Virus record (IMG/VR): IMGVR_UViG_3300014204_000128 | Span: 1-64,000 of that record | Source of the DNA: a virus | Taxonomy: Duplodnaviria > Caudoviricetes | Direction: 5' to 3' (one strand) | Length of the DNA: 64,000 nucleotides | In this document: positions 1 to 64,000 of the stretch, one piece after another | Layout of the letters: every line of letters starts with the position of its first letter | How positions within the stretch are numbered: position 1 is the stretch's first letter | The notes under the pieces: generated by a model | Databases searched by the model: none | What the model was told of the DNA's origin: nothing | What the model saw: only the letters and a program-made list of their open reading frames with translations | Translations under genes and position numbers: made by a program

Positions 1-1
1 C

Positions 2-76
2 GACGTACAGGGTTGCATCACGGTGGGTGATCTCGGCGAGTTGTACACACGAGAGTATAACAAGAAGTATGCATAG
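2..76 (+). CDS. C-terminal fragment of a gene starting upstream of the window (DVQGCITVGDLGELYTREYNKKYA*)
   Basis: Open frame from nt 2 to TAG at 74-76, overlapping the ATG at 69. Not in the ORF track. Confidence 0.45.
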   Translation, partial: DVQGCITVGDLGELYTREYNKKYA

Positions 77-515
77 CAAGTTCAACGGTGTAAAGGGTAT
101 TCTACTGAAGCAACCCTACACGGAAATAGCAACAAGGTGTGGCATGTTCGTTAGTGAAACTAACACAGACTACAGGGGTGAACTGTTACTATGTTCGGCA
201 GCAGCCAGGTACAACACGGTTCAACTCAAGAAGAAAGCAGGTATGTACATCAGTGACATAACGGGAAGCATGCACGTGGATGACATGGAAGTAGGGTGTA
301 CATACGCACTATGTAAACTGGTAGATGTCCTGAACTTTACCCATGTTACACGGGACATGATCAACAGGATGATGGTAAAGGAGGTTTCATGTCAAGACCA
401 CGTGTTCGTTATAGAAGACATACGAAGGGTAGTTACAGTACCGTTCACGGGGGGAACGAAGGGATTGTGGAACATGCCTGAAGAAGTGATTAACTCAACA
501 CGTGTTATAGTATGA
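69..515 (+). CDS. ASCH (ASC-1 homology/PUA-like) domain protein, degenerate GxKxxExR motif
   Basis: KGILLKQPY...DYRGELLL and FVIEDIRRV..PF.G..GLWNM match the phage ASCH pattern. ATG at 69 preferred over GTG at 27. Confidence 0.65.
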   Translation: MHSKFNGVKGILLKQPYTEIATRCGMFVSETNTDYRGELLLCSAAARYNTVQLKKKAGMYISDITGSMHVDDMEVGCTYALCKLVDVLNFTHVTRDMINRMMVKEVSCQDHVFVIEDIRRVVTVPFTGGTKGLWNMPEEVINSTRVIV

Positions 516-1486
516 AAGATATAAAGCTGGTGTATAGCTTAAATGAAGAAATATTCGTAAGGTTATGCGATGAACTGGAACCAGACCTGGGTTCTCTCAT
601 GAGGGAAACGTTCTCTGAATGGTGTAACGGTGTAAGGGACGGGCGATTCTGGGAAGCATGGTTGATGGTTGAAGACGGGATGGAAGACAAGGATGCAATA
701 GGTTTGTGCGGGTTGTACTCGCTATCTGGTGATAACAAGGACAGGAAGGAACTGTGGCTCGGGTGGCTGGGTGTGGTTCCATCAACACGGGGTATAGGAG
801 TGGGTACTAACGTGCTGGATAAACTGAAATACATGGCTGTCATCAACGGTTGCACGGATCTTCTAGTATACGTGGACAGGTGGAAAGGGCCAGTGGGTTG
901 GTACAACAGAAACGGGTTCAAGGTGGTCAGTACTGTCGGTGAATACCTGAAGAACAACATCATGGTAGACGAGAGCGAGTTCGAATCGAAAGATGACATC
1001 GTCATGAAATGTAACCTGGGTACCACTGCTGCTTTCCTGTCTGACGTGTTATCAGGCAGGTCATTACCAGGTGATATAGACACGTATGTATCCAAGTGGC
1101 ACGAGTGTCCGTTGTTCGACAACGTGACACTCACCACGTTCCTCGGTTTGACCAGGGAACAGTACGCCAGTTACATGAATGGTAGTTCAGCATTAGGGGA
1201 TATTATTGAAAGTTACAGGGTGTCCACGTTCGATTCTCACGGTGTACATGCAAGTCTTGTAGCATGGTCTACAGTCATGAAGGACAGGATAGAAAGCGAT
1301 TTGAAGGCATTCTCGGAAGGAAAGGACGTGGTATACTCACTAGCTGGCAACATGGTGTTGCTGAAGACACGCGACAAGATGGGTTTCTGCAAATCAATAG
1401 AGGCACGTATAACGAGCATGGACTCACTCGGGTTACTCCTGGACACGTTCAAAGAAACAATGTTAACAAACAATAAAACTCAGTGA
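512..1486 (+). CDS. GNAT acetyltransferase with additional C-terminal domains
   Basis: Acetyl-CoA motif LGVVPSTRGIGVGT and WYNRNGF. ATGA overlap with the upstream gene. Confidence 0.8.
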   Translation: MKDIKLVYSLNEEIFVRLCDELEPDLGSLMRETFSEWCNGVRDGRFWEAWLMVEDGMEDKDAIGLCGLYSLSGDNKDRKELWLGWLGVVPSTRGIGVGTNVLDKLKYMAVINGCTDLLVYVDRWKGPVGWYNRNGFKVVSTVGEYLKNNIMVDESEFESKDDIVMKCNLGTTAAFLSDVLSGRSLPGDIDTYVSKWHECPLFDNVTLTTFLGLTREQYASYMNGSSALGDIIESYRVSTFDSHGVHASLVAWSTVMKDRIESDLKAFSEGKDVVYSLAGNMVLLKTRDKMGFCKSIEARITSMDSLGLLLDTFKETMLTNNKTQ

Positions 1487-1655
1487 ATGGACGAATTAAA
1501 CGATTGGCAATCAGAAAATCTTATGGAGAATTGTGATAAATTAATTTTATTATCCAGGAAACGATAAAACAAATTTTCATCGAAAGTTAAAAAAAACATA
1601 GCAAAAATTAACAAGTGGGTAGAGCCACTTGGATTAGTTATAGCTTTTGTAAAGA

Positions 1656-1847
1656 ATGAAAATCCTACTAAATAACACATTGCATGGGCTTATCCCTGTT
1701 TACGATAAAGATTTCGATGAAAAAAAGAAGTTAAAGATAGGGTCAATTTACGAATGTTCTAACTATGTGGAAACTGAAACATCCATTGCCTTAACAAGCA
1801 ATCTAAATACGGTATCAAAATGCACAATAAAAGAAAACATGACATAG
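1656..1847 (+). pseudogene. Truncated DUF1367-like phage protein remnant
   Basis: MKILLNNTLHGLIPVYDKDFDEKKKLKIG..YE resembles the Bacteroidota phage DUF1367 N-terminus. Similarity ends after about 34 aa. Confidence 0.45.
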
Positions 1848-2092
1848 ACAAGGGTTTCACACGATCGGTGCTCATAGTTATAATGGTACATGTCATCAAG
1901 AATGGAAAGTACCACTACAATAAAGAACGTGGTATTTATTTAAAAAAGGTACAGGTAAGGCATACATATAGTTGCCTAGGTTGCTACTACAACAGTATAG
2001 GTAAATGTGCAAGTTCTGAATGTAACAAGGTACGGGTAAGGACGGCAAGTATATTCAAGGAAGTAAAATTATGGGATAGTAAATTATGGTAA
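1820..2092 (+). CDS. Hypothetical Cys-containing protein
   Basis: ORF only, with CLGC..C...C. Confidence 0.4.
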   Translation: MHNKRKHDIDKGFTRSVLIVIMVHVIKNGKYHYNKERGIYLKKVQVRHTYSCLGCYYNSIGKCASSECNKVRVRTASIFKEVKLWDSKLW

Positions 2093-2165
2093 CTGTATAA
2101 ACAGTACAGTTTAAAACTTATAAGATGTAGAAAACTAAAAGTCAGATAACTAATTATTCTATACT

Positions 2166-2470
2166 ATGGGAATGTTCGACAGTATTTATTTAAATATGAA
2201 ATGCCCTTATTGTGGCAAAGATAGTGAAATGGAAGCCCAAACAAAAGAACTTGAACAAGAATTAAAAGTCTGGAGAAAAGGAGATCATATCGGTACAGAT
2301 GACTATAACAGTTTAGGTTGTACCGCTAGTTGTCATTCGGACGAATGCGTGGATTTCATAATTAAAAAAAGGGGTACAAAAGTGGGTTTGGTCGTGGATT
2401 CAATGTTAAAGTATATATTGATAAGGGTATTGTAAATGGTAATTACGAAATAATTTCAACGTTGGGTTAA
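2166..2470 (+). pseudogene. Zn-ribbon phage protein (MGMFD...CPYCG...QTK) frameshifted at an A7 run
   Basis: The called ORF ends at 2435. One extra A at 2364-2370 gives a plausible C-terminus GYKSGFGRGFNVKVYIDKGIV...* at 2468-2470. Confidence 0.5.
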
Positions 2471-2565
2471 TGATAATAACGTTAAATGTATGAAAACGAA
2501 TAGAAGAGGTTTCCTAGCATTACGTATAACGGGTAGTCAGTATTCTGGTGCATAAAAATACAAAG

Positions 2566-3900
2566 ATGAATAAAGTAGAATTAAAAATGGTAGCCAGTTC
2601 CAATGTTGAAGCCATAGGGTACAGCATTGAAAGGAACATGATGTTCATACAATTCAAGGGTGGTTCCATGTACAAGTATATGAATGTTCCTAAGTCAGTA
2701 TATGATGAAATGATGGTGTCTACATCTATAGGATCTTATGTTAGCAAGCATGTCAAGAACTCGTTCAATTACGGGAAGGCTGAACCCGAAGACTTGTTCG
2801 ATCAGGAAGTTACATCACTTGGTGATGAAATGGACGCATTTCCAGAAGAAAAACTAGGTTTGGTGTCAGGGGAAGAACCACAAGGGTACTTCGATATAGA
2901 ATCACACGCAGTACCTGAGTTGCCGGTCATGAAAGCAGCTGATATAACAGGTGTCATAAGGAAAAACAGGTTAGATCAGGAACGTCCACCAGAGACTTTA
3001 TTCGTTGTAGATCTTTCATGGCTGCACAGTCGGTCTAAATTCGCATTCAAAGAATTGACATGGCGTATCGATAACGTGACGTACGCGACTGGGACAATAT
3101 ACGGGGTGTTCGATGCACTGGCAACAGTCATTGAAAGGTTCGGTAAGAATGTACATATAATACTGGCAATGGACGGCAAACCAGTGAAGCATGAAAGACT
3201 CACTGGGGCTTACAAGGCAGGAAGGGACGTCGCTGTCGGCATGGACGTCGTACATTTGACACGGTGGGACGCTGCAAAGCAGATGACAATACTACCACAG
3301 GTAACTATCATGCACCACCCATCCATGGAGGGTGACGAGACAATGGGTTTCATTGCCAAGACCAAGAGGAAACAGGATACGGTGATACTATTCTCGGGTG
3401 ATGGTGACATGAGACAGTTGATAGACTCCAAGAACAAGGTATATTGTGCTTACGAGTACTCACGTGGTAAGGGGTTCGTTATAGAGGATGAGCAGCACCT
3501 GTACAGTCAGGGTATAAAGGACTTGGCTGGGTTGAAACCAGAATCTGTTGCTCTGCACCTGGCAATAGTCGGTGACAGCTCAGACGGGATACACGGTATC
3601 CCACGTTTCTTGAAAGCTGTATCTAAAGACATATCCAACAACTGCATGACACTAGACGGGCTGAAATCACTTATAGAAGCCAACACGGTAACTGATGCAA
3701 AGATGAAGAAAGCACTGGTAACACTTCAAGAAAATATGGTTCAGTTGGAACTTAACTGGAAGCTCACCAACATAGATCCATTGTTCATACCAAACATGTA
3801 CACGTACGAAAATTACACGACGGAAGAGGTAGGTCTATGGTGGTTTGACAGATACGGGTGTTCAAAGATATATAATGACATAATCGCTTTACTCGGGTAA
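2566..3900 (+). CDS. KTSC domain fused to a 5'-3' exonuclease/flap endonuclease (PIN + H3TH)
   Basis: N-terminal VASSNVEAIGY...IQFKGGSMYKYMNVP (KTSC). Exonuclease motifs VVDLS, AMDG, YKAGR, EGDE, SGDGD and GDSSDGIHGIP. Confidence 0.88.
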   Translation: MNKVELKMVASSNVEAIGYSIERNMMFIQFKGGSMYKYMNVPKSVYDEMMVSTSIGSYVSKHVKNSFNYGKAEPEDLFDQEVTSLGDEMDAFPEEKLGLVSGEEPQGYFDIESHAVPELPVMKAADITGVIRKNRLDQERPPETLFVVDLSWLHSRSKFAFKELTWRIDNVTYATGTIYGVFDALATVIERFGKNVHIILAMDGKPVKHERLTGAYKAGRDVAVGMDVVHLTRWDAAKQMTILPQVTIMHHPSMEGDETMGFIAKTKRKQDTVILFSGDGDMRQLIDSKNKVYCAYEYSRGKGFVIEDEQHLYSQGIKDLAGLKPESVALHLAIVGDSSDGIHGIPRFLKAVSKDISNNCMTLDGLKSLIEANTVTDAKMKKALVTLQENMVQLELNWKLTNIDPLFIPNMYTYENYTTEEVGLWWFDRYGCSKIYNDIIALLG

Positions 3901-3901
3901 T

Positions 3902-4306
3902 ATGCTAACTCTCACGTTCGAAATGGGTAGGTTCACTGAAAGAATATACAGTGGCTGTAAACATATTCTCAATATAAACACGCGCGTAACACTATCTGAT
4001 TTGAAGAAAGCAGGTATTGATATAGAAAACACACAATTCCTGATATCACACATGTCAAGATGTGCAAATTCAGTACAAACGCAGGTTCTCGAAGTAATGA
4101 ATGTTAATAAAGAAGTTGACATGGACGTCACACTCAGTGGTGTTATACATGAAAATGCAGATCTGTACTCTAAGTTACACGTTCTTGATGATGTCAAAGA
4201 AACACAATGGGAGTACGAAGAAACTTTATATAGAAATAAAGTAGCTGAATTACAGGAACAATTATCAGTATATAAAGAAATACTCTCTAACTTAGAAAAG
4301 AGGTAA
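3902..4306 (+). CDS. Hypothetical protein, C-terminal coiled coil
   Basis: ORF tightly coupled to the upstream gene. Confidence 0.6.
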   Translation: MLTLTFEMGRFTERIYSGCKHILNINTRVTLSDLKKAGIDIENTQFLISHMSRCANSVQTQVLEVMNVNKEVDMDVTLSGVIHENADLYSKLHVLDDVKETQWEYEETLYRNKVAELQEQLSVYKEILSNLEKR

Positions 4307-4380
4307 ACTATTAAAGAAAACGTACTTAAGGTATAACGGTTAACACACATTTGGTCAAAAGAAAAATAGTAATATAAATA

Positions 4381-4578
4381 ATGAATAATTTTATAGTAGG
4401 GGTTCAGTATCCAAAATTAGGTAAGTTACAAGTAACATCAAGAGACATCGAAGCAATGGTTACTATTAACGGGGTAACGGAATTATATATAGACGGTACA
4501 TGGTACAAGTCTGAAAAGTCAATGATAGAAATACTAGGTCGTAAACAAGTTAAGAAGGATGAGTTATGTTGCAAATAA
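4381..4578 (+). CDS. Hypothetical protein
   Basis: ORF after an A-rich leader. Confidence 0.55.
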   Translation: MNNFIVGVQYPKLGKLQVTSRDIEAMVTINGVTELYIDGTWYKSEKSMIEILGRKQVKKDELCCK

Positions 4579-5006
4579 CGACAATCACACTGGTATATAT
4601 TATAGCATGCGCCCTTATTACCATGCTACTATTGTATCTTATCGACAAACAGTACAGGAAAAGAACATGCAGGTATAAACTACATGTAAATATAAACAAG
4701 TGTACAGAAGATGAAGACAATAGATGTCCAATGGGTACATCATATGGACAGAAACAGCTAGAAACGGTCGATTCTTTAAATGAGGTAGATAACCAAGTGT
4801 CTGTATACAATGCACTAAAGGAATGGTCTAATCTGGTCAATAACACATCAAAAGAAGACAGATGGTACGAGTCTGAACTATTTCCTGGATTAAGGTTTAA
4901 AAATATCTCAATAGAAACAATGGGTACAAGTATCCATGACAATGAGACAGAGGTTAATGTGGTATTGACTTATGATGCTGTAACTCGTTTGCCTAAATCA
5001 CAGTAA
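4566..5006 (+). CDS. Hypothetical protein with N-terminal transmembrane helix
   Basis: Hydrophobic ITLVYIIACALITMLLLYLI followed by a basic stretch. Confidence 0.6.
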   Translation: MLQITTITLVYIIACALITMLLLYLIDKQYRKRTCRYKLHVNINKCTEDEDNRCPMGTSYGQKQLETVDSLNEVDNQVSVYNALKEWSNLVNNTSKEDRWYESELFPGLRFKNISIETMGTSIHDNETEVNVVLTYDAVTRLPKSQ

Positions 5007-5007
5007 A

Positions 5008-6474
5008 ATGATAAAAACTAGTCCAAAGCCACACCAGATAGAGGGTGCCAAGTTCATAGTTACAAAGAAGACAGGTATAGTAGGTGCCAAGACTGGAAAG
5101 GGTAAGACATTAATTATACTGGCTTCAATCCATAGACACGTATTTGGTATACGTGATTATGCAGTAGTATTCGCTCCTGTAAAAGCATACGATAACGTGT
5201 GGGCGCAGGAGATTGAAAAACACTCCGACATGAAGTATATCAGACTGCCAAAAGTGTTGGAAAAATGGAAGGCAACTCAAAGTCTGGCTTTCCTAGATGA
5301 TTATGATATCATCCTTGTAAAATACCCTGATGTGAAAGATGATTTTTTCGAGATACTTAATCTGATAATTCCTGGAAGAGTCTGCGTGATGGATGAATGT
5401 CATAAATTAAAGACACCTGATACAAAGCTGGTTCGTTTACTCAGTAACTTGACAAGAGAAGCGAAGGCAAAATGGGGCATGACAGCAACAGCAATCGGTA
5501 ACTCAATACTAGACTTGTGGGGTATCATGCATTTCCTAGATGCAAGGGTTCTAGGTACAGAACAGGAATTCAAAAGGAATTACTGTGTGATGGAGGAGAA
5601 AGTCATAGGGTGGACGGTTCGGTTCGGTCGCAAGGTACAGGACACACGGTTAGAAGTTGTAGATTACAAGAACTTGGATCACTTGAAAGAAATAATGTCA
5701 GAATACATGTGGACTATACCATCAGACTTGAAGGTAAGTTTCCATGAAATACGGTACACCCAGACTGAATACGAGGAAAACATATATTTAAAAGCTGCAC
5801 AGGGGTTGTTAGAAAAAGACAGCATGAAGGGGTTCGCACAACGTATGCCTGACTTGCAACGTGTGGCTGATGGTGCTTACGATGTTGACAGGAACAAGAC
5901 TACAGGGTACAGGAGTTCAAAATATGAAGAATACATCAAAGAAATAAAAAGCAAACTGGTGTTTAACCAGTCATGTATCATGTTCGCAGAATTCAATGAT
6001 ACATTCGACATGTTGCATAGTCTACTATCAGAGGACTTGAAAGGTGTTCCAATATACAAGATATCTGGGTCATCGTTCGAGTACAATCCAGAAACAGTGA
6101 AACTGCCATGCCTGATACTGTCTACAATAGCGGGTACTGAATCATTGAATCTGAAATTCGCCAACCATGTGTTCTGCTACTCTCTGCCATTCTCAGTGTT
6201 CGGGTTCATCCAGCTGGTCGGTCGTATAACTAGAATGGATAGCGAGTTCCTAGATGATCTTAACGTGTATTTACCAATGTGCGATACTAACATAGATGCT
6301 TATAAATACAATTACTTGATGACCAATGCAGCATTAATAAACACAGTACTTGGTACAGATGCTAATTTGCCAGTAAAGACACTAGATGACCAACGAAGAT
6401 CCATGTTGAGTGAACTAAGAAAGGAACTGCTATGGAGAACTAAAGCAGTAAAAAAAAACAAAACTTTGAAATAG
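5008..6474 (+). CDS. SNF2-family (SF2) helicase
   Basis: PHQ, Walker A GAKTGKGKT, DECH, MTAT, QLVGRITR. Confidence 0.9.
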   Translation: MIKTSPKPHQIEGAKFIVTKKTGIVGAKTGKGKTLIILASIHRHVFGIRDYAVVFAPVKAYDNVWAQEIEKHSDMKYIRLPKVLEKWKATQSLAFLDDYDIILVKYPDVKDDFFEILNLIIPGRVCVMDECHKLKTPDTKLVRLLSNLTREAKAKWGMTATAIGNSILDLWGIMHFLDARVLGTEQEFKRNYCVMEEKVIGWTVRFGRKVQDTRLEVVDYKNLDHLKEIMSEYMWTIPSDLKVSFHEIRYTQTEYEENIYLKAAQGLLEKDSMKGFAQRMPDLQRVADGAYDVDRNKTTGYRSSKYEEYIKEIKSKLVFNQSCIMFAEFNDTFDMLHSLLSEDLKGVPIYKISGSSFEYNPETVKLPCLILSTIAGTESLNLKFANHVFCYSLPFSVFGFIQLVGRITRMDSEFLDDLNVYLPMCDTNIDAYKYNYLMTNAALINTVLGTDANLPVKTLDDQRRSMLSELRKELLWRTKAVKKNKTLK

Positions 6475-6572
6475 TCGGGGACGAGTGGTTCTTTGATGTT
6501 TCAGGTGTGCTAGGTAGCGAAACAGGTATAAAAAAGCAATTAGAAGTTGAAATTATAAATACTGAAATTAAA

Positions 6573-7865
6573 ATGAATATCACGGGTGAAGAGGAAACAA
6601 ATTCAGGTGCAATGTCACCAAAAGAAGAAATTGAAAAGGTAGAAAGTCCTGTTATTGCACAAGAAGTAAACGGTACAGACTATCTGGGTAAGAACTATGA
6701 ACTAGTAGTTGCAAATGTTCCAAAAGCAGAACTAGGTCCTGAAGGTGTTATTATTCCAAATGTTCTATTCCAGGATAGTACTGGCATAGATGAACACAGT
6801 CAGGAAGATCATACTAGTGACTCACAGTCTAAGTCTATTATTAACAAAGGGGAAGAAGGTGTTGAAATAGGGAAGCGTATAGAAGCAATAAAGAACATAG
6901 GTGGGACAACTATAAGGACTAACCTGATAGAAGGTGGTTATGACGTACGTCTCGGGGTAACTAACAAGATGTTGGAGAAGTACGCATTGGAAGTGTGTAA
7001 CCAGAATGGCATAGAAGTAAGTGACACTGAAAGTTTCTGGTTGGGTTTCATATTTGATCTTGGTGAAATGCTAGTAAGCATAAACTATGCAAAAAGAGAG
7101 AAAAAGGAACAGGTAGTCTACAATAAAGTAACAGTTGATAATTATGAGGTAGAAACACTCAAAGCATTGCTACTAGAAAGAGATAACAGGTATGCCAACT
7201 TAGAAAGGGAAATGAAGTCTGCAATCAGTGCTGTAGAAGACTTCAAGAAAAACGTAGTAAAAGAGGAAGTAAACGAAAGAAAACGCTCATCATGGTTAGA
7301 CAGTGTAGACGGCTCAATATTATTCCTAAGAAGTTCACAGTGGGCTTTCCTAGTCTGTCTAGTTGGTGTGTTCGGGCAATCGTTCCACATATACCACGTT
7401 ACCTCTAATATATCAGACTTGAATGGTGTGTACAAGGTACTTAACTCAGGTTTATGGGCATGGTTCTTTTCATTCAGTTTGATGTATTTCAGTTTAAAAC
7501 TCGGGGTACTGGAAGAAGACATGGTTAAGAAGATAAAGAAGGTCAAACGTACAATAGGCTGGTTGGTAGTTTTCGACATGTTCGCCAACCTATACTACTG
7601 GTCATACAAATTTATATTAATGCCTGGAGTACTAGACCAGTACAGTAAGAATTTAGTTGACAAAGATGGTTCAAAGCTTACTGAAGTAGATTGGAGCATA
7701 GTAAACTGGATGACATTTGATATAACTAAAGTTCAATGGCCACAGATGATAGGGGCAGTAGCATTCTCTATAGCAATTCCTTTTTTACTTAAGGCATTCG
7801 CAGGTGAGGTACGGTTACCAGCTTTCCTGGATGAACGCTTCAGGGGTTACGTAAATAAACAGTAG
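6573..7865 (+). CDS. Membrane protein: acidic N-terminus, coiled coil, about 4 TM helices
   Basis: Four hydrophobic segments in the C-terminal third. ATG at 6573 preferred. Confidence 0.7.
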   Translation: MNITGEEETNSGAMSPKEEIEKVESPVIAQEVNGTDYLGKNYELVVANVPKAELGPEGVIIPNVLFQDSTGIDEHSQEDHTSDSQSKSIINKGEEGVEIGKRIEAIKNIGGTTIRTNLIEGGYDVRLGVTNKMLEKYALEVCNQNGIEVSDTESFWLGFIFDLGEMLVSINYAKREKKEQVVYNKVTVDNYEVETLKALLLERDNRYANLEREMKSAISAVEDFKKNVVKEEVNERKRSSWLDSVDGSILFLRSSQWAFLVCLVGVFGQSFHIYHVTSNISDLNGVYKVLNSGLWAWFFSFSLMYFSLKLGVLEEDMVKKIKKVKRTIGWLVVFDMFANLYYWSYKFILMPGVLDQYSKNLVDKDGSKLTEVDWSIVNWMTFDITKVQWPQMIGAVAFSIAIPFLLKAFAGEVRLPAFLDERFRGYVNKQ

Positions 7866-7868
7866 GGT

Positions 7869-8699
7869 ATGGAAGAGATATGCAGATGTAGCGGTCAAGG
7901 GTCATATGATGACGGGAATGGAAACATGGTTCCTTGCATATGTCAGATAAAGAAGATAATACTTAAATACTTAGAACCATTCATAGGCATAAGGAAACCA
8001 GATGCTTACATAGTCAATACAATAGACACCCTTTTGTTAAAGTGGAAGAAGTCAGAAGAAACTGTAAATGAAGAAGACAAGAAGATAATTCTTAATTCAA
8101 CAATGCAGGACTATGAGAAGAAAGCATTATTAAAAGCACGTAAACCAATCAAGATACGCAAGAAATGGTTATTGTTCGAGCAATTTCATGAAGGTGTACG
8201 ACAGGAATTCTCAAAAATAAATGTCGGCAGGGATTACATGTCTATACTTTTCTATTACTTGTATGTAACAGGCGAGTATATATCATACCATATGCTAGAT
8301 ACAAATCAATTGTTAAACCTATATTACTCATATGATGAAGGAGTTATAGAAAAGCACGGGGGTGTTGGTTTCTACGGTTTAAAGTGCAATACACTCATAT
8401 TGCTATGCAAGAAGAACCATATCTTAAACAGGGAACTATTTAAGATAATAAGCCACTTCATAGACACATACTCAGATAGGAACATAATAATATACGCAGA
8501 CAAGGAATTCAGATATCCTATGTTAATGGTACGTAAGACAGCAGGTGAACCTGAAGTAAGAGAAAACCTATATGTAGATTTGATTAAAAGAACTGAATTC
8601 TCTGATATAGTGTGTAATGTTCCAAAAGAAAAAATCAATCAAGAACAACCTAAAGAACATGTAGTAGATGTTAAAACCACAAGCAAAAAAAGTAGTTAA
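7869..8699 (+). CDS. Zn-binding protein, possible degenerate DnaC/DnaI-like helicase loader
   Basis: CxCxGxG...PCIC N-terminus, directly upstream of dnaB. No intact Walker A. Confidence 0.45.
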   Translation: MEEICRCSGQGSYDDGNGNMVPCICQIKKIILKYLEPFIGIRKPDAYIVNTIDTLLLKWKKSEETVNEEDKKIILNSTMQDYEKKALLKARKPIKIRKKWLLFEQFHEGVRQEFSKINVGRDYMSILFYYLYVTGEYISYHMLDTNQLLNLYYSYDEGVIEKHGGVGFYGLKCNTLILLCKKNHILNRELFKIISHFIDTYSDRNIIIYADKEFRYPMLMVRKTAGEPEVRENLYVDLIKRTEFSDIVCNVPKEKINQEQPKEHVVDVKTTSKKSS

Positions 8700-10209
8700 G
8701 ACCGAATTTGCACTTACATTCTTTGATATTGCATACTCTCTCGGTGGTAGGTCTAACGTGGACGTTATACAGAAGAGTTTAGAACAAATTGACGCTGTAT
8801 TGCTCACGGCTAAGGAGCAAGAGGTTCTGCAATGCATGATAAATACATACAAGTCTGATTCAATATACCCATCATGGGTGTACTTGCAAGAAAGGTATGG
8901 TATAATATCAAATGCCCCTATACGGAACATGGGTGACTTTAACACGGCTTTAAGGGATCTACTCAGTTTAAGGAACACGGAGTTGATGCGTATGGAAGTT
9001 TCAAATGCAACAGTAGAATCACTAGATTCTGCTGATTACAGGGCTAAACTACTATCAATAGCAGACAGGTACAAGGAGAGTGCCAATGTCAACACTATAA
9101 TGACATACAGGTCCGTGCGTGAACAGTACGAATTATCAAAGAAGAACCAACTCACTGGGGTAACATCTGGGGTAGAGTCAATAGATAAACTTACAGCAGG
9201 GTTCCAACAAGGTACTATAGTGACAGTAGCTGGTTTTACGTCGCATGGAAAAAGTACACTCAGCAATAACATGGCGTACTTGAATGCATTACAAGGTAAG
9301 AAAGTTGGTGTGGTGTCATTGGAGATAGTTCCTTTACTCTGCAATTACATATACCTATCAAGACATAGCGCTACACTAGGAAAAAACATAGCATATCAAG
9401 GAATCATCAGTGCAAGTTTATCTGAAGAACAGGAACGGACATTATGGGATATAGTAGACGTAGACTACTTGGAAAAAGTGGGGAACAACATATGTATAGT
9501 TGGTATGGAAGACATACCATCATGGACGGAACAGGGGGTAGCCCAGTTGTACCAGAACATGGAGGAGGTACTGGGTGGCTTAGATTTGGTAATATGGGAC
9601 CACGTTAACCAGTTTAAGTATATAAATTTTGGTAAAGACATAACGGGAGATCACTGCATACACTGGTTAACATGTTTGACCAAGACGTATAAGACAAAAC
9701 AGGACACAAAGCCAGTTACTGTGCTGGTAACGCAGACTAACAGGGAGGGATTCAAGCAGGCTGCCAGGCATGACGGTCAATATCAATTGACGGCATTACA
9801 AGATTTCAACGAGGTAGAGAAGAGTTCAACATACGTGGTATTCACGTTTGCAAATGAATCTAACAGGAAAGATAACGAAGCAAAATTACAGTTACTGAAA
9901 CACAGGTTGGGGATGGTAATGGCAGAACCAGAAACAACAGGGATAGATTTCGAGTTCTCAAGGGTAAATTCAGGGTTCGGGGAAGTCATCACGTCAGTAA
10001 GTGGGGAAAGAACAGACGGTATACTCGGGAGTTTATTTACAATGCAGGGGCATCTAGGTGTTGACAATCCATTAGAAACAGACTTTGAAAATGAAGGTAT
10101 CCTAGCAGGCATAAGGAACTCAGAAGCAAATTACGTAAAACAAAAGGATGGGGCACCTCCAATAGACAGGTTCGGTAACGTGAATAAAAAAGGGGACTTC
10201 CAAGTGTAA
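8668..10209 (+). CDS. dnaB: DnaB-like replicative helicase
   Basis: GVTSGVESIDKLTAGF, Walker A GFTSHGKST, SLE, WDHVN, TQTNR, LLKHRLG. Confidence 0.9.
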   Translation: MLKPQAKKVVKTEFALTFFDIAYSLGGRSNVDVIQKSLEQIDAVLLTAKEQEVLQCMINTYKSDSIYPSWVYLQERYGIISNAPIRNMGDFNTALRDLLSLRNTELMRMEVSNATVESLDSADYRAKLLSIADRYKESANVNTIMTYRSVREQYELSKKNQLTGVTSGVESIDKLTAGFQQGTIVTVAGFTSHGKSTLSNNMAYLNALQGKKVGVVSLEIVPLLCNYIYLSRHSATLGKNIAYQGIISASLSEEQERTLWDIVDVDYLEKVGNNICIVGMEDIPSWTEQGVAQLYQNMEEVLGGLDLVIWDHVNQFKYINFGKDITGDHCIHWLTCLTKTYKTKQDTKPVTVLVTQTNREGFKQAARHDGQYQLTALQDFNEVEKSSTYVVFTFANESNRKDNEAKLQLLKHRLGMVMAEPETTGIDFEFSRVNSGFGEVITSVSGERTDGILGSLFTMQGHLGVDNPLETDFENEGILAGIRNSEANYVKQKDGAPPIDRFGNVNKKGDFQV

Positions 10210-10213
10210 AACT

Positions 10214-10639
10214 ATGGTGACGTTGGCACAAATAGAATGGATTAACAACAACGTAGGTATTGAAGACTACTTAGAAGAACTTGGTGTCAATATCCCAGCA
10301 AACGGTAAAGTGTTTTGTCCTTTCCATTACAATGTTAACACTCCAGCAGCAAAGGTATACGACAAGGATGGTAAACAGTGTCTTTACTGTTACACGGAAA
10401 GAAGGTTCTATGGTACATTCGATGTGATGCGTAAACTAGGTTATCCAGATGAAAAGATTCACGAAATAGTTCCACGTGAATACTGGTATACAATGATAGA
10501 TGAACAGAAGGTAAATGATATAAAAGTTCCAGAGATACCAGAAAGTATATATGCTGACTCATCTAATGTATTCACATTATTGAATAAGCTGGACACTTTA
10601 TGGGAAAACGCTGATAACGTAAAATGTAGGAAACTATGA
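10214..10639 (+). CDS. Stand-alone CHC2 (DnaG-type) zinc-finger protein
   Basis: CPFH...TPAAKVY....LYC. No TOPRIM domain. Confidence 0.75.
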   Translation: MVTLAQIEWINNNVGIEDYLEELGVNIPANGKVFCPFHYNVNTPAAKVYDKDGKQCLYCYTERRFYGTFDVMRKLGYPDEKIHEIVPREYWYTMIDEQKVNDIKVPEIPESIYADSSNVFTLLNKLDTLWENADNVKCRKL

Positions 10640-10836
10640 GGGTACTAGTTGAATTAAAAGACGGTTCACAATTAGAAGGTGTAATCGGTTTGAAGGATGA
10701 GTCATTCTTAATGATAAAACTTAAACGTGCTGCTGTTAGAGTGTTTCACTGGGAACACATCTATGACGTTAAGTACGCAACTAAGAAGGAGTACATATCC
10801 ATGAACATGGACGTGTTCAGGAAAGCACGTGAATAA
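10636..10836 (+). CDS. Small hypothetical protein, possibly Sm/LSm-like
   Basis: MRVLVELKDGSQLEGVI resembles the Sm1 motif. Confidence 0.5.
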   Translation: MRVLVELKDGSQLEGVIGLKDESFLMIKLKRAAVRVFHWEHIYDVKYATKKEYISMNMDVFRKARE

Positions 10837-10852
10837 TAACTTAATACTAACA

Positions 10853-11485
10853 ATGATGAATTACTTATTCTTTGATACAGAAACATGTGGAACTCCAAAG
10901 AACTACAAATCAAAGATGACTGACGTAGATAATTGGCCAAGGGTTATACAACTAGCATGGGTGGTGGCTAACGATGTAGCAGAAATACAGGAAAGTCACG
11001 TTCACTTGATAAAGCCAGATGGGTGGGAAGTTCCAACGGTAGAGTACTGGCTACGTAAAGGACTGTCTCCAGAAATGGCTGCAAAAGAAGGCAAATTCTG
11101 GAAAGACAACGGGTATACGCAAGAAAATAACGAAGCTGACGGGTTGCCAATGACTCAAGTTCTCGACATGTTCACGGCATCACTATCAGTGAGTGATACA
11201 ATGGTGGCACATAATATGAATTTTGACTACAACGTTCTAGGGGCTGAATTAATAAGGTACGGTGTACACACAGGAAGGAAGTTAAACAGGCTCTGTACTA
11301 TGCAATCAAGCATAGACTTTTGTAGATTACCATCCAAGTTTCATGGACAATACAAGTTTCCAAGACTGGAAGAACTGCACATGAAACTATTTAACGAGTC
11401 ATTTGAAAATGCGCATGATGCATTAGCAGATGTACAGGCGTGTATGAGATGTTTCTTCGAATTACGTTCACTAGGTTTAATCTAA
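10853..11485 (+). CDS. DEDDh 3'-5' exonuclease (DnaQ/epsilon-like)
   Basis: FDTET, AHNMNFD, HDALAD. Confidence 0.92.
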   Translation: MMNYLFFDTETCGTPKNYKSKMTDVDNWPRVIQLAWVVANDVAEIQESHVHLIKPDGWEVPTVEYWLRKGLSPEMAAKEGKFWKDNGYTQENNEADGLPMTQVLDMFTASLSVSDTMVAHNMNFDYNVLGAELIRYGVHTGRKLNRLCTMQSSIDFCRLPSKFHGQYKFPRLEELHMKLFNESFENAHDALADVQACMRCFFELRSLGLI

Positions 11486-11489
11486 GAGT

Positions 11490-13571
11490 ATGGCAGCATC
11501 AACTAAGGCATCATATAAGAAACACACTGAACAGGTAGCAAGACCTGTAGCTTACAGGGACGTGCTTAAATGGGAAGCAGTCACAGATATTAATTACATG
11601 AAACAGTTGTTCGAAGGTAAGAAATTCTTCTCGTTCGATACAGAAACAACAGGTTTAGACTATAACAGGGCACGATTGGCAGGTTTCTCTTTCTGCTTTG
11701 ACAGTGTTACTGGGTATTACGTGCCAATTTCACATAAGACAGATATAAACGCTGACAGGAGTTTACTCGACTACGTTGTTTCCAAGATATGCGATAATGA
11801 CATTATAGTATACATGTTCAACAAACGATTTGACTTGAACATTCTGGAAATATCAGAGAAATATGAAATAGGGGTTAGGATGAACGTTAAAGATGTCCAG
11901 GCTCTGATATGGTTACGGGACACTGATATAACTATGCCAAGCTTGAAGTGGGCATCAGAGCATTTCCTTGGTATAATACAGCCACGGTACGACGACGTGG
12001 CAGGTAGTTCCACATTCGATTACGCTAAGGTTGAAGATATAACGGAGTATGCAGCACTGGATGCTATTTGTACACTTCGACTAGTTCCCGACACTCTAAC
12101 CAAACACAAGGATCTTAAACAGGTATTCGAAATAGATGACAAGTCTATAGAAGCTATGAGAATATTCGAGAAAGAACGTATACGTTTAGACATTGAATGG
12201 TTAAAGAAAGAACACGATTCTATTCTATTTAAGATAAAGGAAACAGAGAATAAGATATATGGTATGGTGGGTTACGAGTTCAATGTTAACAGTGATATAA
12301 AAGTGGCAGAAGCTTTACAGAAAAGTGGTGCTATACTAACAGAAAAGACCCCAGGAGGTCGATGGTGCGTGTCCATGGATATACTGGAAAAGCTGGATAT
12401 TCCACTTGCTAAACTTCTGGTAGAAAACAGTCGTATGGGAACATACCTATCCACATTTGTCAAGAACCTGATAGGTGAATCAGACTTGGAAGGTAAGATA
12501 CGGTTCAATTATAAACTTGTAAGTGTTGTAACGGGAAGGTTTAGTTCAGGTGGTGATAAAGAAAGTACTTACTACGCAAAACTGAACGCTCAAAATATCC
12601 CAAAACCTCACCAGATAGAAGTAGCCATGGTTCATGACAGCAGTTCATCAACTGGATGGGACATAAGGAATATATCTGACGTTTGCATACTAGACGAATC
12701 TGGTAAGATAACAGGTCTCGTTGATGGTATTGAAGAAGCATACATTTGTGAAACAGGGTGCAAAGACGGGGCTCTCCGAAGTGCTTTTCTACCTGATGAT
12801 GAAGACAGTGTATGGGTATCCATTGACTATAGTGGACAAGAACTAAGGATAGCAGCTAATTTCTCACATGAGAACACATTTATCGAAGCATATCGTACAG
12901 GGGGTGACCCTCACATGACAACAGCGAAAGCTATATGGGGGCCAACAGCAGACAAGAACCATAGAAGAATGGCAAAGGGTGCTAATTTCGCATTGCAGTA
13001 CGGCGGTTCAGCTTATACACTGATGCAGAACCTTAACTTATCAAAGGTAGAGGCTGATGATTTCTTTAAAAAGTACTGCGCAGCTATGCCAACACTAATA
13101 GCATGGCAGGCATACATGAAGAAGCAGGCAAAGCAGACAGGAGTGGTAAAGTCAGCGTTCGGCAGACCATACAGGTTGGGAAAATTCTTTACTGACGGGG
13201 TAGATAATAAAATGAGATCATACGGTGAAAGATGCGCACTTAATTATCCTATACAGGGGACAGGTGGTGACGTTATCAGAATAGCTGTAGTCAGGGTGTT
13301 GAATGTATTCATAGCGATGAAGAAAGCAGTGATAGATGGGTTTACATTCAAATCAACGGTGCATGATGAAATTAATTATTCAGTTAAGAAATGGTTCTTG
13401 CACGATTTCATGAGAACTATACCAGTACAGATGAGGATGAATTTCCAAGGGTGGGCAGTACCACTTGAGGTTGAAACGAGTATAGGAAATAACTGGTCTG
13501 AATGTGTACCATACACGTATAACATAGAAACCAGGGTATACACGCCAAAGGGTAAACACATAAAAAAGTAA
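11490..13571 (+). CDS. polA: Family A DNA polymerase with 3'-5' exonuclease, no 5'-3' exonuclease domain
   Basis: FDTETTG, FNKRFD, YAALDA, TGRFSS, NAQNIP, motif A DYSGQELR, motif B KGANFALQYG, NYPIQG, motif C VHDE. Confidence 0.96.
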   Translation: MAASTKASYKKHTEQVARPVAYRDVLKWEAVTDINYMKQLFEGKKFFSFDTETTGLDYNRARLAGFSFCFDSVTGYYVPISHKTDINADRSLLDYVVSKICDNDIIVYMFNKRFDLNILEISEKYEIGVRMNVKDVQALIWLRDTDITMPSLKWASEHFLGIIQPRYDDVAGSSTFDYAKVEDITEYAALDAICTLRLVPDTLTKHKDLKQVFEIDDKSIEAMRIFEKERIRLDIEWLKKEHDSILFKIKETENKIYGMVGYEFNVNSDIKVAEALQKSGAILTEKTPGGRWCVSMDILEKLDIPLAKLLVENSRMGTYLSTFVKNLIGESDLEGKIRFNYKLVSVVTGRFSSGGDKESTYYAKLNAQNIPKPHQIEVAMVHDSSSSTGWDIRNISDVCILDESGKITGLVDGIEEAYICETGCKDGALRSAFLPDDEDSVWVSIDYSGQELRIAANFSHENTFIEAYRTGGDPHMTTAKAIWGPTADKNHRRMAKGANFALQYGGSAYTLMQNLNLSKVEADDFFKKYCAAMPTLIAWQAYMKKQAKQTGVVKSAFGRPYRLGKFFTDGVDNKMRSYGERCALNYPIQGTGGDVIRIAVVRVLNVFIAMKKAVIDGFTFKSTVHDEINYSVKKWFLHDFMRTIPVQMRMNFQGWAVPLEVETSIGNNWSECVPYTYNIETRVYTPKGKHIKK

Positions 13572-13575
13572 TAAC

Positions 13576-13953
13576 ATGGGAGCAATCGTTGGATTAGATG
13601 GGAAACCAATAAAGAGTAAGCAACAAGTAAACGAAAAGGTAAACAATACTGTAGAGAAAGTACAGTGCCAGGTATTAGTAGGGGATTTGGACACGTTTAC
13701 CAAGACAAAACCATTTCCAATAAAAACTCCTGAAGGAACAGTCAGGGTTCCACCTGAACAGGTTGTGAGTAGTATAGCATTCAACCTGTACAGTTTGATG
13801 CAGATGACGGGACAACGTGAGATGATCATACGTATGAACGACAACAGTTCTGACTTAGCAGTTGACAAGGCTTTAGAATTATCTTTGTTACAAATACCAA
13901 AGAAAGAAGAACAAAAAAAGAAAGTTGATGAAGACGAAGTGTCCAACGATTAA
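13576..13953 (+). CDS. Hypothetical protein
   Basis: ORF in operon context. Confidence 0.65.
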   Translation: MGAIVGLDGKPIKSKQQVNEKVNNTVEKVQCQVLVGDLDTFTKTKPFPIKTPEGTVRVPPEQVVSSIAFNLYSLMQMTGQREMIIRMNDNSSDLAVDKALELSLLQIPKKEEQKKKVDEDEVSND

Positions 13954-14503
13954 AAGAGTAATATACTCGTGGGCAATGCCAGAGTATATTTTACTATTAC
14001 AGTGGGTAGGAACTAAACACTGGCAAAAAGTGTACGAAGAAGGCATGTCAACTGATGAAATACTTAAAGGGTTACAAAATTCGGTTATCAGTGAATTAAA
14101 CGAACATGATAAAATCATGCATACCGAAATATGGTCTGCATATGTATCTGGTAAAACTATAGACATACCAGAAGTAAGTTCTTTATTTTCAGTACTGGCT
14201 GTTAATAAAGATGTACTATATCATACTTTGCCCACACGAGATAACGAAAAGCAGTTTTATATAAGGGATGCACTGAACTATACGGTATCTGACATGGTGT
14301 CGCTTCATTACAAGGATATGAATACAATGCTTTGTAAGAATTTCAAAGGGCATGTACACGGGTACGCTGGTTCTACGTTCTCATTGTATTTCGAAGAACC
14401 AGTATTACGATGCGAAGTTGAAAACTTAATATATACAGGATCTATATTTAACTGTAATGGGTATGTATTAAGAATGCTGCCATTCATATTATATGAAGAA
14501 TGA
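13928..14503 (+). CDS. Hypothetical protein
   Basis: ORF in operon context. Confidence 0.6.
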   Translation: MKTKCPTIKRVIYSWAMPEYILLLQWVGTKHWQKVYEEGMSTDEILKGLQNSVISELNEHDKIMHTEIWSAYVSGKTIDIPEVSSLFSVLAVNKDVLYHTLPTRDNEKQFYIRDALNYTVSDMVSLHYKDMNTMLCKNFKGHVHGYAGSTFSLYFEEPVLRCEVENLIYTGSIFNCNGYVLRMLPFILYEE

Positions 14504-14772
14504 AGTTGACAGTTTCTGACATAGCCAGGAAAATGTTGATTGAAAAACGCATCAACTCCATAGGTTATGATGATATACACTTGATACAAGAAATATATAA
14601 AGAATGTGTGTCTAGGAAGATAATGAAGAATAGTGGAGGAGACATGGTTAGTCGGGTATTGTCTTGTTTCGAAGATTCAGTTATATTTGAAAAAGTAACA
14701 GATTCACACAAACGAAGATTATTCAGGCTAACAAGGCAAGAAAATACTTTCAACAAAGAAAAGCAACTATGA
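14500..14772 (+). CDS. Hypothetical protein, possible winged helix
   Basis: ATGA-coupled ORF, helical with an RRLFRL wing-like end. Confidence 0.5.
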   Translation: MKLTVSDIARKMLIEKRINSIGYDDIHLIQEIYKECVSRKIMKNSGGDMVSRVLSCFEDSVIFEKVTDSHKRRLFRLTRQENTFNKEKQL

Positions 14773-14829
14773 TGTGGCTTTTTTCATTTCAAAAACTTTA
14801 CCATTTTTTATATATTGAATTAAAATTGA

Positions 14830-14988
14830 ATGGGATTTTACACATATATACAATACAAGAGATGTTTTGATTGGGCGTATGGTAAAAGAGGTATAGCTCC
14901 AGGAACTTGCACTGAGTTACTTGAAAAAAAAGTTGACAGAACATTCATGACAAGAAGTGGTAAATTATTTTGTTTAAAACAGGTGTAA
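14830..14988 (+). CDS. Small 52-aa protein (MGFYTYIQYKRCFDWAYGKRG...) heading the structural operon
   Basis: Open frame below the ORF-track cutoff. Its TAA overlaps the next ATG (TAATG). Confidence 0.55.
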   Translation: MGFYTYIQYKRCFDWAYGKRGIAPGTCTELLEKKVDRTFMTRSGKLFCLKQV

Positions 14989-15530
14989 TGGCTACGGTAT
15001 ATTCCAGTGACTTTGAAGGTGAAGAAATAGACAAGGCTGTTTCTATAGTGCTTGGTTCAAAAGTAACAGCAAGTGAGTTATCGGTACTTCACACGGTAAC
15101 CGCTGGAGAAGCATCACCTCTAAAAGTATTGCTGACCGATAGTTCAAATAACATCAAAAATATAAATGTCCTAGGGTCTCAGTTCGTGGAAACGAAACAG
15201 ATAATTTTCGCACTCAAAACAATTGATCCATCAGACAGCCCTTCCATTGGGAATATTTTTGTCTATTTCAAAGAAGGGAATGCATACACTAAAAACAGTT
15301 CAGGAGTTGTAAAGAAACTAGGTGGTGGGTCTGAAAAAGTTTTCGAGTTCACGGATGTAACAACTGTAGTATGCATACATGACTTGGACAATAGATATCC
15401 TATAGTTGATATCTACGACACAACAGGGTTGAAAATAGAAGGACAAGTTCTATCATTTGACGTTAATACCACAGTAGTTTCATTCAATAACCAAAGAAGT
15501 GGTGTGGTTATAATAAGATTAACAATATAA
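14988..15530 (+). CDS. Putative virion structural protein
   Basis: N-terminal YSSDFEGEEIDKAV and C-terminal HDLDNRYPIVDIYD motifs typical of phage tail-associated proteins. Confidence 0.6.
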   Translation: MATVYSSDFEGEEIDKAVSIVLGSKVTASELSVLHTVTAGEASPLKVLLTDSSNNIKNINVLGSQFVETKQIIFALKTIDPSDSPSIGNIFVYFKEGNAYTKNSSGVVKKLGGGSEKVFEFTDVTTVVCIHDLDNRYPIVDIYDTTGLKIEGQVLSFDVNTTVVSFNNQRSGVVIIRLTI

Positions 15531-15532
15531 GA

Positions 15533-17557
15533 ATGACAGCAATCAGGCAGCATGACTATACTTTAGACTTGTGTAATAACCAGTTGATTAATTTACTACT
15601 TGAGAAATTCACAAGTGAAACAACAGTGGGTGCAATTCAAGAAGCACGCTTCGGTTATCATGATGTAAAGAAATTGCCATGTTTTCACAATGGGTTCTCA
15701 TTGCAATTCCTGGTAACTGAAGACTATGTTCAGTCATTGATAGGTGGCCTGGCATGGAAAGATGAAGCAGTCGTACTCTCTGATTCAAATATAGATGTTC
15801 AATTACTTTCTGCAGGTCTAGTAATAGATGGGGTCATCATGCAAGATGGTGACAGGGTATTACTGGTTAACCAGACAAACCTAGCAGAAAATGGTGCATG
15901 GGTAGTAGGTACACAAGAAAGAGCATTTGACCTTGACAGCTCAGCTGATTTTAACAACGCTATAGTTCCAGTTAAAAATGGAGACGTTTATAAAGGTGCT
16001 CAATTCAGGTGTTCAACAGTAGACCCAGATGTTGACATCGATCCAATAATATTTAAAGATTTTACTCCTTCCGTGCCAAATTCCTCTCTTACTACTAGGG
16101 GAAAGATCCAATTAGCATCCCAGGCTGAGGTGTTGTCAGGGGTTGACGCTGAAAAGGCAGTCACCCCTGCTACTCTTAAATACATACTAGACCCGATAAG
16201 GGCTCAACTGGGAACCTTAGTTCCTGCACCACCTTCTGGTTTGGCTGGAAGAACATTGCTAATGTTAACGTACTCAGCAAAAGAAGCAGGGACAGGAACA
16301 GTACATACTAATTGTACAGACGACACGACACCAGACGGTTCAGCCACGGCATTTTTTGACGGAGATAGTGGTATTCTATCTTGCGAGATAGATAGTGTAG
16401 TTTTAGGATCTGCAACGTTATCTACTGCATCTGACGTCGGAATATATAATAGCTTACACATAACAGATGACAGTGACCCGATACCTGTAGGTCAAATGGG
16501 TCACGGGATATATAAACAATTAAGCGCGTTTATCAGGGTATCAGAAGAATTGAGTTACGCACAGCATACATACAAACTGATACATAGTGTAACGGGAATG
16601 AGTAATCTGTTTACATTCAATGTGGATAATCCTGGAATTACAACAATATCAAATGTTTCCGCTATATATCCAGCTATTACTAAGTACATTTCTGGAGTTC
16701 CAACTTTAAAAACAGGAGATTCGATACTAGTATCATTCAGGGTAAACGGTGCAGTCGGTAAACATTACAATGCAACGAGGTTAGCAAGAATTTCAGGTTT
16801 ATATACGCAGTCATTAGATATACAACCACCATTAGTTGCACCGGAAGAGAACGCATTTGTTGATTACAGTTCATTATCTGTACTGGTTCTATCAGGTGTT
16901 TATACTGAAAATGCAAGCATAGATACAGTGGGTTACAACTCGAAGGGAATAAGTGGTACAGTCAATATATTAAATACAGGAAACAGGGTGGATACACTAT
17001 CAAACGAATCAATAAGGAAAGAAGCAGGTAGTGGTGCTGCTCCTTTAAGTGGCTACGGTTCCACATTCGATTCTACTAAATCACTGAAGACATTCTACAT
17101 AGAAGAATTACAGTTACTGGGTGGTAAGTTCCAAACACCATCTGGTGATTTTACAAGTAATAACCCAGCAGGTCCAGACTACTCTAGTGGCATGGGTACT
17201 GGTGTAAGACGTGTACTAATTGACCCACAGATAATATTGTCTGATGTATCTAATCTGGTTATAACACTGTCACAAGTAGAAGGAACATGGACAGATATTG
17301 AAACAACTGGAATAGATATACAGGTAAAAGTAGAAGGGCAGACGGGTTGGCTCGATGCTAATAAAGCGTTCTCACTGGTAGGTTTCCCTGAAAATGATGG
17401 TGACCCATGTATGGTGTATTCAGATAGTACTGAAACACAGAAGAAAATATCATTCGGACAGAAACCAAGAAGTGGGTCTTTATTTATACGAATAGGACTG
17501 CCAGCTGGTAGTGATAAGAAATTTAGCCAGTCAGTAACTATCAGCAACATAAATTAA
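15533..17557 (+). CDS. Putative tail/virion appendage protein, paralog A
   Basis: IDGV..QDGDRVLLVNQT..AENGAWV domain, fibre repeat RGKIQLASQAEV...AVTPATL, C-terminal ~450 aa shared with 18201..20360. Confidence 0.75.
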   Translation: MTAIRQHDYTLDLCNNQLINLLLEKFTSETTVGAIQEARFGYHDVKKLPCFHNGFSLQFLVTEDYVQSLIGGLAWKDEAVVLSDSNIDVQLLSAGLVIDGVIMQDGDRVLLVNQTNLAENGAWVVGTQERAFDLDSSADFNNAIVPVKNGDVYKGAQFRCSTVDPDVDIDPIIFKDFTPSVPNSSLTTRGKIQLASQAEVLSGVDAEKAVTPATLKYILDPIRAQLGTLVPAPPSGLAGRTLLMLTYSAKEAGTGTVHTNCTDDTTPDGSATAFFDGDSGILSCEIDSVVLGSATLSTASDVGIYNSLHITDDSDPIPVGQMGHGIYKQLSAFIRVSEELSYAQHTYKLIHSVTGMSNLFTFNVDNPGITTISNVSAIYPAITKYISGVPTLKTGDSILVSFRVNGAVGKHYNATRLARISGLYTQSLDIQPPLVAPEENAFVDYSSLSVLVLSGVYTENASIDTVGYNSKGISGTVNILNTGNRVDTLSNESIRKEAGSGAAPLSGYGSTFDSTKSLKTFYIEELQLLGGKFQTPSGDFTSNNPAGPDYSSGMGTGVRRVLIDPQIILSDVSNLVITLSQVEGTWTDIETTGIDIQVKVEGQTGWLDANKAFSLVGFPENDGDPCMVYSDSTETQKKISFGQKPRSGSLFIRIGLPAGSDKKFSQSVTISNIN

Positions 17558-17559
17558 AG

Positions 17560-18180
17560 ATGAGTATATTATTAGCATATAGTATAGAAGGTGTTCCTGT
17601 AACAATCTCAAACATGGACGTAGCTATTAAAAGTGGATTGAGTCCATTTGTGGTTTCTGAAGAAGAGAAAGAAGGTTATATTGACATAAGCAGTATACAA
17701 AACTGGTATTCATACATGGATTACTTAGATGTTGACTACAAGTTCTCACGTGACGAAATAAAGAAACTTTTTTACAAGTCTACACATGCATGGGAAGATT
17801 TAACAATCGAAGAAAAAACTATACTAGCAAAATTAATGCTAGTATCAAAAATGCATAGGGACGAAGTAATGAGTCAATTGGAACAAGACAAGGAAGCATG
17901 CAAACACATTTCTAAGATAACTGTAGTCAGAAAAGAAAGGTACGAGAAATTACTCTCATATATTTACACTAGGTTGACTAGAACGGATAGAAAAGAACTA
18001 TATACTATACTTGATAAATACAGGGTTCCTTATGTAACGTATGGTGAAGAAAGCATTGATTCAGACATGAGATACGGGATACTTGATTTTATAAAAAGTA
18101 TCTCAGGTATTATACCAGCAGAAGGGACTCTGGAAGATTTCATAAAAGGGTGCAGGGGTAAGATAGTATCAGGTTCCTAA
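17560..18180 (+). CDS. Hypothetical protein in the structural operon
   Basis: ORF in context. Confidence 0.6.
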   Translation: MSILLAYSIEGVPVTISNMDVAIKSGLSPFVVSEEEKEGYIDISSIQNWYSYMDYLDVDYKFSRDEIKKLFYKSTHAWEDLTIEEKTILAKLMLVSKMHRDEVMSQLEQDKEACKHISKITVVRKERYEKLLSYIYTRLTRTDRKELYTILDKYRVPYVTYGEESIDSDMRYGILDFIKSISGIIPAEGTLEDFIKGCRGKIVSGS

Positions 18181-18200
18181 CATGTAATTTTAAAACGAAA

Positions 18201-20360
18201 ATGGGATTAACAACGGATAGGAAAGCAGATAAAAGTTATAAACTTTCCAAAGGTGTCGCTCAAACATCAACGCAGAGAGCATCATATGAAGAAACACATC
18301 CAGTTTCACTCAGGGTGTTCCCTTCTCAGATATGGCTTGAGGCATCACTTATACAACCAGTAGCCCCTGGAGGGGCTGACGGGGATATAAATGGTGTTGT
18401 TAAAAGAGTCATAGACTTGGTACTCACGCAAGAAGCTGGTAAACCAAATGCATGGTACAATACAGAATTAGTGGATGCAATAGATCCAGAAAGATTTGGA
18501 GCATCTTATTTAATCGTGTTGAAAAGAAACGACGGGACAACAGTTCCTCCTGGTTCTGGTAATTATGAGGTTGACGTAGATGCTGGTGTTGTTACATTCG
18601 ATGACTCTTACGTGCCTACAGGGGCTCCTTTGAAGATATCATTCTACAAGTATGTGGGTGCAAAAGGGGTAAGTTCTGGTAGTGGCGTATCAGATATGTG
18701 GTTGACAGATGTGGCAGCTTTAAGACTAATAGATACACATAATGAAGGAGAAGATCTTTCTGTTTTCTCTACTAGTAGAGTTTATACTTATGTAAGTGCA
18801 TCAACATTGCCTGATGATGGGGTGTCTGTAATAAAACCAGCAGATGTTTCAGATTCTGGTCGCTGGGTTGCACAAAAAGTAATCGCTTCACTTTCTTCTG
18901 AGCTAGAACTAGGTGCAGCACCTTATGGAAGTAACTGGACTGATGGTTTGATACCAGTAACAGAAGCGTCTTTGCAAAATGACTTTAATCTACAGGTTTC
19001 TAAGATACTAAAACTTATAGCACCAGAACGTCCCGCTACTATGGACAACATGGTATTAACTATGTCAACATACTCGGCAAGACAAGCAGGTTCTGGTACT
19101 ATACATACATGTACTGACGATACAACTCCTACGGCAAGTATAGCCTCGGTAAATGACCCACAGGCTGGAGATGTATACGCTGAAGTTGACGCAGTAGAAT
19201 CAGGAAGAAGAACACTAACAACAGGAGATGACACGGGTGTTTACTCGGCAATGACAATAGTTTCTGATACTGACCCATATGATGGGCAAACAGGTAAAGA
19301 AGGGTTCTATAAAGTGTTAAACATCACGGTAACTAGTACTGCTATACTATCCATTGGTTCACACTCTTACAGGACTAGACATACTAGTGAAGGAGACTCT
19401 CTATTACTCGCATTCTGGGTAGATGACCCTACAACAGGTTCTATTTCATCAGTAACAGTGACAAGACCAGAGAGTGCAGGAGGATACGTATCAGGTGTTC
19501 CAACATTATCAGTAGGTCAAATAATTGGCTTTGATTTCAACGTTGTAAACGTGGTAAAATCACATTATAATGCTACTCGATTAGCAGCACTGTTTGGGTC
19601 TGAAGTATCTGATTTGGATGTGACCCCTCCTATAGTACCACCCGCTGCAAATAGTACAGTTTCATATATTGATCAAAATTTATCAGTAGAAGCAAATAAG
19701 TATACAGAATCAGCAAGTGTGACAATCACTCCTTACAATTCAAAAGGTGTAGCGGGAACTCCTTCAGTACAGGGTACAGCATGTAGGATTGATACAGTTT
19801 CAAGCGAGGTGAGTAGAAAAATAGCAGGTTCTGGACAATACCCAGCAACGGGGTACGGTTCTGCATTTGACAGTACACAGTCATTGAAAACTGTAAATAC
19901 TGAAGAATTACAAATGTTGAATGGGCAGTATCAGTTCCCAGGTGGTAACTACGCAAGCGCACAACCAACAGCAGGTCCAGACTACTCTAGTGGCATGGGT
20001 ACAGGAAATAGACGATGTATGCCAATAGCAGGTTTTGCTATAACAGCAGCATCTGGTTTCACAATAACATTCAATAACCCAACAGGTATGGTTATAGGTG
20101 ACCTGGATACCTCTACAATAACAATACAGGTAAAAGTAGAAGGGCAGACAGGGTGGTTAGATGCCAATAAAGCATTCTCGCTAGTCGGGGCTCCTTCTGT
20201 TGACGGTGATGCATGTATGGTTTACTCAGAATCAAGCGCAGCAGTAAGAAGGGTTTCATTTGGTAACTCTCCAAAAACAGGTACAGTTTACTTGAGAATA
20301 GGGTTACCAGCAGGATCTACTAAGAAATTTGGTGGTGTTACTATTTCAGCTATAGTTTAA
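18201..20360 (+). CDS. Putative virion appendage protein, paralog B
   Basis: N-terminal ~155 aa shared with 20381..23257, C-terminal ~450 aa shared with 15533..17557. Confidence 0.75.
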   Translation: MGLTTDRKADKSYKLSKGVAQTSTQRASYEETHPVSLRVFPSQIWLEASLIQPVAPGGADGDINGVVKRVIDLVLTQEAGKPNAWYNTELVDAIDPERFGASYLIVLKRNDGTTVPPGSGNYEVDVDAGVVTFDDSYVPTGAPLKISFYKYVGAKGVSSGSGVSDMWLTDVAALRLIDTHNEGEDLSVFSTSRVYTYVSASTLPDDGVSVIKPADVSDSGRWVAQKVIASLSSELELGAAPYGSNWTDGLIPVTEASLQNDFNLQVSKILKLIAPERPATMDNMVLTMSTYSARQAGSGTIHTCTDDTTPTASIASVNDPQAGDVYAEVDAVESGRRTLTTGDDTGVYSAMTIVSDTDPYDGQTGKEGFYKVLNITVTSTAILSIGSHSYRTRHTSEGDSLLLAFWVDDPTTGSISSVTVTRPESAGGYVSGVPTLSVGQIIGFDFNVVNVVKSHYNATRLAALFGSEVSDLDVTPPIVPPAANSTVSYIDQNLSVEANKYTESASVTITPYNSKGVAGTPSVQGTACRIDTVSSEVSRKIAGSGQYPATGYGSAFDSTQSLKTVNTEELQMLNGQYQFPGGNYASAQPTAGPDYSSGMGTGNRRCMPIAGFAITAASGFTITFNNPTGMVIGDLDTSTITIQVKVEGQTGWLDANKAFSLVGAPSVDGDACMVYSESSAAVRRVSFGNSPKTGTVYLRIGLPAGSTKKFGGVTISAIV

Positions 20361-20380
20361 TATTCTAATAACAATTTTAG

Positions 20381-23257
20381 ATGTCTTTAACGACTGACCA
20401 AAAAGCAGTACAGAGTTACAAGCGTGACAAAGGGACTGCCGATACTAATACTAGTAAACGATTCTTCGAAGAAATTCAAGGTGGAAGGGTCGTGTACTCT
20501 GGAAGGTTATGGTCTCAAGACTCATTAATACCCGTACATGCTCCTACAATAGGAAACGAGGAAACTAGTGGGGTTGTAAAAAGATATATAGATTTGACTT
20601 TGACACAGGTTGCAGGATCTCCAGATGCATTTTATAATATTGCATTGGTGGATTCAATACCATTTAATTTCGGTGACGGTTCATATAATATAGTTGTAAA
20701 AGACGGCTCAGGTTCAATATTACCTCCTGGATATCATGACTACGAAGTAGACAATGCAGCAGGCGTTCTACGTTTTTACACGGGTGCTCCTGCAAGTGTT
20801 CCTCCTAGTATATCATTTTACAAGTATGTAGGTAATAAAGGGGCAGTGAGTGATGTAATTAGTGGTGATTCGATACTAAATGTCTCAAAAAACAATGGTG
20901 TATTTACTCTTACTATTACTCAAAGTGAAATAAACCACCAATCACTAGGTGGTGTAGGAACTAAAACTCATAGTGATATTGATGCACATTTAAATGATAT
21001 TAATGCTAATCCACACTCAACATCATTAGAACAAGCAAGATCTATTAGTAATATATTATCTGGGTCTATAGATATGTCGGGTAATAAGATAGTAAACTTA
21101 CTACCAGGAACTAGTGCAAATGAAGCTGTTACTGTGGCACAACTAGAAGCTTTTGAAAGTGGGTTGACAGTTAGAGAGTCAGTAAATTATGCTACAACAG
21201 TAACAGATATATTAATAGTATCGGCTAGTGGGTCACAACTAGGGAAAACTTTAACGGCTTCACAAAATGGACTTCTTTCTATAGATAGTTCTAATCCTGG
21301 AATATCGGAAACTATACTAGTTAAGAATCAACCTGATTCTATAGATAATGGGATTTATGTAGTTACAAGTACTGGAAGTGTAGATACTCCATTTGTACTT
21401 ACTAGGGACACAAGATATGACGGGACACCTGATACAGAGGTTAAGTCCGGAGATTACTTCTTTATAACTAAAGGAGTTGGTAATAGGAATACAGGATGGT
21501 CATTATCTAGTGCTGCTGGTCATTATGCATTTGTTAACCTTGGAACATCAGTTCAGAGTTTTTATACATTATCTACAGGGGTAACAGTAGCCGGTGGGTC
21601 TGGTGGTAATGTATACTCACTTATTAACAATTCTTGGAATCTTATGGCTCATATAGATGATACATCTATAAGTACTATAGGAGAATCATGGAACGGGGGA
21701 ATATTAGTAGGTGCAGTTAATGGAAAAGTATACACATTCAACGGTTCCACATGGGATGCAGGTGTTCAGGTAGCTCCTTTTATGACTTATATAACATGTA
21801 TTATAGGCGTATTTGGGGGAAGAATCATAGCAGGAGCAGTTAATGGAAAGGTATACACATTTGATGGGACAAACTGGGATACTGGTTTCCAACTAGATAC
21901 CCAGTCTTTATATGGAATTACAAGAAATACTAATAATGGGGATATCCTGGTAGGAAGCAATAGTGGGGTAGTCTATACATTCAACGGTTCCACATGGGAT
22001 GCAGGTGTTCAGGTAGGAGTTGGTAGTGGTGATGGTTTCGTCTGTTTACATACTATGTCAGATGGAAATATACTATTTGGGTTTTTTGACACAATGTATA
22101 TATTCGATGGAACAGACTGGAATGGTGGAGAATACGTTGCATATGGTATATTAAGCATATCTAGTCAATCAACAGGAAAAATATTCTTAGGAACTTCTGA
22201 TGGAACAGTGTACATGAAGACTGGGTCAACATGGAATTCTGGGGAAACGCTTGATGCAAATCAAGGGTATCTAAGAGTACACGTGTTATCGAATGACGAT
22301 GTACTAGTTAGTGGAGACCAAGGAAGGGTATACTCTGCTGATGGTACATTCAGTTCTACCCCTACAGCTGGGTGGAGACTGACTACGGAACCTGTAGTAG
22401 ACTCAACGGATCTTGTATTTTATCAGTTTAGCGGGCCAGGAACTTTCACAGCAGGGAATGGTCTTATATTAGAAGGAAATAGGTTTTCAATAGATCCTAA
22501 CCAGGATACTGTAATAAATGTAGAAAATGGAATTACAGATTTAGGTATTCCTAATAGGCATATTTATGGACTTGGTGGGTCATTAACTAGAGATACATCT
22601 ATTAGTGGTGGTCAATTTGATGCAAAAATACTAGACTTGGCTAGTCTAAATTTAACTTCAAATACTATAGATAAATCTGAAGAAAGTAGCATTATATTCA
22701 GGCCAGGAGAATTAACATCCGAAGAAGTTACATTAGAAGGGTATGAAGCGGGAATAATTGCAACTACACATAAAGATGCTAGTTTAATTCAAACTTCTGA
22801 TGGAAATGATACTAAATTAGTAGTAAGGGATGGTGAAGTTGAAGTTAATTCTACAAAACCAAATTTTAGGGGACTTACAGAATATGCTGACTATAGTAAG
22901 AATTATGGTCCATTATCTCTAGTTAATAAAAAATATACTGACAAGGAGATTGAGAGTATAAGAGTTGTCCCAGATAGGGCAACTATAGAGTTAGATGAGC
23001 AGACAAAAGTTATTAAAGTAGCAAATTATAGTCCATTAATAGATACTTATGTTGCACGTAAGCAAACATGGATTCAACAGCCTATTAGTAATACTCCTTT
23101 AGTATTACAAAATGACTTTGGGAGTATAGATATAGCTATTACTATATATGATGAATCGACAGGTAGTAAAGTGGTGTGTTCAGAAAGTGTAACAACGTCA
23201 TCTATTACTATTACATCAAACATCAACTTTACAGGAACCATTGTAATAATAGGGTAA
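20381..23257 (+). CDS. Putative tail fibre/appendage protein with beta-propeller-like repeats, paralog C
   Basis: GKVYTFNGSTW repeats, IDMSGNKIVNL, ILVKNQ...NGIYVV domain, FYQFSGPGTFTAGNGL. Confidence 0.75.
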   Translation: MSLTTDQKAVQSYKRDKGTADTNTSKRFFEEIQGGRVVYSGRLWSQDSLIPVHAPTIGNEETSGVVKRYIDLTLTQVAGSPDAFYNIALVDSIPFNFGDGSYNIVVKDGSGSILPPGYHDYEVDNAAGVLRFYTGAPASVPPSISFYKYVGNKGAVSDVISGDSILNVSKNNGVFTLTITQSEINHQSLGGVGTKTHSDIDAHLNDINANPHSTSLEQARSISNILSGSIDMSGNKIVNLLPGTSANEAVTVAQLEAFESGLTVRESVNYATTVTDILIVSASGSQLGKTLTASQNGLLSIDSSNPGISETILVKNQPDSIDNGIYVVTSTGSVDTPFVLTRDTRYDGTPDTEVKSGDYFFITKGVGNRNTGWSLSSAAGHYAFVNLGTSVQSFYTLSTGVTVAGGSGGNVYSLINNSWNLMAHIDDTSISTIGESWNGGILVGAVNGKVYTFNGSTWDAGVQVAPFMTYITCIIGVFGGRIIAGAVNGKVYTFDGTNWDTGFQLDTQSLYGITRNTNNGDILVGSNSGVVYTFNGSTWDAGVQVGVGSGDGFVCLHTMSDGNILFGFFDTMYIFDGTDWNGGEYVAYGILSISSQSTGKIFLGTSDGTVYMKTGSTWNSGETLDANQGYLRVHVLSNDDVLVSGDQGRVYSADGTFSSTPTAGWRLTTEPVVDSTDLVFYQFSGPGTFTAGNGLILEGNRFSIDPNQDTVINVENGITDLGIPNRHIYGLGGSLTRDTSISGGQFDAKILDLASLNLTSNTIDKSEESSIIFRPGELTSEEVTLEGYEAGIIATTHKDASLIQTSDGNDTKLVVRDGEVEVNSTKPNFRGLTEYADYSKNYGPLSLVNKKYTDKEIESIRVVPDRATIELDEQTKVIKVANYSPLIDTYVARKQTWIQQPISNTPLVLQNDFGSIDIAITIYDESTGSKVVCSESVTTSSITITSNINFTGTIVIIG

Positions 23258-23259
23258 TT

Positions 23260-24384
23260 ATGATAAATTTAACTGATTTTAAAATAGCATCCATTTCAAA
23301 AAAAGTATCCTCTATGAATATCCAGGGAGGGTTTAATGGGGCAATAATGAATATACTTCCAATACCTTCTGGTAAACTGCTTATAGCAGGGTGGTTTACT
23401 CAGTATAATGGGGTTTCATCATCTAAGATCATAAGATTAAATTCAGACGGGTCTATTGATTTAACATTCGTTGTGGGACTTGGATTCAACAATGACATAA
23501 ACTGGGTAGCATTACAATCTGACGGTAAGTTAGTTTGTGTAGGAGACTTCACATCATACAATGGCGTTACGGTTAATAGAATAGTCAGGTTAAATATAGA
23601 TGGAACAATAGACAGTTCTTTTTCTATTGGAACAGGAATAACAGGTCAACCAAACTATGTGACCATTGATTCAAGAGGAAGAATACTGGTTTGCGGGGGA
23701 GGTATGATTATTTACAATGGTGTGCCTATCAGCAGACTCATCAGGTTAAATTCAAACGGGACATTAGATTCTACATTCAGCATGGGTACTGGAACAATAA
23801 GTGGGGTATTCGGGGTAGCTGAACAGTCAGATGAAAAACTAGTTGTCATAGGTAATTTTACTAGTTACTCAGGAATTTCTAGGTCAAGGATTGTAAGATT
23901 AAATTCAAATGGACGGGTAGACATAGGGTTCAATCCAGGTACAGGCTTCAACAGTACCGCATATGGTTTATCAATATCTAATGATAAAATAGTAGTAACA
24001 GGATTATTTAATAGTTACAATGGTTCCACTACTCCAGGTATAGCAATGATAACATCTGATGGGACTATAGACCCATCATTCAATTCAGGTACAGGTTTCA
24101 ACAGTGGGTGCGAATGGAATTCCATAATAGATAATTTCATTTATTGTTATTTTACGTCATCTACTAACTATAATGGATCATCAATGAGCCATATAATTAA
24201 ATTAAATCTTGACGGTTCTGTAGTTTCATCATTTAGTACTGGTACAGGAGTCCAGAATACTATATTTAGTATTGCAAAATTATCTAACACTAGGTTATTA
24301 ATAGGGGGTAATTTTACAGCATATAACGGAATAGTAAGAGCAAGACTTGTAAAAGTTGATAATAGTGGTACATTAATTAATTGA
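23260..24384 (+). CDS. Delta-60 repeat (DUF5122) beta-propeller protein 1
   Basis: Repeated QSDGKLV.VGDFTSYNG...RIVRLN.DG.ID.SF units. Confidence 0.88.
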   Translation: MINLTDFKIASISKKVSSMNIQGGFNGAIMNILPIPSGKLLIAGWFTQYNGVSSSKIIRLNSDGSIDLTFVVGLGFNNDINWVALQSDGKLVCVGDFTSYNGVTVNRIVRLNIDGTIDSSFSIGTGITGQPNYVTIDSRGRILVCGGGMIIYNGVPISRLIRLNSNGTLDSTFSMGTGTISGVFGVAEQSDEKLVVIGNFTSYSGISRSRIVRLNSNGRVDIGFNPGTGFNSTAYGLSISNDKIVVTGLFNSYNGSTTPGIAMITSDGTIDPSFNSGTGFNSGCEWNSIIDNFIYCYFTSSTNYNGSSMSHIIKLNLDGSVVSSFSTGTGVQNTIFSIAKLSNTRLLIGGNFTAYNGIVRARLVKVDNSGTLIN

Positions 24385-25508
24385 TGATGGCAAATATTAC
24401 TGATCACGATTTAGTATATGTTACAAAAAAGCATGTAACATTAGATACAGGCATAGGATTTAATGCTGCTGTGTCTAACGTGTATCTTACACAGGGTAAT
24501 GGACTGCTTATGACAGGATACTTTACACAGTATAAAGGTGTAACAAGTAACAAGATAGCAAAGATAAATTCCGATGGAACAGTTGATCCATCATTTGTTA
24601 TAGGCACGGGTTTTAATAATGATGTTAATCAATCTATAATGCAACCTGATGGTAAATTAGTTTGCGTGGGCGATTTTAGTTCATATAATGGTGTAACTGC
24701 CAATAGAATAGTAAGACTTAATACTGATGGTACTATTGATACAACATTCAACACAGGTACGGGAATAGTCGGGCAACCCAATTACATTATCATTGATTCA
24801 AATGGAAAATTTTTAATTTGTGGAGGCGGGATGACTAGTTATAATGGTCATACAGCTAATAGATTAATCAGGTTAAACCAAGACGGAACAGTTGATACTA
24901 CATTTACTACAGGTACAGGTAGTATTAACGGTATATTTAGAGTAGCTGAACAAGCAGACGGTAAATTAGTTATATCAGGTAATTTCGTTTATTATAATGG
25001 TATACAAAAGAACTATACCGCAAGATTAAACACAGACGGTACAGTAGATTCGACGTTTATCACAGGCACAGGTTTCGACAGCACAGCTCACGGTGTCTCA
25101 GTAATAGGCAACAAAATATTATACACGGGTAATTTTACATCATATAATGGTTCAACTGCAAACAGGATAGTGTTATTAAACAGTGACGGATCAATTGATC
25201 AATCATTCAATCCAGGCACAGGTTTTAATGGTGACTCAGAATATACCAAAATATTTAATAATCAAATATACGTAGTGCATACTGTAGCAACACAGTATAA
25301 TGGTACACCAATTTCCCATGTAGTAAGATTAAATTTGGACGGGTCATTAGACAGTGCATTTAACATAACTACAACTTTTAGTGATATGATATATAATGTT
25401 GTAAAATTATCAGATACTAGATACTTTTTAATGGGAAGATATCAACTAGTAAATGGGCAACCAAAAGGAGGTCTAATCAAGGTTGATGAAAATGGAATAA
25501 TAATATAA
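24384..25508 (+). CDS. Delta-60 repeat (DUF5122) beta-propeller protein 2
   Basis: Same repeats, collinear paralog of the upstream gene. Confidence 0.88.
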   Translation: MMANITDHDLVYVTKKHVTLDTGIGFNAAVSNVYLTQGNGLLMTGYFTQYKGVTSNKIAKINSDGTVDPSFVIGTGFNNDVNQSIMQPDGKLVCVGDFSSYNGVTANRIVRLNTDGTIDTTFNTGTGIVGQPNYIIIDSNGKFLICGGGMTSYNGHTANRLIRLNQDGTVDTTFTTGTGSINGIFRVAEQADGKLVISGNFVYYNGIQKNYTARLNTDGTVDSTFITGTGFDSTAHGVSVIGNKILYTGNFTSYNGSTANRIVLLNSDGSIDQSFNPGTGFNGDSEYTKIFNNQIYVVHTVATQYNGTPISHVVRLNLDGSLDSAFNITTTFSDMIYNVVKLSDTRYFLMGRYQLVNGQPKGGLIKVDENGIII

Positions 25509-25519
25509 AAACTTATATC

Positions 25520-26866
25520 ATGACACCAAAATTTAATGTTCCAATTCATGTTCCTATAGTCAATGCAACAGATGAAATCCCTGATGCTGATCATATAATG
25601 CTGTCTGCTAAAGCAGATGGTAGAATTTACAAGAAGAATAATGCAGGCATAGAAGAAGCTATTAGTATCAGTGGAGCTGTATCATCCTCAAATATTTTTC
25701 TAAGTAATTTAAATAGTGATATTACAGGGTATAAAAAACTTAGTTACTCTATAGATACAACACAAACAGAATTCTCAGCAGTCGTTAATAACAATGAGGT
25801 ATTACTCAAAAAATTCATTTATGATTCAGCAATAGGGTTATCTGAAATTCTTACAGGAATATCTACATTTAGCTTTTATACTAAACTAAGCTCATCAGGC
25901 GTTGGGTGCTATATTAAGTTAGAACTATTCTCTAGAAATGTATCTACAGGTGATGAAACTGCTGTGTTTACAGTTCAGAATCAGGTAGAAGGTAATATAT
26001 ATACGCTTTCTAAATTTGAGTATGCTATCTCTTCTCCTATAATTGTAAACGAGGCTGACCGTTTTGGTTTAGCAGTCTACGTGGGTAAAACAACAACTAC
26101 AGACAAGACGGTATATGTAGTTTCAGGAGATGGTACTCCATCACATTTTACTTTGCCTATTCAAATATCCCATGATGTTGTAAGAAGGAAAAATGAGAAT
26201 CTACAATATCAACATATCGATCAAACATTAACAAAAACAACTCCAGTTGATGCAGATAGTGTTGCCATGTGGGATAGTGCGTCTTTAAAATTTCTTATTA
26301 TTTCTTTCGCTAATTTTAAGGCCTGGATCAAATCATGGATTTCTAAAGAAGATGTTGATGGTTTGAAAATAGTAAATTCTCCTGAATTCGCAGACACAAA
26401 TATAACGTCTTTAGCTGCTAATCCTTTAATAGGTAATACTGCCAAGTCAGTTTTATCAGCTATAACCAATCTTTTTACAAAGGTTTTAAATTCTTACTAT
26501 AATACAGGTGTAGCTGGAGAGTCTATCCCATCAGCTGGAAAACCCCTAATTCGCAAATCAGACGGTTTGCTTTATCTAGCCAACGCTACAACACCTGCAA
26601 CTCTAGGTGTAATAGGTTTTTCTACAGCAGCAGTTTCGATAGGTGCTTCTGTCACTTTCCAACATTTCGGCTACATGACATTGACTGCACACGGGTTTAC
26701 AGTTGGTAGTATGAATAGAATATATGTAACTACATCATCTGGTGGATTATCAAATTCTAAACCATCTGTAAATGGCAATGGGATTGAGTCAGTTGCATCT
26801 GCTTCAGACGCAAATACAATTAAGATACAAATAGGACAACCAGTTATAACTTTATACGTACCATAA
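25520..26866 (+). CDS. Putative virion structural protein
   Basis: KTTPVDADS linker and C-terminal DGLLYLANAT...VIGF..AAVSIG domain seen in phage structural proteins. Confidence 0.6.
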   Translation: MTPKFNVPIHVPIVNATDEIPDADHIMLSAKADGRIYKKNNAGIEEAISISGAVSSSNIFLSNLNSDITGYKKLSYSIDTTQTEFSAVVNNNEVLLKKFIYDSAIGLSEILTGISTFSFYTKLSSSGVGCYIKLELFSRNVSTGDETAVFTVQNQVEGNIYTLSKFEYAISSPIIVNEADRFGLAVYVGKTTTTDKTVYVVSGDGTPSHFTLPIQISHDVVRRKNENLQYQHIDQTLTKTTPVDADSVAMWDSASLKFLIISFANFKAWIKSWISKEDVDGLKIVNSPEFADTNITSLAANPLIGNTAKSVLSAITNLFTKVLNSYYNTGVAGESIPSAGKPLIRKSDGLLYLANATTPATLGVIGFSTAAVSIGASVTFQHFGYMTLTAHGFTVGSMNRIYVTTSSGGLSNSKPSVNGNGIESVASASDANTIKIQIGQPVITLYVP

Positions 26867-28962
26867 TGGCGACTATAACACTTATAGCTACAGGGACTTG
26901 GGATGCAACAAATACTTCCATATGGTCTCCAGCGCAAGTCCCTACTGCAAGTGATGATGTCATAATTGCTAGTGGATTCACTGCTAGTTGTGCAACAACA
27001 GGATGTGTATGCAGAAATATAACCTATTCAGGAGGACAAACAAATAATAATAACATATCAGTTAACGGAAATGTATCAACTACTGCATCTTACTCTCCAA
27101 AAACATCAAATGTAACAACGCTTACATTATCAAATCCAACAGCCACCATATCTTGTGTTGATATATTGCCAGCTGGATTAATTATTAATGCCTCAGGTGT
27201 ATCTGTAACAAGTAATTTAATAATAAGCAAACTAACAATAAATACAGGGTGTAGACTCAATTGCGGCGCTTATAATTTAACAACAAATCTCGAATGCATT
27301 GCAACTGGAATTCTTTCGATGAGTTCTGGTAATATACTTATAATTAACGACAAGGAATTAGCTCTAGTTGATAGTATTTTATCAAGTGTTTGTTTAATGA
27401 ATGGTGTGAATATAACATTTTACATTCTTGGCAGCAACTTAACGTTTGATTGTAATATCGGGAATATTAATCTAACATCATTATCATCAGTTACTGACAA
27501 TTCGCGAAGAAATTTAAACATCGGGGCTAATTTATCATCAATAAATACAATTGGCACTGCGTCACTAGCTTTAAATATATATTTAAAGAATAACATAGTC
27601 ATATCTGGTCCTATTAATTTACATTCTTCAGATCTTGATAGAATCTATATAAGATCAAGTTATGCAGGAACAAAAAGATCAATTACATGTAATGGATATT
27701 TGAATATTTCTAATATAGTTTTTTCAGACATAAATGGCAGAGGATCTGCTAGTTGGGATTTATCATCATCTATTGATGTAGGTGATGGTGGCAATAATTC
27801 AGGAATAATATTTTCCGCTGGGGTCAATAAATTTTGGGTTGCAGCTAGTGGTGGAAGATGGAATGACAAGTCAAGTTGGTCATTGACAAGCGGTGGATTG
27901 TCTGGAGCGGATGTACCATTGCCGCAAGATGTAGAAATTTATGATTCAAAATCAATAACATCAACTGGCAGATCAATAACTTTTAACGCTACAAATCCTT
28001 TTCATGGTAAAATAGATAGTAGCTTATTGCCTTATTCACCAATATTAGTAACAAGTTACAGCCAAACATTTTGCGAAGACTTAGACTTAAGTGGTTTTGG
28101 CTCAATTACGCATAACAGTAGCGTAATTACACTTCGTAAATTGTTGAAAGATAATATGTTTTTAAAAGTAAATAATAATTTATTGTTTTATAACATAATA
28201 ACCGTTAATTCACCAACATTAAATAATATTATAGTACTTCAATCAAATCTATACATCTCGAATGAATTATATTGTCCAGGTCTATTGAATATAGATATTC
28301 AATCATTTTATTTAAAAACAAAAGCATTATATTATCTAAGATCAGTAATAGGGAATGGTACTATAGAAGTTAATTATTATATGTTTCATACGAATCAAAA
28401 TTTTATAAATAATAATATAGAATGGAGTCTGAAACTGTCTGGCATTGATATAGTAGTTGAATGTGCAAGCAGCATCGCATCACCTATCAATATCTTTGGC
28501 AATCTTATAGTAGATTGCAGCTCATCATGTATATTTAGAAATTTGAACACTGCATTACAAGTTAATAAATTTGCATTCAATAACATAATATTTTTACAAC
28601 CCGGTAAACCATTCATATTTTATGGTGAAAGTGGTCAAGACGGAAGTTTAAGAATATCAGCAGAAACCGTAACAAACAATGCACCAGTAAGCAATCCAAT
28701 TTCAATAACAGCTAATAATGGGCAAGGTATATTTGATATTGGTGATACAAATAGGTCGAAGAGTTTTATATTAGATTTTGGTTATGCAAATTTTACAAAT
28801 ATTAAATGTCCGTCGTTAAACACAATATACACGAAAGGGATAATAACAAATTGTACAAATGTTTACAACCAATTACCAAAAATGGTAGGTTTGTTATTTT
28901 ATGACATACCAAGGGCTTTTATATCATACATTAATGATTTAATATTTAACCAAAATAGTTAA
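26866..28962 (+). CDS. Beta-helix-like adhesin/tail spike candidate
   Basis: G8/autotransporter-like starts (GTWDATNTSIWSPAQVPTASDDVII and GGRWND..SWS..SGG..GADVP), N/I/S-rich. Confidence 0.6.
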   Translation: MATITLIATGTWDATNTSIWSPAQVPTASDDVIIASGFTASCATTGCVCRNITYSGGQTNNNNISVNGNVSTTASYSPKTSNVTTLTLSNPTATISCVDILPAGLIINASGVSVTSNLIISKLTINTGCRLNCGAYNLTTNLECIATGILSMSSGNILIINDKELALVDSILSSVCLMNGVNITFYILGSNLTFDCNIGNINLTSLSSVTDNSRRNLNIGANLSSINTIGTASLALNIYLKNNIVISGPINLHSSDLDRIYIRSSYAGTKRSITCNGYLNISNIVFSDINGRGSASWDLSSSIDVGDGGNNSGIIFSAGVNKFWVAASGGRWNDKSSWSLTSGGLSGADVPLPQDVEIYDSKSITSTGRSITFNATNPFHGKIDSSLLPYSPILVTSYSQTFCEDLDLSGFGSITHNSSVITLRKLLKDNMFLKVNNNLLFYNIITVNSPTLNNIIVLQSNLYISNELYCPGLLNIDIQSFYLKTKALYYLRSVIGNGTIEVNYYMFHTNQNFINNNIEWSLKLSGIDIVVECASSIASPINIFGNLIVDCSSSCIFRNLNTALQVNKFAFNNIIFLQPGKPFIFYGESGQDGSLRISAETVTNNAPVSNPISITANNGQGIFDIGDTNRSKSFILDFGYANFTNIKCPSLNTIYTKGIITNCTNVYNQLPKMVGLLFYDIPRAFISYINDLIFNQNS

Positions 28963-28966
28963 TAAA

Positions 28967-29383
28967 ATGGGAATAATTCATAATACGCTAAGCGCATATG
29001 GCTTAAACGCCCCGACATTCTGGAAATTAACCGGAATTGAATGGGATATCTGCAAACATGGCAAAGTAGCAATTGTTACTATTTCAGGATATGCTTCTCC
29101 GATGCAGTGTAATTCTGATCCTGAAAGGTACTCATTGAGACTTGATGCTAAAACATACACTGTACCAAGTGGCGAGATGACGGCGTTTAGCGAGTCAGAT
29201 GCGTATTCACTGATTAAGATGCAAGGTGACTTCTCATCAAATTGTTTAGATTGCTTAGATTGGGCAGAATGGACACCTATTCGTTGGCGATCATACTGCA
29301 ATGCTGTAGCGAATAATGAAACGGTTGATTACATACTGGATAAGACACTCTGGGAAGCTTACCTTATTACGATAACACCATAA
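28967..29383 (+). CDS. Hypothetical tail-associated protein
   Basis: ORF ending the appendage cluster. Confidence 0.5.
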   Translation: MGIIHNTLSAYGLNAPTFWKLTGIEWDICKHGKVAIVTISGYASPMQCNSDPERYSLRLDAKTYTVPSGEMTAFSESDAYSLIKMQGDFSSNCLDCLDWAEWTPIRWRSYCNAVANNETVDYILDKTLWEAYLITITP

Positions 29384-29442
29384 CGTTATTAACAGTGTTA
29401 TATTAAAAACAATAGTTAAAATTTAGTTTAAAAATTGAAAAT

Positions 29443-29817
29443 ATGGACACAGTCTCGTTTAAAGAAGCGTTTATGGGAGATATGAATACTACAGTATTCA
29501 TTTCATTTCTGGTTTGGGGGTACATGGGTGTGATAGTGAATATGGTCATTGAAGTATTCAAAAGAAAACCACTTAGTAAGCATTCACCAAAAGAGTTCAA
29601 AGCTGACTACTATATTTCTGACAATAAGAAAAGAATTGTAGCCGCTATTATTCTACTTCCTGTTTCTATACTATTATGTAAAGAAATGATAGGTATAGAT
29701 ATAACCAATGGTATTGCTTTCGCACTCGGGTATGGATCAGATACACTTGCTGAATTGTTTAAAAGAAAGACAAGTAAATATGTTGGAGTCGGTGATGGAC
29801 AAGAAGAATCAAAGTAG
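29443..29817 (+). CDS. Putative holin/antiholin (2-3 TM)
   Basis: Small membrane protein with a charged C-terminus, upstream of the holin and amidase. Confidence 0.6.
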   Translation: MDTVSFKEAFMGDMNTTVFISFLVWGYMGVIVNMVIEVFKRKPLSKHSPKEFKADYYISDNKKRIVAAIILLPVSILLCKEMIGIDITNGIAFALGYGSDTLAELFKRKTSKYVGVGDGQEESK

Positions 29818-29818
29818 T

Positions 29819-30370
29819 ATGCTAAAGGATATGCTACATGATTTTGGGTTTGCAGGTTACAAGACCCTTATGATATCCTTAATAAGGATTGACAATATAA
29901 AATTACTATCTTTGTTTGCTATGCTGGGGACGCTTGTTGAAAATATTGTCGGTCTAAAACCTTATACAGTTTTAGTACTCATGATTTTGCTTTTAGTAGA
30001 ATTAGCTGTGGGTATCTCTGCAAGTTTAATGAGGAAAGAGCAATTTCATGTTAGAAGATTACAAAGATTTGGATTAAAGTTCTTGATATATTTTTTTATA
30101 CTACTTTTGTTGAATACATTTGTTAAACAGTACACGGGTAGACCTGAAGAATACGTATACTCAGCATTACACTCATTCATTGTGTTCTACGTTATAGGGG
30201 TGTACTCTATTTCGATATTGGAAAATACATCATATGTACTGGGTGGTAGCAAAGAAATAAATGGTCTACTAAAGGTATTCAGGGTAAAGCTTAAAGAGGC
30301 TACGAACATAGAAGTTAAACAAACAAACCATAAAAAGAGAAAACATGAAGAACATACTAGTAATACTTGA
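29819..30370 (+). CDS. Phage holin (phage_holin_4-like)
   Basis: TM helices, SISILEN motif, basic tail. Alternative start at 29795. Confidence 0.75.
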   Translation: MLKDMLHDFGFAGYKTLMISLIRIDNIKLLSLFAMLGTLVENIVGLKPYTVLVLMILLLVELAVGISASLMRKEQFHVRRLQRFGLKFLIYFFILLLLNTFVKQYTGRPEEYVYSALHSFIVFYVIGVYSISILENTSYVLGGSKEINGLLKVFRVKLKEATNIEVKQTNHKKRKHEEHTSNT

Positions 30371-30962
30371 TGCAGGCCACGGTGGTATGATAAACGGTGT
30401 CTATACTACAGCACCTGCAAAGATGTTCAAACACAGTGATGGTACCATGGCATATGAGGGTGTCATTAATAGGGAAATAAAGAATGAACTAGCAGTGCTG
30501 TTAGACCATAACGGCATAGATTGGGATGATGTAGCTCCTGGTAATGAAGATACTTCTTTAAAGACACGCACAGACAAAGCTAATGAAATATATAGCATAA
30601 AGAAAGATACACATTTAGTACTGTATTTAAGCATACACTCCAATGCTGGAGGGGGTACAGGTTTCGAAGTATGGACGTCAGTTGGACAAACATTGTCTGA
30701 CAAATATGGTGAACTGTGCAGTCAGCAAATAAAAAAAGACTTTCCTGGTTTCAAATTTAGGGCAGGTACAGAAGACGGGGATTTGGATAAGGAAGCGCAA
30801 TTCTGGGTTCTAAGGAAGACAGACTGTCCAGCAATTCTAGTAGAGGCTCTATTCTTTGACAACTTAGAAGACTGGAAGGTTCAAAGGACGCCGAAATACA
30901 TTTCAGACATGGCACATTGTTTATTATCATTCATAAAACAATTAAAAACAGATATAATATGA
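30345..30962 (+). CDS. N-acetylmuramoyl-L-alanine amidase (Amidase_3) endolysin
   Basis: LDAGHGG, YEG, SIHSNA, GFEVW, PAILVE. Confidence 0.95.
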   Translation: MKNILVILDAGHGGMINGVYTTAPAKMFKHSDGTMAYEGVINREIKNELAVLLDHNGIDWDDVAPGNEDTSLKTRTDKANEIYSIKKDTHLVLYLSIHSNAGGGTGFEVWTSVGQTLSDKYGELCSQQIKKDFPGFKFRAGTEDGDLDKEAQFWVLRKTDCPAILVEALFFDNLEDWKVQRTPKYISDMAHCLLSFIKQLKTDII

Positions 30963-31588
30963 TAAACACATTAAAGAAATACAGTTCATTGCTACTGTTA
31001 ATAATATTGGTATTACTCGGGTCATGCTGTTTTGTTCTATACGGTTTGTACAGTGCAGAAAAACAAGAAAAGGAACGTCTAGGATCTAACTGGCAGAATG
31101 AGGTTAAGCATAGTACTGAAGCATTCACCCAATTGAGTTTGGTAAAGGGCGAATTAAAAGACATGCGTCCTGGTTTAGATAGTATTAGGAAGACACTCAG
31201 TATTAAAGAGAAGAATCTCGTAAAGATAGTAACGTATGAAACATACAGGAGAATAGATAGTGTAAACATGATCGGTCCTGTAGCTCTCGATACATTCAAT
31301 AGGTTAATAAAAGTTTCAGGTTCTATAAATTGTTTCAGTACAGAAGCTATCATAGATTTAAGAGGTACAGGGTTAAAACCTACAGACATGGATGTAAAGA
31401 TGGTAAAGATGAACTTGACTAACATACAAGTGAAAGACAGTGGCTCTACTTTCTATTATAAGAAAAGAGACAGTACTAAAGCACTTCGTTTCTGGCCATT
31501 CGCAAAAATGAAATTCTATAGTAAAAGTGTATCAGCTTGCGAGTCACAAGCAAAAATGCAAGAATTGATATTCGAAAAGAATAAATAA
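30959..31588 (+). CDS. Putative spanin-like protein
   Basis: N-terminal TM, coiled coil and Cys residues, immediately after the endolysin. Confidence 0.55.
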   Translation: MINTLKKYSSLLLLIILVLLGSCCFVLYGLYSAEKQEKERLGSNWQNEVKHSTEAFTQLSLVKGELKDMRPGLDSIRKTLSIKEKNLVKIVTYETYRRIDSVNMIGPVALDTFNRLIKVSGSINCFSTEAIIDLRGTGLKPTDMDVKMVKMNLTNIQVKDSGSTFYYKKRDSTKALRFWPFAKMKFYSKSVSACESQAKMQELIFEKNK

Positions 31589-31589
31589 T

Positions 31590-33575
31590 ATGGACAATTC
31601 ATGTACTGAACTAGTAACAGACTTGGGTATTGGGTGGTTGTTTGAAAAAACTATTCCCACAAAATCCAATGTATGTAGGTCAGCTTTGGGTAATAGAGAT
31701 GACGGATTAGTAAGTGTGTCTGTACTTGAGTCTGATGGTAATACTGTAATAGTAATTCCAAGCAACGATAAATGTTCAATCAGCGGCAAGGGGTCATACA
31801 CTATAGGGTTGTTCGTAAAGTTCCCTGAATCATCTGACAGTAGTTCAAGACGTGTCTTACTGGACGTACCAAATGTGCTTAAAATAATACACGAGTACGG
31901 GAATATTATTTTCGTTGTTAACGTGAATGGGAACTCAATGGTAGTTGGAACAGAACCAAGTGGTATAAACTTGTGTGACGGTAAGACAAGACTGGTGCTG
32001 GTAAGTAGAAATAGTTACCAGAATAAATCAACACTTGTTTTGAAAGTATATGGTGACATAAATCTGAAATATGAAATAGACACTGATGTTCATATTAGTC
32101 CAGGATATCAACACATTGTCCTTATGGGGGAGGATGTCGGAAATGGATTCTCATACAATATACAGAAGGGAACCAGGGTCTCAGGGTTATTCATATACAG
32201 GGGAATACTGACAAAGGATGACGAATTGAAATATTGGAACAAGGGGGTGCCTGTTTCAGGTACTCAGTTGTTTTGTAAACTAGATGAGGCAAACGGGTAT
32301 ACTGTTTTCGATAGTTCAGGCAATGGTACCAATGGAACTATTCAGGGAAACCCAATATGGGTTAGTGACTCTAATTTTCATAGTTGGCAAAACATGTTTG
32401 GGTACACGGTTTTAGGAAGTATACGGAAACCAGTTATCATGTGTAATCCAGATATTGACATAGAAAACAACAAGCCTACATATAGTGGAAGATGTAGGTT
32501 ACACACTGCTATACAGAACATACAGTCACTTAAAGCAGATGGTTCAATATGGGGAAGATCAAATCCTCAGAACTTGAATGTGCGCCCTGGGCAGGATACT
32601 TTTACTGTATTATTAATCGTAGAGAAGACGGGTGAACAAGAAGGTTACGTGATGTGCATTGGTGACAGGGTAACAGTTAGGTATTTCGGGGGTCAATTAC
32701 TAATTAGTATAGGTGGGAATGAGAGCACTTTACAAATACAAAATGGTATAAATGCAATTGAATTATCTGTTGAACAACAGAGATGTGAAATATACGTCAA
32801 CGGGGTACATGATACCTACAAACAGGTTTCTCCATATTACACAACAGGTATAAACTTTGACATACTAGCAAAGGGGGGTAATGAAATACTCAATGAAGGT
32901 AGTATAGTATACATAGCACTACTTGAAGGATTATTTAGTGAAGAAGAAAGGTCATACTGGAATAAAAACGGGTACACATCTAAGAAGACAATCATTGATT
33001 ACTACATGTACTCACGTACTGACGTGATATTCGACCTGTCTGGCAATCTTAACCACATTGGTTTATTCGATGTTGGTGAATTCAGTTGGTCGGGTAAGCA
33101 ATCAAAATGTCCTAGGTTACTAAATGGGTTTACTGAAATATACCCATCAAGAAAAGACATGTTAGTTCCTGTAGTGGTTCCATATGATTGTAATGGTAAG
33201 AAGATATACCACAACGAGTACGGGGAACATCAAGTAGAAGTAGAATACAAGGGAACAGGGGGCATATTAATATTCGATGCTTACATAAACATGAACCCAG
33301 ATAAACTAGAACTAGGTTTCTGGTCAACATTCTGGAATAAATCAAATTCAAATATATGGTCTACTCTATCAGGTCAGTTTAGACAGGATGACCCATACAT
33401 GTGGAATTTGCAAGAATTGACTATGGACTACCTGATACGTTCTATGACTGAAGAACATTATAACATGGTTTTCTCGGGATCTCAGGAAGGAGCGTATGGT
33501 CTAACTATTGAACTTGTGGACCTGGTGTTGCTTAATCTTGGTAATAACATGACATATAAACCAATACCACTATGA
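31590..33575 (+). CDS. LamG/concanavalin A-like domain virion protein
   Basis: KLDEANGYTVFDSSGNGTNGT, IYVNG and IFDLSGNLNH, two LamG-like units. Confidence 0.7.
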   Translation: MDNSCTELVTDLGIGWLFEKTIPTKSNVCRSALGNRDDGLVSVSVLESDGNTVIVIPSNDKCSISGKGSYTIGLFVKFPESSDSSSRRVLLDVPNVLKIIHEYGNIIFVVNVNGNSMVVGTEPSGINLCDGKTRLVLVSRNSYQNKSTLVLKVYGDINLKYEIDTDVHISPGYQHIVLMGEDVGNGFSYNIQKGTRVSGLFIYRGILTKDDELKYWNKGVPVSGTQLFCKLDEANGYTVFDSSGNGTNGTIQGNPIWVSDSNFHSWQNMFGYTVLGSIRKPVIMCNPDIDIENNKPTYSGRCRLHTAIQNIQSLKADGSIWGRSNPQNLNVRPGQDTFTVLLIVEKTGEQEGYVMCIGDRVTVRYFGGQLLISIGGNESTLQIQNGINAIELSVEQQRCEIYVNGVHDTYKQVSPYYTTGINFDILAKGGNEILNEGSIVYIALLEGLFSEEERSYWNKNGYTSKKTIIDYYMYSRTDVIFDLSGNLNHIGLFDVGEFSWSGKQSKCPRLLNGFTEIYPSRKDMLVPVVVPYDCNGKKIYHNEYGEHQVEVEYKGTGGILIFDAYINMNPDKLELGFWSTFWNKSNSNIWSTLSGQFRQDDPYMWNLQELTMDYLIRSMTEEHYNMVFSGSQEGAYGLTIELVDLVLLNLGNNMTYKPIPL

Positions 33576-35284
33576 TATTATTATTAAAAAATACACCTAG
33601 GGCAAATCAATTCGCACCTAGGGTTGACGGTAAAAGCTTGGTATTAAAAAATCCATTGGTAGTTGGTGAGGCACAGGAAGCCAAGATTAATGATGCTAGT
33701 CTAACTAATGGGGAAGTAGTTGTATGGGATGGCACAAACTCAGTGTTAAAATCAACAGGGGTAAGTGATACAGAACTACAGGTATTAAACAACGCATTAA
33801 TTGGGTCGGCTGTAGCATCTAAGGCTGTAGTGCTTAGTGAAAACAAAGATCATTCTGGTATTCGCAATTTGAGTATAACAGGAAACAATACAGTTGAGGG
33901 TATACTTACAGTAGTCGGCTCTGGTGAATTCAGTAGTTCTATAAAGGTCATTGGATTGACTGAATTGATGGGGGACATATCAACCCAGGGTTCATTTAGA
34001 AACACGTCTATAAAATTGGTTGATTCATTCATATCATCTAAGATAAGAACATCAACAAGACTGGTATTTGCAAGAAATCAAGATACGCTTGAATTTGGAA
34101 ACTCAGTAGATGCTATTACTTTGATAACAGGTTCTGTACTAAAAAGAAAAACTGGGGGTGCGGAATACAAGATATGGGACGAACTAAGTGATGGTACAGG
34201 ATCAGGACTCGACGCTGATTTGCTTGATGGTGTTCATTCAACATCATTTCTGCGTTCAGATACAGATGCTGAAATGGGTGGTAATCTTGTGATGAAAGGA
34301 AAGTACATTTCGTACAAGACAGCAGTAGGGGATGAGAAATTCAGGTTACGGTTAACAGGCACTGATTTTAATGTGTATGATGTGGTTAATGCTAAAACTA
34401 GTTTTTCAGTGTATAACGATAAGGCATACGTTAATGGGTCTCAGGTTTTAACAGCAGCGAATTATGGTGCTTTGAATGCTGACACATTAGATACCCTACA
34501 CGCATCACAATTACTAAGAAGTGATGTAGACTCAACACTTAGTGGTAAGGTGACATCAGTATTACCAAAAAACGGTTTGTACTTCTATGACGGAACAGGG
34601 TTTGCAAAAGTGGTGTTCCAAAAATACGGGTCTGACTTTACAGGTATTGGTGTAGACAGTGTTGGTAATATGAGACTAGGGGCATGCGATTATGACGGGA
34701 CATGGAGATCATACAACCCAGCATACAATTTATACTATGGACAGCATAAAGTAATGCACATGGGAAATATGGGAGAAAGCTCAGGTTTCTCATGCGACAT
34801 GGTTGATGGGTATCACGCTTCCTCACTCTTAAGCTTTGCGAATCACACAAGGGGGATCGTCAGGGCTGAGAATGAATCTACAGGAAAACCCAAGATTATA
34901 AATTTAGCAAAAAATGGAAGATGCACTTCTTATACTTTGAATGTAAATATAGCTAACACGAACAACACGGGAGGTGTTGCTTACCTTAATTTCTTAGAAG
35001 GTATGGAAGATGTCATATCTGGACATTCTAATTGCTTATCAGCTATAGGAACGGTTAAAATAGGGTATGCCGGAAACGGTTCATCATCAGCTGCATTTAA
35101 TATTAATATAAGATGGGATAACAATGGAACGGACACTCGATGGTCATGGGTAGAAGGTTTACCTGCTGGAAAATCAGTAGGATTTTATATAAGTCCACAG
35201 GGGTACGTGATGATACAGACGACAGGTGGTATAATTGACTTGGCCATGGCATTTACGTATAGTTCTGTTGAACAATCTTGGTAA
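33572..35284 (+). CDS. Tail fibre protein
   Basis: GSGLDADLLDGVHSTSFLRSD, NADTLDTLHASQLLRSD and CDMVDGYHASS fibre repeats. Confidence 0.85.
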   Translation: MILLLKNTPRANQFAPRVDGKSLVLKNPLVVGEAQEAKINDASLTNGEVVVWDGTNSVLKSTGVSDTELQVLNNALIGSAVASKAVVLSENKDHSGIRNLSITGNNTVEGILTVVGSGEFSSSIKVIGLTELMGDISTQGSFRNTSIKLVDSFISSKIRTSTRLVFARNQDTLEFGNSVDAITLITGSVLKRKTGGAEYKIWDELSDGTGSGLDADLLDGVHSTSFLRSDTDAEMGGNLVMKGKYISYKTAVGDEKFRLRLTGTDFNVYDVVNAKTSFSVYNDKAYVNGSQVLTAANYGALNADTLDTLHASQLLRSDVDSTLSGKVTSVLPKNGLYFYDGTGFAKVVFQKYGSDFTGIGVDSVGNMRLGACDYDGTWRSYNPAYNLYYGQHKVMHMGNMGESSGFSCDMVDGYHASSLLSFANHTRGIVRAENESTGKPKIINLAKNGRCTSYTLNVNIANTNNTGGVAYLNFLEGMEDVISGHSNCLSAIGTVKIGYAGNGSSSAAFNINIRWDNNGTDTRWSWVEGLPAGKSVGFYISPQGYVMIQTTGGIIDLAMAFTYSSVEQSW

Positions 35285-35302
35285 TAATTTAAAGTCATAG
35301 TT

Positions 35303-35518
35303 ATGGATATTAAAGACGAAGCAAAAATTACAGCGTTGGAAAATGAATACAAATCTCAGTTGACTAGTTTTGTGGGTGAGATAGACACTATCGAAATGCA
35401 AATAAGTAATTTGCAGTCTAAATTAGAAGCGTTGAAAGGTAATAAAGAACGGCTACTCGGGGCTATCGGGGCTATTTCTGAAATGAAACAAAAACTAGCA
35501 TTATCAGTAAAAGACTAA
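35303..35518 (+). CDS. Small coiled-coil protein (possible fibre chaperone)
   Basis: Heptad pattern, follows the fibre gene. Confidence 0.6.
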   Translation: MDIKDEAKITALENEYKSQLTSFVGEIDTIEMQISNLQSKLEALKGNKERLLGAIGAISEMKQKLALSVKD

Positions 35519-35535
35519 TGACTCAAAAAGATGCA

Positions 35536-35581
35536 AAATCCCGTGAAAGATAACGTATAAGTTATTTTATTCACGGGATTT
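35536..35581 (+). terminator. Long inverted repeat (terminator or hairpin promoter) ending the structural region
   Basis: AAATCCCGTGAA (35536-47) / TTCACGGGATTT (35570-81), inner ATAAC/GTTAT stem, GTATAA loop. Confidence 0.7.
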
Positions 35582-35595
35582 AATTTTTAAAGTAT

Positions 35596-36804
35596 ATGAG
35601 ATCTGAAAAGACATTGCCAAAGCTGGAAGAAGAAGTTAAGAGTCTAGGATTGTATGTAAAACCAACAGGAAAGAATGGTAAGTTCATGAAGAGAGATTAC
35701 GTCATGGCACTGATGCAACACCATATCCTAATGTTATATGGATCCATTGATAAAGTTCCAATTAATCTTAAATTTAGACTATCATTTGAATCACCCCAGT
35801 TGGCGTACAACTATTTTGATCTAAAACCAAAAGAACAAGAAAACATATGGGTGTCTGAAAATGTCTGGCTGGTAGAAAAAATACAGGGCATACGTGGGAC
35901 ACTCATCCAATCAATAAGAGAAGGATGGTCATGTTATTCCAGGGATATAAATGAGAAGACTTATATATGGGACAATTACTCTGAAAGGGTTCTGGACCAC
36001 AGTATAGGTAAACTAGACAAGAACATCGTTGTAGATGTCGAATTACAGTTGGCAAACAAGAATGTAAAGCCACTACTGAAAGAAATGAACTTCGAGATTG
36101 AAACAGATTTCCAGTGCATCTCAGCACTGATGATGATCGATAGTGACAAGTTCAACGTAATAGCGAAGCAGTGCCCGAATTTATTCCTATACAAGTTAAT
36201 CGACGTTTATTTCTACGAGACAGACGTAAGGAAGAAAGCATACAAGGAAAGAGAAGAACTGTTTGATAAAATAGTCACTGAATTGAAAAGTGTTGGCGTT
36301 CTTATTGAAAGACCGCTGTATTGTAAAGATCCATTAACAAAGAAAGCATTCCACGAGGGGTTGATAAAACAAGGTGCTGAAGGAACAATAGCAGTGTTTA
36401 TTGATAAACCATGTATACTCGACGGTACTCGGGGAAGAGATGAAATGATAAAGATAAAAAAATCATTGTTCTCTTTAATGTTCGAAAAAAATGCATTGAC
36501 AGACACTGTTGATGGGTGGGTCTCCAAGGTTATAAATTCAGACGAACTGACGGGTCTAGTAAGAACTATAGAAGTAAGTGCATTGGATAATAAAGGCGCT
36601 GTTGTGGTAATAGCAGTGACAGACGCGATACCTTTATCATGTCGGTTATTCTCTCAAACGGGGGACAGTACACCTAGGAACATATCAGAGGGTGATGTCA
36701 TTGAGTTATCAGGTTCAGTATGGAAAGAAGGTCTGATACAGGATGCAACAGTAGAGAGAATAAGGTGGGATAAAATGCCACATGCATGTACTCTTAACGG
36801 TTAA
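35596..36804 (+). CDS. Divergent ATP-dependent ligase/nucleotidyltransferase with OB domain
   Basis: Motif I EKIQGIR, III VDVEL, IIIa YKLIDV, IV EGTIA, V IKIK, VI RIRWDK. Confidence 0.75.
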   Translation: MRSEKTLPKLEEEVKSLGLYVKPTGKNGKFMKRDYVMALMQHHILMLYGSIDKVPINLKFRLSFESPQLAYNYFDLKPKEQENIWVSENVWLVEKIQGIRGTLIQSIREGWSCYSRDINEKTYIWDNYSERVLDHSIGKLDKNIVVDVELQLANKNVKPLLKEMNFEIETDFQCISALMMIDSDKFNVIAKQCPNLFLYKLIDVYFYETDVRKKAYKEREELFDKIVTELKSVGVLIERPLYCKDPLTKKAFHEGLIKQGAEGTIAVFIDKPCILDGTRGRDEMIKIKKSLFSLMFEKNALTDTVDGWVSKVINSDELTGLVRTIEVSALDNKGAVVVIAVTDAIPLSCRLFSQTGDSTPRNISEGDVIELSGSVWKEGLIQDATVERIRWDKMPHACTLNG

Positions 36805-36920
36805 AAATATTTTTTAAAAAATATATAAAAACATTTGGATTTACTCATTTTTTAGTATAATATTGTAAAAGTGTATCCAACCTGGAACACTTAGTAGTAT
36901 ACATTTTTAAATCTAAAGAC

Positions 36921-38012
36921 ATGGTAGTGACTAGTACTTCTGTTACGGAGCAGAATGAATCAGTGGCAAAGGGTTTTTCCCTAAATGATCTAAAGAAAGT
37001 TGAAAACGAGGTGAGGAGAGCAGTCTCGCAGTTACGTTTCAGGTATAATCCTAATACTAGGATGCCAGAAAGTGATGTAGCATGGGACTGCTTTACAACT
37101 TTATACATGAGGGGTTTCTTCCACAAGTATGATGGTACTAAGTCGAAGACAATAACATACTTATGGAATGGTGTAAGAAACTATCTAATCGACCAAGAAA
37201 GAAGTGCATTAAATAAGATGCAACCTGTATCAATGAATACAATGGTCGGTAAAACTAAGACAATATGTCTGGGTGACTTTATAGACAACTCAATATCTGA
37301 AAGTGCCATAGGTATAGAATCATACCTAGAGGTTCTGGACATACTGAAGAATACTATGAAGAATAACACCAAGTACCAGGCAGTTACTAAAGAACTGGGT
37401 AAGGTTTGTCTAAGTGGTTACACAGTCATGTACCTGGTTGTCTCAGGTTACAAGATTCATGAAGTCGCAAAGATGTTCGGGGTATCCAAGGCAATGATTT
37501 CTTTATTATACACGGAAGCACTAGGAATATTAAAAGAGAATGCTGAAGATCTGGATATTAGTACTGATATATTATCCTGGACTAATAAGATGGAGACTAT
37601 CAGGAATTCAGGAAGTGCCCCAACGTGCCCACATTGCGGGGGTCACAGGACTAAATACTGGTGTACAAGTACAGAAGGGACATATGTTAAATTGTACACA
37701 TGTAAGGACTGTACACGTAGCTTTAATATCTTTACTAAAACACCATTACACTGGATGAAAACTAGTGTAAGGCAGCAGTTTATAGCATTTTGTACTGACT
37801 ACACTAACGGCAAAATACTCTCAGATTGCGCAGCAACTGCTGGTGTGGGTTTCAAGAAAGCAACTACATGGTTATCTCAATACAAGGATTACTTCTATAT
37901 TGATTCAAAAAGGATAATATTGAAGAAACTAAACATGTGGGAAGAAGAAATACGGGACTCAATAGAACGAAAGGAAAATGAAAGTATTAAAGATAGGGTA
38001 CAAGCAGATTGA
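36921..38012 (+). CDS. Sigma70-like factor (regions 2 and 4) fused to an IS1595-type Zn ribbon + HTH
   Basis: KYDGTKSKTITYLWNGVRNYLID (region 2), GYKIHEVAKMFGVSKAMIS (region 4), CPHCG...YTCKDCTRSFNIFTKTPL and ILSDCAATAGVGFKKATTW. Confidence 0.75.
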   Translation: MVVTSTSVTEQNESVAKGFSLNDLKKVENEVRRAVSQLRFRYNPNTRMPESDVAWDCFTTLYMRGFFHKYDGTKSKTITYLWNGVRNYLIDQERSALNKMQPVSMNTMVGKTKTICLGDFIDNSISESAIGIESYLEVLDILKNTMKNNTKYQAVTKELGKVCLSGYTVMYLVVSGYKIHEVAKMFGVSKAMISLLYTEALGILKENAEDLDISTDILSWTNKMETIRNSGSAPTCPHCGGHRTKYWCTSTEGTYVKLYTCKDCTRSFNIFTKTPLHWMKTSVRQQFIAFCTDYTNGKILSDCAATAGVGFKKATTWLSQYKDYFYIDSKRIILKKLNMWEEEIRDSIERKENESIKDRVQAD

Positions 38013-38424
38013 AGGTTTAACCCTTTTGAAAAATATAAATGATGTTCGTAACTACGTTGATAACTATGCAAAATCTACAATAAGGGAAGATGCAATCGGT
38101 GATGTCTCCGGGTTATGTATCGAAGCTCAGTCTACACTGCTGAAGTTCATAGAGGAGACGGAAACTAGTATCACGGTGTACGCAAGCAGGGACAATGTAA
38201 GTCCCGTGTTGATGAGCAGGTTTGACAAGATTGAAAAGACGGACGATATAAAACTTGGTTACGGGTTATTCAGTAATTACATAGAAGAACAACAGGGTAA
38301 GGAAACAAAAGATGCAAGTTCCGAAAGAGAGTTCGCTTCTATATGCTGCGAAAAACTTAAATCATTTCTATTATATAGAAAGTTGAATACAAGCATCATA
38401 GCAAGAGTTGGTAATTATATTTAA
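37978..38424 (+). CDS. Truncated clamp-loader (Pol III delta-prime/RFC-like) AAA+ fragment
   Basis: AQSTLLKFIEE and SPVLMSRF resemble AxNALLKxLEE and SRC. No Walker A. Confidence 0.55.
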   Translation: MKVLKIGYKQIEGLTLLKNINDVRNYVDNYAKSTIREDAIGDVSGLCIEAQSTLLKFIEETETSITVYASRDNVSPVLMSRFDKIEKTDDIKLGYGLFSNYIEEQQGKETKDASSEREFASICCEKLKSFLLYRKLNTSIIARVGNYI

Positions 38425-38440
38425 AAATAACTATTATAAA

Positions 38441-38476
38441 ACGTAACATTATGTATTAATATAACGTTATACAAGT
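38441..38476 (+). promoter_or_regulatory. Divergent copy of the repeated GTAAC...TAACGTTA promoter element
   Basis: ACGTAACATTATGTATTAATATAACGTTATACAAGT upstream of the lipoprotein gene. Confidence 0.5.
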
Positions 38477-38505
38477 AAATTTAACACACATAAACTTAGA
38501 CTAAA

Positions 38506-39213
38506 ATGAAAACACTACAATTGTTGATCGTACTGGCATCTGTAATCGGAATGATACTCACAGGATGCAAGAAGACTGAACTGGAAGGAATCCAGAAAAA
38601 AGACGATACTGTTGGAATAAAAGACACGGTTAATCTAAACCAGAAACTACGCGTTACTGACACGCCCGTCGTTACTGATACGCTGGTAGTCACTAAAGAC
38701 AGTATTATTATAGTAGGGGATACTATAAAGAAAGACACTGTTACAGTTGAACCTGTCGACTCAAATGCTTTAGAACTAAAGAAGTGGTTTAGTCATAACA
38801 TTCCAACAGAGTACTACTATATAAGGAAATACCAGTATAAAAATGGTATGCGTACATTCGAGTATTTATATATATCTGAATCTACGATAAAATACACTAG
38901 AGATGTTGTAGACACGGTAGATAACTCTGTAATAAGTACAAGTACAGAAAACTATCTAATAGACAGTACACGAAAAATAAAAGCGAACAGGTGGGCATGG
39001 AGGGCAAATTGCTCCAGGGTAAGTACGGGAGAAAGGTTAAATAAATGGTTCGTGCTAATGTATTATGATGCCCTAACATGTGCTATACCAAATGACGTTG
39101 AAATTGATGACGATATACTGGTTAGGTTGCACAGGAGTGATTATCCTATATACTATAAAATATCTTACAGGGAAGTAGATTTCAACTGGGTAAAAGTTGT
39201 ATACGAAAAATAA
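38506..39213 (+). CDS. Lipoprotein of unknown function
   Basis: Signal peptide II MKTLQLLIVLASVIGMILTG-C, followed by a T/V/D-rich linker. Confidence 0.8.
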   Translation: MKTLQLLIVLASVIGMILTGCKKTELEGIQKKDDTVGIKDTVNLNQKLRVTDTPVVTDTLVVTKDSIIIVGDTIKKDTVTVEPVDSNALELKKWFSHNIPTEYYYIRKYQYKNGMRTFEYLYISESTIKYTRDVVDTVDNSVISTSTENYLIDSTRKIKANRWAWRANCSRVSTGERLNKWFVLMYYDALTCAIPNDVEIDDDILVRLHRSDYPIYYKISYREVDFNWVKVVYEK

Positions 39214-39270
39214 GGAACATTGGACGATATCATAATATACTGCGAATTATTATCTACTCTCATTGTTTTC

Positions 39271-39299
39271 AAAACCCTCACTTAACGGTGGGGGTTTTT
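39271..39299 (+). terminator. Rho-independent terminator
   Basis: AAAACCCTCAC-TTAACG-GTGGGGGTTTTT. Confidence 0.8.
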
Positions 39300-39305
39300 C
39301 GTATA

Positions 39306-39467
39306 ATGAATAAAAGGCATGGACAAGTATATAAAAAGGAACTGGATAAGATAACTAAGGTTCAACAGACGCAGGCTAGTTTGGTAAAGCAGTTAGAAAT
39401 ACTAAGGGTTTTCGCTAATAAACTTGGTTTATATGATGCGGCTGACTATATAAAGACATACAAATGA
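39306..39467 (+). CDS. Small 53-aa hypothetical protein (...ANKLGLYDAADYIK)
   Basis: Below the track cutoff. Its TGA overlaps the next ATG (ATGA). Confidence 0.6.
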   Translation: MNKRHGQVYKKELDKITKVQQTQASLVKQLEILRVFANKLGLYDAADYIKTYK

Positions 39468-40114
39468 AATTGATAGTTAATACTGAATACCAAGACATCG
39501 TTAGGTATCTCTTCTCAGGGTACAGGTTGGAAAAGGAATTCCCTATTCGTGATAATTTTTTTATAGTGAAGAATATAAGCCACAAGGAGAACATGTTGCT
39601 AGACAGGTTCAATAACTACGTTATAGTATCCAAGAACTTCTTTACCGAAGTCTGGGGTAAGGAAGAAATATTCCAGTACTTGATAGATAATAAGAGAACA
39701 CGTAAGAAAACAGTCCCACAGTTTGACGGTATGTCTGATGCCGAATTTGAAAAATACATTAAAATAATGTACCTGACGGGTACATGGGCATATGATGATA
39801 GCACGGAAGGATTGCTAGAACTATTCAAGAACATAGACTCAGGTGCAAGATACAAGGAATACTTTACATTACTCAGTACAGGAATGGATCCCATGTATAT
39901 TTTCTATGGCATACTGACAATGATAAAGAAATCACTGGGGTACATGGAACTTACAAATGTTAACAACAACTTCTTTATACTATTGAAGAACAAGAATACG
40001 GTTTTATCCAGAAATATTGTAAAGTCATTAGAAAGATGGGCACAGTGGGATAAGAATGTAGATGATGACATGAAAGTACTAAGGTTTATTAAAGATATAG
40101 GAGATAGGGCATGA
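39464..40114 (+). CDS. Hypothetical replication-cluster protein (possibly clamp-loader delta-like)
   Basis: Helical ORF, assignment from context only. Confidence 0.5.
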   Translation: MKLIVNTEYQDIVRYLFSGYRLEKEFPIRDNFFIVKNISHKENMLLDRFNNYVIVSKNFFTEVWGKEEIFQYLIDNKRTRKKTVPQFDGMSDAEFEKYIKIMYLTGTWAYDDSTEGLLELFKNIDSGARYKEYFTLLSTGMDPMYIFYGILTMIKKSLGYMELTNVNNNFFILLKNKNTVLSRNIVKSLERWAQWDKNVDDDMKVLRFIKDIGDRA

Positions 40115-40914
40115 AACTATTAAACAGTTTCTTCAAGAAGAAGGAAGTTGTGAACAGGTGGGGAGTAGCATTCCCACTATCACAGATATATGATAACCAC
40201 CACAGGATAAATAACATACTGGCTAATCTATACGTAGATATAGAAGACTTGGATGATGACGCATTCAATGAAATATACAAAAGGTTCTCAAAGAAGTACA
40301 GTCTGTTTATTAAATTACCAAAGTGGGTAAACGCATACAATACCGATAATGCATTATTTATAGAAACAATGCAAAAGGTAAAAGGTCTAGTAGGTAACTA
40401 TCCAGAAATAAAAGGAGTAGTGCTAGAACTCAGAATGTATTATGGTAATGAAAGTGAATGCTTGTATTCATTGAAAAATGTTTTGGTGAAAAGGCTGGCA
40501 ACTACACTGGTAAGAGAAGGTAAAAGTTTGTTCCTGGTAAATGGTGAAGTACCTAACGGGGCATCTAATGCGTTCTCACTTTCTAACATGATTAGTATAA
40601 AGAAGGATATCCCTGATGTCAAACTGGGGTTAAACTTGCAGAATGCGTACTGGACGGGTAACAGGGTACTTGACGTTTTCATAAAAGAAAACACGCTGGC
40701 TGGTTTTCCTGTTAACTTCGACATGGTTATACTCGGTGGTGTCAACGATAAGCTTGGTAATGTTGCTTTCGCATCCGAAGAAGACAAGTACACTATAGAA
40801 CAGTATACCAGTGTTCTTAAACAGTTCAAGAAAGCATTATTCATATATGACTGTGCTATAGAAGAAGTGTTAACGGTGCATGATATAATTAAGAAGGTAG
40901 ATGGAACAAGTTAA
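40111..40914 (+). CDS. Endonuclease IV/xylose-isomerase-like TIM barrel, apparently lacking metal ligands
   Basis: LFLVNG and KLGLNLQNAYWTG align by eye to ILLEN and GVCLDTCHAFAAG. Confidence 0.4.
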   Translation: MKLLNSFFKKKEVVNRWGVAFPLSQIYDNHHRINNILANLYVDIEDLDDDAFNEIYKRFSKKYSLFIKLPKWVNAYNTDNALFIETMQKVKGLVGNYPEIKGVVLELRMYYGNESECLYSLKNVLVKRLATTLVREGKSLFLVNGEVPNGASNAFSLSNMISIKKDIPDVKLGLNLQNAYWTGNRVLDVFIKENTLAGFPVNFDMVILGGVNDKLGNVAFASEEDKYTIEQYTSVLKQFKKALFIYDCAIEEVLTVHDIIKKVDGTS

Positions 40915-41398
40915 TTTTGATTTCGGCAGGGTCGTGGATAGATACACGTATTTACTTGCTCAATTACACGTTAAGATAAATGGTGGTGTTTACACGATAC
41001 TAAACTCGAATGAAAAGATAACGTACCACGGGTTGAATTACGCTAATGAGATTAGAAAACTACTAGCTGAATCTGTAGATCCTAAGTTGTCATACGTGGC
41101 ATTAAGGGACGCTGACAGGTACATAACGGATATACAGGAGATACGCCTAGATTGTATGTTGATGAGGTCTGAACTAAAATCTGTAGTAAACAGACCTGAA
41201 CTGACTAAGAATCCAGCAATATCAGGATACTACAAGGCTTTAAAACTGGCATTAGACACTGTATGTGATTACTTAGAGGTGTGTGATAAGCAATATTCAT
41301 ACATGACCGAGATACTATTTGGTGTCTCCCAGGTAAACGTGTCTATCAATAGGAGGTTTTTCGGGGGTTCAGACATGATGTATGATTACAAGAACTAA
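40901..41398 (+). CDS. Hypothetical protein
   Basis: ORF in operon. Confidence 0.6.
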   Translation: MEQVNFDFGRVVDRYTYLLAQLHVKINGGVYTILNSNEKITYHGLNYANEIRKLLAESVDPKLSYVALRDADRYITDIQEIRLDCMLMRSELKSVVNRPELTKNPAISGYYKALKLALDTVCDYLEVCDKQYSYMTEILFGVSQVNVSINRRFFGGSDMMYDYKN

Positions 41399-41408
41399 AT
41401 TTGACTAC

Positions 41409-41876
41409 ATGATAAATAGATTCACATTAATGGGATACGTAGGGAATGAACCCCAAGTATCAGTTGTGACAGGAGGACTACAACGAAGTGTTTTCTCAGT
41501 GGCAACAAGGGAAACATACATAAAGAAAGATGGGTCTCCACACGAAGAGACATCGTGGCATGATTGCGTGGCATGGGGTAAGGTCTCGGAAAACGTGGAG
41601 AAATTCGTGACAAAAGGCACACTAGTATTCATAGAGGGTTCCATAAGTTACTGGGAAGCAGAAAAAGACGGGGTGAAGATAAAAAGAGCAAGTGTCAAAG
41701 TAAACACATTCACGGTTGTAAAAAGTATGAAAGAAACAGGACAAAAACAAATAAGTGTTCCCACTGTATCACAACAAAAACAAGTAGACAACTCATTAGC
41801 TCTACCTAGTTTTGAAAACAATGGTGTGGTGACTACAAGGGTAAGCCCAGGTGAAGATATCGACTTACCATTTTAA
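41409..41876 (+). CDS. ssb: Single-stranded DNA-binding protein
   Basis: NRFTLMGYVGNEP, WHDCVAWG, KGTLVFIEG, C-terminal DIDLPF. Confidence 0.95.
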   Translation: MINRFTLMGYVGNEPQVSVVTGGLQRSVFSVATRETYIKKDGSPHEETSWHDCVAWGKVSENVEKFVTKGTLVFIEGSISYWEAEKDGVKIKRASVKVNTFTVVKSMKETGQKQISVPTVSQQKQVDNSLALPSFENNGVVTTRVSPGEDIDLPF

Positions 41877-41910
41877 CGTATAACAATAAAACAATTAATT
41901 TTTTTGACAT

Positions 41911-42900
41911 ATGAATACACAAGGTAATTATCCTGCATCAGTGCAGGAAGTGTCTATGGGTGTAGTTGTTTCACAGTATCCCGTAGAAATATACAGGGTG
42001 AGTGAAAATAACGTAGACTTGATGACAATCTTAACACAGAATCCCATTGTAACTAAAACCTATTACCACGACAAGATAGGTTTCAGGTTCCACGAGATTC
42101 CAGCAGCACTGCAACTAGGTCTTAAACCGTCTATCCATTATAATTTCCTAGCAGCAGTATGGAACGCAACTAAAGACGGAAAGAACATAGTAGACGGGTC
42201 GTACACGGTGGTACTTCTTAGACTAGCAGAAGAAATGTACAAACGCCTGGTTAAGAAGTTCGAATTAAACGGTGACCTTAGACAACTGGTATTACAAGTA
42301 TACCTTGAAGGTGAGGTAAAATACCAGAAGATGAACTTCGAGGTAGACACGCAGAAGAAACCACCTTATATGCTAGATCAAGCTTTATTTAACCAGGTTA
42401 AAGCTGATGTAATAGACATGAAGCAATACATCGTTCCCGTAGCAGGGGGCACAATCGATGAAGAACGTTTCTGGGAGTTGTGGAAGACAGAGGGTACTGC
42501 TGTAGAAAAGCAGAAAGAGCAGCAATTCAGTGGAAGGGGTATGGTAGGTGCAGGTAATCAACAACAGCAGGGTGGCTTCCAAAGAACGGTACAGCAGCAG
42601 AATAATATCCAACTCCCACAAAGTCAAGGTACACCAGCAAGCATGCTTAGACAAGAGGACTTCAATTTTGGTATGGGCGCACAACAGCAGCCACCATTAC
42701 AGCAATTTCAACCGCAACAACAGAACCAACAGCTCGTGCAACAGCAGCCACCATTACAGCAACAACCTCCTTTGCAGCAAGTTCAGCAGTTTCCAAACGG
42801 CGGTCAACCAGTATTTGACACGCATACTGTAATACATGAAGAAGTGCAACAGCAGCCATTATTTAATAAAATGGGTGACTTCAACTTTGAAACTCCCTAG
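41911..42900 (+). CDS. Protein with a folded N-terminal domain and a Gln/Pro-rich disordered tail
   Basis: About 130-aa Q-rich tail with QQQPPLQQ repeats. Confidence 0.75.
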   Translation: MNTQGNYPASVQEVSMGVVVSQYPVEIYRVSENNVDLMTILTQNPIVTKTYYHDKIGFRFHEIPAALQLGLKPSIHYNFLAAVWNATKDGKNIVDGSYTVVLLRLAEEMYKRLVKKFELNGDLRQLVLQVYLEGEVKYQKMNFEVDTQKKPPYMLDQALFNQVKADVIDMKQYIVPVAGGTIDEERFWELWKTEGTAVEKQKEQQFSGRGMVGAGNQQQQGGFQRTVQQQNNIQLPQSQGTPASMLRQEDFNFGMGAQQQPPLQQFQPQQQNQQLVQQQPPLQQQPPLQQVQQFPNGGQPVFDTHTVIHEEVQQQPLFNKMGDFNFETP

Positions 42901-42923
42901 ATAAATATTTCATATATTATTAT

Positions 42924-42957
42924 AAACCTGTACTTTATAAAAAGTACAGGTTTTTAT
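42924..42957 (+). terminator. Rho-independent terminator
   Basis: AAACCTGTACTTT-ATAA-AAAGTACAGGTTT followed by Ts. Confidence 0.85.
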
Positions 42958-42979
42958 TTAAAATTTTTTCAATAATTTA

Positions 42980-43034
42980 TATTAAATATCGTAACATTTC
43001 ATATATTTGTAACGTTAAAACAGTATAGAACGAA
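42980..43034 (+). promoter_or_regulatory. Repeated early-promoter element, copy 1 (TAnnTTTG)
   Basis: 54/55 identical to 52059-52113, contains TATATTTG. Confidence 0.8.
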
Positions 43035-43063
43035 GTAATGCTATCATTTAATATATAGGAATC

Positions 43064-43606
43064 ATGGAAACGACTAAATTATCGTTACAGCACTTTAGGG
43101 AAAAGAAACCTTTCAACACTAATAAAGGTTTGTCTGTTTTCAACATTACTGATATACTCGGTGATAATCCATACGAGATAGACTTTGACGTGTACTTGCC
43201 AACAAAGGGGTGTAACTTGCAAAGGGAGTTCTGCTGGACTCTATTGCAGAAACAAGAGTTTATACTGTCATTGCTAAAAGATATAACAATACCACCTTTC
43301 GCATTTATATGCTACGAACGTAAAGTATTCAGGGTAATAGATGGCAAACAAAGACTTGGAGCATGGATAGATTTCTGCAAGGGTATATTTCCGATAGAAG
43401 TAGACGGAAGTACATACTATTTTTCAGATTTAGATAACAGGTGCCAGGGTGAGCTCATGTTTTCAAGGTTTGTACAAGGAGATGTTGCTTACGAGTACGA
43501 AGGTCAACTCATATCAGATAATGACAAGATAGAGTGGTTCGATAGAATAAATTTCAAAGGAACCACTATGGATATAGAACACATGAAGAAATTAAAGGAG
43601 CTATGA
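43064..43606 (+). CDS. Stand-alone DUF262 (GmrSD N-terminal, ParB/Srx fold) protein
   Basis: LQREFCW, FILSLL...IPP, VIDGKQRL, FDRIN. Confidence 0.88.
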   Translation: METTKLSLQHFREKKPFNTNKGLSVFNITDILGDNPYEIDFDVYLPTKGCNLQREFCWTLLQKQEFILSLLKDITIPPFAFICYERKVFRVIDGKQRLGAWIDFCKGIFPIEVDGSTYYFSDLDNRCQGELMFSRFVQGDVAYEYEGQLISDNDKIEWFDRINFKGTTMDIEHMKKLKEL

Positions 43607-44055
43607 GAACACTAGTTAAACTAGATAGTAAATTATGGTACGAATACATACTCGCAGGGGACTCGTTCGTGACATTAAAAAGTCTAAGAACTGGTTCTGA
43701 AATGTCATATCACATACAGAAGCAAACAGCTATCAGGCATATACATCATGTAAGGTACAGGGTAGAAAGCAAGAAAGGGGCACAATACATATATGTAGGT
43801 ACTATATTCGATAAAAAGTTCTTTAGGTTGTCTGGAAAATCACGGGTAACCCTTGATTCAGTTATATACGTGGCATTCAACTACGTTATAGAGAAACTAA
43901 GGAATGGTGTAATAGACATGGGGGTTGAAATATACCATGAAGGCAAATGTGGCAGGTGTGGTAGGCGGTTAAACTCTGAAGAATCGATGAAAACAGGGTA
44001 TGGTTCAGATTGCGTAAGCAAAATAAAACACAAAATATTGTATAATATATCGTAA
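43603..44055 (+). CDS. DUF6011-like Zn-ribbon protein
   Basis: CGRCGRRL...ES...GYGSDC. Confidence 0.8.
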   Translation: MRTLVKLDSKLWYEYILAGDSFVTLKSLRTGSEMSYHIQKQTAIRHIHHVRYRVESKKGAQYIYVGTIFDKKFFRLSGKSRVTLDSVIYVAFNYVIEKLRNGVIDMGVEIYHEGKCGRCGRRLNSEESMKTGYGSDCVSKIKHKILYNIS

Positions 44056-44080
44056 CATTTCATATATTTGTAACGTTAAA
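44047..44080 (+). promoter_or_regulatory. Repeated early-promoter element, copy 2
   Basis: 34 nt identical to the core of copy 1. Confidence 0.8.
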
Positions 44081-44103
44081 CAAGTATATATAAATTAGAA
44101 ATC

Positions 44104-44334
44104 ATGGCAAAACAAGGTACATTAAAAGTAGGAGACATCGTAACTATGAAAAACATACGATTTCATGGTAATACAGAAGGTGTAATAAAAGAACTTAATG
44201 TAAAAGACAAACAAGGTTTTATATGTGTACTGGTCAAGTGGGGAGACATGTCTGAAAAAGGATGGTTTCAAAATGGTATAATACAAGAATATGATTTGGA
44301 ACTGGCAAATGTTAAAAGGTGTAATATTTATTAA
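44104..44334 (+). CDS. Small SH3/KOW-like protein
   Basis: LKVGDIV...GVI...VLVKW. Confidence 0.6.
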   Translation: MAKQGTLKVGDIVTMKNIRFHGNTEGVIKELNVKDKQGFICVLVKWGDMSEKGWFQNGIIQEYDLELANVKRCNIY

Positions 44335-44367
44335 ATATGTTAATTTATACAAAGAAGCGGGTTAATC

Positions 44368-44934
44368 ATGGAAACGACTAAAAATAACGTGGCACTATTA
44401 GTGCATGACATAATGGACTGTGACTTAAACTGTAATACTGAACTAGACATGGTCAACAAATTAATAAGGTGGGTCTACTCAGGAGGGTTACTAAATGAAA
44501 TTGAATTAGAAGTCAAAAGACTAGGTGATACATTTAATGACTACTATTCCAATGATTGTATTATCATTGCAGAAAAATTAAAAAAAGAAATACATGCACA
44601 AGCATACACAGATGATGACATTGCTAACATCATTGTTATGGAAGCCCATGTTCGTTACGGGTACTGTGTTGAAAACTTCATACAACTAAGGAAACACGGG
44701 TTATTGAAACTACTAAGAAGTTTTAGTACTAAACTAGTTGGGGACATACAAGAAGTATTGACAATTGGTAGGTACACTGTAGTTAAGACATTTAAAGGAA
44801 CTCACTTAAAGTATTATTCCATTGTTGAGGATGAACTGGTAAATACACAAAGTAATACACTGGAAGAAGCATTGTGTTACTGCTTGAATGAGACATACGC
44901 AGCAGCAATGTACACACTAGTAAGTGCAAAATAG
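44368..44934 (+). CDS. Hypothetical protein
   Basis: Start region ATCATGGAAACGACTAAA identical to that of the 43064 gene. Confidence 0.7.
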   Translation: METTKNNVALLVHDIMDCDLNCNTELDMVNKLIRWVYSGGLLNEIELEVKRLGDTFNDYYSNDCIIIAEKLKKEIHAQAYTDDDIANIIVMEAHVRYGYCVENFIQLRKHGLLKLLRSFSTKLVGDIQEVLTIGRYTVVKTFKGTHLKYYSIVEDELVNTQSNTLEEALCYCLNETYAAAMYTLVSAK

Positions 44935-45246
44935 ATGGAACTCAGGTGGAAACTAGTCAGTTACAAATTGAAGGACAGTGCAACAAGGTCAGGTAAAGAA
45001 TTGTATGCAGGCCTGATAAAGGTAGCAGAATACAGGTGGTTAGTAAAAGCACCAGCAGGTTCAGGATACCAGTTCATTTGCCAGGTACACTTGCCAGGAA
45101 TACAAGGTGTATCATATTTTAAAGGGAAAGAAGAATGTGAGAAATTCATGGTGACATCAACAATTAACTGGTTTAATTTAACAGTAAAAAAGTATGAAAG
45201 AGACAGGGAAAGCTACTGTGTTTTACAAAGTGTTAAAATTCATTAA
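44935..45246 (+). CDS. Hypothetical protein
   Basis: Coupled ORF. Confidence 0.6.
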   Translation: MELRWKLVSYKLKDSATRSGKELYAGLIKVAEYRWLVKAPAGSGYQFICQVHLPGIQGVSYFKGKEECEKFMVTSTINWFNLTVKKYERDRESYCVLQSVKIH

Positions 45247-45409
45247 GGTAAAAGAAGACGGGTCATACGTAAGGGTAGCAATTTTTACAGACAAGAACAG
45301 TAATGTTAGTATTGTAAGGGTATCAGATGATAAACTTACAGAAGGACTTAGATACAATTGTAAACTAGAAGCAAAACCAACTAGGTATGTGCAACGAATA
45401 CAGGTATGA
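45194..45409 (+). CDS. Hypothetical protein
   Basis: ORF. Confidence 0.5.
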   Translation: MKETGKATVFYKVLKFIKVKEDGSYVRVAIFTDKNSNVSIVRVSDDKLTEGLRYNCKLEAKPTRYVQRIQV

Positions 45410-45845
45410 AGAACCTTGCAAAAGCTTGGTTACTTTCTACAATAAAGTATGGTACGGGGTAAACAAGGTGGCACCAGAACTGATAAAAAGCAGGTATTTC
45501 TCCGGTAAGGAGGAGGGACAGACAAGATCGTTCTGGCAGAGGGTAGCAACGGGTTCACTAGTTCATACAGTAGGCAACTTGCATATAGAATCTGACATAC
45601 ACTCAGGTATAAGAGTGTTCAGATTACAGGTAGGTGAAAAGACTAATATCCCAAAAATGGTATCAACAGGGGAAGGATTCGATGGAAGCGCATACATATT
45701 CAGGGGTAAGAAGCAAGTTGGGTATATAAGCATAACAAAACTACAAGATGGTTCAGACAAATTCGCAGCAGATATAGCAAAAGAAGGTAAGTTCGACAAA
45801 AGTGAATTAACGGTACGTAAGACATGGGATAGTATAAATGTATAA
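45387..45845 (+). CDS. Hypothetical protein
   Basis: ORF. Confidence 0.55.
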   Translation: MCNEYRYEEPCKSLVTFYNKVWYGVNKVAPELIKSRYFSGKEEGQTRSFWQRVATGSLVHTVGNLHIESDIHSGIRVFRLQVGEKTNIPKMVSTGEGFDGSAYIFRGKKQVGYISITKLQDGSDKFAADIAKEGKFDKSELTVRKTWDSINV

Positions 45846-45906
45846 TTACAGTATGAAACTCTCCCAGAATGTCTGATTTTAATAGACAACTATAAATTAT
45901 ACAGAT

Positions 45907-46113
45907 ATGGAAACAAGTGTAAAAGGTTATTACTACAACGCTGGTAACAATCAAGCGGTATTCGTACCGATACTAGATATAGGTCCTGAACTGGATGGAT
46001 ACACGTTCACGTGTACAAGAAACACAGGTAAGTTATGGGTGTGTACAGAAGACTTGTGGTTGACGGAAGAAAATGCATTAATTAACAGGGTAGCATTAAT
46101 CATGAACAACTAA
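45907..46113 (+). CDS. Hypothetical protein
   Basis: ORF. Confidence 0.55.
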   Translation: METSVKGYYYNAGNNQAVFVPILDIGPELDGYTFTCTRNTGKLWVCTEDLWLTEENALINRVALIMNN

Positions 46114-46157
46114 CATTATTCAACGATATTCATTAATTTTTACAATAATGTTTAAAG

Positions 46158-47285
46158 ATGAAAGAGAAATTTGAAAATAGACGGTTAACTGGCAAGTTAC
46201 GGGTTAAACTAGAAAGAGATGACCACGATTGTGGTAAGTACTGGGAAGCAGACAAGCAACAAGTTATTAACTGCATAATCTCAGTGTTGAAAGACTACAA
46301 GTCACAGGGTTATATCCTAACATTGAGACAGCTGTATTACCAACTGGTTTCAAAGAATATAATGCCCAATGATAATATCTGTTACAGTAAACTTTCCTCG
46401 TTGCTTGATGACTGTAGATACTCAGGTGTTGTTGACTGGGACTCCATAGAAGATAGAGGCAGGGTTCCTTACACGCCATACTTTGAAAACTCAGTAAAAG
46501 AAGCATTGCAAAGAACAATAGATTGCTACAAGCTAGACAAGAGGTTAGGTCAGGATGTATACGTGGAACTATGGTCTGAGAAAGATGCAATCTCTAACAT
46601 ACTGAAGGAGACAGTTAAGGATTACACTCTAACGGTAGGTATAAACAAGGGTTTCGCAAGTTCCACGGCAATGTACAACGCATACATGCGATTCATGCCA
46701 ATGATGCTAGAAGGGAAGAAGGTAGTGGTTCTGTACGCAGGTGACCATGACCCTAGTGGTCTGGACATGGTACGTGATATCAGGGAACGCTTGGAATACT
46801 TTATGTCCAAGGGTTCATACAAGACAAAACTATGGGATGAATACATTCAAAGAAACGGGGATACATCTATTGTAAACATTATGTTTGACAGGTATCCAGA
46901 ATTAGTAGGAAGGTGTAAAGAAATCATACCAAAAGAAGATGATGATGAAATGTCAGATGAAGCATACGAAGAATTGGTGCAGATACAAGCTCTTTGCGTG
47001 GTTAAAGAATACTTTGTTGTTAAGCCGATATGCTTGACAAGGGAACAGATAGATTACTATAACTTACCACCAAACCCTGCTAAAATCTCTGATCCTCGTG
47101 CAAAGAAATACATAGAAGAACACGGTGATGTATCGTGGGAGGTTGACGCATTAAGTCCAAGAATACTCAGATCTATTATACTGGAAGCAGTTAAAGAATG
47201 TATAGATATGGACAAGTATGAAGAGGTAATAATACAAGAAGAAAAGGATATAGAAATTATAAGGGGTTATATTGCTAATATGTAA
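46158..47285 (+). CDS. Topoisomerase VI subunit A/Spo11-like protein (winged helix + TOPRIM)
   Basis: TLRQLYY, ELWSEKDA, KGFAS, GDHDPSG, WEVDAL. Confidence 0.8.
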   Translation: MKEKFENRRLTGKLRVKLERDDHDCGKYWEADKQQVINCIISVLKDYKSQGYILTLRQLYYQLVSKNIMPNDNICYSKLSSLLDDCRYSGVVDWDSIEDRGRVPYTPYFENSVKEALQRTIDCYKLDKRLGQDVYVELWSEKDAISNILKETVKDYTLTVGINKGFASSTAMYNAYMRFMPMMLEGKKVVVLYAGDHDPSGLDMVRDIRERLEYFMSKGSYKTKLWDEYIQRNGDTSIVNIMFDRYPELVGRCKEIIPKEDDDEMSDEAYEELVQIQALCVVKEYFVVKPICLTREQIDYYNLPPNPAKISDPRAKKYIEEHGDVSWEVDALSPRILRSIILEAVKECIDMDKYEEVIIQEEKDIEIIRGYIANM

Positions 47286-47288
47286 GGT

Positions 47289-47837
47289 ATGAAATTTGAA
47301 GAATGGTTCAATAAAGCTATTATAGTATCACAGACACCTAACAACTCTGTAGGGTGGTTCTTAGAAAAATACAGTAATGTAGACGTGGTTATAAACGTTT
47401 CAGATGACATCTCATTTGAAATCTATAGACGCATGACAGGTACAGGTAAGGAATACTGGTGGTTTCCTATGAACGAGCGTATGAAAGACATGGGTCTAAA
47501 TTCAATTTACGGGGCTATGCTAGTAATGGCTGAAGCTGAGTTGACTAGTAAAACTGTATTCCTACATTGTATCGGTGGTGTGAATAGATCTCAGTTAGTT
47601 AATCAATGTTACTATTATATAAGGACAGGTAGACATTACACTGATGAACACTGTAAGGACACACGGTGGGTAAACGAAATAGAACGAGCATGTAATCGTG
47701 GTTACCTGCCACCATTCGCTGAACTATCTGATTTTTTACTAACTATCAGTGACAAGATAGGTGTACAGGTTAAAGAAAAGAAACTGCATGGTGGGTTCTT
47801 AACCAAAGCAAAGATAGACACAATTCATAATTTTTAA
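47289..47837 (+). CDS. Dual-specificity/tyrosine phosphatase
   Basis: CX5R motif HCIGGVNRS. Confidence 0.85.
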   Translation: MKFEEWFNKAIIVSQTPNNSVGWFLEKYSNVDVVINVSDDISFEIYRRMTGTGKEYWWFPMNERMKDMGLNSIYGAMLVMAEAELTSKTVFLHCIGGVNRSQLVNQCYYYIRTGRHYTDEHCKDTRWVNEIERACNRGYLPPFAELSDFLLTISDKIGVQVKEKKLHGGFLTKAKIDTIHNF

Positions 47838-47841
47838 ATGT

Positions 47842-48297
47842 ATGCCTATAACGGATATAAAATACGGTGTTCCCATAACAGAAAACAAGTGTATGGACTT
47901 GATATATGCTAGAGGTCATGTCTCAGGTGAACTGATAAAGAATATCGTTTTTACGGTACTGGATGACCACATGAATATGTTATTCAATCCTAACCTAAAT
48001 ATAGCGAAGTCACTCGGTGAGGTTCATTACTCATTAGACAGGACGTTGGAATTGTTGAGGTATGTCAAGGGAAACACTCCATTTGATTTTAAGATAGACA
48101 TGGTAGACTTTCACATGGTCGACGGTGAGTGGGAGTATGTCGCAAGTGTCAGGTATGAGATAAAGATTTTCGGAAGTCACAGTATGACAGACAACGGTAC
48201 TGTATTCTATAAAAAACAACTCACTGCAGATGATTGGAAGAACCAGTTAGAGCCACGTATTATGCGTGTGGTTAATAACTATTTACAAAAATATTAG
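47842..48297 (+). CDS. Hypothetical protein
   Basis: ORF. Confidence 0.6.
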   Translation: MPITDIKYGVPITENKCMDLIYARGHVSGELIKNIVFTVLDDHMNMLFNPNLNIAKSLGEVHYSLDRTLELLRYVKGNTPFDFKIDMVDFHMVDGEWEYVASVRYEIKIFGSHSMTDNGTVFYKKQLTADDWKNQLEPRIMRVVNNYLQKY

Positions 48298-48315
48298 TAA
48301 ATAGTTGTAAAAAGG

Positions 48316-48346
48316 TTTGTTTGTATGTAACCTTTTACTACTTTTG
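48316..48346 (+). promoter_or_regulatory. Bacteroidota sigma-A-type promoter
   Basis: TTTG-N19-TACTTTTG. Confidence 0.6.
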
Positions 48347-48380
48347 TGGTACAAACAAGTATATTTAAAGATACAAAAGT

Positions 48381-48617
48381 ATGGCAACAAGAGAAGACTT
48401 CAAACTGGTAAGACCAGACAGTCACATGGTAGTAAATCCAGTAAGAGGGTATACTCACACGATAGATGGTATACACTTCTTACTGGAAAAAGCGCTGGTA
48501 GCTTTTCCATCACTACGATTAAAAGAATGCCCACATTGTCGGGCACTCGAAAAAAGACTCTCATCAGGGGAATATAAAGCTGTAAAAGGCGCATCATCAT
48601 TAGATCATTGTTTATAA
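48381..48617 (+). CDS. Small hypothetical protein with CxxC
   Basis: Follows the promoter and an A-rich leader. Confidence 0.55.
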   Translation: MATREDFKLVRPDSHMVVNPVRGYTHTIDGIHFLLEKALVAFPSLRLKECPHCRALEKRLSSGEYKAVKGASSLDHCL

Positions 48618-48709
48618 GGACTAAATTTTACCAATTGCTACATTTAATGTAGACATACTGCACTAGTATAGGGTTACAATGATATAAATAACAAATACAT
48701 ACAGATAAT

Positions 48710-50098
48710 ATGAATATTGATTTAGAAAAAGAAAGAATGATGTTCATCCTGGACAAGCTCTCTCAAGTAAATGCTTGCAAGGGTACAGGGTCAGCAGCTA
48801 AGAAAATTCAGTTAATAAAAGATTGCATAGTAGAAGGAGATGACTTGATCGAATTTGTTCTACGCACGGCATTCGACCCGTTCTGGGTGACTCATATAAG
48901 CACGATAAAGATGGTAGGAAACGATAGACCCTCTACAATAAGTTTCAGGGAATTAGTCGGATCGCTATTAAAGGTGAAAGCAGTCAATAATGATTTACGG
49001 GAAGAAGTAAGTGGGTACATACTCAGTTATCCTGAAACATACAGGGAAATGCTTGGCAAGTTGATAACGAAGAGAATCAATATCGGTGTTGATGTTAAAT
49101 CAATAAACAAGGCACTGGGAAAGGTACTCATTCAGGACGTTGAGATAATGAAAGCTGACTCTGATATAGAAATAGTTAAGAAGTGGTTCGAAACAGGGGA
49201 GGAAGTCTGGGCTGAGATGAAGTACGACGGGATTCGTGGTTTCTCTGAAATGGTTCGGGGTTCTGTTGTCTCAACTAAAACCTACAATATGTCTGAAATG
49301 GACATAGACATCATGTGCAACATTACGGAACAGTTGAACAAGATGGGTAAAACATGGATGAAGACACTCAATATAGACCATTTCTTCTTTGACTTCGAGT
49401 TGACAGATGCAGCACGCCAGTCTATCTCAGGTGAAATAAACAAACTGTTGAAGGGTACGGCAGCGAAAGGGTGTGATGAAAAGTGGAAGGCAAATATATT
49501 CGACGTTCACACGTGGGACATATTCGAAGGGGTAAAAAGTGAAGTATCATATAACAAAAGAAGATATATTCTCGAAGGTATTCACAAGTTAACGCTCAGG
49601 GATGGTGAACTTAAAAATATACTCATTGCTGAAAGATGGAAGGTTCATAATTATGAAGAACTGTTAGCACTATTTACACTTGTACTAGAACAAGGATGTG
49701 AGGGTCTGGTGGTGAAATGTGGATCAGGTGTGTATGAGTTGAAAAGATCAAAGAACTGGGTTAAGTGTAAGGCTGTGAAGGATTGTGATCTAATGATAGT
49801 ATCATGGTTCAAAGGAGAACAAGGAACTAAACGTGAAAAATCAATAGGTGGTTTCACTTGTGTAAGTTCTGACGGTGGTTTGGTTGTATCGGTTGGTTCC
49901 GGTTTCAAAGATAAGATGTTAGATGAAATCATGAAAAATGGGCCTGACTCATATATTGGTAAAATAGCAAAGATAAAGTACAATATGACTATTACCAAGA
50001 GTGATAGTGATATAATGTCTCTATTCCTACCGAGATTCGTTGAGATACGAATTGACAAGGCAGTGGCAAACTCAATAGAAGAAATAAAGAACATCTAA
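48710..50098 (+). CDS. ATP-dependent DNA ligase (T4 gp30-like)
   Basis: KYDGIR, FDFEL, IFDV, EGLVVK, WVKCK, VGSGF, LFLPRFVEIRIDK. Confidence 0.93.
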   Translation: MNIDLEKERMMFILDKLSQVNACKGTGSAAKKIQLIKDCIVEGDDLIEFVLRTAFDPFWVTHISTIKMVGNDRPSTISFRELVGSLLKVKAVNNDLREEVSGYILSYPETYREMLGKLITKRINIGVDVKSINKALGKVLIQDVEIMKADSDIEIVKKWFETGEEVWAEMKYDGIRGFSEMVRGSVVSTKTYNMSEMDIDIMCNITEQLNKMGKTWMKTLNIDHFFFDFELTDAARQSISGEINKLLKGTAAKGCDEKWKANIFDVHTWDIFEGVKSEVSYNKRRYILEGIHKLTLRDGELKNILIAERWKVHNYEELLALFTLVLEQGCEGLVVKCGSGVYELKRSKNWVKCKAVKDCDLMIVSWFKGEQGTKREKSIGGFTCVSSDGGLVVSVGSGFKDKMLDEIMKNGPDSYIGKIAKIKYNMTITKSDSDIMSLFLPRFVEIRIDKAVANSIEEIKNI

Positions 50099-50497
50099 TT
50101 GTAACGAAATTTAAAACATAAGGGTATGACAAGGGAAGAAGGTAAAGAAACTATTAAACGTGCTGAAGAACGTTTCACTGAGCTTACTAACAATTTAACC
50201 AAAAACATCACAATGATGGTATCTGTTATTACAGGGGTGCTGAATGGGTATTCAATCATGATTTAAAAACCAATATAGTTTGAATAAGGTATTCGTTAAT
50301 AAGGTCAGTTTTTGAATCTAAGTTTGGTTTTAACTAACAATAAGATCAAAGAGTTAACTACTAGTTGGGTAAATACATAGGTTGCGATGGGTTTACAACT
50401 GGTAAGTGCTCCAGGACGTACCACCAATGGTTTGGTAAACACACTAGTTGCAGTGAATTAATAGCATTAGAAATAAAAACAACTAACTATTTAGAAA

Positions 50498-50785
50498 ATG
50501 AAGACAAAAGACGGGGAAGGTAACAGGGTCGTGTATGTAGTGCAATCAACTATCAATATGGATGAAATTTATGTATTCACTGAAAATCCAGTCATGTGCG
50601 AAACTATGAGTAAAGTAACAGGTTCTAAGTGGTCTGCTGAAACAATAGTATATCACACTAATAAAAAGAAAGAACGTAAATTCGAATACAGGGGTTATAA
50701 GATACATGTGTGTGCTGAAATAAAGGGTCCAAGTAGGGGAAGCATAGAAAAAATGTTAAAGAAACGATTTGAATCAATTCATTAA
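50498..50785 (+). CDS. Hypothetical protein
   Basis: ORF. Confidence 0.55.
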   Translation: MKTKDGEGNRVVYVVQSTINMDEIYVFTENPVMCETMSKVTGSKWSAETIVYHTNKKKERKFEYRGYKIHVCAEIKGPSRGSIEKMLKKRFESIH

Positions 50786-50864
50786 TAAATTATAGTAAAG
50801 AAACTACGTACAAAAAGTACCACTTTTTTGGAACTATGCAAATGAGAAAACAAAGACGGACTAT

Positions 50865-51423
50865 ATGGATTATATAAAAGAACATTTAGATAAAATATGC
50901 AGTTACATATCTTCAAAAGACACTAATACGAAGATATCATTGCTAAACGAGGTAAGGGAAAGATTGCACAGCATTTCTCCTTTCAAGAACGAACCCAGTT
51001 GATTTAGTAACATGGGTTCCTAATAATATAGTAGTGGCAAACGACTACAATCCAAACAAGGTAGCACCACCAGAAATGGAACTACTTGAAGTTTCAATAG
51101 TAAATGATGGTTACACACAACCTATAGTGACGTGGTCTGAAGGTAACGGTAAAGTAGAAGTAATAGACGGTTTTCACAGGAACAGGGTCGGTAAAGAGTC
51201 TAATCTTGTCAGGCAACGTGTACTAGGTTACCTTCCAGTTGTAGGAATTCACAAAGAACAGTCTAACAAGAGTGACAGGAACATGCTAGTAGCTAGTATA
51301 GCATGCGTGCATGGTGAGGTAATAATGACATGGGGTACTAATGAAGAAGACAAGGTAAAGTACAAGGCTTTCAATTACAGATGGTATCAATGCACGGTGA
51401 TAAGTTCAACGGGTCATTCATAA
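50865..51423 (+). pseudogene. IbrB/YbdM-like ParB protein, frameshifted and 3'-truncated
   Basis: ATG at 50865 reads ...HSISPFKNEP. An extra C at 50994-96 shifts to VDLVTWV..VANDYNPNKVAPPEMELL...VIDGFHR. The canonical STIRHNRARG is absent. Confidence 0.8.
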
Positions 51424-51459
51424 ATGTACTATGTAATAAACTATATAATACTAAATAAC

Positions 51460-51984
51460 ATGCTAGACTTCGCATATTCACATGACTCAGATATAAATAA
51501 CGAGTACAGGAAATTACAGTTATCAGGTAAACACAAGGGTGCATTCTCATGCGGATACACAAGGTACAGTATTGATATAGAAAGCACGGACTGGAATACT
51601 ATCCAGATGGTATCAATGAATGGTGACAGGTTCAACGGTTACTTCGAAGCACAACTAAGAAGGGATTCTAACAGGGTTTCATCATTGTTCATATTCAGTG
51701 TTGAAGATGGTAACAAGTTGACGTACGGGAGGGATCTGGTAAGTTTCTTCAAACTGCTACTAGGTAGGTTCAACAAGGTAAATTTCAACGTCAACGTTGG
51801 TCATTACATGGAGGAAGTATACGACAGGATAGTAGAAAGACTAGGTGGTCGTGTCGTTGGTATCTATAAAGACCACGTGACGTTGCCTAACGGTAAACTG
51901 GTAGATAAGAAGGTGTACGAGATAATGTGCAACGATAATACTCCAGAGATAAAGAAAGAAGAAAATAAGACAATGGAATGTTAA
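51460..51984 (+). CDS. RimJ-like GNAT-fold protein
   Basis: FNKVNFNV..G....YDRIVERLGGRVVG..KDHV...NGKLVD...YEI. Confidence 0.65.
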   Translation: MLDFAYSHDSDINNEYRKLQLSGKHKGAFSCGYTRYSIDIESTDWNTIQMVSMNGDRFNGYFEAQLRRDSNRVSSLFIFSVEDGNKLTYGRDLVSFFKLLLGRFNKVNFNVNVGHYMEEVYDRIVERLGGRVVGIYKDHVTLPNGKLVDKKVYEIMCNDNTPEIKKEENKTMEC

Positions 51985-52058
51985 ACAAAATATGTACAGG
52001 GAAGTGTTTGGTGTATAAACAAGATGTAAAAATATTTTCTAAATTCCTTCAATATTTG

Positions 52059-52113
52059 TATTAAATATCGTAACATTTCATATCTTTGTAACGTTAAAAC
52101 AGTATAGAACGAA
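52059..52113 (+). promoter_or_regulatory. Repeated early-promoter element, copy 3
   Basis: 54/55 identical to 42980-43034, contains TATCTTTG. Confidence 0.8.
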
Positions 52114-52190
52114 ACACAATACTAATTATTATTAAAACTTAGAAATCATGTCAGCAACTTAACGATCATAATTATCTCGGGTGTGGGGTT

Positions 52191-52406
52191 GTGAACTATT
52201 TCCGTGTAGACCCAAGAAATATAATCAAACAAATACCTGAAATCATTAATCACTATGAAATATTCAAATCAAAATACGGTGATAAACTTACCAACTGGGT
52301 ATGGTCTGAAAGGTCAATATCAGACATGGAAGAGTTGGAAAGTAGTGATATCGAATTTGATTTCACGCTTATAGGTACTGAATTAGTAGAAAAACTTCTA
52401 TCATGA
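52191..52406 (+). CDS. Hypothetical protein or gene remnant
   Basis: GTG ORF. The ATG after the promoter (52148) encodes only MSAT*. Confidence 0.4.
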   Translation: MNYFRVDPRNIIKQIPEIINHYEIFKSKYGDKLTNWVWSERSISDMEELESSDIEFDFTLIGTELVEKLLS

Positions 52407-52594
52407 AAACAATAATAGTAACATCGAAAATGATAATGTCAGTAGCATGTAGTTTGAAGAATTACTGGTTAGACATGGCTGACATCTTTATAGGGTTGAT
52501 CATGATAATGGTGGCATCATTGTTTACCATGTCATGGTGTGTAAACGGTTTCGACCGTTACATCTTGACTATACTGGAAAGTTTTAATATCTGA
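52403..52594 (+). CDS. Small membrane protein
   Basis: Hydrophobic segment, ATGA overlap. Confidence 0.45.
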   Translation: MKTIIVTSKMIMSVACSLKNYWLDMADIFIGLIMIMVASLFTMSWCVNGFDRYILTILESFNI

Positions 52595-52634
52595 TAGAAT
52601 AATACTTTTCAGTAAATTATTTATTAGTAAATAG

Positions 52635-52664
52635 TTTGTATTTAAAAAGTATTTACTATATTTG
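52635..52664 (+). promoter_or_regulatory. Bacteroidota sigma-A-type promoter of the SNF2-IbrAB cassette
   Basis: TTTG-N18-TATATTTG. Confidence 0.7.
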
Positions 52665-52726
52665 TAATGTGAATATATCACAACCCAATGACTGAAGGGA
52701 AAAGAAGTTAGATAAAACTTACCACA

Positions 52727-53290
52727 ATGAATGCAACTATTAAAACAATCAGCATTGAAGCATTAGCTGAAAAAATCAACGGAAAATTATGGGTTAAAGG
52801 TGATGTAAAACGTATCTATTTAGATTGCGGTTACAACACAAATAAAATGTCAACCAAAACTTATGTATTCCAACGCCAAGACGGAACATTCGGAGTTAGT
52901 TGCACTGTTGACTGTCCAAGTCAAGACCCTGCTTGGATTAACTCACAAGAGGAAGCGATTGTAAATCCTTTAATGGAACAAATCAATGAAGTTATTGAGG
53001 AGTTTGGACACGAAATTGAAAACCCTGCAATTGAAATAAAAGCTACATTAGATGCAGAAGAGCAAGTTCAGGGCTATTATATGAGATGGCACGAGGTAAG
53101 AGTTGCAATTAACTCTTATGGAAAATTAGCTTATCGTAAACGTCAAAAAGTTCACACCTATAAAGGGGCGGGTTCAAAAACTCCTTCTGGTTTTATCGCT
53201 TTAAATGATAATCATTTTGCACAAGCACTTGAAATTGAAAGCAAAGAAAGTTTATTTGAATTTGGTCAAACTCCAAACTTTAAAGACTAA
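52727..53290 (+). CDS. Hypothetical protein (WVKGDVKRIY motif)
   Basis: First ORF of the cassette. Confidence 0.75.
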   Translation: MNATIKTISIEALAEKINGKLWVKGDVKRIYLDCGYNTNKMSTKTYVFQRQDGTFGVSCTVDCPSQDPAWINSQEEAIVNPLMEQINEVIEEFGHEIENPAIEIKATLDAEEQVQGYYMRWHEVRVAINSYGKLAYRKRQKVHTYKGAGSKTPSGFIALNDNHFAQALEIESKESLFEFGQTPNFKD

Positions 53291-53571
53291 TGATAAAATC
53301 AGTCAATATAAAGTTTGAAAAATTACTACACGATACGGGCAAGGCAATACTTGTCCGTATCAATGGGGCTGAACATTGGATACCAAAGAAACTTTGCAGA
53401 AAATTGATTGTAAATAATAAGATGGGAGGCAACGTATGTATTCCAACATTCATAGCTGAGCAAATTGGATTTGATATAGAAGATTGCAGCCCTGATGTAG
53501 AAGTAATTCATCACATACCTGAAGCACAAGACAAAGCAAATATAAAGCACGATGCAGACCTTTTTAGATAG
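53290..53571 (+). CDS. Small beta-barrel protein (TGKAILV...WIPK)
   Basis: TAATG-coupled ORF with a common phage motif. Confidence 0.7.
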   Translation: MIKSVNIKFEKLLHDTGKAILVRINGAEHWIPKKLCRKLIVNNKMGGNVCIPTFIAEQIGFDIEDCSPDVEVIHHIPEAQDKANIKHDADLFR

Positions 53572-54748
53572 CCAAATAAAAGCAATTGATAAATTGAACG
53601 CTGTTAAGTGCGGTGCTTTATTTATGGAGGCTGGCACAGGCAAAACACGTTCGGCTTTAGAACTCATAAAAAATACTGATGCCGATTACATATTGTGGTT
53701 TACTCCATTTCAAACAAAGGAAAATTTACAGGCTGAAATAAATAAATGGGGCGGATTAGATTGTGATATTGTTGGCATTGAAAGCATTCAAAACAGCGAT
53801 AGAATTTATTTAGAACTTTCTCAAAAATGCGAACAAGCTAAAAAGGCATTTATTGTTGTTGACGAAAGTCTGAAGATAAAAAACTCTGATGCCAATAGAA
53901 CACAACGCCTTTTGCAATTGGCTGAAAAATCAGCTTATCGTATAATATTGAATGGAACACCGTTGAGCCGAAACTTGCTTGACCTGTGGTCGCAAATGGA
54001 ATTTCTTTCTCCAAAAATTCTAAAGATGGGATTGGCAGAGTTTAAAAATACCTTCTGCGAATACATAAAAGTAACCTATCATTTACAAGGCTTTGGAATG
54101 TCTTACTCAAAAGAGTTTATCAAAAAATATCACAACATTGATTATCTCTATTCATTGATTGAGCCGTTTATTTTTGAAAGCAAACTATCATTGAGTATTG
54201 GGCAGCAGCATATTGATATTGATTATAGTTTAACTGATGAAGAAAAGGCACAACACGACAAACTGAAAGAAAAGTATTTAGATAATGAATATTTGCTTGC
54301 AAAGAACAACAATATCTTTTTGGAAATTACCCAAAAGATGCAGCATAATTATTCTTTAAGCCATTCAAAATTTGAGATAGTAGATAAGTTGTTGTCAGAA
54401 ATTGACAAGTCAAAAGTTTTGATTTACGCAAAGTATATAGACACTCAGGAGCAACTTTCAAAGCACTATAAAGATGTTCGTATAATGAGCCTACAAAAAC
54501 ACTCATACGGTTTGAATTTGCAGGATTACAACGCAATAGTTTTTTGGGATAAGACTTGGGATTATGCCCAGCGTGAACAAATTGAAAGGAGAATATTCCG
54601 CACCGGGCAAATATCAAATTGCGTTTACTATGATTTAACTGGAAATGTTGGACTTGAAGGAATGATAAATCAAAACATTGAACGTAAAAGAAACTTACTT
54701 GATGTATTTGCAGAAATGAGTGTTGAACAATTAAGAAAAAAATTATGA
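53552..54748 (+). CDS. Compact SNF2-like helicase
   Basis: FMEAGTGKT, VDES, LNGTP, GLNLQ, RRIFRTGQ. Confidence 0.88.
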   Translation: MQTFLDSQIKAIDKLNAVKCGALFMEAGTGKTRSALELIKNTDADYILWFTPFQTKENLQAEINKWGGLDCDIVGIESIQNSDRIYLELSQKCEQAKKAFIVVDESLKIKNSDANRTQRLLQLAEKSAYRIILNGTPLSRNLLDLWSQMEFLSPKILKMGLAEFKNTFCEYIKVTYHLQGFGMSYSKEFIKKYHNIDYLYSLIEPFIFESKLSLSIGQQHIDIDYSLTDEEKAQHDKLKEKYLDNEYLLAKNNNIFLEITQKMQHNYSLSHSKFEIVDKLLSEIDKSKVLIYAKYIDTQEQLSKHYKDVRIMSLQKHSYGLNLQDYNAIVFWDKTWDYAQREQIERRIFRTGQISNCVYYDLTGNVGLEGMINQNIERKRNLLDVFAEMSVEQLRKKL

Positions 54749-56019
54749 ATGTTTACGAAGCTACACAGCAACGATTAAAGATAATATTTTCAGAGTTTGA
54801 TAACGTTTATGTTTCATTCTCTGGCGGCAAGGATAGTGGAGTATTACTAAACCTTTGCATTGACTATATACGCCAGCATAATTTGAATATAAAACTCGGA
54901 GTTTTCCATTTAGATTATGAAGCTCAATACCAAATGACAACCGAATATGTCAATAAAACACTTGCTGAAAATACTGATATACTTGAAGTTTATCGTTGTT
55001 GCGTTCCTTTTAAGGTTGCCACATGCACGTCAATGCACCAAAATTACTGGCGACCTTGGGAAGAATCAAAACAAGATATTTGGGTTAGTAAAATGCCTGA
55101 GAATTGCTTTACAAAAAAGGACTTTTCATATTTTAAACCTACTATGTGGGATTATGAGTTTCAGGAACGATTTAGCCAATGGCTTCACGAACGAAACAGA
55201 GCAAAAAAAACATGTTGTCTTGTAGGCATCCGCACACAGGAAAGTCTTAATCGTTGGCGTGCTATTCACAGTGACCGCAATTACAAAAAATACAATGGTT
55301 TGAATTGGACAAAAGAAATGTACGAAAATGTTTATAATGCTTATCCTATATACGATTGGATCACAACTGATGTGTGGACAGCAAACGGGCGTTTTAAATG
55401 GGATTACAATAAACTTTATGACTTATATTATAAGGCTGGAGTTGGTATAGAACAACAAAGAGTTGCAAGTCCTTTTCTTTCAACCGCTCAAGGAAGCCTT
55501 AAACTTTATAAAATAATTGAACCTAACACATGGGGTAAACTAATAAGCCGTGTGAATGGCGTTAATTTTACGGGCTTATATGGTGGAACAACTGCAATGG
55601 GTTGGAATACAATTAAACTGCCCAAAGGCCACACGTGGGAAAGTTATATGTACTTTCTTTTAAGCACATTACCTGAAGAAACCAAGGCTAATTATTTAGA
55701 TAAACTTTCAACAAGCATGAGGTTTTGGCGTGAAAAAGGCGGTGTTCTTTCATCATTAACCATTGATAAGTTAAAGAAGTCAGGTATTAAATTTGAAGTT
55801 GGAAAAACAACCAATTATAATACTTCAAAGTTGCCTGTTAAAATGGATTACATTGATGAAATTGATATTGCAGAAGCTAAAGAAATACCAACGTTTAAAA
55901 GAATGTGTATTTGCATTATGAAAAACGACCATTTGTGTAAATACATGGGATTTACTCTCACAAAAAACGAAATGGCCAGACGTAAGAATATTATCGAAAA
56001 ATATAAACCATTATTATGA
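54745..56019 (+). CDS. IbrA/YbdN-like PAPS-reductase-family PP-loop protein with DUF3440
   Basis: SFSGGKDSG, GIRTQESLNR, YPIYDW, KRMCICIMKNDHLC. Confidence 0.92.
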   Translation: MNVYEATQQRLKIIFSEFDNVYVSFSGGKDSGVLLNLCIDYIRQHNLNIKLGVFHLDYEAQYQMTTEYVNKTLAENTDILEVYRCCVPFKVATCTSMHQNYWRPWEESKQDIWVSKMPENCFTKKDFSYFKPTMWDYEFQERFSQWLHERNRAKKTCCLVGIRTQESLNRWRAIHSDRNYKKYNGLNWTKEMYENVYNAYPIYDWITTDVWTANGRFKWDYNKLYDLYYKAGVGIEQQRVASPFLSTAQGSLKLYKIIEPNTWGKLISRVNGVNFTGLYGGTTAMGWNTIKLPKGHTWESYMYFLLSTLPEETKANYLDKLSTSMRFWREKGGVLSSLTIDKLKKSGIKFEVGKTTNYNTSKLPVKMDYIDEIDIAEAKEIPTFKRMCICIMKNDHLCKYMGFTLTKNEMARRKNIIEKYKPLL

Positions 56020-56531
56020 TGAAATCACCAGTTTACAACGTAAAGGCTGTGCCAATTGAAAAGATACACGCCAATAGTTACAATCCTAATTCAGTTGCTC
56101 CACCCGAAATGAAGCTATTGTATCAGTCTATTAAAGAAGATGGATATACGATGCCTATTGTATGTTATTATATATCTGAAACAGATAGTTATGAAATTGT
56201 AGACGGTTATCATAGATATACTGTTATGCTTACCCATAAGGATATTTATGAGAGAGAAAAGGGATTAATGCCTGTAGTTGTGATAGAAAAGGACGAATCT
56301 AATAGAATGGCATCAACAATACGACATAATAGAGCAAGAGGTAGCCACAATATTGAATTGATGAGTAATATAGTATCTGAACTCACTAAAGCAGGAATGA
56401 GTGATGCTTGGATATTAAAAAATATTGGCATGGATGCGGATGAGTTATTGAGATTAAAACAAATAACAGGACTTGCATCATTATTTTCAGACAAAGAATT
56501 TTCCCGTAGTTGGGAAGTAGATAAACCCTGA
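56016..56531 (+). CDS. IbrB/YbdM-like ParB/Srx protein
   Basis: ANSYNPNSVAPPEMKLL, IVDGYHRY, STIRHNRARG. Confidence 0.92.
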   Translation: MMKSPVYNVKAVPIEKIHANSYNPNSVAPPEMKLLYQSIKEDGYTMPIVCYYISETDSYEIVDGYHRYTVMLTHKDIYEREKGLMPVVVIEKDESNRMASTIRHNRARGSHNIELMSNIVSELTKAGMSDAWILKNIGMDADELLRLKQITGLASLFSDKEFSRSWEVDKP

Positions 56532-56608
56532 TTTTACTGTGGTAAGTTTTATAGGGCTGGCGAAGTGGGGAGGATGCTAGTTGCTCCCTTATTAAATAAA
56601 ATAACAAA

Positions 56609-56755
56609 ATGAAAACAAAAAAAGTAACAATTAGTCTTACTCAAGAACAGCAGGACAAAGCAAAAAAAGACAGTACAAGGGTGTTTGGTAAAGAAAACCT
56701 TTCCGGGTATATCCAGGTTTTAATACAAAAAGGTTCTGAAAAGATAAACAGGTAG
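56609..56755 (+). CDS. Ribbon-helix-helix (CopG-like) DNA-binding protein, 48 aa
   Basis: MKTKKVTISL-TQEQQDKAKK..FG-NLSGYIQVLI. Below the track cutoff. Confidence 0.65.
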   Translation: MKTKKVTISLTQEQQDKAKKDSTRVFGKENLSGYIQVLIQKGSEKINR

Positions 56756-57029
56756 TATAATAAGGTCATTGTTCAAAATAGAATAATAACGTACGTATTT
56801 AAGTAGTGCTAACATTTAATATATAAATATGGCAAAAAGTAATGAAAATTTAGTCGAATTGGGTGAAGACAAGCCAGAGTTCTCTAAGAACGTCGCATTA
56901 GGTCTAGTAAGAAACACCGAACAGGATCAGCGTATTTGACAGTGGTCAGTAGTGAATTCTTGCCTAACGGGCAAAGTAAATCAGTAAATACATCAAGTAA
57001 TAGAACTGAAACTAAATTAGCTGATTAGT

Positions 57030-57209
57030 ATGTTTAAGAATAAGAAATTAACTATGTTTTTGACAGACACTGAAACAGGTAATACGGTGAACTGTGAAAC
57101 AAACTTGGAAGAGATGTTGGAAACTTCCGAAAAGACAGGTACTAATACATTAATATCCGTTGTATCAGCAATGGTAGAACAATTAGATAACTTTAAAAAG
57201 GAAGGATAA
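57030..57209 (+). CDS. Small hypothetical protein (59 aa)
   Basis: Open frame flanked by a TAG-T-ATG junction and a TAATG overlap. Confidence 0.5.
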   Translation: MFKNKKLTMFLTDTETGNTVNCETNLEEMLETSEKTGTNTLISVVSAMVEQLDNFKKEG

Positions 57210-57436
57210 TGTTATGGTTGTATGAAAAAGTAGGTCCTACTACTGTATTTATATTCAAGTGTTTTATATTTATAATACCATTTGCAAAAGCTTGGAATTG
57301 TAGATAACACATTGAGTAAACAAACAACGTAATACATCGTATAACCTGGTGTATTAAGTTCATTGATAAAGTAGGGGTATTACTAGAAAATAAATATTTT
57401 GTATATTCGTGGTTCCATACCACGTTGTATACACAG

Positions 57437-57536
57437 AAACAATACTGCTAGGACAGTCACAGGACGTGATGGTAACAGGCTGGTGAAACCCGGGAGCATC
57501 TAATGTAACTCGGGCATATCCGAAGCAGTATTGTTT
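57437..57536 (+). ncRNA. Candidate structured RNA (multi-stem junction), family unknown
   Basis: 13-bp closing stem with inner hairpins in a GC-rich intergenic island. Strand inferred from the upstream TATATTCG. Confidence 0.5.
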
Positions 57537-57573
57537 TCAATATAAAATTATTAATATATTAATGTTTTAAATA

Positions 57574-58194
57574 ATGAACGAAGAGAACTTAATACTCAAT
57601 GAAACGGAAGTCAGAAACTCCAATTTAGATAATGTCATTGCACTCATGTGCTCAAATGGCCTAACTGATTACACGGAACTAGTAAAGGGAAAGAACGCAC
57701 TAGATACACTCGCAATTACGTGTTGCTTCTTAGGATCTAAGAACATTGCTGAAAAATCAACAGAAGGATACATGGTGATAGACTTGCCATCACTCGGTTA
57801 CAGGTTAGATAATGTAATAGTTTCTAAAAACTCTGAACATGGGCCAAACGTTCTTTATACAATTGTTTCTTTCAGACTTGTCAAGATATACCATGTGATT
57901 AGTTATAAGAACTCTACTGACGGGGTTCTCTCTTTATTCAATCATAAAAATAAAGGGTATACACGTGACTTACGAGTAGCTGGTATCTATACTGAAGAAG
58001 ATATTAAGCATAGTTTAGACTATTACCATAATGGTAACAACGTATGTATTCGCACTAACAAATTGTATTCTCACTTCACTTCTGCACATATTGTAGATTA
58101 CATGAAGTTACCTGAATTAGATTACACAGTAAGTAAAAAGGTACTAGAGGTTTCAGACATGGGAAGTTCAACGGAAACAGAAAAAAGTGAATAA
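57574..58194 (+). CDS. Hypothetical protein (GYTRDLRVAGIYT motif)
   Basis: ORF. Confidence 0.65.
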   Translation: MNEENLILNETEVRNSNLDNVIALMCSNGLTDYTELVKGKNALDTLAITCCFLGSKNIAEKSTEGYMVIDLPSLGYRLDNVIVSKNSEHGPNVLYTIVSFRLVKIYHVISYKNSTDGVLSLFNHKNKGYTRDLRVAGIYTEEDIKHSLDYYHNGNNVCIRTNKLYSHFTSAHIVDYMKLPELDYTVSKKVLEVSDMGSSTETEKSE

Positions 58195-58801
58195 AATAAA
58201 CTTACTAAAATTAGTAGCAAGGGCAACTTTATTGTTGTCCTTGTTATTTACTCACAGTTGTAACGAAACTGTCGAGAAACGGCCAGAGAAACGTATTGTG
58301 TACAAAACGGTACACGTTCGCAGAACTCTATTATACAATAAACAGGACTACGAAGAACTAGTATCTAAACTAAAGGAGTGGGAATCATTTAGGGGGAATT
58401 TGTTCATAGGTTGCGCAGGAGAACGACTCATAGGATATGGTCACTTGGTTAGATGGAAAGACAAGCATAAATTCAGGAACGGAATAACAGAAATACAGGC
58501 TGACAGTATACTCAGGTCAGACATAAACTACTTTATAAAGTACTCTTACAAGAAGACAGGCTTCAGTGGTAAGAAACTGCTAGCTGTTTCATCTCTAGTG
58601 TTCAACTCTGGAACTGCAAAATTCACACGGTCTAAACTGTACAAATACATGATGTGTAATAATGACTCAACAGGCATGACGTGGTTATCGTGGTGTAAGT
58701 ACAAGAATAACAAAAAGTGGGTCACTAGTGAACACTTGAAGAAAAGAAGGGTCTGGGAAGTAGAAACGTATAATAGTTGTAAAACAAATAAAAACAGATA
58801 G
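58187..58801 (+). CDS. GH24-like lysozyme with a lipoprotein-type signal peptide
   Basis: LLLSLLFTHS-C, E-S-F-R-G...C.G...IGYGH, IT..QA..IL..D, SLVFNSG, L.KRR..E. Confidence 0.8.
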   Translation: MNKINLLKLVARATLLLSLLFTHSCNETVEKRPEKRIVYKTVHVRRTLLYNKQDYEELVSKLKEWESFRGNLFIGCAGERLIGYGHLVRWKDKHKFRNGITEIQADSILRSDINYFIKYSYKKTGFSGKKLLAVSSLVFNSGTAKFTRSKLYKYMMCNNDSTGMTWLSWCKYKNNKKWVTSEHLKKRRVWEVETYNSCKTNKNR

Positions 58802-58825
58802 TATACGGGCAACATTAAGAAAGAC

Positions 58826-58981
58826 TTGATCGTGTTATTAAAAAGCAGGTACTCAGATTTAAATGCAGAATTAAAAACTAAGTTGAAAAGTGTTCCATCT
58901 GACACTAGTTATGTAGAGGGTCAGATAGCCGAAATAAATAATATTGCAGCAAGATTTGAAATACAACTAAAGGGTAAGTAA
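58826..58981 (+). CDS. Small hypothetical protein, start uncertain
   Basis: Open frame filling the gap, in frame with the lysozyme after its TAG. No ATG. Confidence 0.4.
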   Translation: MIVLLKSRYSDLNAELKTKLKSVPSDTSYVEGQIAEINNIAARFEIQLKGK

Positions 58982-58983
58982 CA

Positions 58984-59364
58984 ATGATTATAGCTGTAGA
59001 CTTCGATGGTACTCTAGTCAGTCATGAATATCCTGAAATAGGTAAACCATACGATGACGTTTTCAAGTTGTGTATCACTCTTAAAAGTATGGGTCATGAA
59101 CTCATATTATTCACGTGTAGAGAGGATTACATATGTGGAAGACCACTGTTATCTGACGCAGTTTCATTTTGTAATAAGAAGGGTCTGTTTTTCGATGCAG
59201 TGAATGAAAACTTGGAAAGACATAAGAATATGGGTATACTATGCAGGAAACCAGTCTGGGATATACTAATTGATGATACAGCAGGTTTCGAACCATCAAA
59301 GTGGGCAGATATACTAGATACTGTCTTAAACAAGAAAACGTATATAAACTCAATAGACATATAA
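58984..59364 (+). CDS. HAD-superfamily phosphatase (BT0820-like)
   Basis: AVDFDGT, FTCR, RKP..DILIDD. Confidence 0.9.
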   Translation: MIIAVDFDGTLVSHEYPEIGKPYDDVFKLCITLKSMGHELILFTCREDYICGRPLLSDAVSFCNKKGLFFDAVNENLERHKNMGILCRKPVWDILIDDTAGFEPSKWADILDTVLNKKTYINSIDI

Positions 59365-59367
59365 AAC

Positions 59368-59715
59368 ATGGGTTCATGGGTATCTCCATATTCTGGTAAG
59401 GGTACTACAAGTAGGTACACGCTGGAGAAGGTAGGTGTCTACTTCATACGTGACAAGTACACGAAGGAGATAGTGTACATTGGTATGTCAAGAAGTTCAC
59501 TGTATAAAGCATCATACAGGCATTTCCAGAATTGGAATACCAGTGTGGGGTACAGGGTAGTGTATTCAGACAGAAATGGGTATGAAATTAGATATATATT
59601 CATGGATAAGCGTCTGGTGAAGAGAACAGAAAAACGTTTGATACACAAGTTCAAACCACGAGATAACAAGGAAAGGTACGAGTATGACAAGCAAGAAGAG
59701 CATTGTCCATTTTAA
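59368..59715 (+). CDS. GIY-YIG nuclease-domain protein
   Basis: GVYFI...VYIGMS, R.F, EKRLI..FKP.DN. Confidence 0.85.
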   Translation: MGSWVSPYSGKGTTSRYTLEKVGVYFIRDKYTKEIVYIGMSRSSLYKASYRHFQNWNTSVGYRVVYSDRNGYEIRYIFMDKRLVKRTEKRLIHKFKPRDNKERYEYDKQEEHCPF

Positions 59716-59733
59716 CTTAATACAAATTTAATC

Positions 59734-60867
59734 ATGGCAAAAACAAACAAGGTAACGCCTATTTCTGAACTAAGGAAAGCATATGGGAGACCAGAAACAC
59801 AGTATTATGATACTGGTATCTTCTTATTGAATGACATTTGGGGAGGAGGTTTGCCTACGGGTAAGATAATAGAAATACACTCAGGTGAGGGTCTTGGTAA
59901 GACTACAATCATGCTACAGGCATGTAAGTCATTGATAGCGAAACATAACTTGAAGGTGGCTTACTTAGACGTAGAGAACGCATTAGATATATCATTAAGG
60001 AGCAATTTGGGCATAGTACCATACGAAAGTAATGACGCTGTTGAACCATCTTTCGCTTACCTGTGCCCTTTCACGTACGATGAGGTGTCTAAGACACTAA
60101 ACATACTCACTCGGGGTAATTATGATATCATAATCTATGATTCAATAGCCAATACAAGCCTGGACGTGGATGACTCAGAGGAAGAAGATTTCAAGATAAG
60201 CAAGAAACTGGGACAGCACGCATTACTACAGGGTGAGTTATTGAAGATGTTCAAGGGAAGACTAGCACGGTCTGGTAAAACACTGGTAATAATAAACCAG
60301 ATGAGAACTAATATCATTACTAATCCTATGAAAGCTAAGCATGCACCCGAATTGAAGCCTGCTGGTGGTAAGGTTCTAGACCATAATTTCGATATAAGAA
60401 CATCTATAGAACGTGTGGAGTGGATATTCGATGACAGCAAGGTTAAGATGGGGGCTAAACTCAGGTTAACTACAATAAAGAACAAGGTGGCTCCTCCATA
60501 TAGACAAGTAGAACTGGAACTAATATTCGGGTGGGGTATCAACAAGATAACTACACTCTGTACAGTACTGGTGAATAAGAATATCGCTGTACGTACCGGG
60601 GCTGTTTATACTCTGCCTAATACTGTGAAATGTGTAGGTCTTGAGAAGTTGAAAGACTATATCCGCGAAAACTACGCATTGTGCTTGTCATTCGTCGGTG
60701 ATAGTTCATATCAAGTGAACATACTAGGAGAGAAGATAGAAGAAGGGGCAGCCGTAGATAAAACAGCAGACGGGAAGGAAATAGTCATAAAGGAGGATGC
60801 CGAAACGGGCGGGGTCTCGTATAATGAACTGGAAGAATCATTTAAACAACCAACCAAAAGAAGATGA
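59734..60867 (+). CDS. recA: RecA/UvsX recombinase
   Basis: GGGLPTGKIIEI, GEGLGKTT, DVENALD, DSIA, INQMR, GGKVL, KNKVAPP. Confidence 0.95.
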   Translation: MAKTNKVTPISELRKAYGRPETQYYDTGIFLLNDIWGGGLPTGKIIEIHSGEGLGKTTIMLQACKSLIAKHNLKVAYLDVENALDISLRSNLGIVPYESNDAVEPSFAYLCPFTYDEVSKTLNILTRGNYDIIIYDSIANTSLDVDDSEEEDFKISKKLGQHALLQGELLKMFKGRLARSGKTLVIINQMRTNIITNPMKAKHAPELKPAGGKVLDHNFDIRTSIERVEWIFDDSKVKMGAKLRLTTIKNKVAPPYRQVELELIFGWGINKITTLCTVLVNKNIAVRTGAVYTLPNTVKCVGLEKLKDYIRENYALCLSFVGDSSYQVNILGEKIEEGAAVDKTADGKEIVIKEDAETGGVSYNELEESFKQPTKRR

Positions 60868-61790
60868 GTAACTTATTCGGAAATCCCCACCTGGAAACTA
60901 AACGTAGTCTGAACGACTACTTCATAGTTAAACCTTTCTCGGTTCTCAATACAATGGAACAAGGGTGGATGAGAAGGAAAGCATGGTGGTGTGAAATAAT
61001 AACAAACAGGGGTAAGTCACGTGAAAGTGTCCTTTTCAAGAAGTCTGGAAAGGAGACTACAAAACTGGGTAACACTATACAGACATTTAACAACGGAGTA
61101 TCATTGTTTGACCCAGTACTATCAGAAGCAATGGTAAGATGGTTCTCCGAGAAAGGTTGGGTCATACTAGACCCATTCGCAGGTGATGAGTCAAGGGGTT
61201 TCGTTTCTTGTTATTTAGAAAGGAACTACGTGGGTATAGAGTTGAGACAGGAACAGGTGAACTTAAACAGGGACAGAGTTAAAGAAGCTGGGTTAACGGG
61301 TTACAAATATATTTGTGATACATCTCTTAATATGGACAAACACGTCCCAATGGAAGCGGTAGACATGATACTTACATGCCCTCCTTACGCATTCTTAGAA
61401 AAGTACTCTGACAATCCTGAAGATTTGTCAAATATGTCTGTTGAAGACTTTTTCAGGGTGTACGACCATATACTAAATAAGACATACAGTGTATTAAAGA
61501 ATAACAGGTTCGCTGTTGTAGTGGTATCTGAAGTAAGAGACAAGACTGGGGGATACATAGGTCTGGTAAATAAGACTATAGAATCGATGGAGAAAGCTGG
61601 ATACATGTACTACAACGAAATAATACTGCTTAACAATGTAGGAACACTCCGTTTCAGGGTAGGTAACCAGATGAACAGTGGAAGAAAAATAGGCAGGTTA
61701 CACCAGAACGTCCTAGTATTCTACAAGGGTAATGCATCAAAGATAAAGGAAAACTTTTCAAAACTAATAGGTGATGACAACGAAGAATAA
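60864..61790 (+). CDS. DNA amino-methyltransferase (N6A/N4C fold)
   Basis: PFSVL...W..RK..W, FDPVL.E, motif I LDPFAG, motif IV TCPPY, HQNVLVFYKG. Confidence 0.88.
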   Translation: MSNLFGNPHLETKRSLNDYFIVKPFSVLNTMEQGWMRRKAWWCEIITNRGKSRESVLFKKSGKETTKLGNTIQTFNNGVSLFDPVLSEAMVRWFSEKGWVILDPFAGDESRGFVSCYLERNYVGIELRQEQVNLNRDRVKEAGLTGYKYICDTSLNMDKHVPMEAVDMILTCPPYAFLEKYSDNPEDLSNMSVEDFFRVYDHILNKTYSVLKNNRFAVVVVSEVRDKTGGYIGLVNKTIESMEKAGYMYYNEIILLNNVGTLRFRVGNQMNSGRKIGRLHQNVLVFYKGNASKIKENFSKLIGDDNEE

Positions 61791-62649
61791 TGTGACTGCT
61801 TTGACCCCTATAATACCATACGCTACAGTACTAGTTAAGAGGGAAGACATGTATGTAGAGGGTATGGTTAACGGAGGCAAGGTCAGGCAGTGCAGGATGT
61901 TGTTGGAGAATAATATAGACTTAATAAGAAATAGTTACGGTGGTCGTGTGGTGTGTTCAGTACATTTGCAGAGTCCACAGTCTGCAATTGTATCTCACGT
62001 GTGCAAGACACTAGGATTGGAATGTCATATAGTGGCTTACGGAACAACGGTTCCAAATACCCAGTTATCAATGGCAAAGAGGAACGGCGCTATACTGTAC
62101 GGTACTAAAAGTCCATACAGGACTACGCACGAGTTCATAATAAAGAACTATTTTTCTGACTGTTACTGGGTAAGGATGGGATTCGTTGATGACTCAATAG
62201 TTAACGCTACTCTGGCACAAGTGGAGAACATACCAGATTACTTGGATTATTTAGTTCTACCCATAGGAAGTGGGATAAACGCTGTCTCTGTAGTCAAGGG
62301 GTTAGAAAAGTATAATAAGAGTGTAAAGAATGTTATCGGTGTGTGGGTCGGTAAGAACAGAGAGCAGTTATTCAGGACAATGTTGGGTGAAGAATTAACT
62401 AGCAAGATAAAACTGGTTAAGGCTCATGTTGACTACAATACACATATTGACGTCGGTGTAGATTTCATTGATAGTGTATACGAGGCAAAAGCATGGCATT
62501 ACATGACTGAGAACATAGACACAAAAGTAAACAAGGTGCTGTTCTGGGTCGTGGGTACACGTAATGATACTAACGGGACTGAAGAACTTGTATGGCATGA
62601 TGCTAAAGAACGTGTTAAGTTCCGTATGTTTTCCAGGGGTGTTCAATAA
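61774..62649 (+). CDS. PLP-dependent fold-II enzyme (ACC deaminase/D-cysteine desulfhydrase-like)
   Basis: LTP, VKRED...GGKVR (PLP lysine), PIGSGI, DSVYEAKA. Confidence 0.85.
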   Translation: MTTKNNVTALTPIIPYATVLVKREDMYVEGMVNGGKVRQCRMLLENNIDLIRNSYGGRVVCSVHLQSPQSAIVSHVCKTLGLECHIVAYGTTVPNTQLSMAKRNGAILYGTKSPYRTTHEFIIKNYFSDCYWVRMGFVDDSIVNATLAQVENIPDYLDYLVLPIGSGINAVSVVKGLEKYNKSVKNVIGVWVGKNREQLFRTMLGEELTSKIKLVKAHVDYNTHIDVGVDFIDSVYEAKAWHYMTENIDTKVNKVLFWVVGTRNDTNGTEELVWHDAKERVKFRMFSRGVQ

Positions 62650-62790
62650 AATATAAATAGTTGGTTAAGTTATAAAAATACTTTCACATACATATTTTGT
62701 AAAAATTGTATAAAAAATTTACAATAGATTTATATATTGTTTGTGAAGACCACTTCTTTGTAGCAGTCCAGTAACTGCCGTTCCAGGTTG

Positions 62791-62823
62791 AGCCGACTAT
62801 TTCCGTAAATAGTCGGCTTTTTT
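62791..62823 (+). terminator. Rho-independent terminator
   Basis: AGCCGACTATT-TCCGTA-AATAGTCGGCT-TTTTT. Confidence 0.88.
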
Positions 62824-62851
62824 ATTCGTATAATTGAAAAACATTAATGAT

Positions 62852-64000
62852 ATGGCAATTAAGGTAATAATAAGGCAGTTCGAAATAATAGAGGATGCAA
62901 AGTTAGTTCTGGATGGTTTGGTCGCACTTGTCGGAGAATCAAATAATGGTAAGACAGCAACATATAATGCATTGAAGGTGCTAACATATAACATACAAGG
63001 CACTGGTTACATCAGGAAGATAAATGGTAAACCATACCCAGCAGGTTGCTCTGTTGGTATACGTTTTGATGATACTAATTCAGAAGTAACTTTCGAGAAA
63101 TCTACATCACCTGTATACACGTTGAAAGTAGGAGACAGCAAACAGGTATTCGACAAAGCAGGCAGGGGACCAACACCTGAAGATGTTTCGTTATTATTGA
63201 ACATGGTTCCACTTGACATAGATGGTCTCTCAGTTAACTTGAACTTTGCTGACCAACTAGAAGAACCATTGCTACGTAAGTTGACAGACTTCCAACTGTA
63301 CAAGCTGGCTGTAAAGTCATCAGATGGGGAAAAGATACAGGAGGCTATTGCATTATGTAGGAAAGATACAGATGAAAAAGCAAAGGAACTTGTAAGGAAA
63401 GAAGAAGAAATAGTGGTACAGAAGAAGAGTAAGTTATCTCTAATAGCAGACTTGGACAGGTATTCAAATCTTATTGACATAAAGGTTGACTATGAGGTGT
63501 ATGATAAAATATGCAGGGTTTTACCTTATGTGATCACAATGGAAGGACAATACTCAGGCATAGTTAATAGCATATCAACGGTTGATGCTAATCTATCATT
63601 GTTTGAAAAACACGGTGTCATTTTCAGGAACTATGATGTTGCTAAGAAACTAATAGCAACACTTAATTATGTTGTATCAGTAAGTGATGACTATGAAAAG
63701 ATAGTAACTAATATAAATGTAACAGAAAAGAAATTAGATTCTTTGAACAAACTCAATGACTTAGAGAAAGAAAAAATATCTTACACACTGGGGGTTGGGA
63801 AATTAAGACTAGCACTAGAATATAATAATAGTTTGCTTAATATAGAAGCGGAATCTAATATTGTAAGTACTGGATTAACAACCCTAGGCAATAACCTTTC
63901 TACTTTGACTAATGATCTAATGTCATATAAAGACAGTGTAAAGAAATTATCAGATACAGTCTCGTTTAAAGAAGAGTACGAAAGTATATCAAATAGAATA
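62852..64000 (+). CDS. SbcC/Rad50/gp46-like SMC ATPase, partial (runs off the window)
   Basis: MAIKVIIRQFEIIED...LVGESNNGKT (Walker A), LNFADQ (Q-loop), then coiled coil. Absent from the ORF track, consistent with no stop before the window end. Confidence 0.88.
   Translation, partial: MAIKVIIRQFEIIEDAKLVLDGLVALVGESNNGKTATYNALKVLTYNIQGTGYIRKINGKPYPAGCSVGIRFDDTNSEVTFEKSTSPVYTLKVGDSKQVFDKAGRGPTPEDVSLLLNMVPLDIDGLSVNLNFADQLEEPLLRKLTDFQLYKLAVKSSDGEKIQEAIALCRKDTDEKAKELVRKEEEIVVQKKSKLSLIADLDRYSNLIDIKVDYEVYDKICRVLPYVITMEGQYSGIVNSISTVDANLSLFEKHGVIFRNYDVAKKLIATLNYVVSVSDDYEKIVTNINVTEKKLDSLNKLNDLEKEKISYTLGVGKLRLALEYNNSLLNIEAESNIVSTGLTTLGNNLSTLTNDLMSYKDSVKKLSDTVSFKEEYESISNRI

Follow-up and report, generated by a model that had tools for sequence, protein, structure and literature searches.

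The window analysed here is a 64,000-nt stretch of the 113-kb record of an uncultured, T4-like phage. At the locus under study, the ORF list and the translation bear out a single unbroken ORF of 363 aa in which sigma regions 2 and 4, parted by a short linker, are followed by a C-terminal half made of a C4 zinc ribbon, an HTH and a long helix (Table 1). We are highly confident that this architecture is an ECF-type sigma joined to the DNA-binding head of an IS1595 transposase; the AF2 model of the whole protein has a mean pLDDT of 87 and a pTM of 0.48. The gene upstream is ligase-like, and the 3' end overlaps a 148-aa ORF by 35 nt. The sequence-only reading had described this neighbour as a replication gene: the overlap is real, and the delta'-like identity stands as a lead, the ORF grouping with DNA_pol3_delta2 (DNA polymerase III delta'-like) clusters at an ESM atlas score of 0.94. 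In all relatives whose sequence reaches far enough, this ORF comes after the sigma gene (39-53% identity in the alignment); AF2 gives it a pLDDT of 50, and a search of its profile against PDB sequences found nothing. A complex predicted for the sigma family and the 148-aa family scored 0.00 in a run without controls, and this speaks neither for nor against binding. No anti-sigma-like gene was seen near the fusion gene, the downstream neighbour being delta'-like and the upstream one ligase-like. The same genome carries a second sigma-like gene, of 318 aa, whose only recognisable part is a region 2 of group 1-3-like type and in which no region 4 is detectable. Shine-Dalgarno motifs are depleted in the genome and an A-rich tract lies at -14 to -11, which we read as a sign of host type: the host is probably Bacteroidota-like. 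The candidate promoter of the sigma gene, a TAnnATTGTA box, occurs upstream of the gene in seven of the eight relatives examined (L001, L003 and L006-L010 were compared), is the sole intergenic copy in the genome and is similar to the -7 box of Bacteroidota sigmaA promoters.

Table 1. Features of the fusion gene, its surroundings and the associated promoter class (positions in the window unless stated).
Feature	Position	Strand	Evidence or detail
Whole gene, ECF-type sigma fused to IS1595-derived Zn-ribbon/HTH module	36921..38012	+	363 aa; 12 full-length homologues
Sigma region 2, residues ~16-107	36966..37241	+	VIA matches, TIGR02937, invariant columns
Sigma region 4 with -35-reading HTH, residues ~127-215	37299..37565	+	VIA matches, Sigma70_r4 in relatives, 3mzy
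Low-confidence linker helix, residues 216-231	37566..37613	+	AF2 pLDDT 58-66, helix 216-229
C4 zinc ribbon, residues 232-270 (C236, C239, C261, C264)	37614..37730	+	Zn_ribbon_IS1595, NF050000, invariant Cys, hhalign
HTH/winged-helix-like domain, residues 278-326, IS1595-derived	37752..37898	+	hhalign, AF2 helices, VIA, motif comparison
Long basic C-terminal helix, residues 330-362, invariant W340	37908..38006	+	AF2 pLDDT 86-93, Sso10a-like helix match
Translationally coupled 148-aa ORF, delta'-like (putative clamp-loader AAA+ remnant)	37978..38424	+	synteny, alignment, ESM atlas
TAnnATTGTA box ~55 nt upstream of sigma start, candidate promoter of sigma gene	36858..36867	+	sequence, relatives
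ECF-type promoter copy 1: GTAAC 38443-38447, 17-nt spacer, CGTT 38465-38468, AGTA 38474	38438..38480	+	30.3 bits
ECF-type promoter copy 2, GTAAC at 42991	42980..43034	+	36.2 bits
ECF-type promoter copy 3, GTAAC at 44052	44047..44090	+	36.2 bits
ECF-type promoter copy 4, GTAAC at 52070	52059..52113	+	together with the fifth copy: 36.2 and 33.9 bits
ECF-type promoter, fifth copy	genome position 103279, outside the window		

The two sigma segments proposed from the letters alone, sigma70 region 2-like and region 4, proved real at the family level in profile searches and also by structure. The query is a very divergent member of the sigma-70 ECF group, placed there by profile, transitive and structural evidence. 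Taken alone, it stays under the curated cut-offs (18.4 against 42.9 bits for TIGR02937 and 12.1 against 24.1 for Sigma70_r4), gives sub-threshold matches only in direct Pfam, PHROG and NCBIfam scans and, in the direct scan, has no match to Sigma70_r2. TIGR02937 (sigma70-ECF), a 165-position model that aligned to query residues 56-206 and thus covers both regions, matches 22 of the 28 family members (best 1e-10), and the Bacteroidetes ECF model TIGR02985 matches 10 of the 28. Among the relatives that share the N-terminal half only, Sigma70_r4 is found in 7 of 17 (best 1.3e-6) and Sigma70_r2 in 2 of 17. Against PDB sequences, a 6-sequence profile returned only Cys-rich zinc-finger noise; sigma factors were reached with the 28-sequence family profile, which found the solved sigma-H 3mzy at 6.1e-6 with an alignment that runs through region 4.

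The structural comparisons point the same way. Nearly all Foldseek PDB matches of the AF2 model are sigma factors (probability 0.9-1.0), and the BFVD matches are phage sigma24/ECF factors. With VIA, region 2 matched sigmaE, SigC and RpoE at Z 6.0-6.2 (E. coli sigmaE 2mao at Z 6.2, rmsd 3.6 A and 87 aligned residues; SigC as 2o7g), and region 4 matched SigR, SigD (SigD4), CnrH and sigmaE region 4 on -35 DNA at Z 5.7-7.4 (SigR 5fgm at Z 6.9 and rmsd 2.3 A). Region 2 has the conserved D..DCFT and YLWNGVKNYLIDQER blocks, with D-I-A-W-D-C-F-T and T-Y-L-W-N-G-V-K-N-Y-L-I-D-Q-E-R kept in invariant columns, and the recognition helix of region 4 (VS..YIS.LY) is invariant across the closest relatives. 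In the AF2 model, residues 107-127 form only a low-confidence linker, with neither region 1.1 nor region 3; region 3 is absent, since merely ~20 residues separate region 2 from region 4. The sigma half is thus ECF-type (group 4-like). Judging from the profiles and the model, the fusion protein very probably works as a sigma and would bind RNA polymerase.

The rest of the protein is homologous to a transposase part. When the fusion family was aligned by hhalign with DDE-bearing IS1595 transposases, columns 228-327 matched transposase positions 46-147 at 98.9% (E 3.5e-17), and the match stops where the DDE domain begins. The alignment makes the C-terminal half a homologue of the DNA-binding head that precedes the catalytic domain in true IS1595 transposases, and so bears out both the Zn-ribbon/HTH layout and the exapted IS1595 module that had been read from the phage sequence. 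The Cys motif described there is present and its four Cys are invariant in the 12 homologues, although the spacing from CPHCG to YTCKDC is 18 and not 16. On the query itself Zn_ribbon_IS1595 scores a sub-threshold 20.3 bits (cut-off 25.4), and NF050000 is found in 8 of 28 relatives. A whole-library phmmer search returned ~35 proteins matching residues ~226-325 alone; in such C-only relatives Zn_ribbon_IS1595 occurs in 22 of 34 and DDE_Tnp_IS1595 in 9 of 34. The second HTH expected after the ribbon is seen in AF2 and VIA as helices 281-295, 300-307 and 311-324 that lead into the long terminal helix, with VIA matches to Sso10a, LysR and MarR wHTH (Z 5.5-7.4). A zinc-binding anti-sigma (ZAS) domain was considered for the tail and rejected: the Cys pattern is that of a beta-ribbon, CxxC...CxxC, and it is with the IS1595 heads that the tail aligns. 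The tail has nevertheless diverged from its source. The RWRHR signature of the recognition helix, near-universal in IS1595 N-termini, is gone and Asp residues have been gained there; the mean net charge of ribbon and HTH is about half that of true transposases. The tail remains net positive in most members, and the charge of the C-terminal helix runs from +1 to +7 across the family.

The fusion is carried by the query phage and at least 11 diverged relatives. As the sequence-only reading had suggested looking for, related phages share it: the 12 full-length homologues (29-39% identity) have a common synteny, with the gene single-copy and at a fixed place. All fusions fall in one clade (86/86), and stand-alone sigmas (P0017, P0019 and P0021) make up its sister clade. 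Some relatives have lost the Cys ligands or the entire tail, and lineages with degenerate, Cys-less tails retain the helical part. Selection on the tail, a second check proposed at the outset, is purifying, with pN of 0.22-0.31 in the tail against 0.18-0.28 in the sigma core in a comparison where pS is saturated (omega ~0.1-0.2 where computable); by this measure the tail is under purifying selection of the same strength as the core. Neither the ORF nor the rest of the 113-kb record has a DDE domain, and where terminal inverted repeats would be expected, around the gene or around its 3' half, the only pairs found were short, AT-rich and attributable to chance, in agreement with the first description on both counts. 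That description had set against itself the case of a recent scar, with tail-less relatives and IS ends; this is not the picture obtained. Conservation and selection data rule out an insertion scar or an artefact, and mark the fusion as an old one that has been conserved under purifying selection. As to where relatives were found, blastn and tblastn searches of GenBank phages gave no match to the gene, scans of the viral contig and genome contig collections gave no relatives, and the metagenome contig collection held only three short contigs with relatives; the stand-alone sigma relatives P0014, P0016 and P0017 lie on contigs of 1.3-3.5 kb.

A promoter class accompanies the gene. GTAAC-N16/17-CGTT occurs at five plus-strand intergenic sites of the genome with scores of 30-36 bits, against at most 12.3 in shuffled sequences and at most 15.1 on the opposite strand, and there are near-identical 55-nt modules among them. 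The layout is A.A.CGTAACATTT, 16/17 nt, CGTT(A/T)AA, ~5 nt and (A/T)GTA. The same motif is found in the contigs L001 (3 sites) and L003 (1 site), where the sigma is ~39% identical, and the first copy holds the same position in all three phages, the syntenic gap directly after the sigma-delta' pair; no copy of the motif was seen in L009 and L011, short contigs that carry fusions of greater divergence. The class is real, and it is conserved together with the gene. ECF consensus promoters have AAC at -35 and a 16-17-nt spacer (Helmann 2002; Staron 2009). A hallmark of ECF promoters is the C-G-T with which the -10 element opens on its upstream side (PMC6372665). Since GTAAC...CGTT has this classic -35/-10 layout, GTAAC/TAACGTTA, which had been put forward as a target of the tail, is most likely the sigma's own promoter, and is better explained as -35 and -10 elements read by regions 4 and 2. 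The other proposed target, CGTATAA, is instead a separate, strand-biased promoter-like class. Two operator readings, GTAAC as a direct repeat and TAACGTTA as a palindrome, were rejected, as L001, L003 and the fifth site keep neither that palindrome nor a second GTAAC. A Bacteroidota sigmaA promoter (TAnnTTTG) was rejected as the main reading, that box being present in only 4 of 9 sites, three of them near-identical copies. Upstream of the -35 there is no strongly conserved extra element, only a weak T.TAT...A.A., and T-tracts in that region look like the terminator tails of preceding genes. Family-typical motif logic and positional association suggest the assignment of this class to the fusion protein, and we consider it likely that the fusion sigma reads GTAAC...CGTT.

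The explanation that we favour, tentatively and at somewhat short of an even chance, is that of a phage ECF-type sigma acting on GTAAC...CGTT promoters with its tail as an upstream DNA contact. The sigma gene would probably be transcribed from the host-type TAnnATTGTA promoter; its product would probably bind the core RNA polymerase of a Bacteroidota-like host and direct it to a limited set of phage promoters, where region 4 would read GTAAC at -35 and region 2 CGTT at -10. The ~150-residue tail would result from a single capture of the IS1595 zinc ribbon and HTH, minus the DDE domain, onto the C-terminus of region 4, and would have been kept by purifying selection ever since. Because a flexible linker of ~20 residues joins it to region 4, the tail would be placed at the position of a class II activator, ~-40 to -55, where it could hold the AT-rich DNA that adjoins the -35 on its upstream side, as an inbuilt third contact or anchor, and stabilise the holoenzyme at these promoters. 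That the tail contacts DNA at all is plausible and somewhat more doubtful than the scheme as a whole. The specific proposal that the sigma carries its own activator, the tail binding upstream of the -35 or gripping the 55-nt modules in the manner of transposon ends, is rather unlikely. The loss of RWRHR, the roughly halved charge and the want of a strong extra promoter element speak against DNA binding by the tail.

The same features are also what would be expected of a working sigma whose tail no longer binds DNA and has become a regulatory or protein-binding domain, a possibility that we hold to be on the unlikely side. Such a tail could fold back on regions 2 and 4, sense zinc or redox state, or dock to RNA polymerase, to some host factor or to a partner encoded by the phage. 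Among the modes of ECF regulation, extensions at the C-terminus rank second in frequency and usually stand in for an anti-sigma (PMC7826278), and no anti-sigma-like gene was seen here; the extensions described so far, such as the SnoaL-like extensions of ECF41/56/294, the TPR extension of ECF42 and the CorE2-type Cys-rich metal-sensing one of ECF238, are regulatory, with no DNA-binding module among them (Casas-Pastor et al. 2021, PMC7826278). The fusion sigma resembles these proteins in having regions 2 and 4 followed by an extra domain, in lacking an adjoining anti-sigma gene and in an extension that co-evolves with the core; the tail also exceeds by far the 50 aa after region 4 used to define such extensions. 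It differs from the 19 extension-bearing groups of that survey in that its extension is a transposase-derived zinc ribbon and HTH, and in being phage-encoded, a class that the survey states it did not capture. A recognition helix that is partly acidic, the absence of a strong extra DNA element at the promoters and the persistence of the helical part in Cys-less tails would fit a regulatory role. On the other hand, the ribbon and HTH fold is intact and confidently modelled, the module is mostly net positive and its terminal helix is basic; the AF2 model gives no sign of fixed docking on the sigma core (its pTM of 0.48 being uninformative in itself); and a lytic phage does not need a signal-responsive sigma.

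It is less probable again, and in our judgement improbable, that GTAAC-N16/17-CGTT is read by another factor, the second phage sigma-like protein or a host ECF sigma, while the fusion acts elsewhere, at unrecognised promoters or as a DNA-bound repressor or a competitor for core RNA polymerase. A second sigma-like gene does lie in the same genome, Bacteroidota hosts encode dozens of ECF sigmas (PMC12259090), no copy of the motif was found in the L009 and L011 contigs, and the link between sigma and motif is drawn from sequence. However, a bipartite -35/-10 promoter requires a region 4, which the second sigma does not detectably have, and the motif is exactly of the ECF type, as is the fusion sigma, and travels with it in three phages, directly after its operon. 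Finally, despite the homology of the module to the N-terminus of a transposase, a functionless C-terminal half, left by a recent neutral IS1595 insertion or a gene-fusion artefact, is almost certainly not the explanation, given independent full-length homologues from different samples with the same architecture and synteny, four invariant Cys, no DDE domain or IS ends, and a tail pN equal to that of the core despite saturated synonymous sites.

Our literature search found no described sigma of this architecture, in line with what had been surmised from the sequence. The tail shares ~100 residues of ribbon and HTH with IS1595/ISXO2 transposases (PF12760 Zn_ribbon_IS1595, HTH, PF12762 DDE_Tnp_IS1595), whereas the fusion has no DDE catalytic domain or TIRs and is not mobile, its recognition helix is without RWRHR, its module is less basic, and the module is C-terminal rather than N-terminal. 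A further parallel is the Bacteroidetes dCas12f-sigmaE system, whose structure 9n9q is the second-ranked Foldseek PDB match of the AF2 model. In that system (Hoffmann et al. 2025, PMC12259090), an ECF-type sigma is likewise paired with a module that targets DNA and was exapted from a lineage of transposons, the concept being that an accessory DNA reader recruits the sigma; the reader there is a separate, RNA-guided protein and promoter motifs are dispensable, while the module of the fusion is covalent, protein-only and set beside a strongly conserved -35/-10, its DNA targeting being putative. Phage ECF-like sigmas (phiEco32 gp36 and that of phage 7-11, PMC4331800; Bacillus phage sigmas; the BFVD matches) similarly redirect host RNA polymerase to a phage promoter class, which in those cases forms a temporal or accessory regulon, but they are stand-alone proteins of ~170-250 aa. 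A few Bacillus-phage relatives bear double zinc ribbons (PF12773; P0027/P0028) and not the IS1595 ribbon with HTH; Gp17 of vB_BceM-HSE3 is one such sigma relative (PMC7826278). The phage is T4-like and its sigma genes adjoin clamp-loader-type genes, which recalls the T4 gp55 system. The late sigma gp55, which acts with gp33 and the gp45 clamp, has ~185 aa, region 2 only and a single -10-like late box. The fusion protein differs in its clear region 4 and its tail, and the associated promoter is bipartite; no clamp-binding motif was recognised in it.

Sigma factors are thought to recognise promoters by their own regions 2-4, and the capture of transposase domains into transcription factors is well known in eukaryotes. 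If the tail does contribute to promoter choice, this would be the first known sigma to gain specificity through a captured transposase DNA-binding domain, a rare prokaryotic or viral capture of such a domain into a core transcription factor and a new way to build promoter specificity, with a transposase head selected across a whole phage lineage. Set beside the RNA-guided transcription by dCas12f-sigmaE, it would be a counterpart made of protein alone and joined covalently, and, if the sigma carried its own activator, promoter choice would need three protein-DNA contacts within one polypeptide. The GTAAC-N16/17-CGTT promoter class of this phage and its two diverged relatives emerged newly from this analysis, and is so small and sharply defined that the question comes down to a single 55-bp promoter and a single protein, compared in its full and its tail-less form; the sigma and this class together are a candidate compact orthogonal sigma/promoter pair for Bacteroidota-type polymerases.

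Our results show that the product of the fusion gene is an ECF-type phage sigma factor with a new class of C-terminal domain, and that this architecture is real and conserved. The ORF (363 aa) is uninterrupted and its 3' end overlaps the next ORF, as the sequence-only reading had stated; the overlap is 35 nt. The sigma regions 2 and 4 which that reading placed in the N-terminal part are borne out by family profiles, a PDB profile match, the AF2 model and VIA-align, and two thirds of the protein, from the N-terminus on, make up an ECF-type sigma factor. The protein alone matches Sigma70_r4 at 12.1 bits, under every curated cut-off, and 'sigma factor' PHROGs at 6e-4 (phrog_351) and 0.016 (phrog_1740). 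An exhaustive HMMER search against 1.84 billion representatives returned 59 relatives in three classes, matching over the full length, over residues ~20-212 only or over residues ~226-325 only. Sigma70_r4 is found in 7 of 17 members of the N-only class (best 1.3e-6) and Sigma70_r2 in two of them; TIGR02937 (sigma70-ECF) matches 22 of 28 family members (best 1e-10; fusion protein aligned over residues 56-206), and TIGR02985, the Bacteroidetes ECF model, 10/28. Against the PDB, the 28-sequence family profile matches sigma-H (3mzy) at 6.1e-6, spanning regions 2 to 4. In the AF2 model (59-row alignment, mean pLDDT 87), VIA-align assigns residues 16-107 to region 2 (E. coli sigmaE r2, SigC r2) and 127-215 to region 4 (SigR r4 at rmsd 2.3 A; sigmaE r4 on -35 DNA); region 3 is absent and the r2-r4 linker has about 20 residues. 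Foldseek against the PDB returns almost exclusively sigma factors (sigmaL, sigmaH, sigmaE, sigmaS, sigmaA) at probability 0.9-1.0, with the low TM-scores expected for a beads-on-a-string layout, and the matches in BFVD, a viral library, are phage sigma24/ECF-type factors.

An IS1595 transposase DNA-binding head makes up the C-terminal third, in line with the Zn-ribbon/HTH layout first noticed there. Profile-profile comparison of 12 fusions with eight IS1595 transposases, five of which show the DDE domain by Pfam, scores 98.9% probability (E 3.5e-17). Columns 228-327 of the fusions, comprising ribbon and HTH, are matched to columns 46-147 of the transposases, and the alignment stops where DDE starts. 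Among 34 C-only relatives, Zn_ribbon_IS1595 occurs in 22 (best 2.4e-14) and complete DDE_Tnp_IS1595 in nine (best 1.4e-34). The Cys motif is present as described, although the CPHCG-to-YTCKDC spacing is 18 residues and not 16. This tail is modelled confidently as two beta-hairpins, three helices and a long helix (330-362). Structural superposition (Z 5.5-7.4) matches its helical part to winged-helix regulators that have a trailing helix (Sso10a, LysR and MarR N-termini). The best C-only matches (P0022, P0026, P0030, P0053; 280-476 aa) are DDE-less proteins with two or three tandem zinc-ribbon+DUF746 modules, and could represent a further domesticated branch of these heads. Two sigma relatives, P0027 and P0028 (519-546 aa), have double zinc ribbons (DZR/Zn_Ribbon_1) at one terminus, and phage sigmas appear to have acquired zinc ribbons on more than one occasion.

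The claim that no described sigma has such an architecture holds for the sources searched: a sigma with a transposase DNA-binding head appears neither in the ECF reclassification, which has 19 extension-bearing groups and explicitly places phage ECFs outside its coverage (PMC7826278), nor in the jumbo-phage comparative survey, nor in full-text literature on IS1595 and sigma factors or on domesticated transposase fusions. The nearest concept is dCas12f-sigmaE of Bacteroidetes, in which an ECF sigma is recruited by an RNA-guided protein of transposon origin (PMC12259090); Foldseek's second match is a chain from this complex. A flexible linker joins the tail to the C-terminal end of sigma region 4; given the known geometry of this region, the tail would be placed over DNA at about -40 to -55, the position of class II activators. 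Its ancestry as a transposon-end-binding head, its intact fold, and a net charge positive in most members, with a basic terminal helix, speak for DNA contact. Against DNA contact, the recognition helix K-V-(R/K)-K-W-x-D-x-x-x-D-Y-F replaces the near-universal transposase T-(A/S)-F-R-W-R-H-R-F, ribbon and HTH carry roughly half the charge found in transposases, the DNA upstream of -35 shows no more than a weak T.TAT...A.A. pattern, some lineages have lost Cys ligands or the tail, and all characterised ECF extensions are regulatory (PMC7826278). On the balance of these points, we regard a DNA anchor as possible, though less likely than not, and a regulatory or protein-binding domain as somewhat less probable still.

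A candidate regulon now accompanies the fusion sigma, which makes it testable. The window has six copies of TAACGTTA, where 1.6 would be expected, at intergenic sites whose contexts have a long bipartite motif in common, and a search of the 113-kb genome for GTAAC-N15-18-CGT gives five intergenic sites. In a weight-matrix scan these score 30-36 bits and the next match 10.8; the opposite strand reaches at most 15.1 and shuffles at most 12.3. The motif recurs in contigs of two relatives, L001 (three sites) and L003 (one site), whose sigmas are only ~39% identical, one copy lying in the gap right behind the pair of sigma gene and 148-aa ORF, as in the window; it was not seen in L009 and L011, the short contigs that carry the most divergent two of the fusions. 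Invariant in 9/9 sites are A.A.CGTAACATTT and CGTT.AA, 16-17 nt apart, and an (A/T)GTA block about 5 nt past CGTT.AA falls at the expected start-site/CRE region. The consensus of ECF promoters has AAC at -35 and CGT at -10. AAC at a predicted -35 and, after a 16-17-nt spacer, CGT at the upstream edge of -10 would give the sites the classic ECF arrangement; a C-G preference ahead of the ECF -10 element and a ~6-nt distance to the start site have been described (PMC6372665). The GTAAC and TAACGTTA elements, once proposed as targets of the tail, are thus best read as putative -35 and -10 of the fusion sigma itself and not as the site of the tail. That host ECF sigmas read these promoters is conceivable, and a second sigma-like gene in the genome, outside the window, is a caveat on their assignment to the fusion sigma; its 318-aa product has a canonical region 2 (Sigma70_r2 30.6 bits, above cut-off) and no detectable region 4, which weakens that caveat. 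Reading the sites as TAnnTTTG failed (box in 4/9 only), as did a second GTAAC or palindrome as core element, since both are restricted to those copies in the window that are nearly identical. Two promoter modules of ~55 nt, 9 kb apart, have one base different, which suggests that cassettes were recently duplicated or recombined with each other. Behind promoter copy 1, the first gene has a 235-aa product without family match, which shows a lipoprotein-like signal (…LTGC); an 18-nt repeat in this gene, in tandem, encodes VTDTPVVTDTLVV.

Positions of genes and promoter-like elements
Feature	Position	Strand	Basis or remark
Fusion gene	36921..38012	+	ORF list, translation
148-aa ORF	37978..38424	+	
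GTAAC-CGTT sites	38443, 42991, 44052, 52070, 103279 (genome)	+	pattern search, intergenic
Promoter modules	42980-43034, 52059-52113		
235-aa gene	38506-39213 (window)		
18-nt repeat	38652-38687		
CGTATAA(T) boxes	window 2523, 35554, 39300, 41877, 57338, 62827; genome 77715		
TAnnATTGTA region	window 36858-36880; L001:9870-9900; L003:9895-9925; L006-L010 upstream regions		relatives' contigs
402-aa ORF	35596-36804 (window)		
Canonical ligase	48710-50098		
Second sigma-like gene, overlapping clamp-loader gene	genome 77735-79700 (L016:357-2322)		L016, stretch of source genome

CGTATAA, with 18 copies on the + strand against 2 on the - strand, often stands, as CGTATAA(T), directly behind a terminator hairpin and 6-43 nt ahead of a start codon; it forms a strand-biased promoter-like class, distinct from the GTAAC...CGTT promoters. 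The sigma gene is preceded by TAnnATTGTA, one mismatch from the Bacteroidota sigmaA -7 box and kept in 7/8 relatives examined, which may mark a promoter of host type whose start region is conserved, and suggests that host holoenzyme would make the fusion sigma first. In four relatives GCTAAAC follows 3-4 nt behind this box, and 5' leaders are 55-130 nt.

The tail is domesticated. Twelve full-length homologues from different samples, at 29-39% identity to the fusion protein, keep the four Cys invariantly (12/12), so that the fusion does exist in related phages. Gene order is constant in relatives with enough sequence: tail fibres, small ORF, 392-402-aa ligase-like ORF, gap and fusion gene, then an overlapping 146-149-aa ORF, with SSB further on. 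Synonymous sites between relatives are saturated (pS 0.7-0.85); pN of the tail (0.22-0.31) equals that of the sigma core (0.18-0.28), and omega is about 0.1-0.2 where computable. An insertion scar is rejected by this constraint, the homologues and fixed gene order, and because DDE_Tnp_IS1595 has no match anywhere in the 113-kb record and neither the gene nor its 3' half is bordered by credible inverted repeats. The maximum-likelihood tree of the sigma core places all fusions in one clade (86/86), with P0016 and P0018, whose tails are degenerate and Cys-poor, and two tail-less proteins; the stand-alone sigmas form its sister clade. This fits a single ancient capture, after which the tail now and then decayed or was lost, a history not proven because the inner branches have poor resolution.

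Genes are densely packed in this segment of a phage genome, the window, and every one lies on the + strand; the source record (113 kb, estimated completeness about half) encodes DNA polymerase A, helicases, ligase, topoisomerase, a UvsX-like recombinase and tail-fibre genes. Shine-Dalgarno motifs are depleted (1.4% of genes vs 5% background) and an A-rich tract lies at -14 to -11 before genes, which fits a Bacteroidota-like host. The second sigma-like gene overlaps the end of a clamp-loader gene (phrog_5846, 8.9e-50), so that both sigma genes adjoin clamp-loader-type genes, which recalls the clamp-dependent late transcription of T4. Translational coupling links the 148-aa ORF to the sigma gene; this ORF is 39-53% identical in all relatives and has a Walker-B/sensor-1/'SRF'-like block (IGDLS...LLKF.EE...MSRFDK) and no P-loop; the ESM atlas groups it with DNA_pol3_delta2 clusters, and its AF2 model is poor (pLDDT 50). 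The 402-aa ORF directly before the sigma gene is ligase-like (weak NF006701 match; DNA_ligase_A_M in its L011 homologue) and is a second ligase beside the canonical one.

Follow-up and report, generated by a model that had tools for sequence, protein, structure and literature searches.

Many unrelated phages carry a gene for a fold-type II pyridoxal phosphate (PLP) enzyme, here called PALP, that is paired with a gene for an amino-methyltransferase-fold protein, here called MT1, and the two are often fused into one protein. The recurrence suggests a route of DNA modification not yet described, in which bases receive a part of S-adenosylmethionine (SAM) that is bigger than a methyl group. In the model proposed here, MT1 and PALP work together as a two-enzyme module for the modification of DNA bases. 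MT1 is a candidate alkyltransferase acting on DNA, with aminopropyl or aminocarboxypropyl as the transferred group, although it could instead be a plain methylase, and PALP is its candidate decarboxylase partner.

Known post-replicative hypermodifications of phage DNA affect thymine (via 5-hmdU), cytosine (via 5-hmC or 5-cxmC), guanine (deazaguanines), and adenine (Mom). None of them is known to have a methyltransferase-fold enzyme that places the amino-acid arm of SAM on DNA.

Gene Arrangement

The window is the whole stretch of DNA that was analysed, 64,000 nucleotides long. It comes from a viral record of 113,383 bp (IMGVR_UViG_3300014204_000128) that is possibly half-complete, with an estimated completeness of 53%. 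The features of interest are the following.

59734..60867, + strand: recA/UvsX-like recombinase (PF00154, 98.9 bits; phrog_97, 2e-37)
60864..61790, + strand: MT1, amino-methyltransferase fold, SAM-binding, 308 aa (PF01555, 56.8 bits, cut-off 26.7; phrog_12517, 1e-82; phrog_498, 6e-77)
61771..62649, + strand: PALP, fold-type II PLP enzyme, 292 aa (PF00291, 35.1 bits, cut-off 35; phrog_3650, 5e-21; phrog_7093, 1e-8)
62790..62819, + strand: intrinsic-terminator-like hairpin (13-bp stem, 4-nt loop, TTTTTTAT tail)

The three genes overlap head to tail, and the unit is closed by the hairpin, whose stem is followed by a run of T. As read from the sequence, the stop of recA and the start of MT1 share an ATGA overlap, and PALP starts within the 3' end of MT1, either at a GTG (61771) or at an ATG (61774). 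The first open reading frame past the hairpin starts at 62834. Reading frames, overlaps, and hairpin all agree with an earlier, sequence-only reading of the window, which had described the three genes as one overlapping unit that ends before a terminator.

The unit begins with the recA/UvsX-like gene, which provides context and has no part in the proposed chemistry. Of 80 related loci, about 15 have recA no more than a few kb from PALP, and the order recA then MT1 recurs in two close relatives (L095 and L096). The same genome also contains a PAPS-reductase/DUF3440 gene with a ParB gene, and a Cys-cluster YkgJ-like gene.

Pairing and Fusion

An MT1- or MT2-type gene lies at most 300 bp from PALP in 33 of 80 IMG/VR loci, and within 4 kb in 7 more. 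The gene order varies. PALP may precede the methylase (L003-5), the methylase may precede PALP (L006/7), or the two may be separated (MTase-x-PALP in L008). The nearest homologue of PALP, with 57% identity, has an MT1 orthologue (73% identity) upstream of it and overlapping.

Fusions between PALP and a methylase show at least four architectures. In one of them, found in Pam4 gp70, P0381, and P0382, PALP interrupts an MT1-type methylase between its motifs I-II and its motif IV. Elsewhere the methylase is fused in front of PALP (P0098 and P0034) or behind it (P0095), and in some loci the methylase halves are split, one on each side of PALP (L012-16 and L038). No other modification genes accompany P0382, which stands alone beside a resolvase, and the fused unit thus appears to need no further partner. 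The predicted fold of one natural fusion had a pTM of 0.49 and gave no reliable interdomain geometry. Another fusion joins PALP to a CxxCxxCC segment (P0039).

Conserved adjacency in variable order, several independent fusions, and the retention of the pair in the closest relative show that the pairing is not due to chance and support a functional coupling of MT1 and PALP.

The inserted forms also suggest a different role for PALP, in which it would serve the methylase without catalysis, as a structural or target-recognition subunit. It would sit between motifs I-III and IV, in the place of a target-recognition domain, and the insertion site in Pam4 gp70, P0381, and P0382 is that of the alpha-class target-recognition domain. 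However, 141-146 of 149 family representatives retain the PLP lysine, the phosphate loop, and a Tyr-Glu pair, which is unexpected for a pseudo-enzyme. Such a non-catalytic role is very improbable.

A Relative of DNA-Acting Decarboxylases

The PLP site of PALP consists of K37 (the PLP lysine, in GGKVRQ), S68-P69-Q70, the phosphate loop G166-S167-G, and Y237-E238-x-K240. K37 is invariant in all 144 aligned representatives (family alignment A1). A structure model with a pLDDT of 84.9 has D-cysteine desulfhydrase (DcyD) and ACC deaminase as its top Foldseek matches, with a TM of 0.68 to 4d8t/4d99 and 1tzk/1j0a. The assignment as a fold-II PLP enzyme with an intact lysine motif, made at first from the letters of the sequence, is borne out by the alignment and the model alike.

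ACC deaminase and D-cysteine desulfhydrase (4d8t, 1tzk, 1j0a) align with PALP in the lysine, the phosphate loop, and a 'DPVY(T/E)GK'-like motif. An hhalign comparison of the PALP family with E. coli DcyD gave 97% and E 9e-11, with GGK aligned to GGNK (the K51-equivalent lysine). Identity to these enzymes is only 16-19%, however, and PALP has SPQ where they have S-N-H in the substrate loop S78-N79-(H/Q)80. Unlike them, members of the PALP family are carried by phages and linked to DNA enzymes. PALP matches none of the NCBIfam enzyme models, including those for ACC deaminase and D-cysteine desulfhydrase.

By sequence comparison, PALP is nearer to gp52 of Pseudomonas phage M6 than to DcyD. Alignment A1 and gp52 gave 98.85% and E 4.2e-17 in hhalign over 255 columns, BLASTP of PALP against gp52 gave E 2e-10 at 24% identity, and the homology spans the full length. 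K37 of PALP aligns with K36 of gp52, and its Tyr-Glu with Tyr-Asp. M6 gp52 and gp226 of Salmonella phage ViI have been shown experimentally to be PLP decarboxylases of amino-acid:thymidine conjugates in DNA, and K36 is the Schiff-base lysine of gp52 (Lee et al., NAR 2022, PMC8989533). They are the only decarboxylases known to act on DNA. The link to the ViI- and M6-type PLP enzymes drawn by the sequence-only reading is one of true homology and not mere analogy.

Several features are common to both systems. M6 gp52, ViI gp226, and PALP are phage-encoded proteins of about 280-290 residues with the fold-type II PLP fold, and gp52 and PALP share the lysine position, the Tyr-acid pair, and an 'FW..G' C-terminal motif. 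Both adjoin DNA-acting SAM enzymes, M6 gp53 being an SPL-like radical SAM protein of the kind found in the loci where PALP has a radical SAM partner, and fusions to an upstream pathway enzyme are known in both families. On the other hand, PALP belongs to phrog_3650, whereas the length and annotation of gp52 fit another PHROG, phrog_7093. The partner of PALP is an amino-methyltransferase-fold enzyme, unlike in M6 and ViI. Its proposed substrate is either SAM or a SAM-derived group carried by A or C, whereas that of the M6 and ViI enzymes is a glycine or serine adduct on thymine.

An hmU kinase or amino acid:DNA transferase had not been seen in the window. A search of the whole record likewise found no HMUDK (PF18723) and no relative of M6 gp51 (aGPT-Pplase2) or of the M6 gp54 kinase, which is weak evidence since the completeness of the record is 53% and no positive control accompanied the searches. 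The record also gave no sign of a dUMP hydroxymethylase, its thymidylate-synthase homologue resembling true ThyA and not the M6 hydroxymethylase.

The Methyltransferase-Fold Partner

MT1 matches PF01555 in two pieces in permuted order, and a whole-genome scan agrees. Motif I, the SAM-binding F-x-G-x-G motif (DPFAGDESRG, residues 103-112, with DPFAGDES at 103-110), lies ahead of motif IV (TCPPY, 171-175), an order permuted relative to the beta-class Pfam model. Classical methylases of this family (M.PvuII, DpnA, TTHA0409) share motif I and a PPY-type motif IV with MT1, and they too are found as orphan phage genes and as fusions to ParB. The best solved relatives of MT1 are N4-C and N6-A DNA methylases. 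MT1 differs from the classical enzymes in having systematic decarboxylase partners.

Both motifs are atypical for an amino-methylase, the DPFAGDES loop having been pointed out as such for this window. D103-P-F-A-G107 is invariant in 29 homologues and is followed by Asp108, where classical N6/N4 methylases have Ser or Gly. Motif IV departs from the classical (D/N/S)-P-P-(Y/F/W), since P-P-Y is retained but preceded by an invariant Cys172 (T-C-P-P-Y). The motifs are not peculiar to this phage, however. They are common to the whole family, with CPPY in 120 of the 120 best MT1 homologues and DPFAGD in nearly all of them, and they also occur in relatives without a PLP partner. The family has at least 4638 members, many of which are ParB_N fusions.

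The Asp after motif I is found in 71 of 74 MT1 proteins linked to SpeD, the second partner described below. It is mostly absent from methylases linked or fused to PALP, which have G, V, S, or H instead, while MT1 of the window and its close relatives keep it whatever the partner, a pattern that counts against the proposed module. F-A-G-D of MT1 matches G-G-G-D of spermidine synthase by motif register alone, which makes the likeness a lead only. In aminopropyltransferases of the spermidine-synthase type, the Asp of G-G-G-D-G selects decarboxylated SAM. An hhalign comparison of the MT1 alignment (A2) with E. coli SpeE gave no meaningful alignment and did not confirm the equivalence of the two Asp residues. 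MT1 is not assigned to the aminopropyltransferase family.

A Second Partner: SpeD-Like SAM Decarboxylases

Independently of PALP, the MT1 family is linked to a SAM decarboxylase. In 70 of 80 loci, a small SpeD-like gene lies directly 3' of the MT1-family gene, and the self-processing motif ESH..IHT.P is present in all 80 SpeD-like proteins. The pair is also found in two isolates, Croceibacter phage P2559S and Pseudomonas phage ZRG1. In P2559S, gp67 has AdoMetDC activity, as it enabled E. coli delta-speD to make spermidine again (Li et al., PNAS 2023, PMC9992855). It was treated there as a polyamine gene, and the neighbouring methylase is unmentioned.

The methylases of the pairs in P2559S (gp66-gp67) and ZRG1 belong to the same MT1 family, with CPPY and F-A-G-D, and are 41-43% identical to MT1 of the window. 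In both phages, as in MT1-PALP, the gene for a Schiff-base-forming decarboxylase lies immediately downstream and overlaps. Such modules of a ParB-methylase and a SAM decarboxylase are often near replication or packaging genes, as here. The decarboxylase itself is different: it is a pyruvoyl enzyme of SpeD type, about 100 residues long, that acts on free SAM, whereas PALP is a PLP enzyme. The two partners were never found together, with no SpeD in 80 PALP loci, no PALP in 80 SpeD loci, and no SpeD-like gene in this genome.

The sequence-only reading had proposed a two-step base modification that ends in PLP-dependent elimination, deamination, or decarboxylation. Decarboxylation is the best supported of these options, since in other phages the genes of the MT1 family are tightly linked to a genuine SAM decarboxylase. 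The coupling of the two genes also held, while the chemistry, the target base, and the product are proposals.

SpeD homologues could also hint at a metabolic role. PALP may be an auxiliary metabolic gene whose product has free small molecules as its substrates (as an amino-acid deaminase, desulfhydrase, decarboxylase, or SAM- or polyamine-related enzyme) and either feeds polyamine or precursor pools or depletes SAM against host SAM-dependent defences. Its proximity to MT1 would then reflect no more than shared regulation. The closest solved folds are small-molecule enzymes (DcyD, ACC deaminase, SbnA, TdcB), and phage SpeD homologues are established polyamine auxiliary genes (PMC9992855). Mere co-regulation, however, would not be expected to yield several independent fusions and a domain insertion. 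The greater closeness to gp52, which acts on DNA, the DNA-directed nature of other PALP partners (ParB_N, SPL-family radical SAM), and the lack of a matching NCBIfam enzyme model also argue against a metabolic role, which is quite improbable.

Proposed Mechanism

In the module proposed for MT1 and PALP, MT1 would bind SAM or decarboxylated SAM and flip out a base, which would be A or C if MT1 behaves like the related N6/N4 methylases. It would pass the three-carbon amino(carboxy)propyl arm of its cofactor to that base and release methylthioadenosine. PALP could then act in one of two ways. It may decarboxylate an aminocarboxypropyl group that is already on the DNA, or it may decarboxylate SAM and so provide MT1 with decarboxylated SAM. 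Both routes would lead to an N-(3-aminopropyl) base, a cationic adduct like other phage hypermodifications, which would presumably shield the DNA from host nucleases.

DNA as the substrate of MT1, the transferred group, the target base, the order of steps, and the biological role are all inferred. That MT1 and a decarboxylating partner produce aminopropyl-DNA in this manner is a tentative proposal, given somewhat less than an even chance.

Examples of the same logic are found in the biosynthesis of antibiotics. In microcin C maturation, MccD, a methylase-fold aminocarboxypropyl transferase, is followed by the PLP decarboxylase MccE. Mur24 and Mur23 of muraymycin biosynthesis carry out the same aminocarboxypropyl transfer and then a PLP-dependent decarboxylation, which leaves an aminopropyl group. 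The comparison is one of logic: MccE (N-terminal domain) and Mur23 are of other PLP fold types than PALP, and the substrates are a peptidyl-nucleotide or nucleoside antibiotic, not DNA.

The model may be extended to the whole family. The thousands of 'DNA methylases' with CPPY and F-A-G-D, mostly phage-borne and often fused to ParB, might in fact transfer aminopropyl or aminocarboxypropyl groups to DNA. With decarboxylated SAM as the cofactor, or with SAM and the help of a dedicated decarboxylase, they would equip adenine or cytosine with a cationic aminopropyl group, and decarboxylation would have been recruited at least twice independently (pyruvoyl SpeD-type and PLP gp52-type). This extension is possible, though on the doubtful side.

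If true, the model would add a new natural base modification of DNA, in which A or C bears an N-aminopropyl or aminocarboxypropyl group, and would show the polyamine cofactor in a new use. Thousands of genes annotated as 'DNA methylase' would be reassigned, and SAM decarboxylases in phages without spermidine synthase would be explained. Enzymes of the MT1 type could in that case also become tools for the sequence-directed attachment of primary amines to DNA.

Loci without the Pair

The MT1 family, with its thousands of proteins, is far larger than the PALP family (about 300-900 clusters), and most of its members have no adjacent decarboxylase gene. For instance, L095 and L096, the nearest relatives of this phage, have MT1 proteins of 73% and 67% identity with the same DPFAGDESRG, and a PP-loop-like gene in the PALP slot. 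MT1 can evidently function without PALP, then, which fits an ordinary methylase. Likewise, the methylase is absent from half of the PALP loci, which instead contain an SPL-like radical SAM gene and ParB, or a C5-methylase (Dcm). PALP is therefore not tied to one kind of partner.

Such loci suggest that MT1 may be an ordinary orphan N6-A or N4-C methylase for anti-restriction. PALP would then cooperate with DNA-acting SAM enzymes in some other way, for example in gp52-like tailoring of another amino-acid adduct, whose installer would lie in the missing half of the genome, or by acting on a SAM-derived by-product at the methylase. The best solved relatives of MT1 are real methylases of both kinds, and thousands of its homologues are solitary or accompanied by ParB only. 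The radical SAM-PALP arrangement is like that of M6 gp53-gp52, a system in which other enzymes attach the amino acid (PMC8989533), and the incompleteness of the record leaves room for an installer. On the other hand, the insertion of PALP, the split methylase halves, and the solitary P0382 argue that the methylase-fold part itself yields the substrate of PALP. The record yielded no HMUDK or aGPT-Pplase relative and a ThyA-like thymidylate-synthase homologue, and the parallel lock between MT1 and a SAM decarboxylase would be left unexplained. An ordinary methylase is, on balance, rather unlikely.

The PP-loop-like gene in the PALP slot of L095 and L096 bears on a further possibility, that PALP supplies sulfur. 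Sulfide from cysteine would serve DNA thiolation or phosphorothioation with PP-loop enzymes of the phage group, and MT1 would possibly methylate the product. The top structural matches of PALP are D-cysteine desulfhydrases, and the PAPS-reductase/DUF3440, ParB, and YkgJ-like genes and the P0039 fusion would fit as well. However, none of the 80 loci has PP-loop genes adjoining PALP. At two positions that separate ACC deaminase (Glu, Leu) from D-cysteine desulfhydrase (Thr, Thr), the PALP family has Glu238 and Val. Given this Glu/hydrophobic signature of the ACC-deaminase type, the PLP-driven sulfur supply listed by the sequence-only reading gained no specific support and has only the slightest chance of being correct; the nearest characterised relative of PALP is a decarboxylase.

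The overlapping unit

The record is linear and 113,383 bp long, with an estimated completeness of 53%, and the window is its first 64 kb. Nearly all of its genes are carried on the plus strand. The unit consists of the following features.

59734-60867, plus strand: recA/UvsX-like gene (PF00154, 98.9 bits)
60864-61790, plus strand: MT1, a 308-aa protein with an amino-methyltransferase fold (PF01555 in two pieces in permuted order, 56.8 bits; phrog_12517, 1e-82; phrog_498 "DNA methyltransferase", 6e-77)
61771-62649, plus strand: PALP, a 292-aa PLP enzyme (PF00291, 35.1 bits, right at the cut-off; phrog_3650, 5e-21; phrog_7093, 1e-8)
62790-62819: terminator-like hairpin, a 13-bp stem followed by a T run

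The three reading frames overlap head to tail. The recA-like stop and the MT1 start have an ATGA in common, and PALP starts at GTG 61771 or ATG 61774, within the last codons of MT1. The first reading frame past the hairpin begins at 62834. Since the frames, the overlaps and the hairpin are all observed, the sequence-only reading was correct in describing an overlapping recA-methylase-PLP unit before a terminator. A search of a phage collection gave no match to this stretch at the DNA level. PALP and the next gene are separated by 180 nt (62650-62830), in which the terminator is accompanied by short hairpins and a promoter-like site (62697-62725).

The PLP enzyme

The 18 close homologues in alignment A1 have in common T12-P13, K23-R24-x-D26, G35-G36-K37-V-R-Q, S68-P69-Q70, G166-S167, Y237-E238-x-K240 and W259..G262. 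Searching 1.84 billion representatives with a profile gave 301 clusters at E<=1e-30 and 889 at E<=1e-10. Across the 149 best of them, almost no variation is seen at the lysine, the Gly-Ser loop or the Glu.

Because a sequence search of the PDB with PALP gave no match, the fold was modelled. The AlphaFold model (pLDDT 84.9, pTM 0.83) resembles D-cysteine desulfhydrase (4d8t, 4d99), ACC deaminase (1tzk, 1j0a), SbnA and TdcB, with TM-scores of about 0.65-0.7. PALP also aligns with E. coli DcyD at 97% probability (hhalign). In this alignment K37 corresponds to K51, SPQ to S-N-H, GSG to GSAGT, Y-E to Y-T, and "FWVVG" to "FIHTGG". The conserved PLP residues, the model and the DcyD alignment together show that PALP is a genuine fold-type II PLP enzyme, and probably an active one.

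None of the NCBIfam enzyme models matches PALP. Two positions, which we take to distinguish ACC deaminases (Glu, Leu) from desulfhydrases (Thr, Thr), are Glu and Val in the PALP family.

Fusions and neighbours

Some proteins contain both PALP and a methylase. An example is gp70 of the Pseudanabaena phage Pam4, an 829-aa protein annotated as "PLP-dependent enzyme". Its order is the N-terminal part of an MT1-type methylase with motifs I-II (318-384), a PALP homologue (406-665), and the C-terminal part from motif IV onward (680-804). PALP is likewise inserted within the methylase in P0381 (704 aa) and P0382 (773 aa), the latter standing alone between a resolvase and opposite-strand genes on a temperate-phage contig. 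When P0381 was folded with its alignment A4, the domains were confident and the interdomain packing was unreliable (pTM 0.49).

End-to-end fusions occur in both directions, with the methylase first in P0098 and P0034 and PALP first in P0095. P0383 and locus L068 combine PALP with the C-terminal half of a methylase. In the IMG/VR loci L012-16 and L038, a separate 220-aa frame with motif I is followed by PALP and then by a frame with TSPPY, an arrangement that reads as a split methylase wrapped around PALP.

Free-standing PALP genes adjoin methylase genes in both orders. A gene of type MT1, or of a second methylase type called MT2, lies 300 bp or less from PALP in 33 of 80 viral loci and within 4 kb in 7 more; the loci were fetched with family-specific patterns, so these counts hold for those subfamilies rather than for every homologue. 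In the nearest relative of PALP (57% identity), the gene overlaps an upstream MT1 orthologue (73% identity). Counting the methylase-PLP adjacency across phages had been suggested from the sequence, and the pairing proves to be conserved, with several fusion architectures. The fusions, the split forms, the locus counts and the nearest homologue all indicate that the adjacency in the window represents a conserved module rather than an accident of packing.

Other PALP fusions are P0052 (765 aa), P0055 (844 aa), P0159 (743 aa) and P0026 (592 aa), whose extra regions match no methylase profile. The N-terminus of P0052 weakly matches LPG_synthase_C (aminoacyl-tRNA transferase-like), and P0026 weakly matches DUF3223.

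Relation to PLP enzymes that act on DNA

Phages M6 and ViI encode PLP-dependent decarboxylases, gp52 and gp226, whose substrates are amino-acid:thymidine conjugates within polymeric DNA (Lee et al., NAR 2022, PMC8989533). The proposed lysine of gp52 is K36, and gp226 was modelled on 1j0a (PMC8989533). A1 aligns with M6 gp52 over the full length, at 98.85% probability and E 4e-17 (hhalign), which is better than its alignment with DcyD. K37 falls on K36, Y-E on Y-D, and "FWVVG" on "FWNIG"; by BLASTP, PALP matches gp52 at E 2e-10. The full-length alignment and the matched PLP lysine place PALP, at the level of sequence, in the same superfamily as gp52 and gp226, the only PLP enzymes known to act on DNA.

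The supply of substrate differs from that in M6. The sequence-only reading had proposed looking for amino acid:DNA transferase or hmU kinase genes in the rest of the genome. In the record, searches for HMUDK (PF18723) and for relatives of M6 gp51 and gp54 found none; as perhaps half of the genome is covered, this absence is weak evidence. A 376-aa thymidylate-synthase homologue was considered as a dUMP hydroxymethylase for an M6-type pathway and is unlikely to be one. With E. coli ThyA it shares 30% identity (E 2e-43) as well as the PCH and Asn motif, compared with E 1e-4 for M6 gp58, and it looks like a true ThyA. Its gene lies at 75757-76887 of the whole record (G000; L092:11757-12887). Compared with E. 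coli ThyA, the protein contains insertions that total about 110 residues, and it keeps the D..LG.P.N motif.

In M6 itself, gp54 is the 5-hmdU DNA kinase and gp52 the PLP decarboxylase (Lee et al., PMC8989533). RefSeq labels gp54 (L108:13686-14249, NC_007809) "terminase small subunit" and gp52 "threonine dehydratase". Automatic annotation that relies on such labels will go wrong for related modules.

PALP loci without a detected methylase

The neighbour of gp52 in M6, gp53, is an SPL-like radical SAM isomerase (PMC8989533). This gp53-gp52 pair is mirrored by loci where PALP follows a radical SAM gene. Among the 40 PALP loci without a detected methylase, the commonest layout is two ParB_N genes, a radical SAM gene (340 aa), PALP and terminase genes. 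The radical SAM protein is of the Rv2578c/PA0069 family, the spore-photoproduct-lyase-like "DNA repair photolyase" group. The module resembles gp53-gp52 without the installing enzymes in the fetched stretches, where neither a methylase nor a recognisable hmU kinase was found. It occurs in L046, L057, L058, L060, L062, L067, L078 and L080-L083 (e.g. L082:3632-6831), small siphovirus-like genomes in which the terminase genes follow it directly.

Loci of this kind would suit a reading in which MT1 is a plain methylase and PALP tailors something else. The fusions with methylases speak for a shared task, and we regard that reading as rather unlikely.

Two jumbo-phage loci contain PALP together with both a Dcm-type C5-methylase and an Rv2578c/PA0069-type radical SAM protein, possibly a version of the module that is directed at cytosine:

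L070/L071:5956-10112 (viral contigs of 387 kb and 100 kb): PALP, an 84-aa frame, a Dcm-type C5-cytosine methylase (TIGR00675, 188 bits), a 242-aa unknown protein and an SPL-like radical SAM protein

Fusions to radical SAM domains are also seen for MT2-type methylases (P0365, P0371, P0372 and P0375), and in P0039 PALP is fused to a CxxCxxCC/YkgJ-type domain. Judged by the ParB, radical SAM, Dcm-type and MT2 associations, the partners of PALP all appear to be DNA-directed or SAM-using proteins.

The MT1 family and its partner genes

At E<=1e-10 the homologues of MT1 number 4638 or more, and many of them carry a ParB_N domain at the N-terminus. Motif IV is C-P-P-Y in all of the best 120, and motif I is D-P-F-A-G-D in nearly all of them. 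A literature search gave no paper that mentions a methylase with CPPY. The single-strand-specific ParB-methylases M.EcoGIX and M.BceJIII (PMC7736820) were rejected as close matches, since they are beta-class enzymes with DPPY. From family relationships and the ParB fusions, we infer that MT1 acts on a base in DNA.

In the closest relatives, L095 (73% identity) and L096 (67%), the order recA-MT1 is kept, and the gene behind is a 335-aa PP-loop-like gene in place of PALP. It was considered as a diverged PALP and rejected, having no similarity to PALP and weak PP-loop matches. Different accessory enzymes seem to be exchanged at the slot behind MT1. Other sampled MT1 contexts have no evident partner gene. 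MT1 may equally be a methylase working alone in this phage, a reading that these contexts would fit. The 335-aa protein (L095:4959-5966, L096:5996-7003) matches QueC, TtuA, TilS and PAPS reductase at E of about 1e-3 to 1e-5.

A second kind of partner is found in L097, where the gene behind MT1 encodes an AdoMet_dc protein of 100 aa, a putative small SpeD-like SAM decarboxylase. With this protein as query, 80 viral loci were fetched. An MT1-family gene is immediately upstream and overlapping in 70 of them and within 4 kb in 3 more, and the self-processing motif ESH..IHT.P is present in all 80 decarboxylase homologues. Retrieval was again by family-specific patterns, and the counts apply to this subfamily. 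The pair occurs in two cultured phages, Croceibacter phage P2559S (gp66, gp67) and Pseudomonas phage ZRG1, and probably in Microcystis phage Mae-JY30. E. coli delta-speD regains spermidine synthesis when given the P2559S enzyme (Li et al., PNAS 2023, PMC9992855); gp67 is therefore a bona fide SAM decarboxylase. Its methylase neighbour is never mentioned in that paper. The two kinds of partner were not seen together in these loci: no SpeD-like gene was found in the 80 PALP loci or in this genome, and no PALP in the 80 SpeD loci.

A possible mechanism

MT1-type genes pair with two unrelated kinds of Schiff-base-forming alpha-amino-acid decarboxylase, one pyruvoyl-dependent and one PLP-dependent. 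The sole alpha-amino-acid moiety in a methylase reaction is the methionine arm of SAM. Given these two points, the most economical reading is that MT1-type enzymes would move the three-carbon arm of SAM and not the methyl group. That MT1 and PALP jointly make a non-methyl modification in this phage is a tentative proposal, to which we give slightly less than even weight. The reading of a plain methylase with a PALP that tailors something else comes next, and the other rivals share the rest.

Decarboxylation could take place before or after transfer. In the first route, SAM would be converted to decarboxylated SAM, as SpeD does in spermidine synthesis. In the second, aminocarboxypropyl-DNA would be converted to aminopropyl-DNA by a gp52-like enzyme. 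MccD and MccE of microcin C are a precedent for transfer followed by decarboxylation.

In 71 of 74 SpeD-linked MT1 proteins, an Asp follows the glycine of motif I. By motif register it takes the place of the Asp in the G-G-G-D-G of spermidine synthase, which is thought to exclude the SAM carboxylate; the equivalence is one of register only, as hhalign gave no alignment between the MT1 family and E. coli spermidine synthase. Methylases fused or adjacent to PALP mostly have G, V, S or H there, which would fit the use of intact SAM and later decarboxylation on DNA. Since the window MT1 has Asp, as do relatives without a partner, this residue assigns neither route to the phage. In the literature found, with incomplete coverage of subscription journals, no methylase-PLP or methylase-SpeD pair for DNA modification is described, which is no proof of novelty.

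Other candidate modification genes

About 6 kb past the window end, at G000 69892-73368 (L092:5892-9368), lies MT2, a second methylase paralogue. Its extein has 322 aa with DPFAGHN and TSPPYW, and it carries two inteins, of 436 aa after motif I and 400 aa after motif IV. A gene for a YkgJ-like Cys-cluster protein (G000 73370-73918; L092:9370-9918) begins one base past the MT2 stop. Elsewhere, in P0098, the methylase fused to PALP is of the MT2 type. This fusion, those of MT2-type methylases with radical SAM domains and the PALP-CxxCxxCC fusion suggest that both methylase-partner pairs in this phage could be parts of a single network.

Within the window, three overlapping genes at 53552-56531 form a separate candidate cassette for DNA modification or anti-defence.

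53552-54748: SNF2-type helicase
54745-56019: PAPS-reductase/PP-loop and DUF3440 protein, IbrA-like (DUF3440 at 293 bits)
56016-56531: ParB_N protein, IbrB-like
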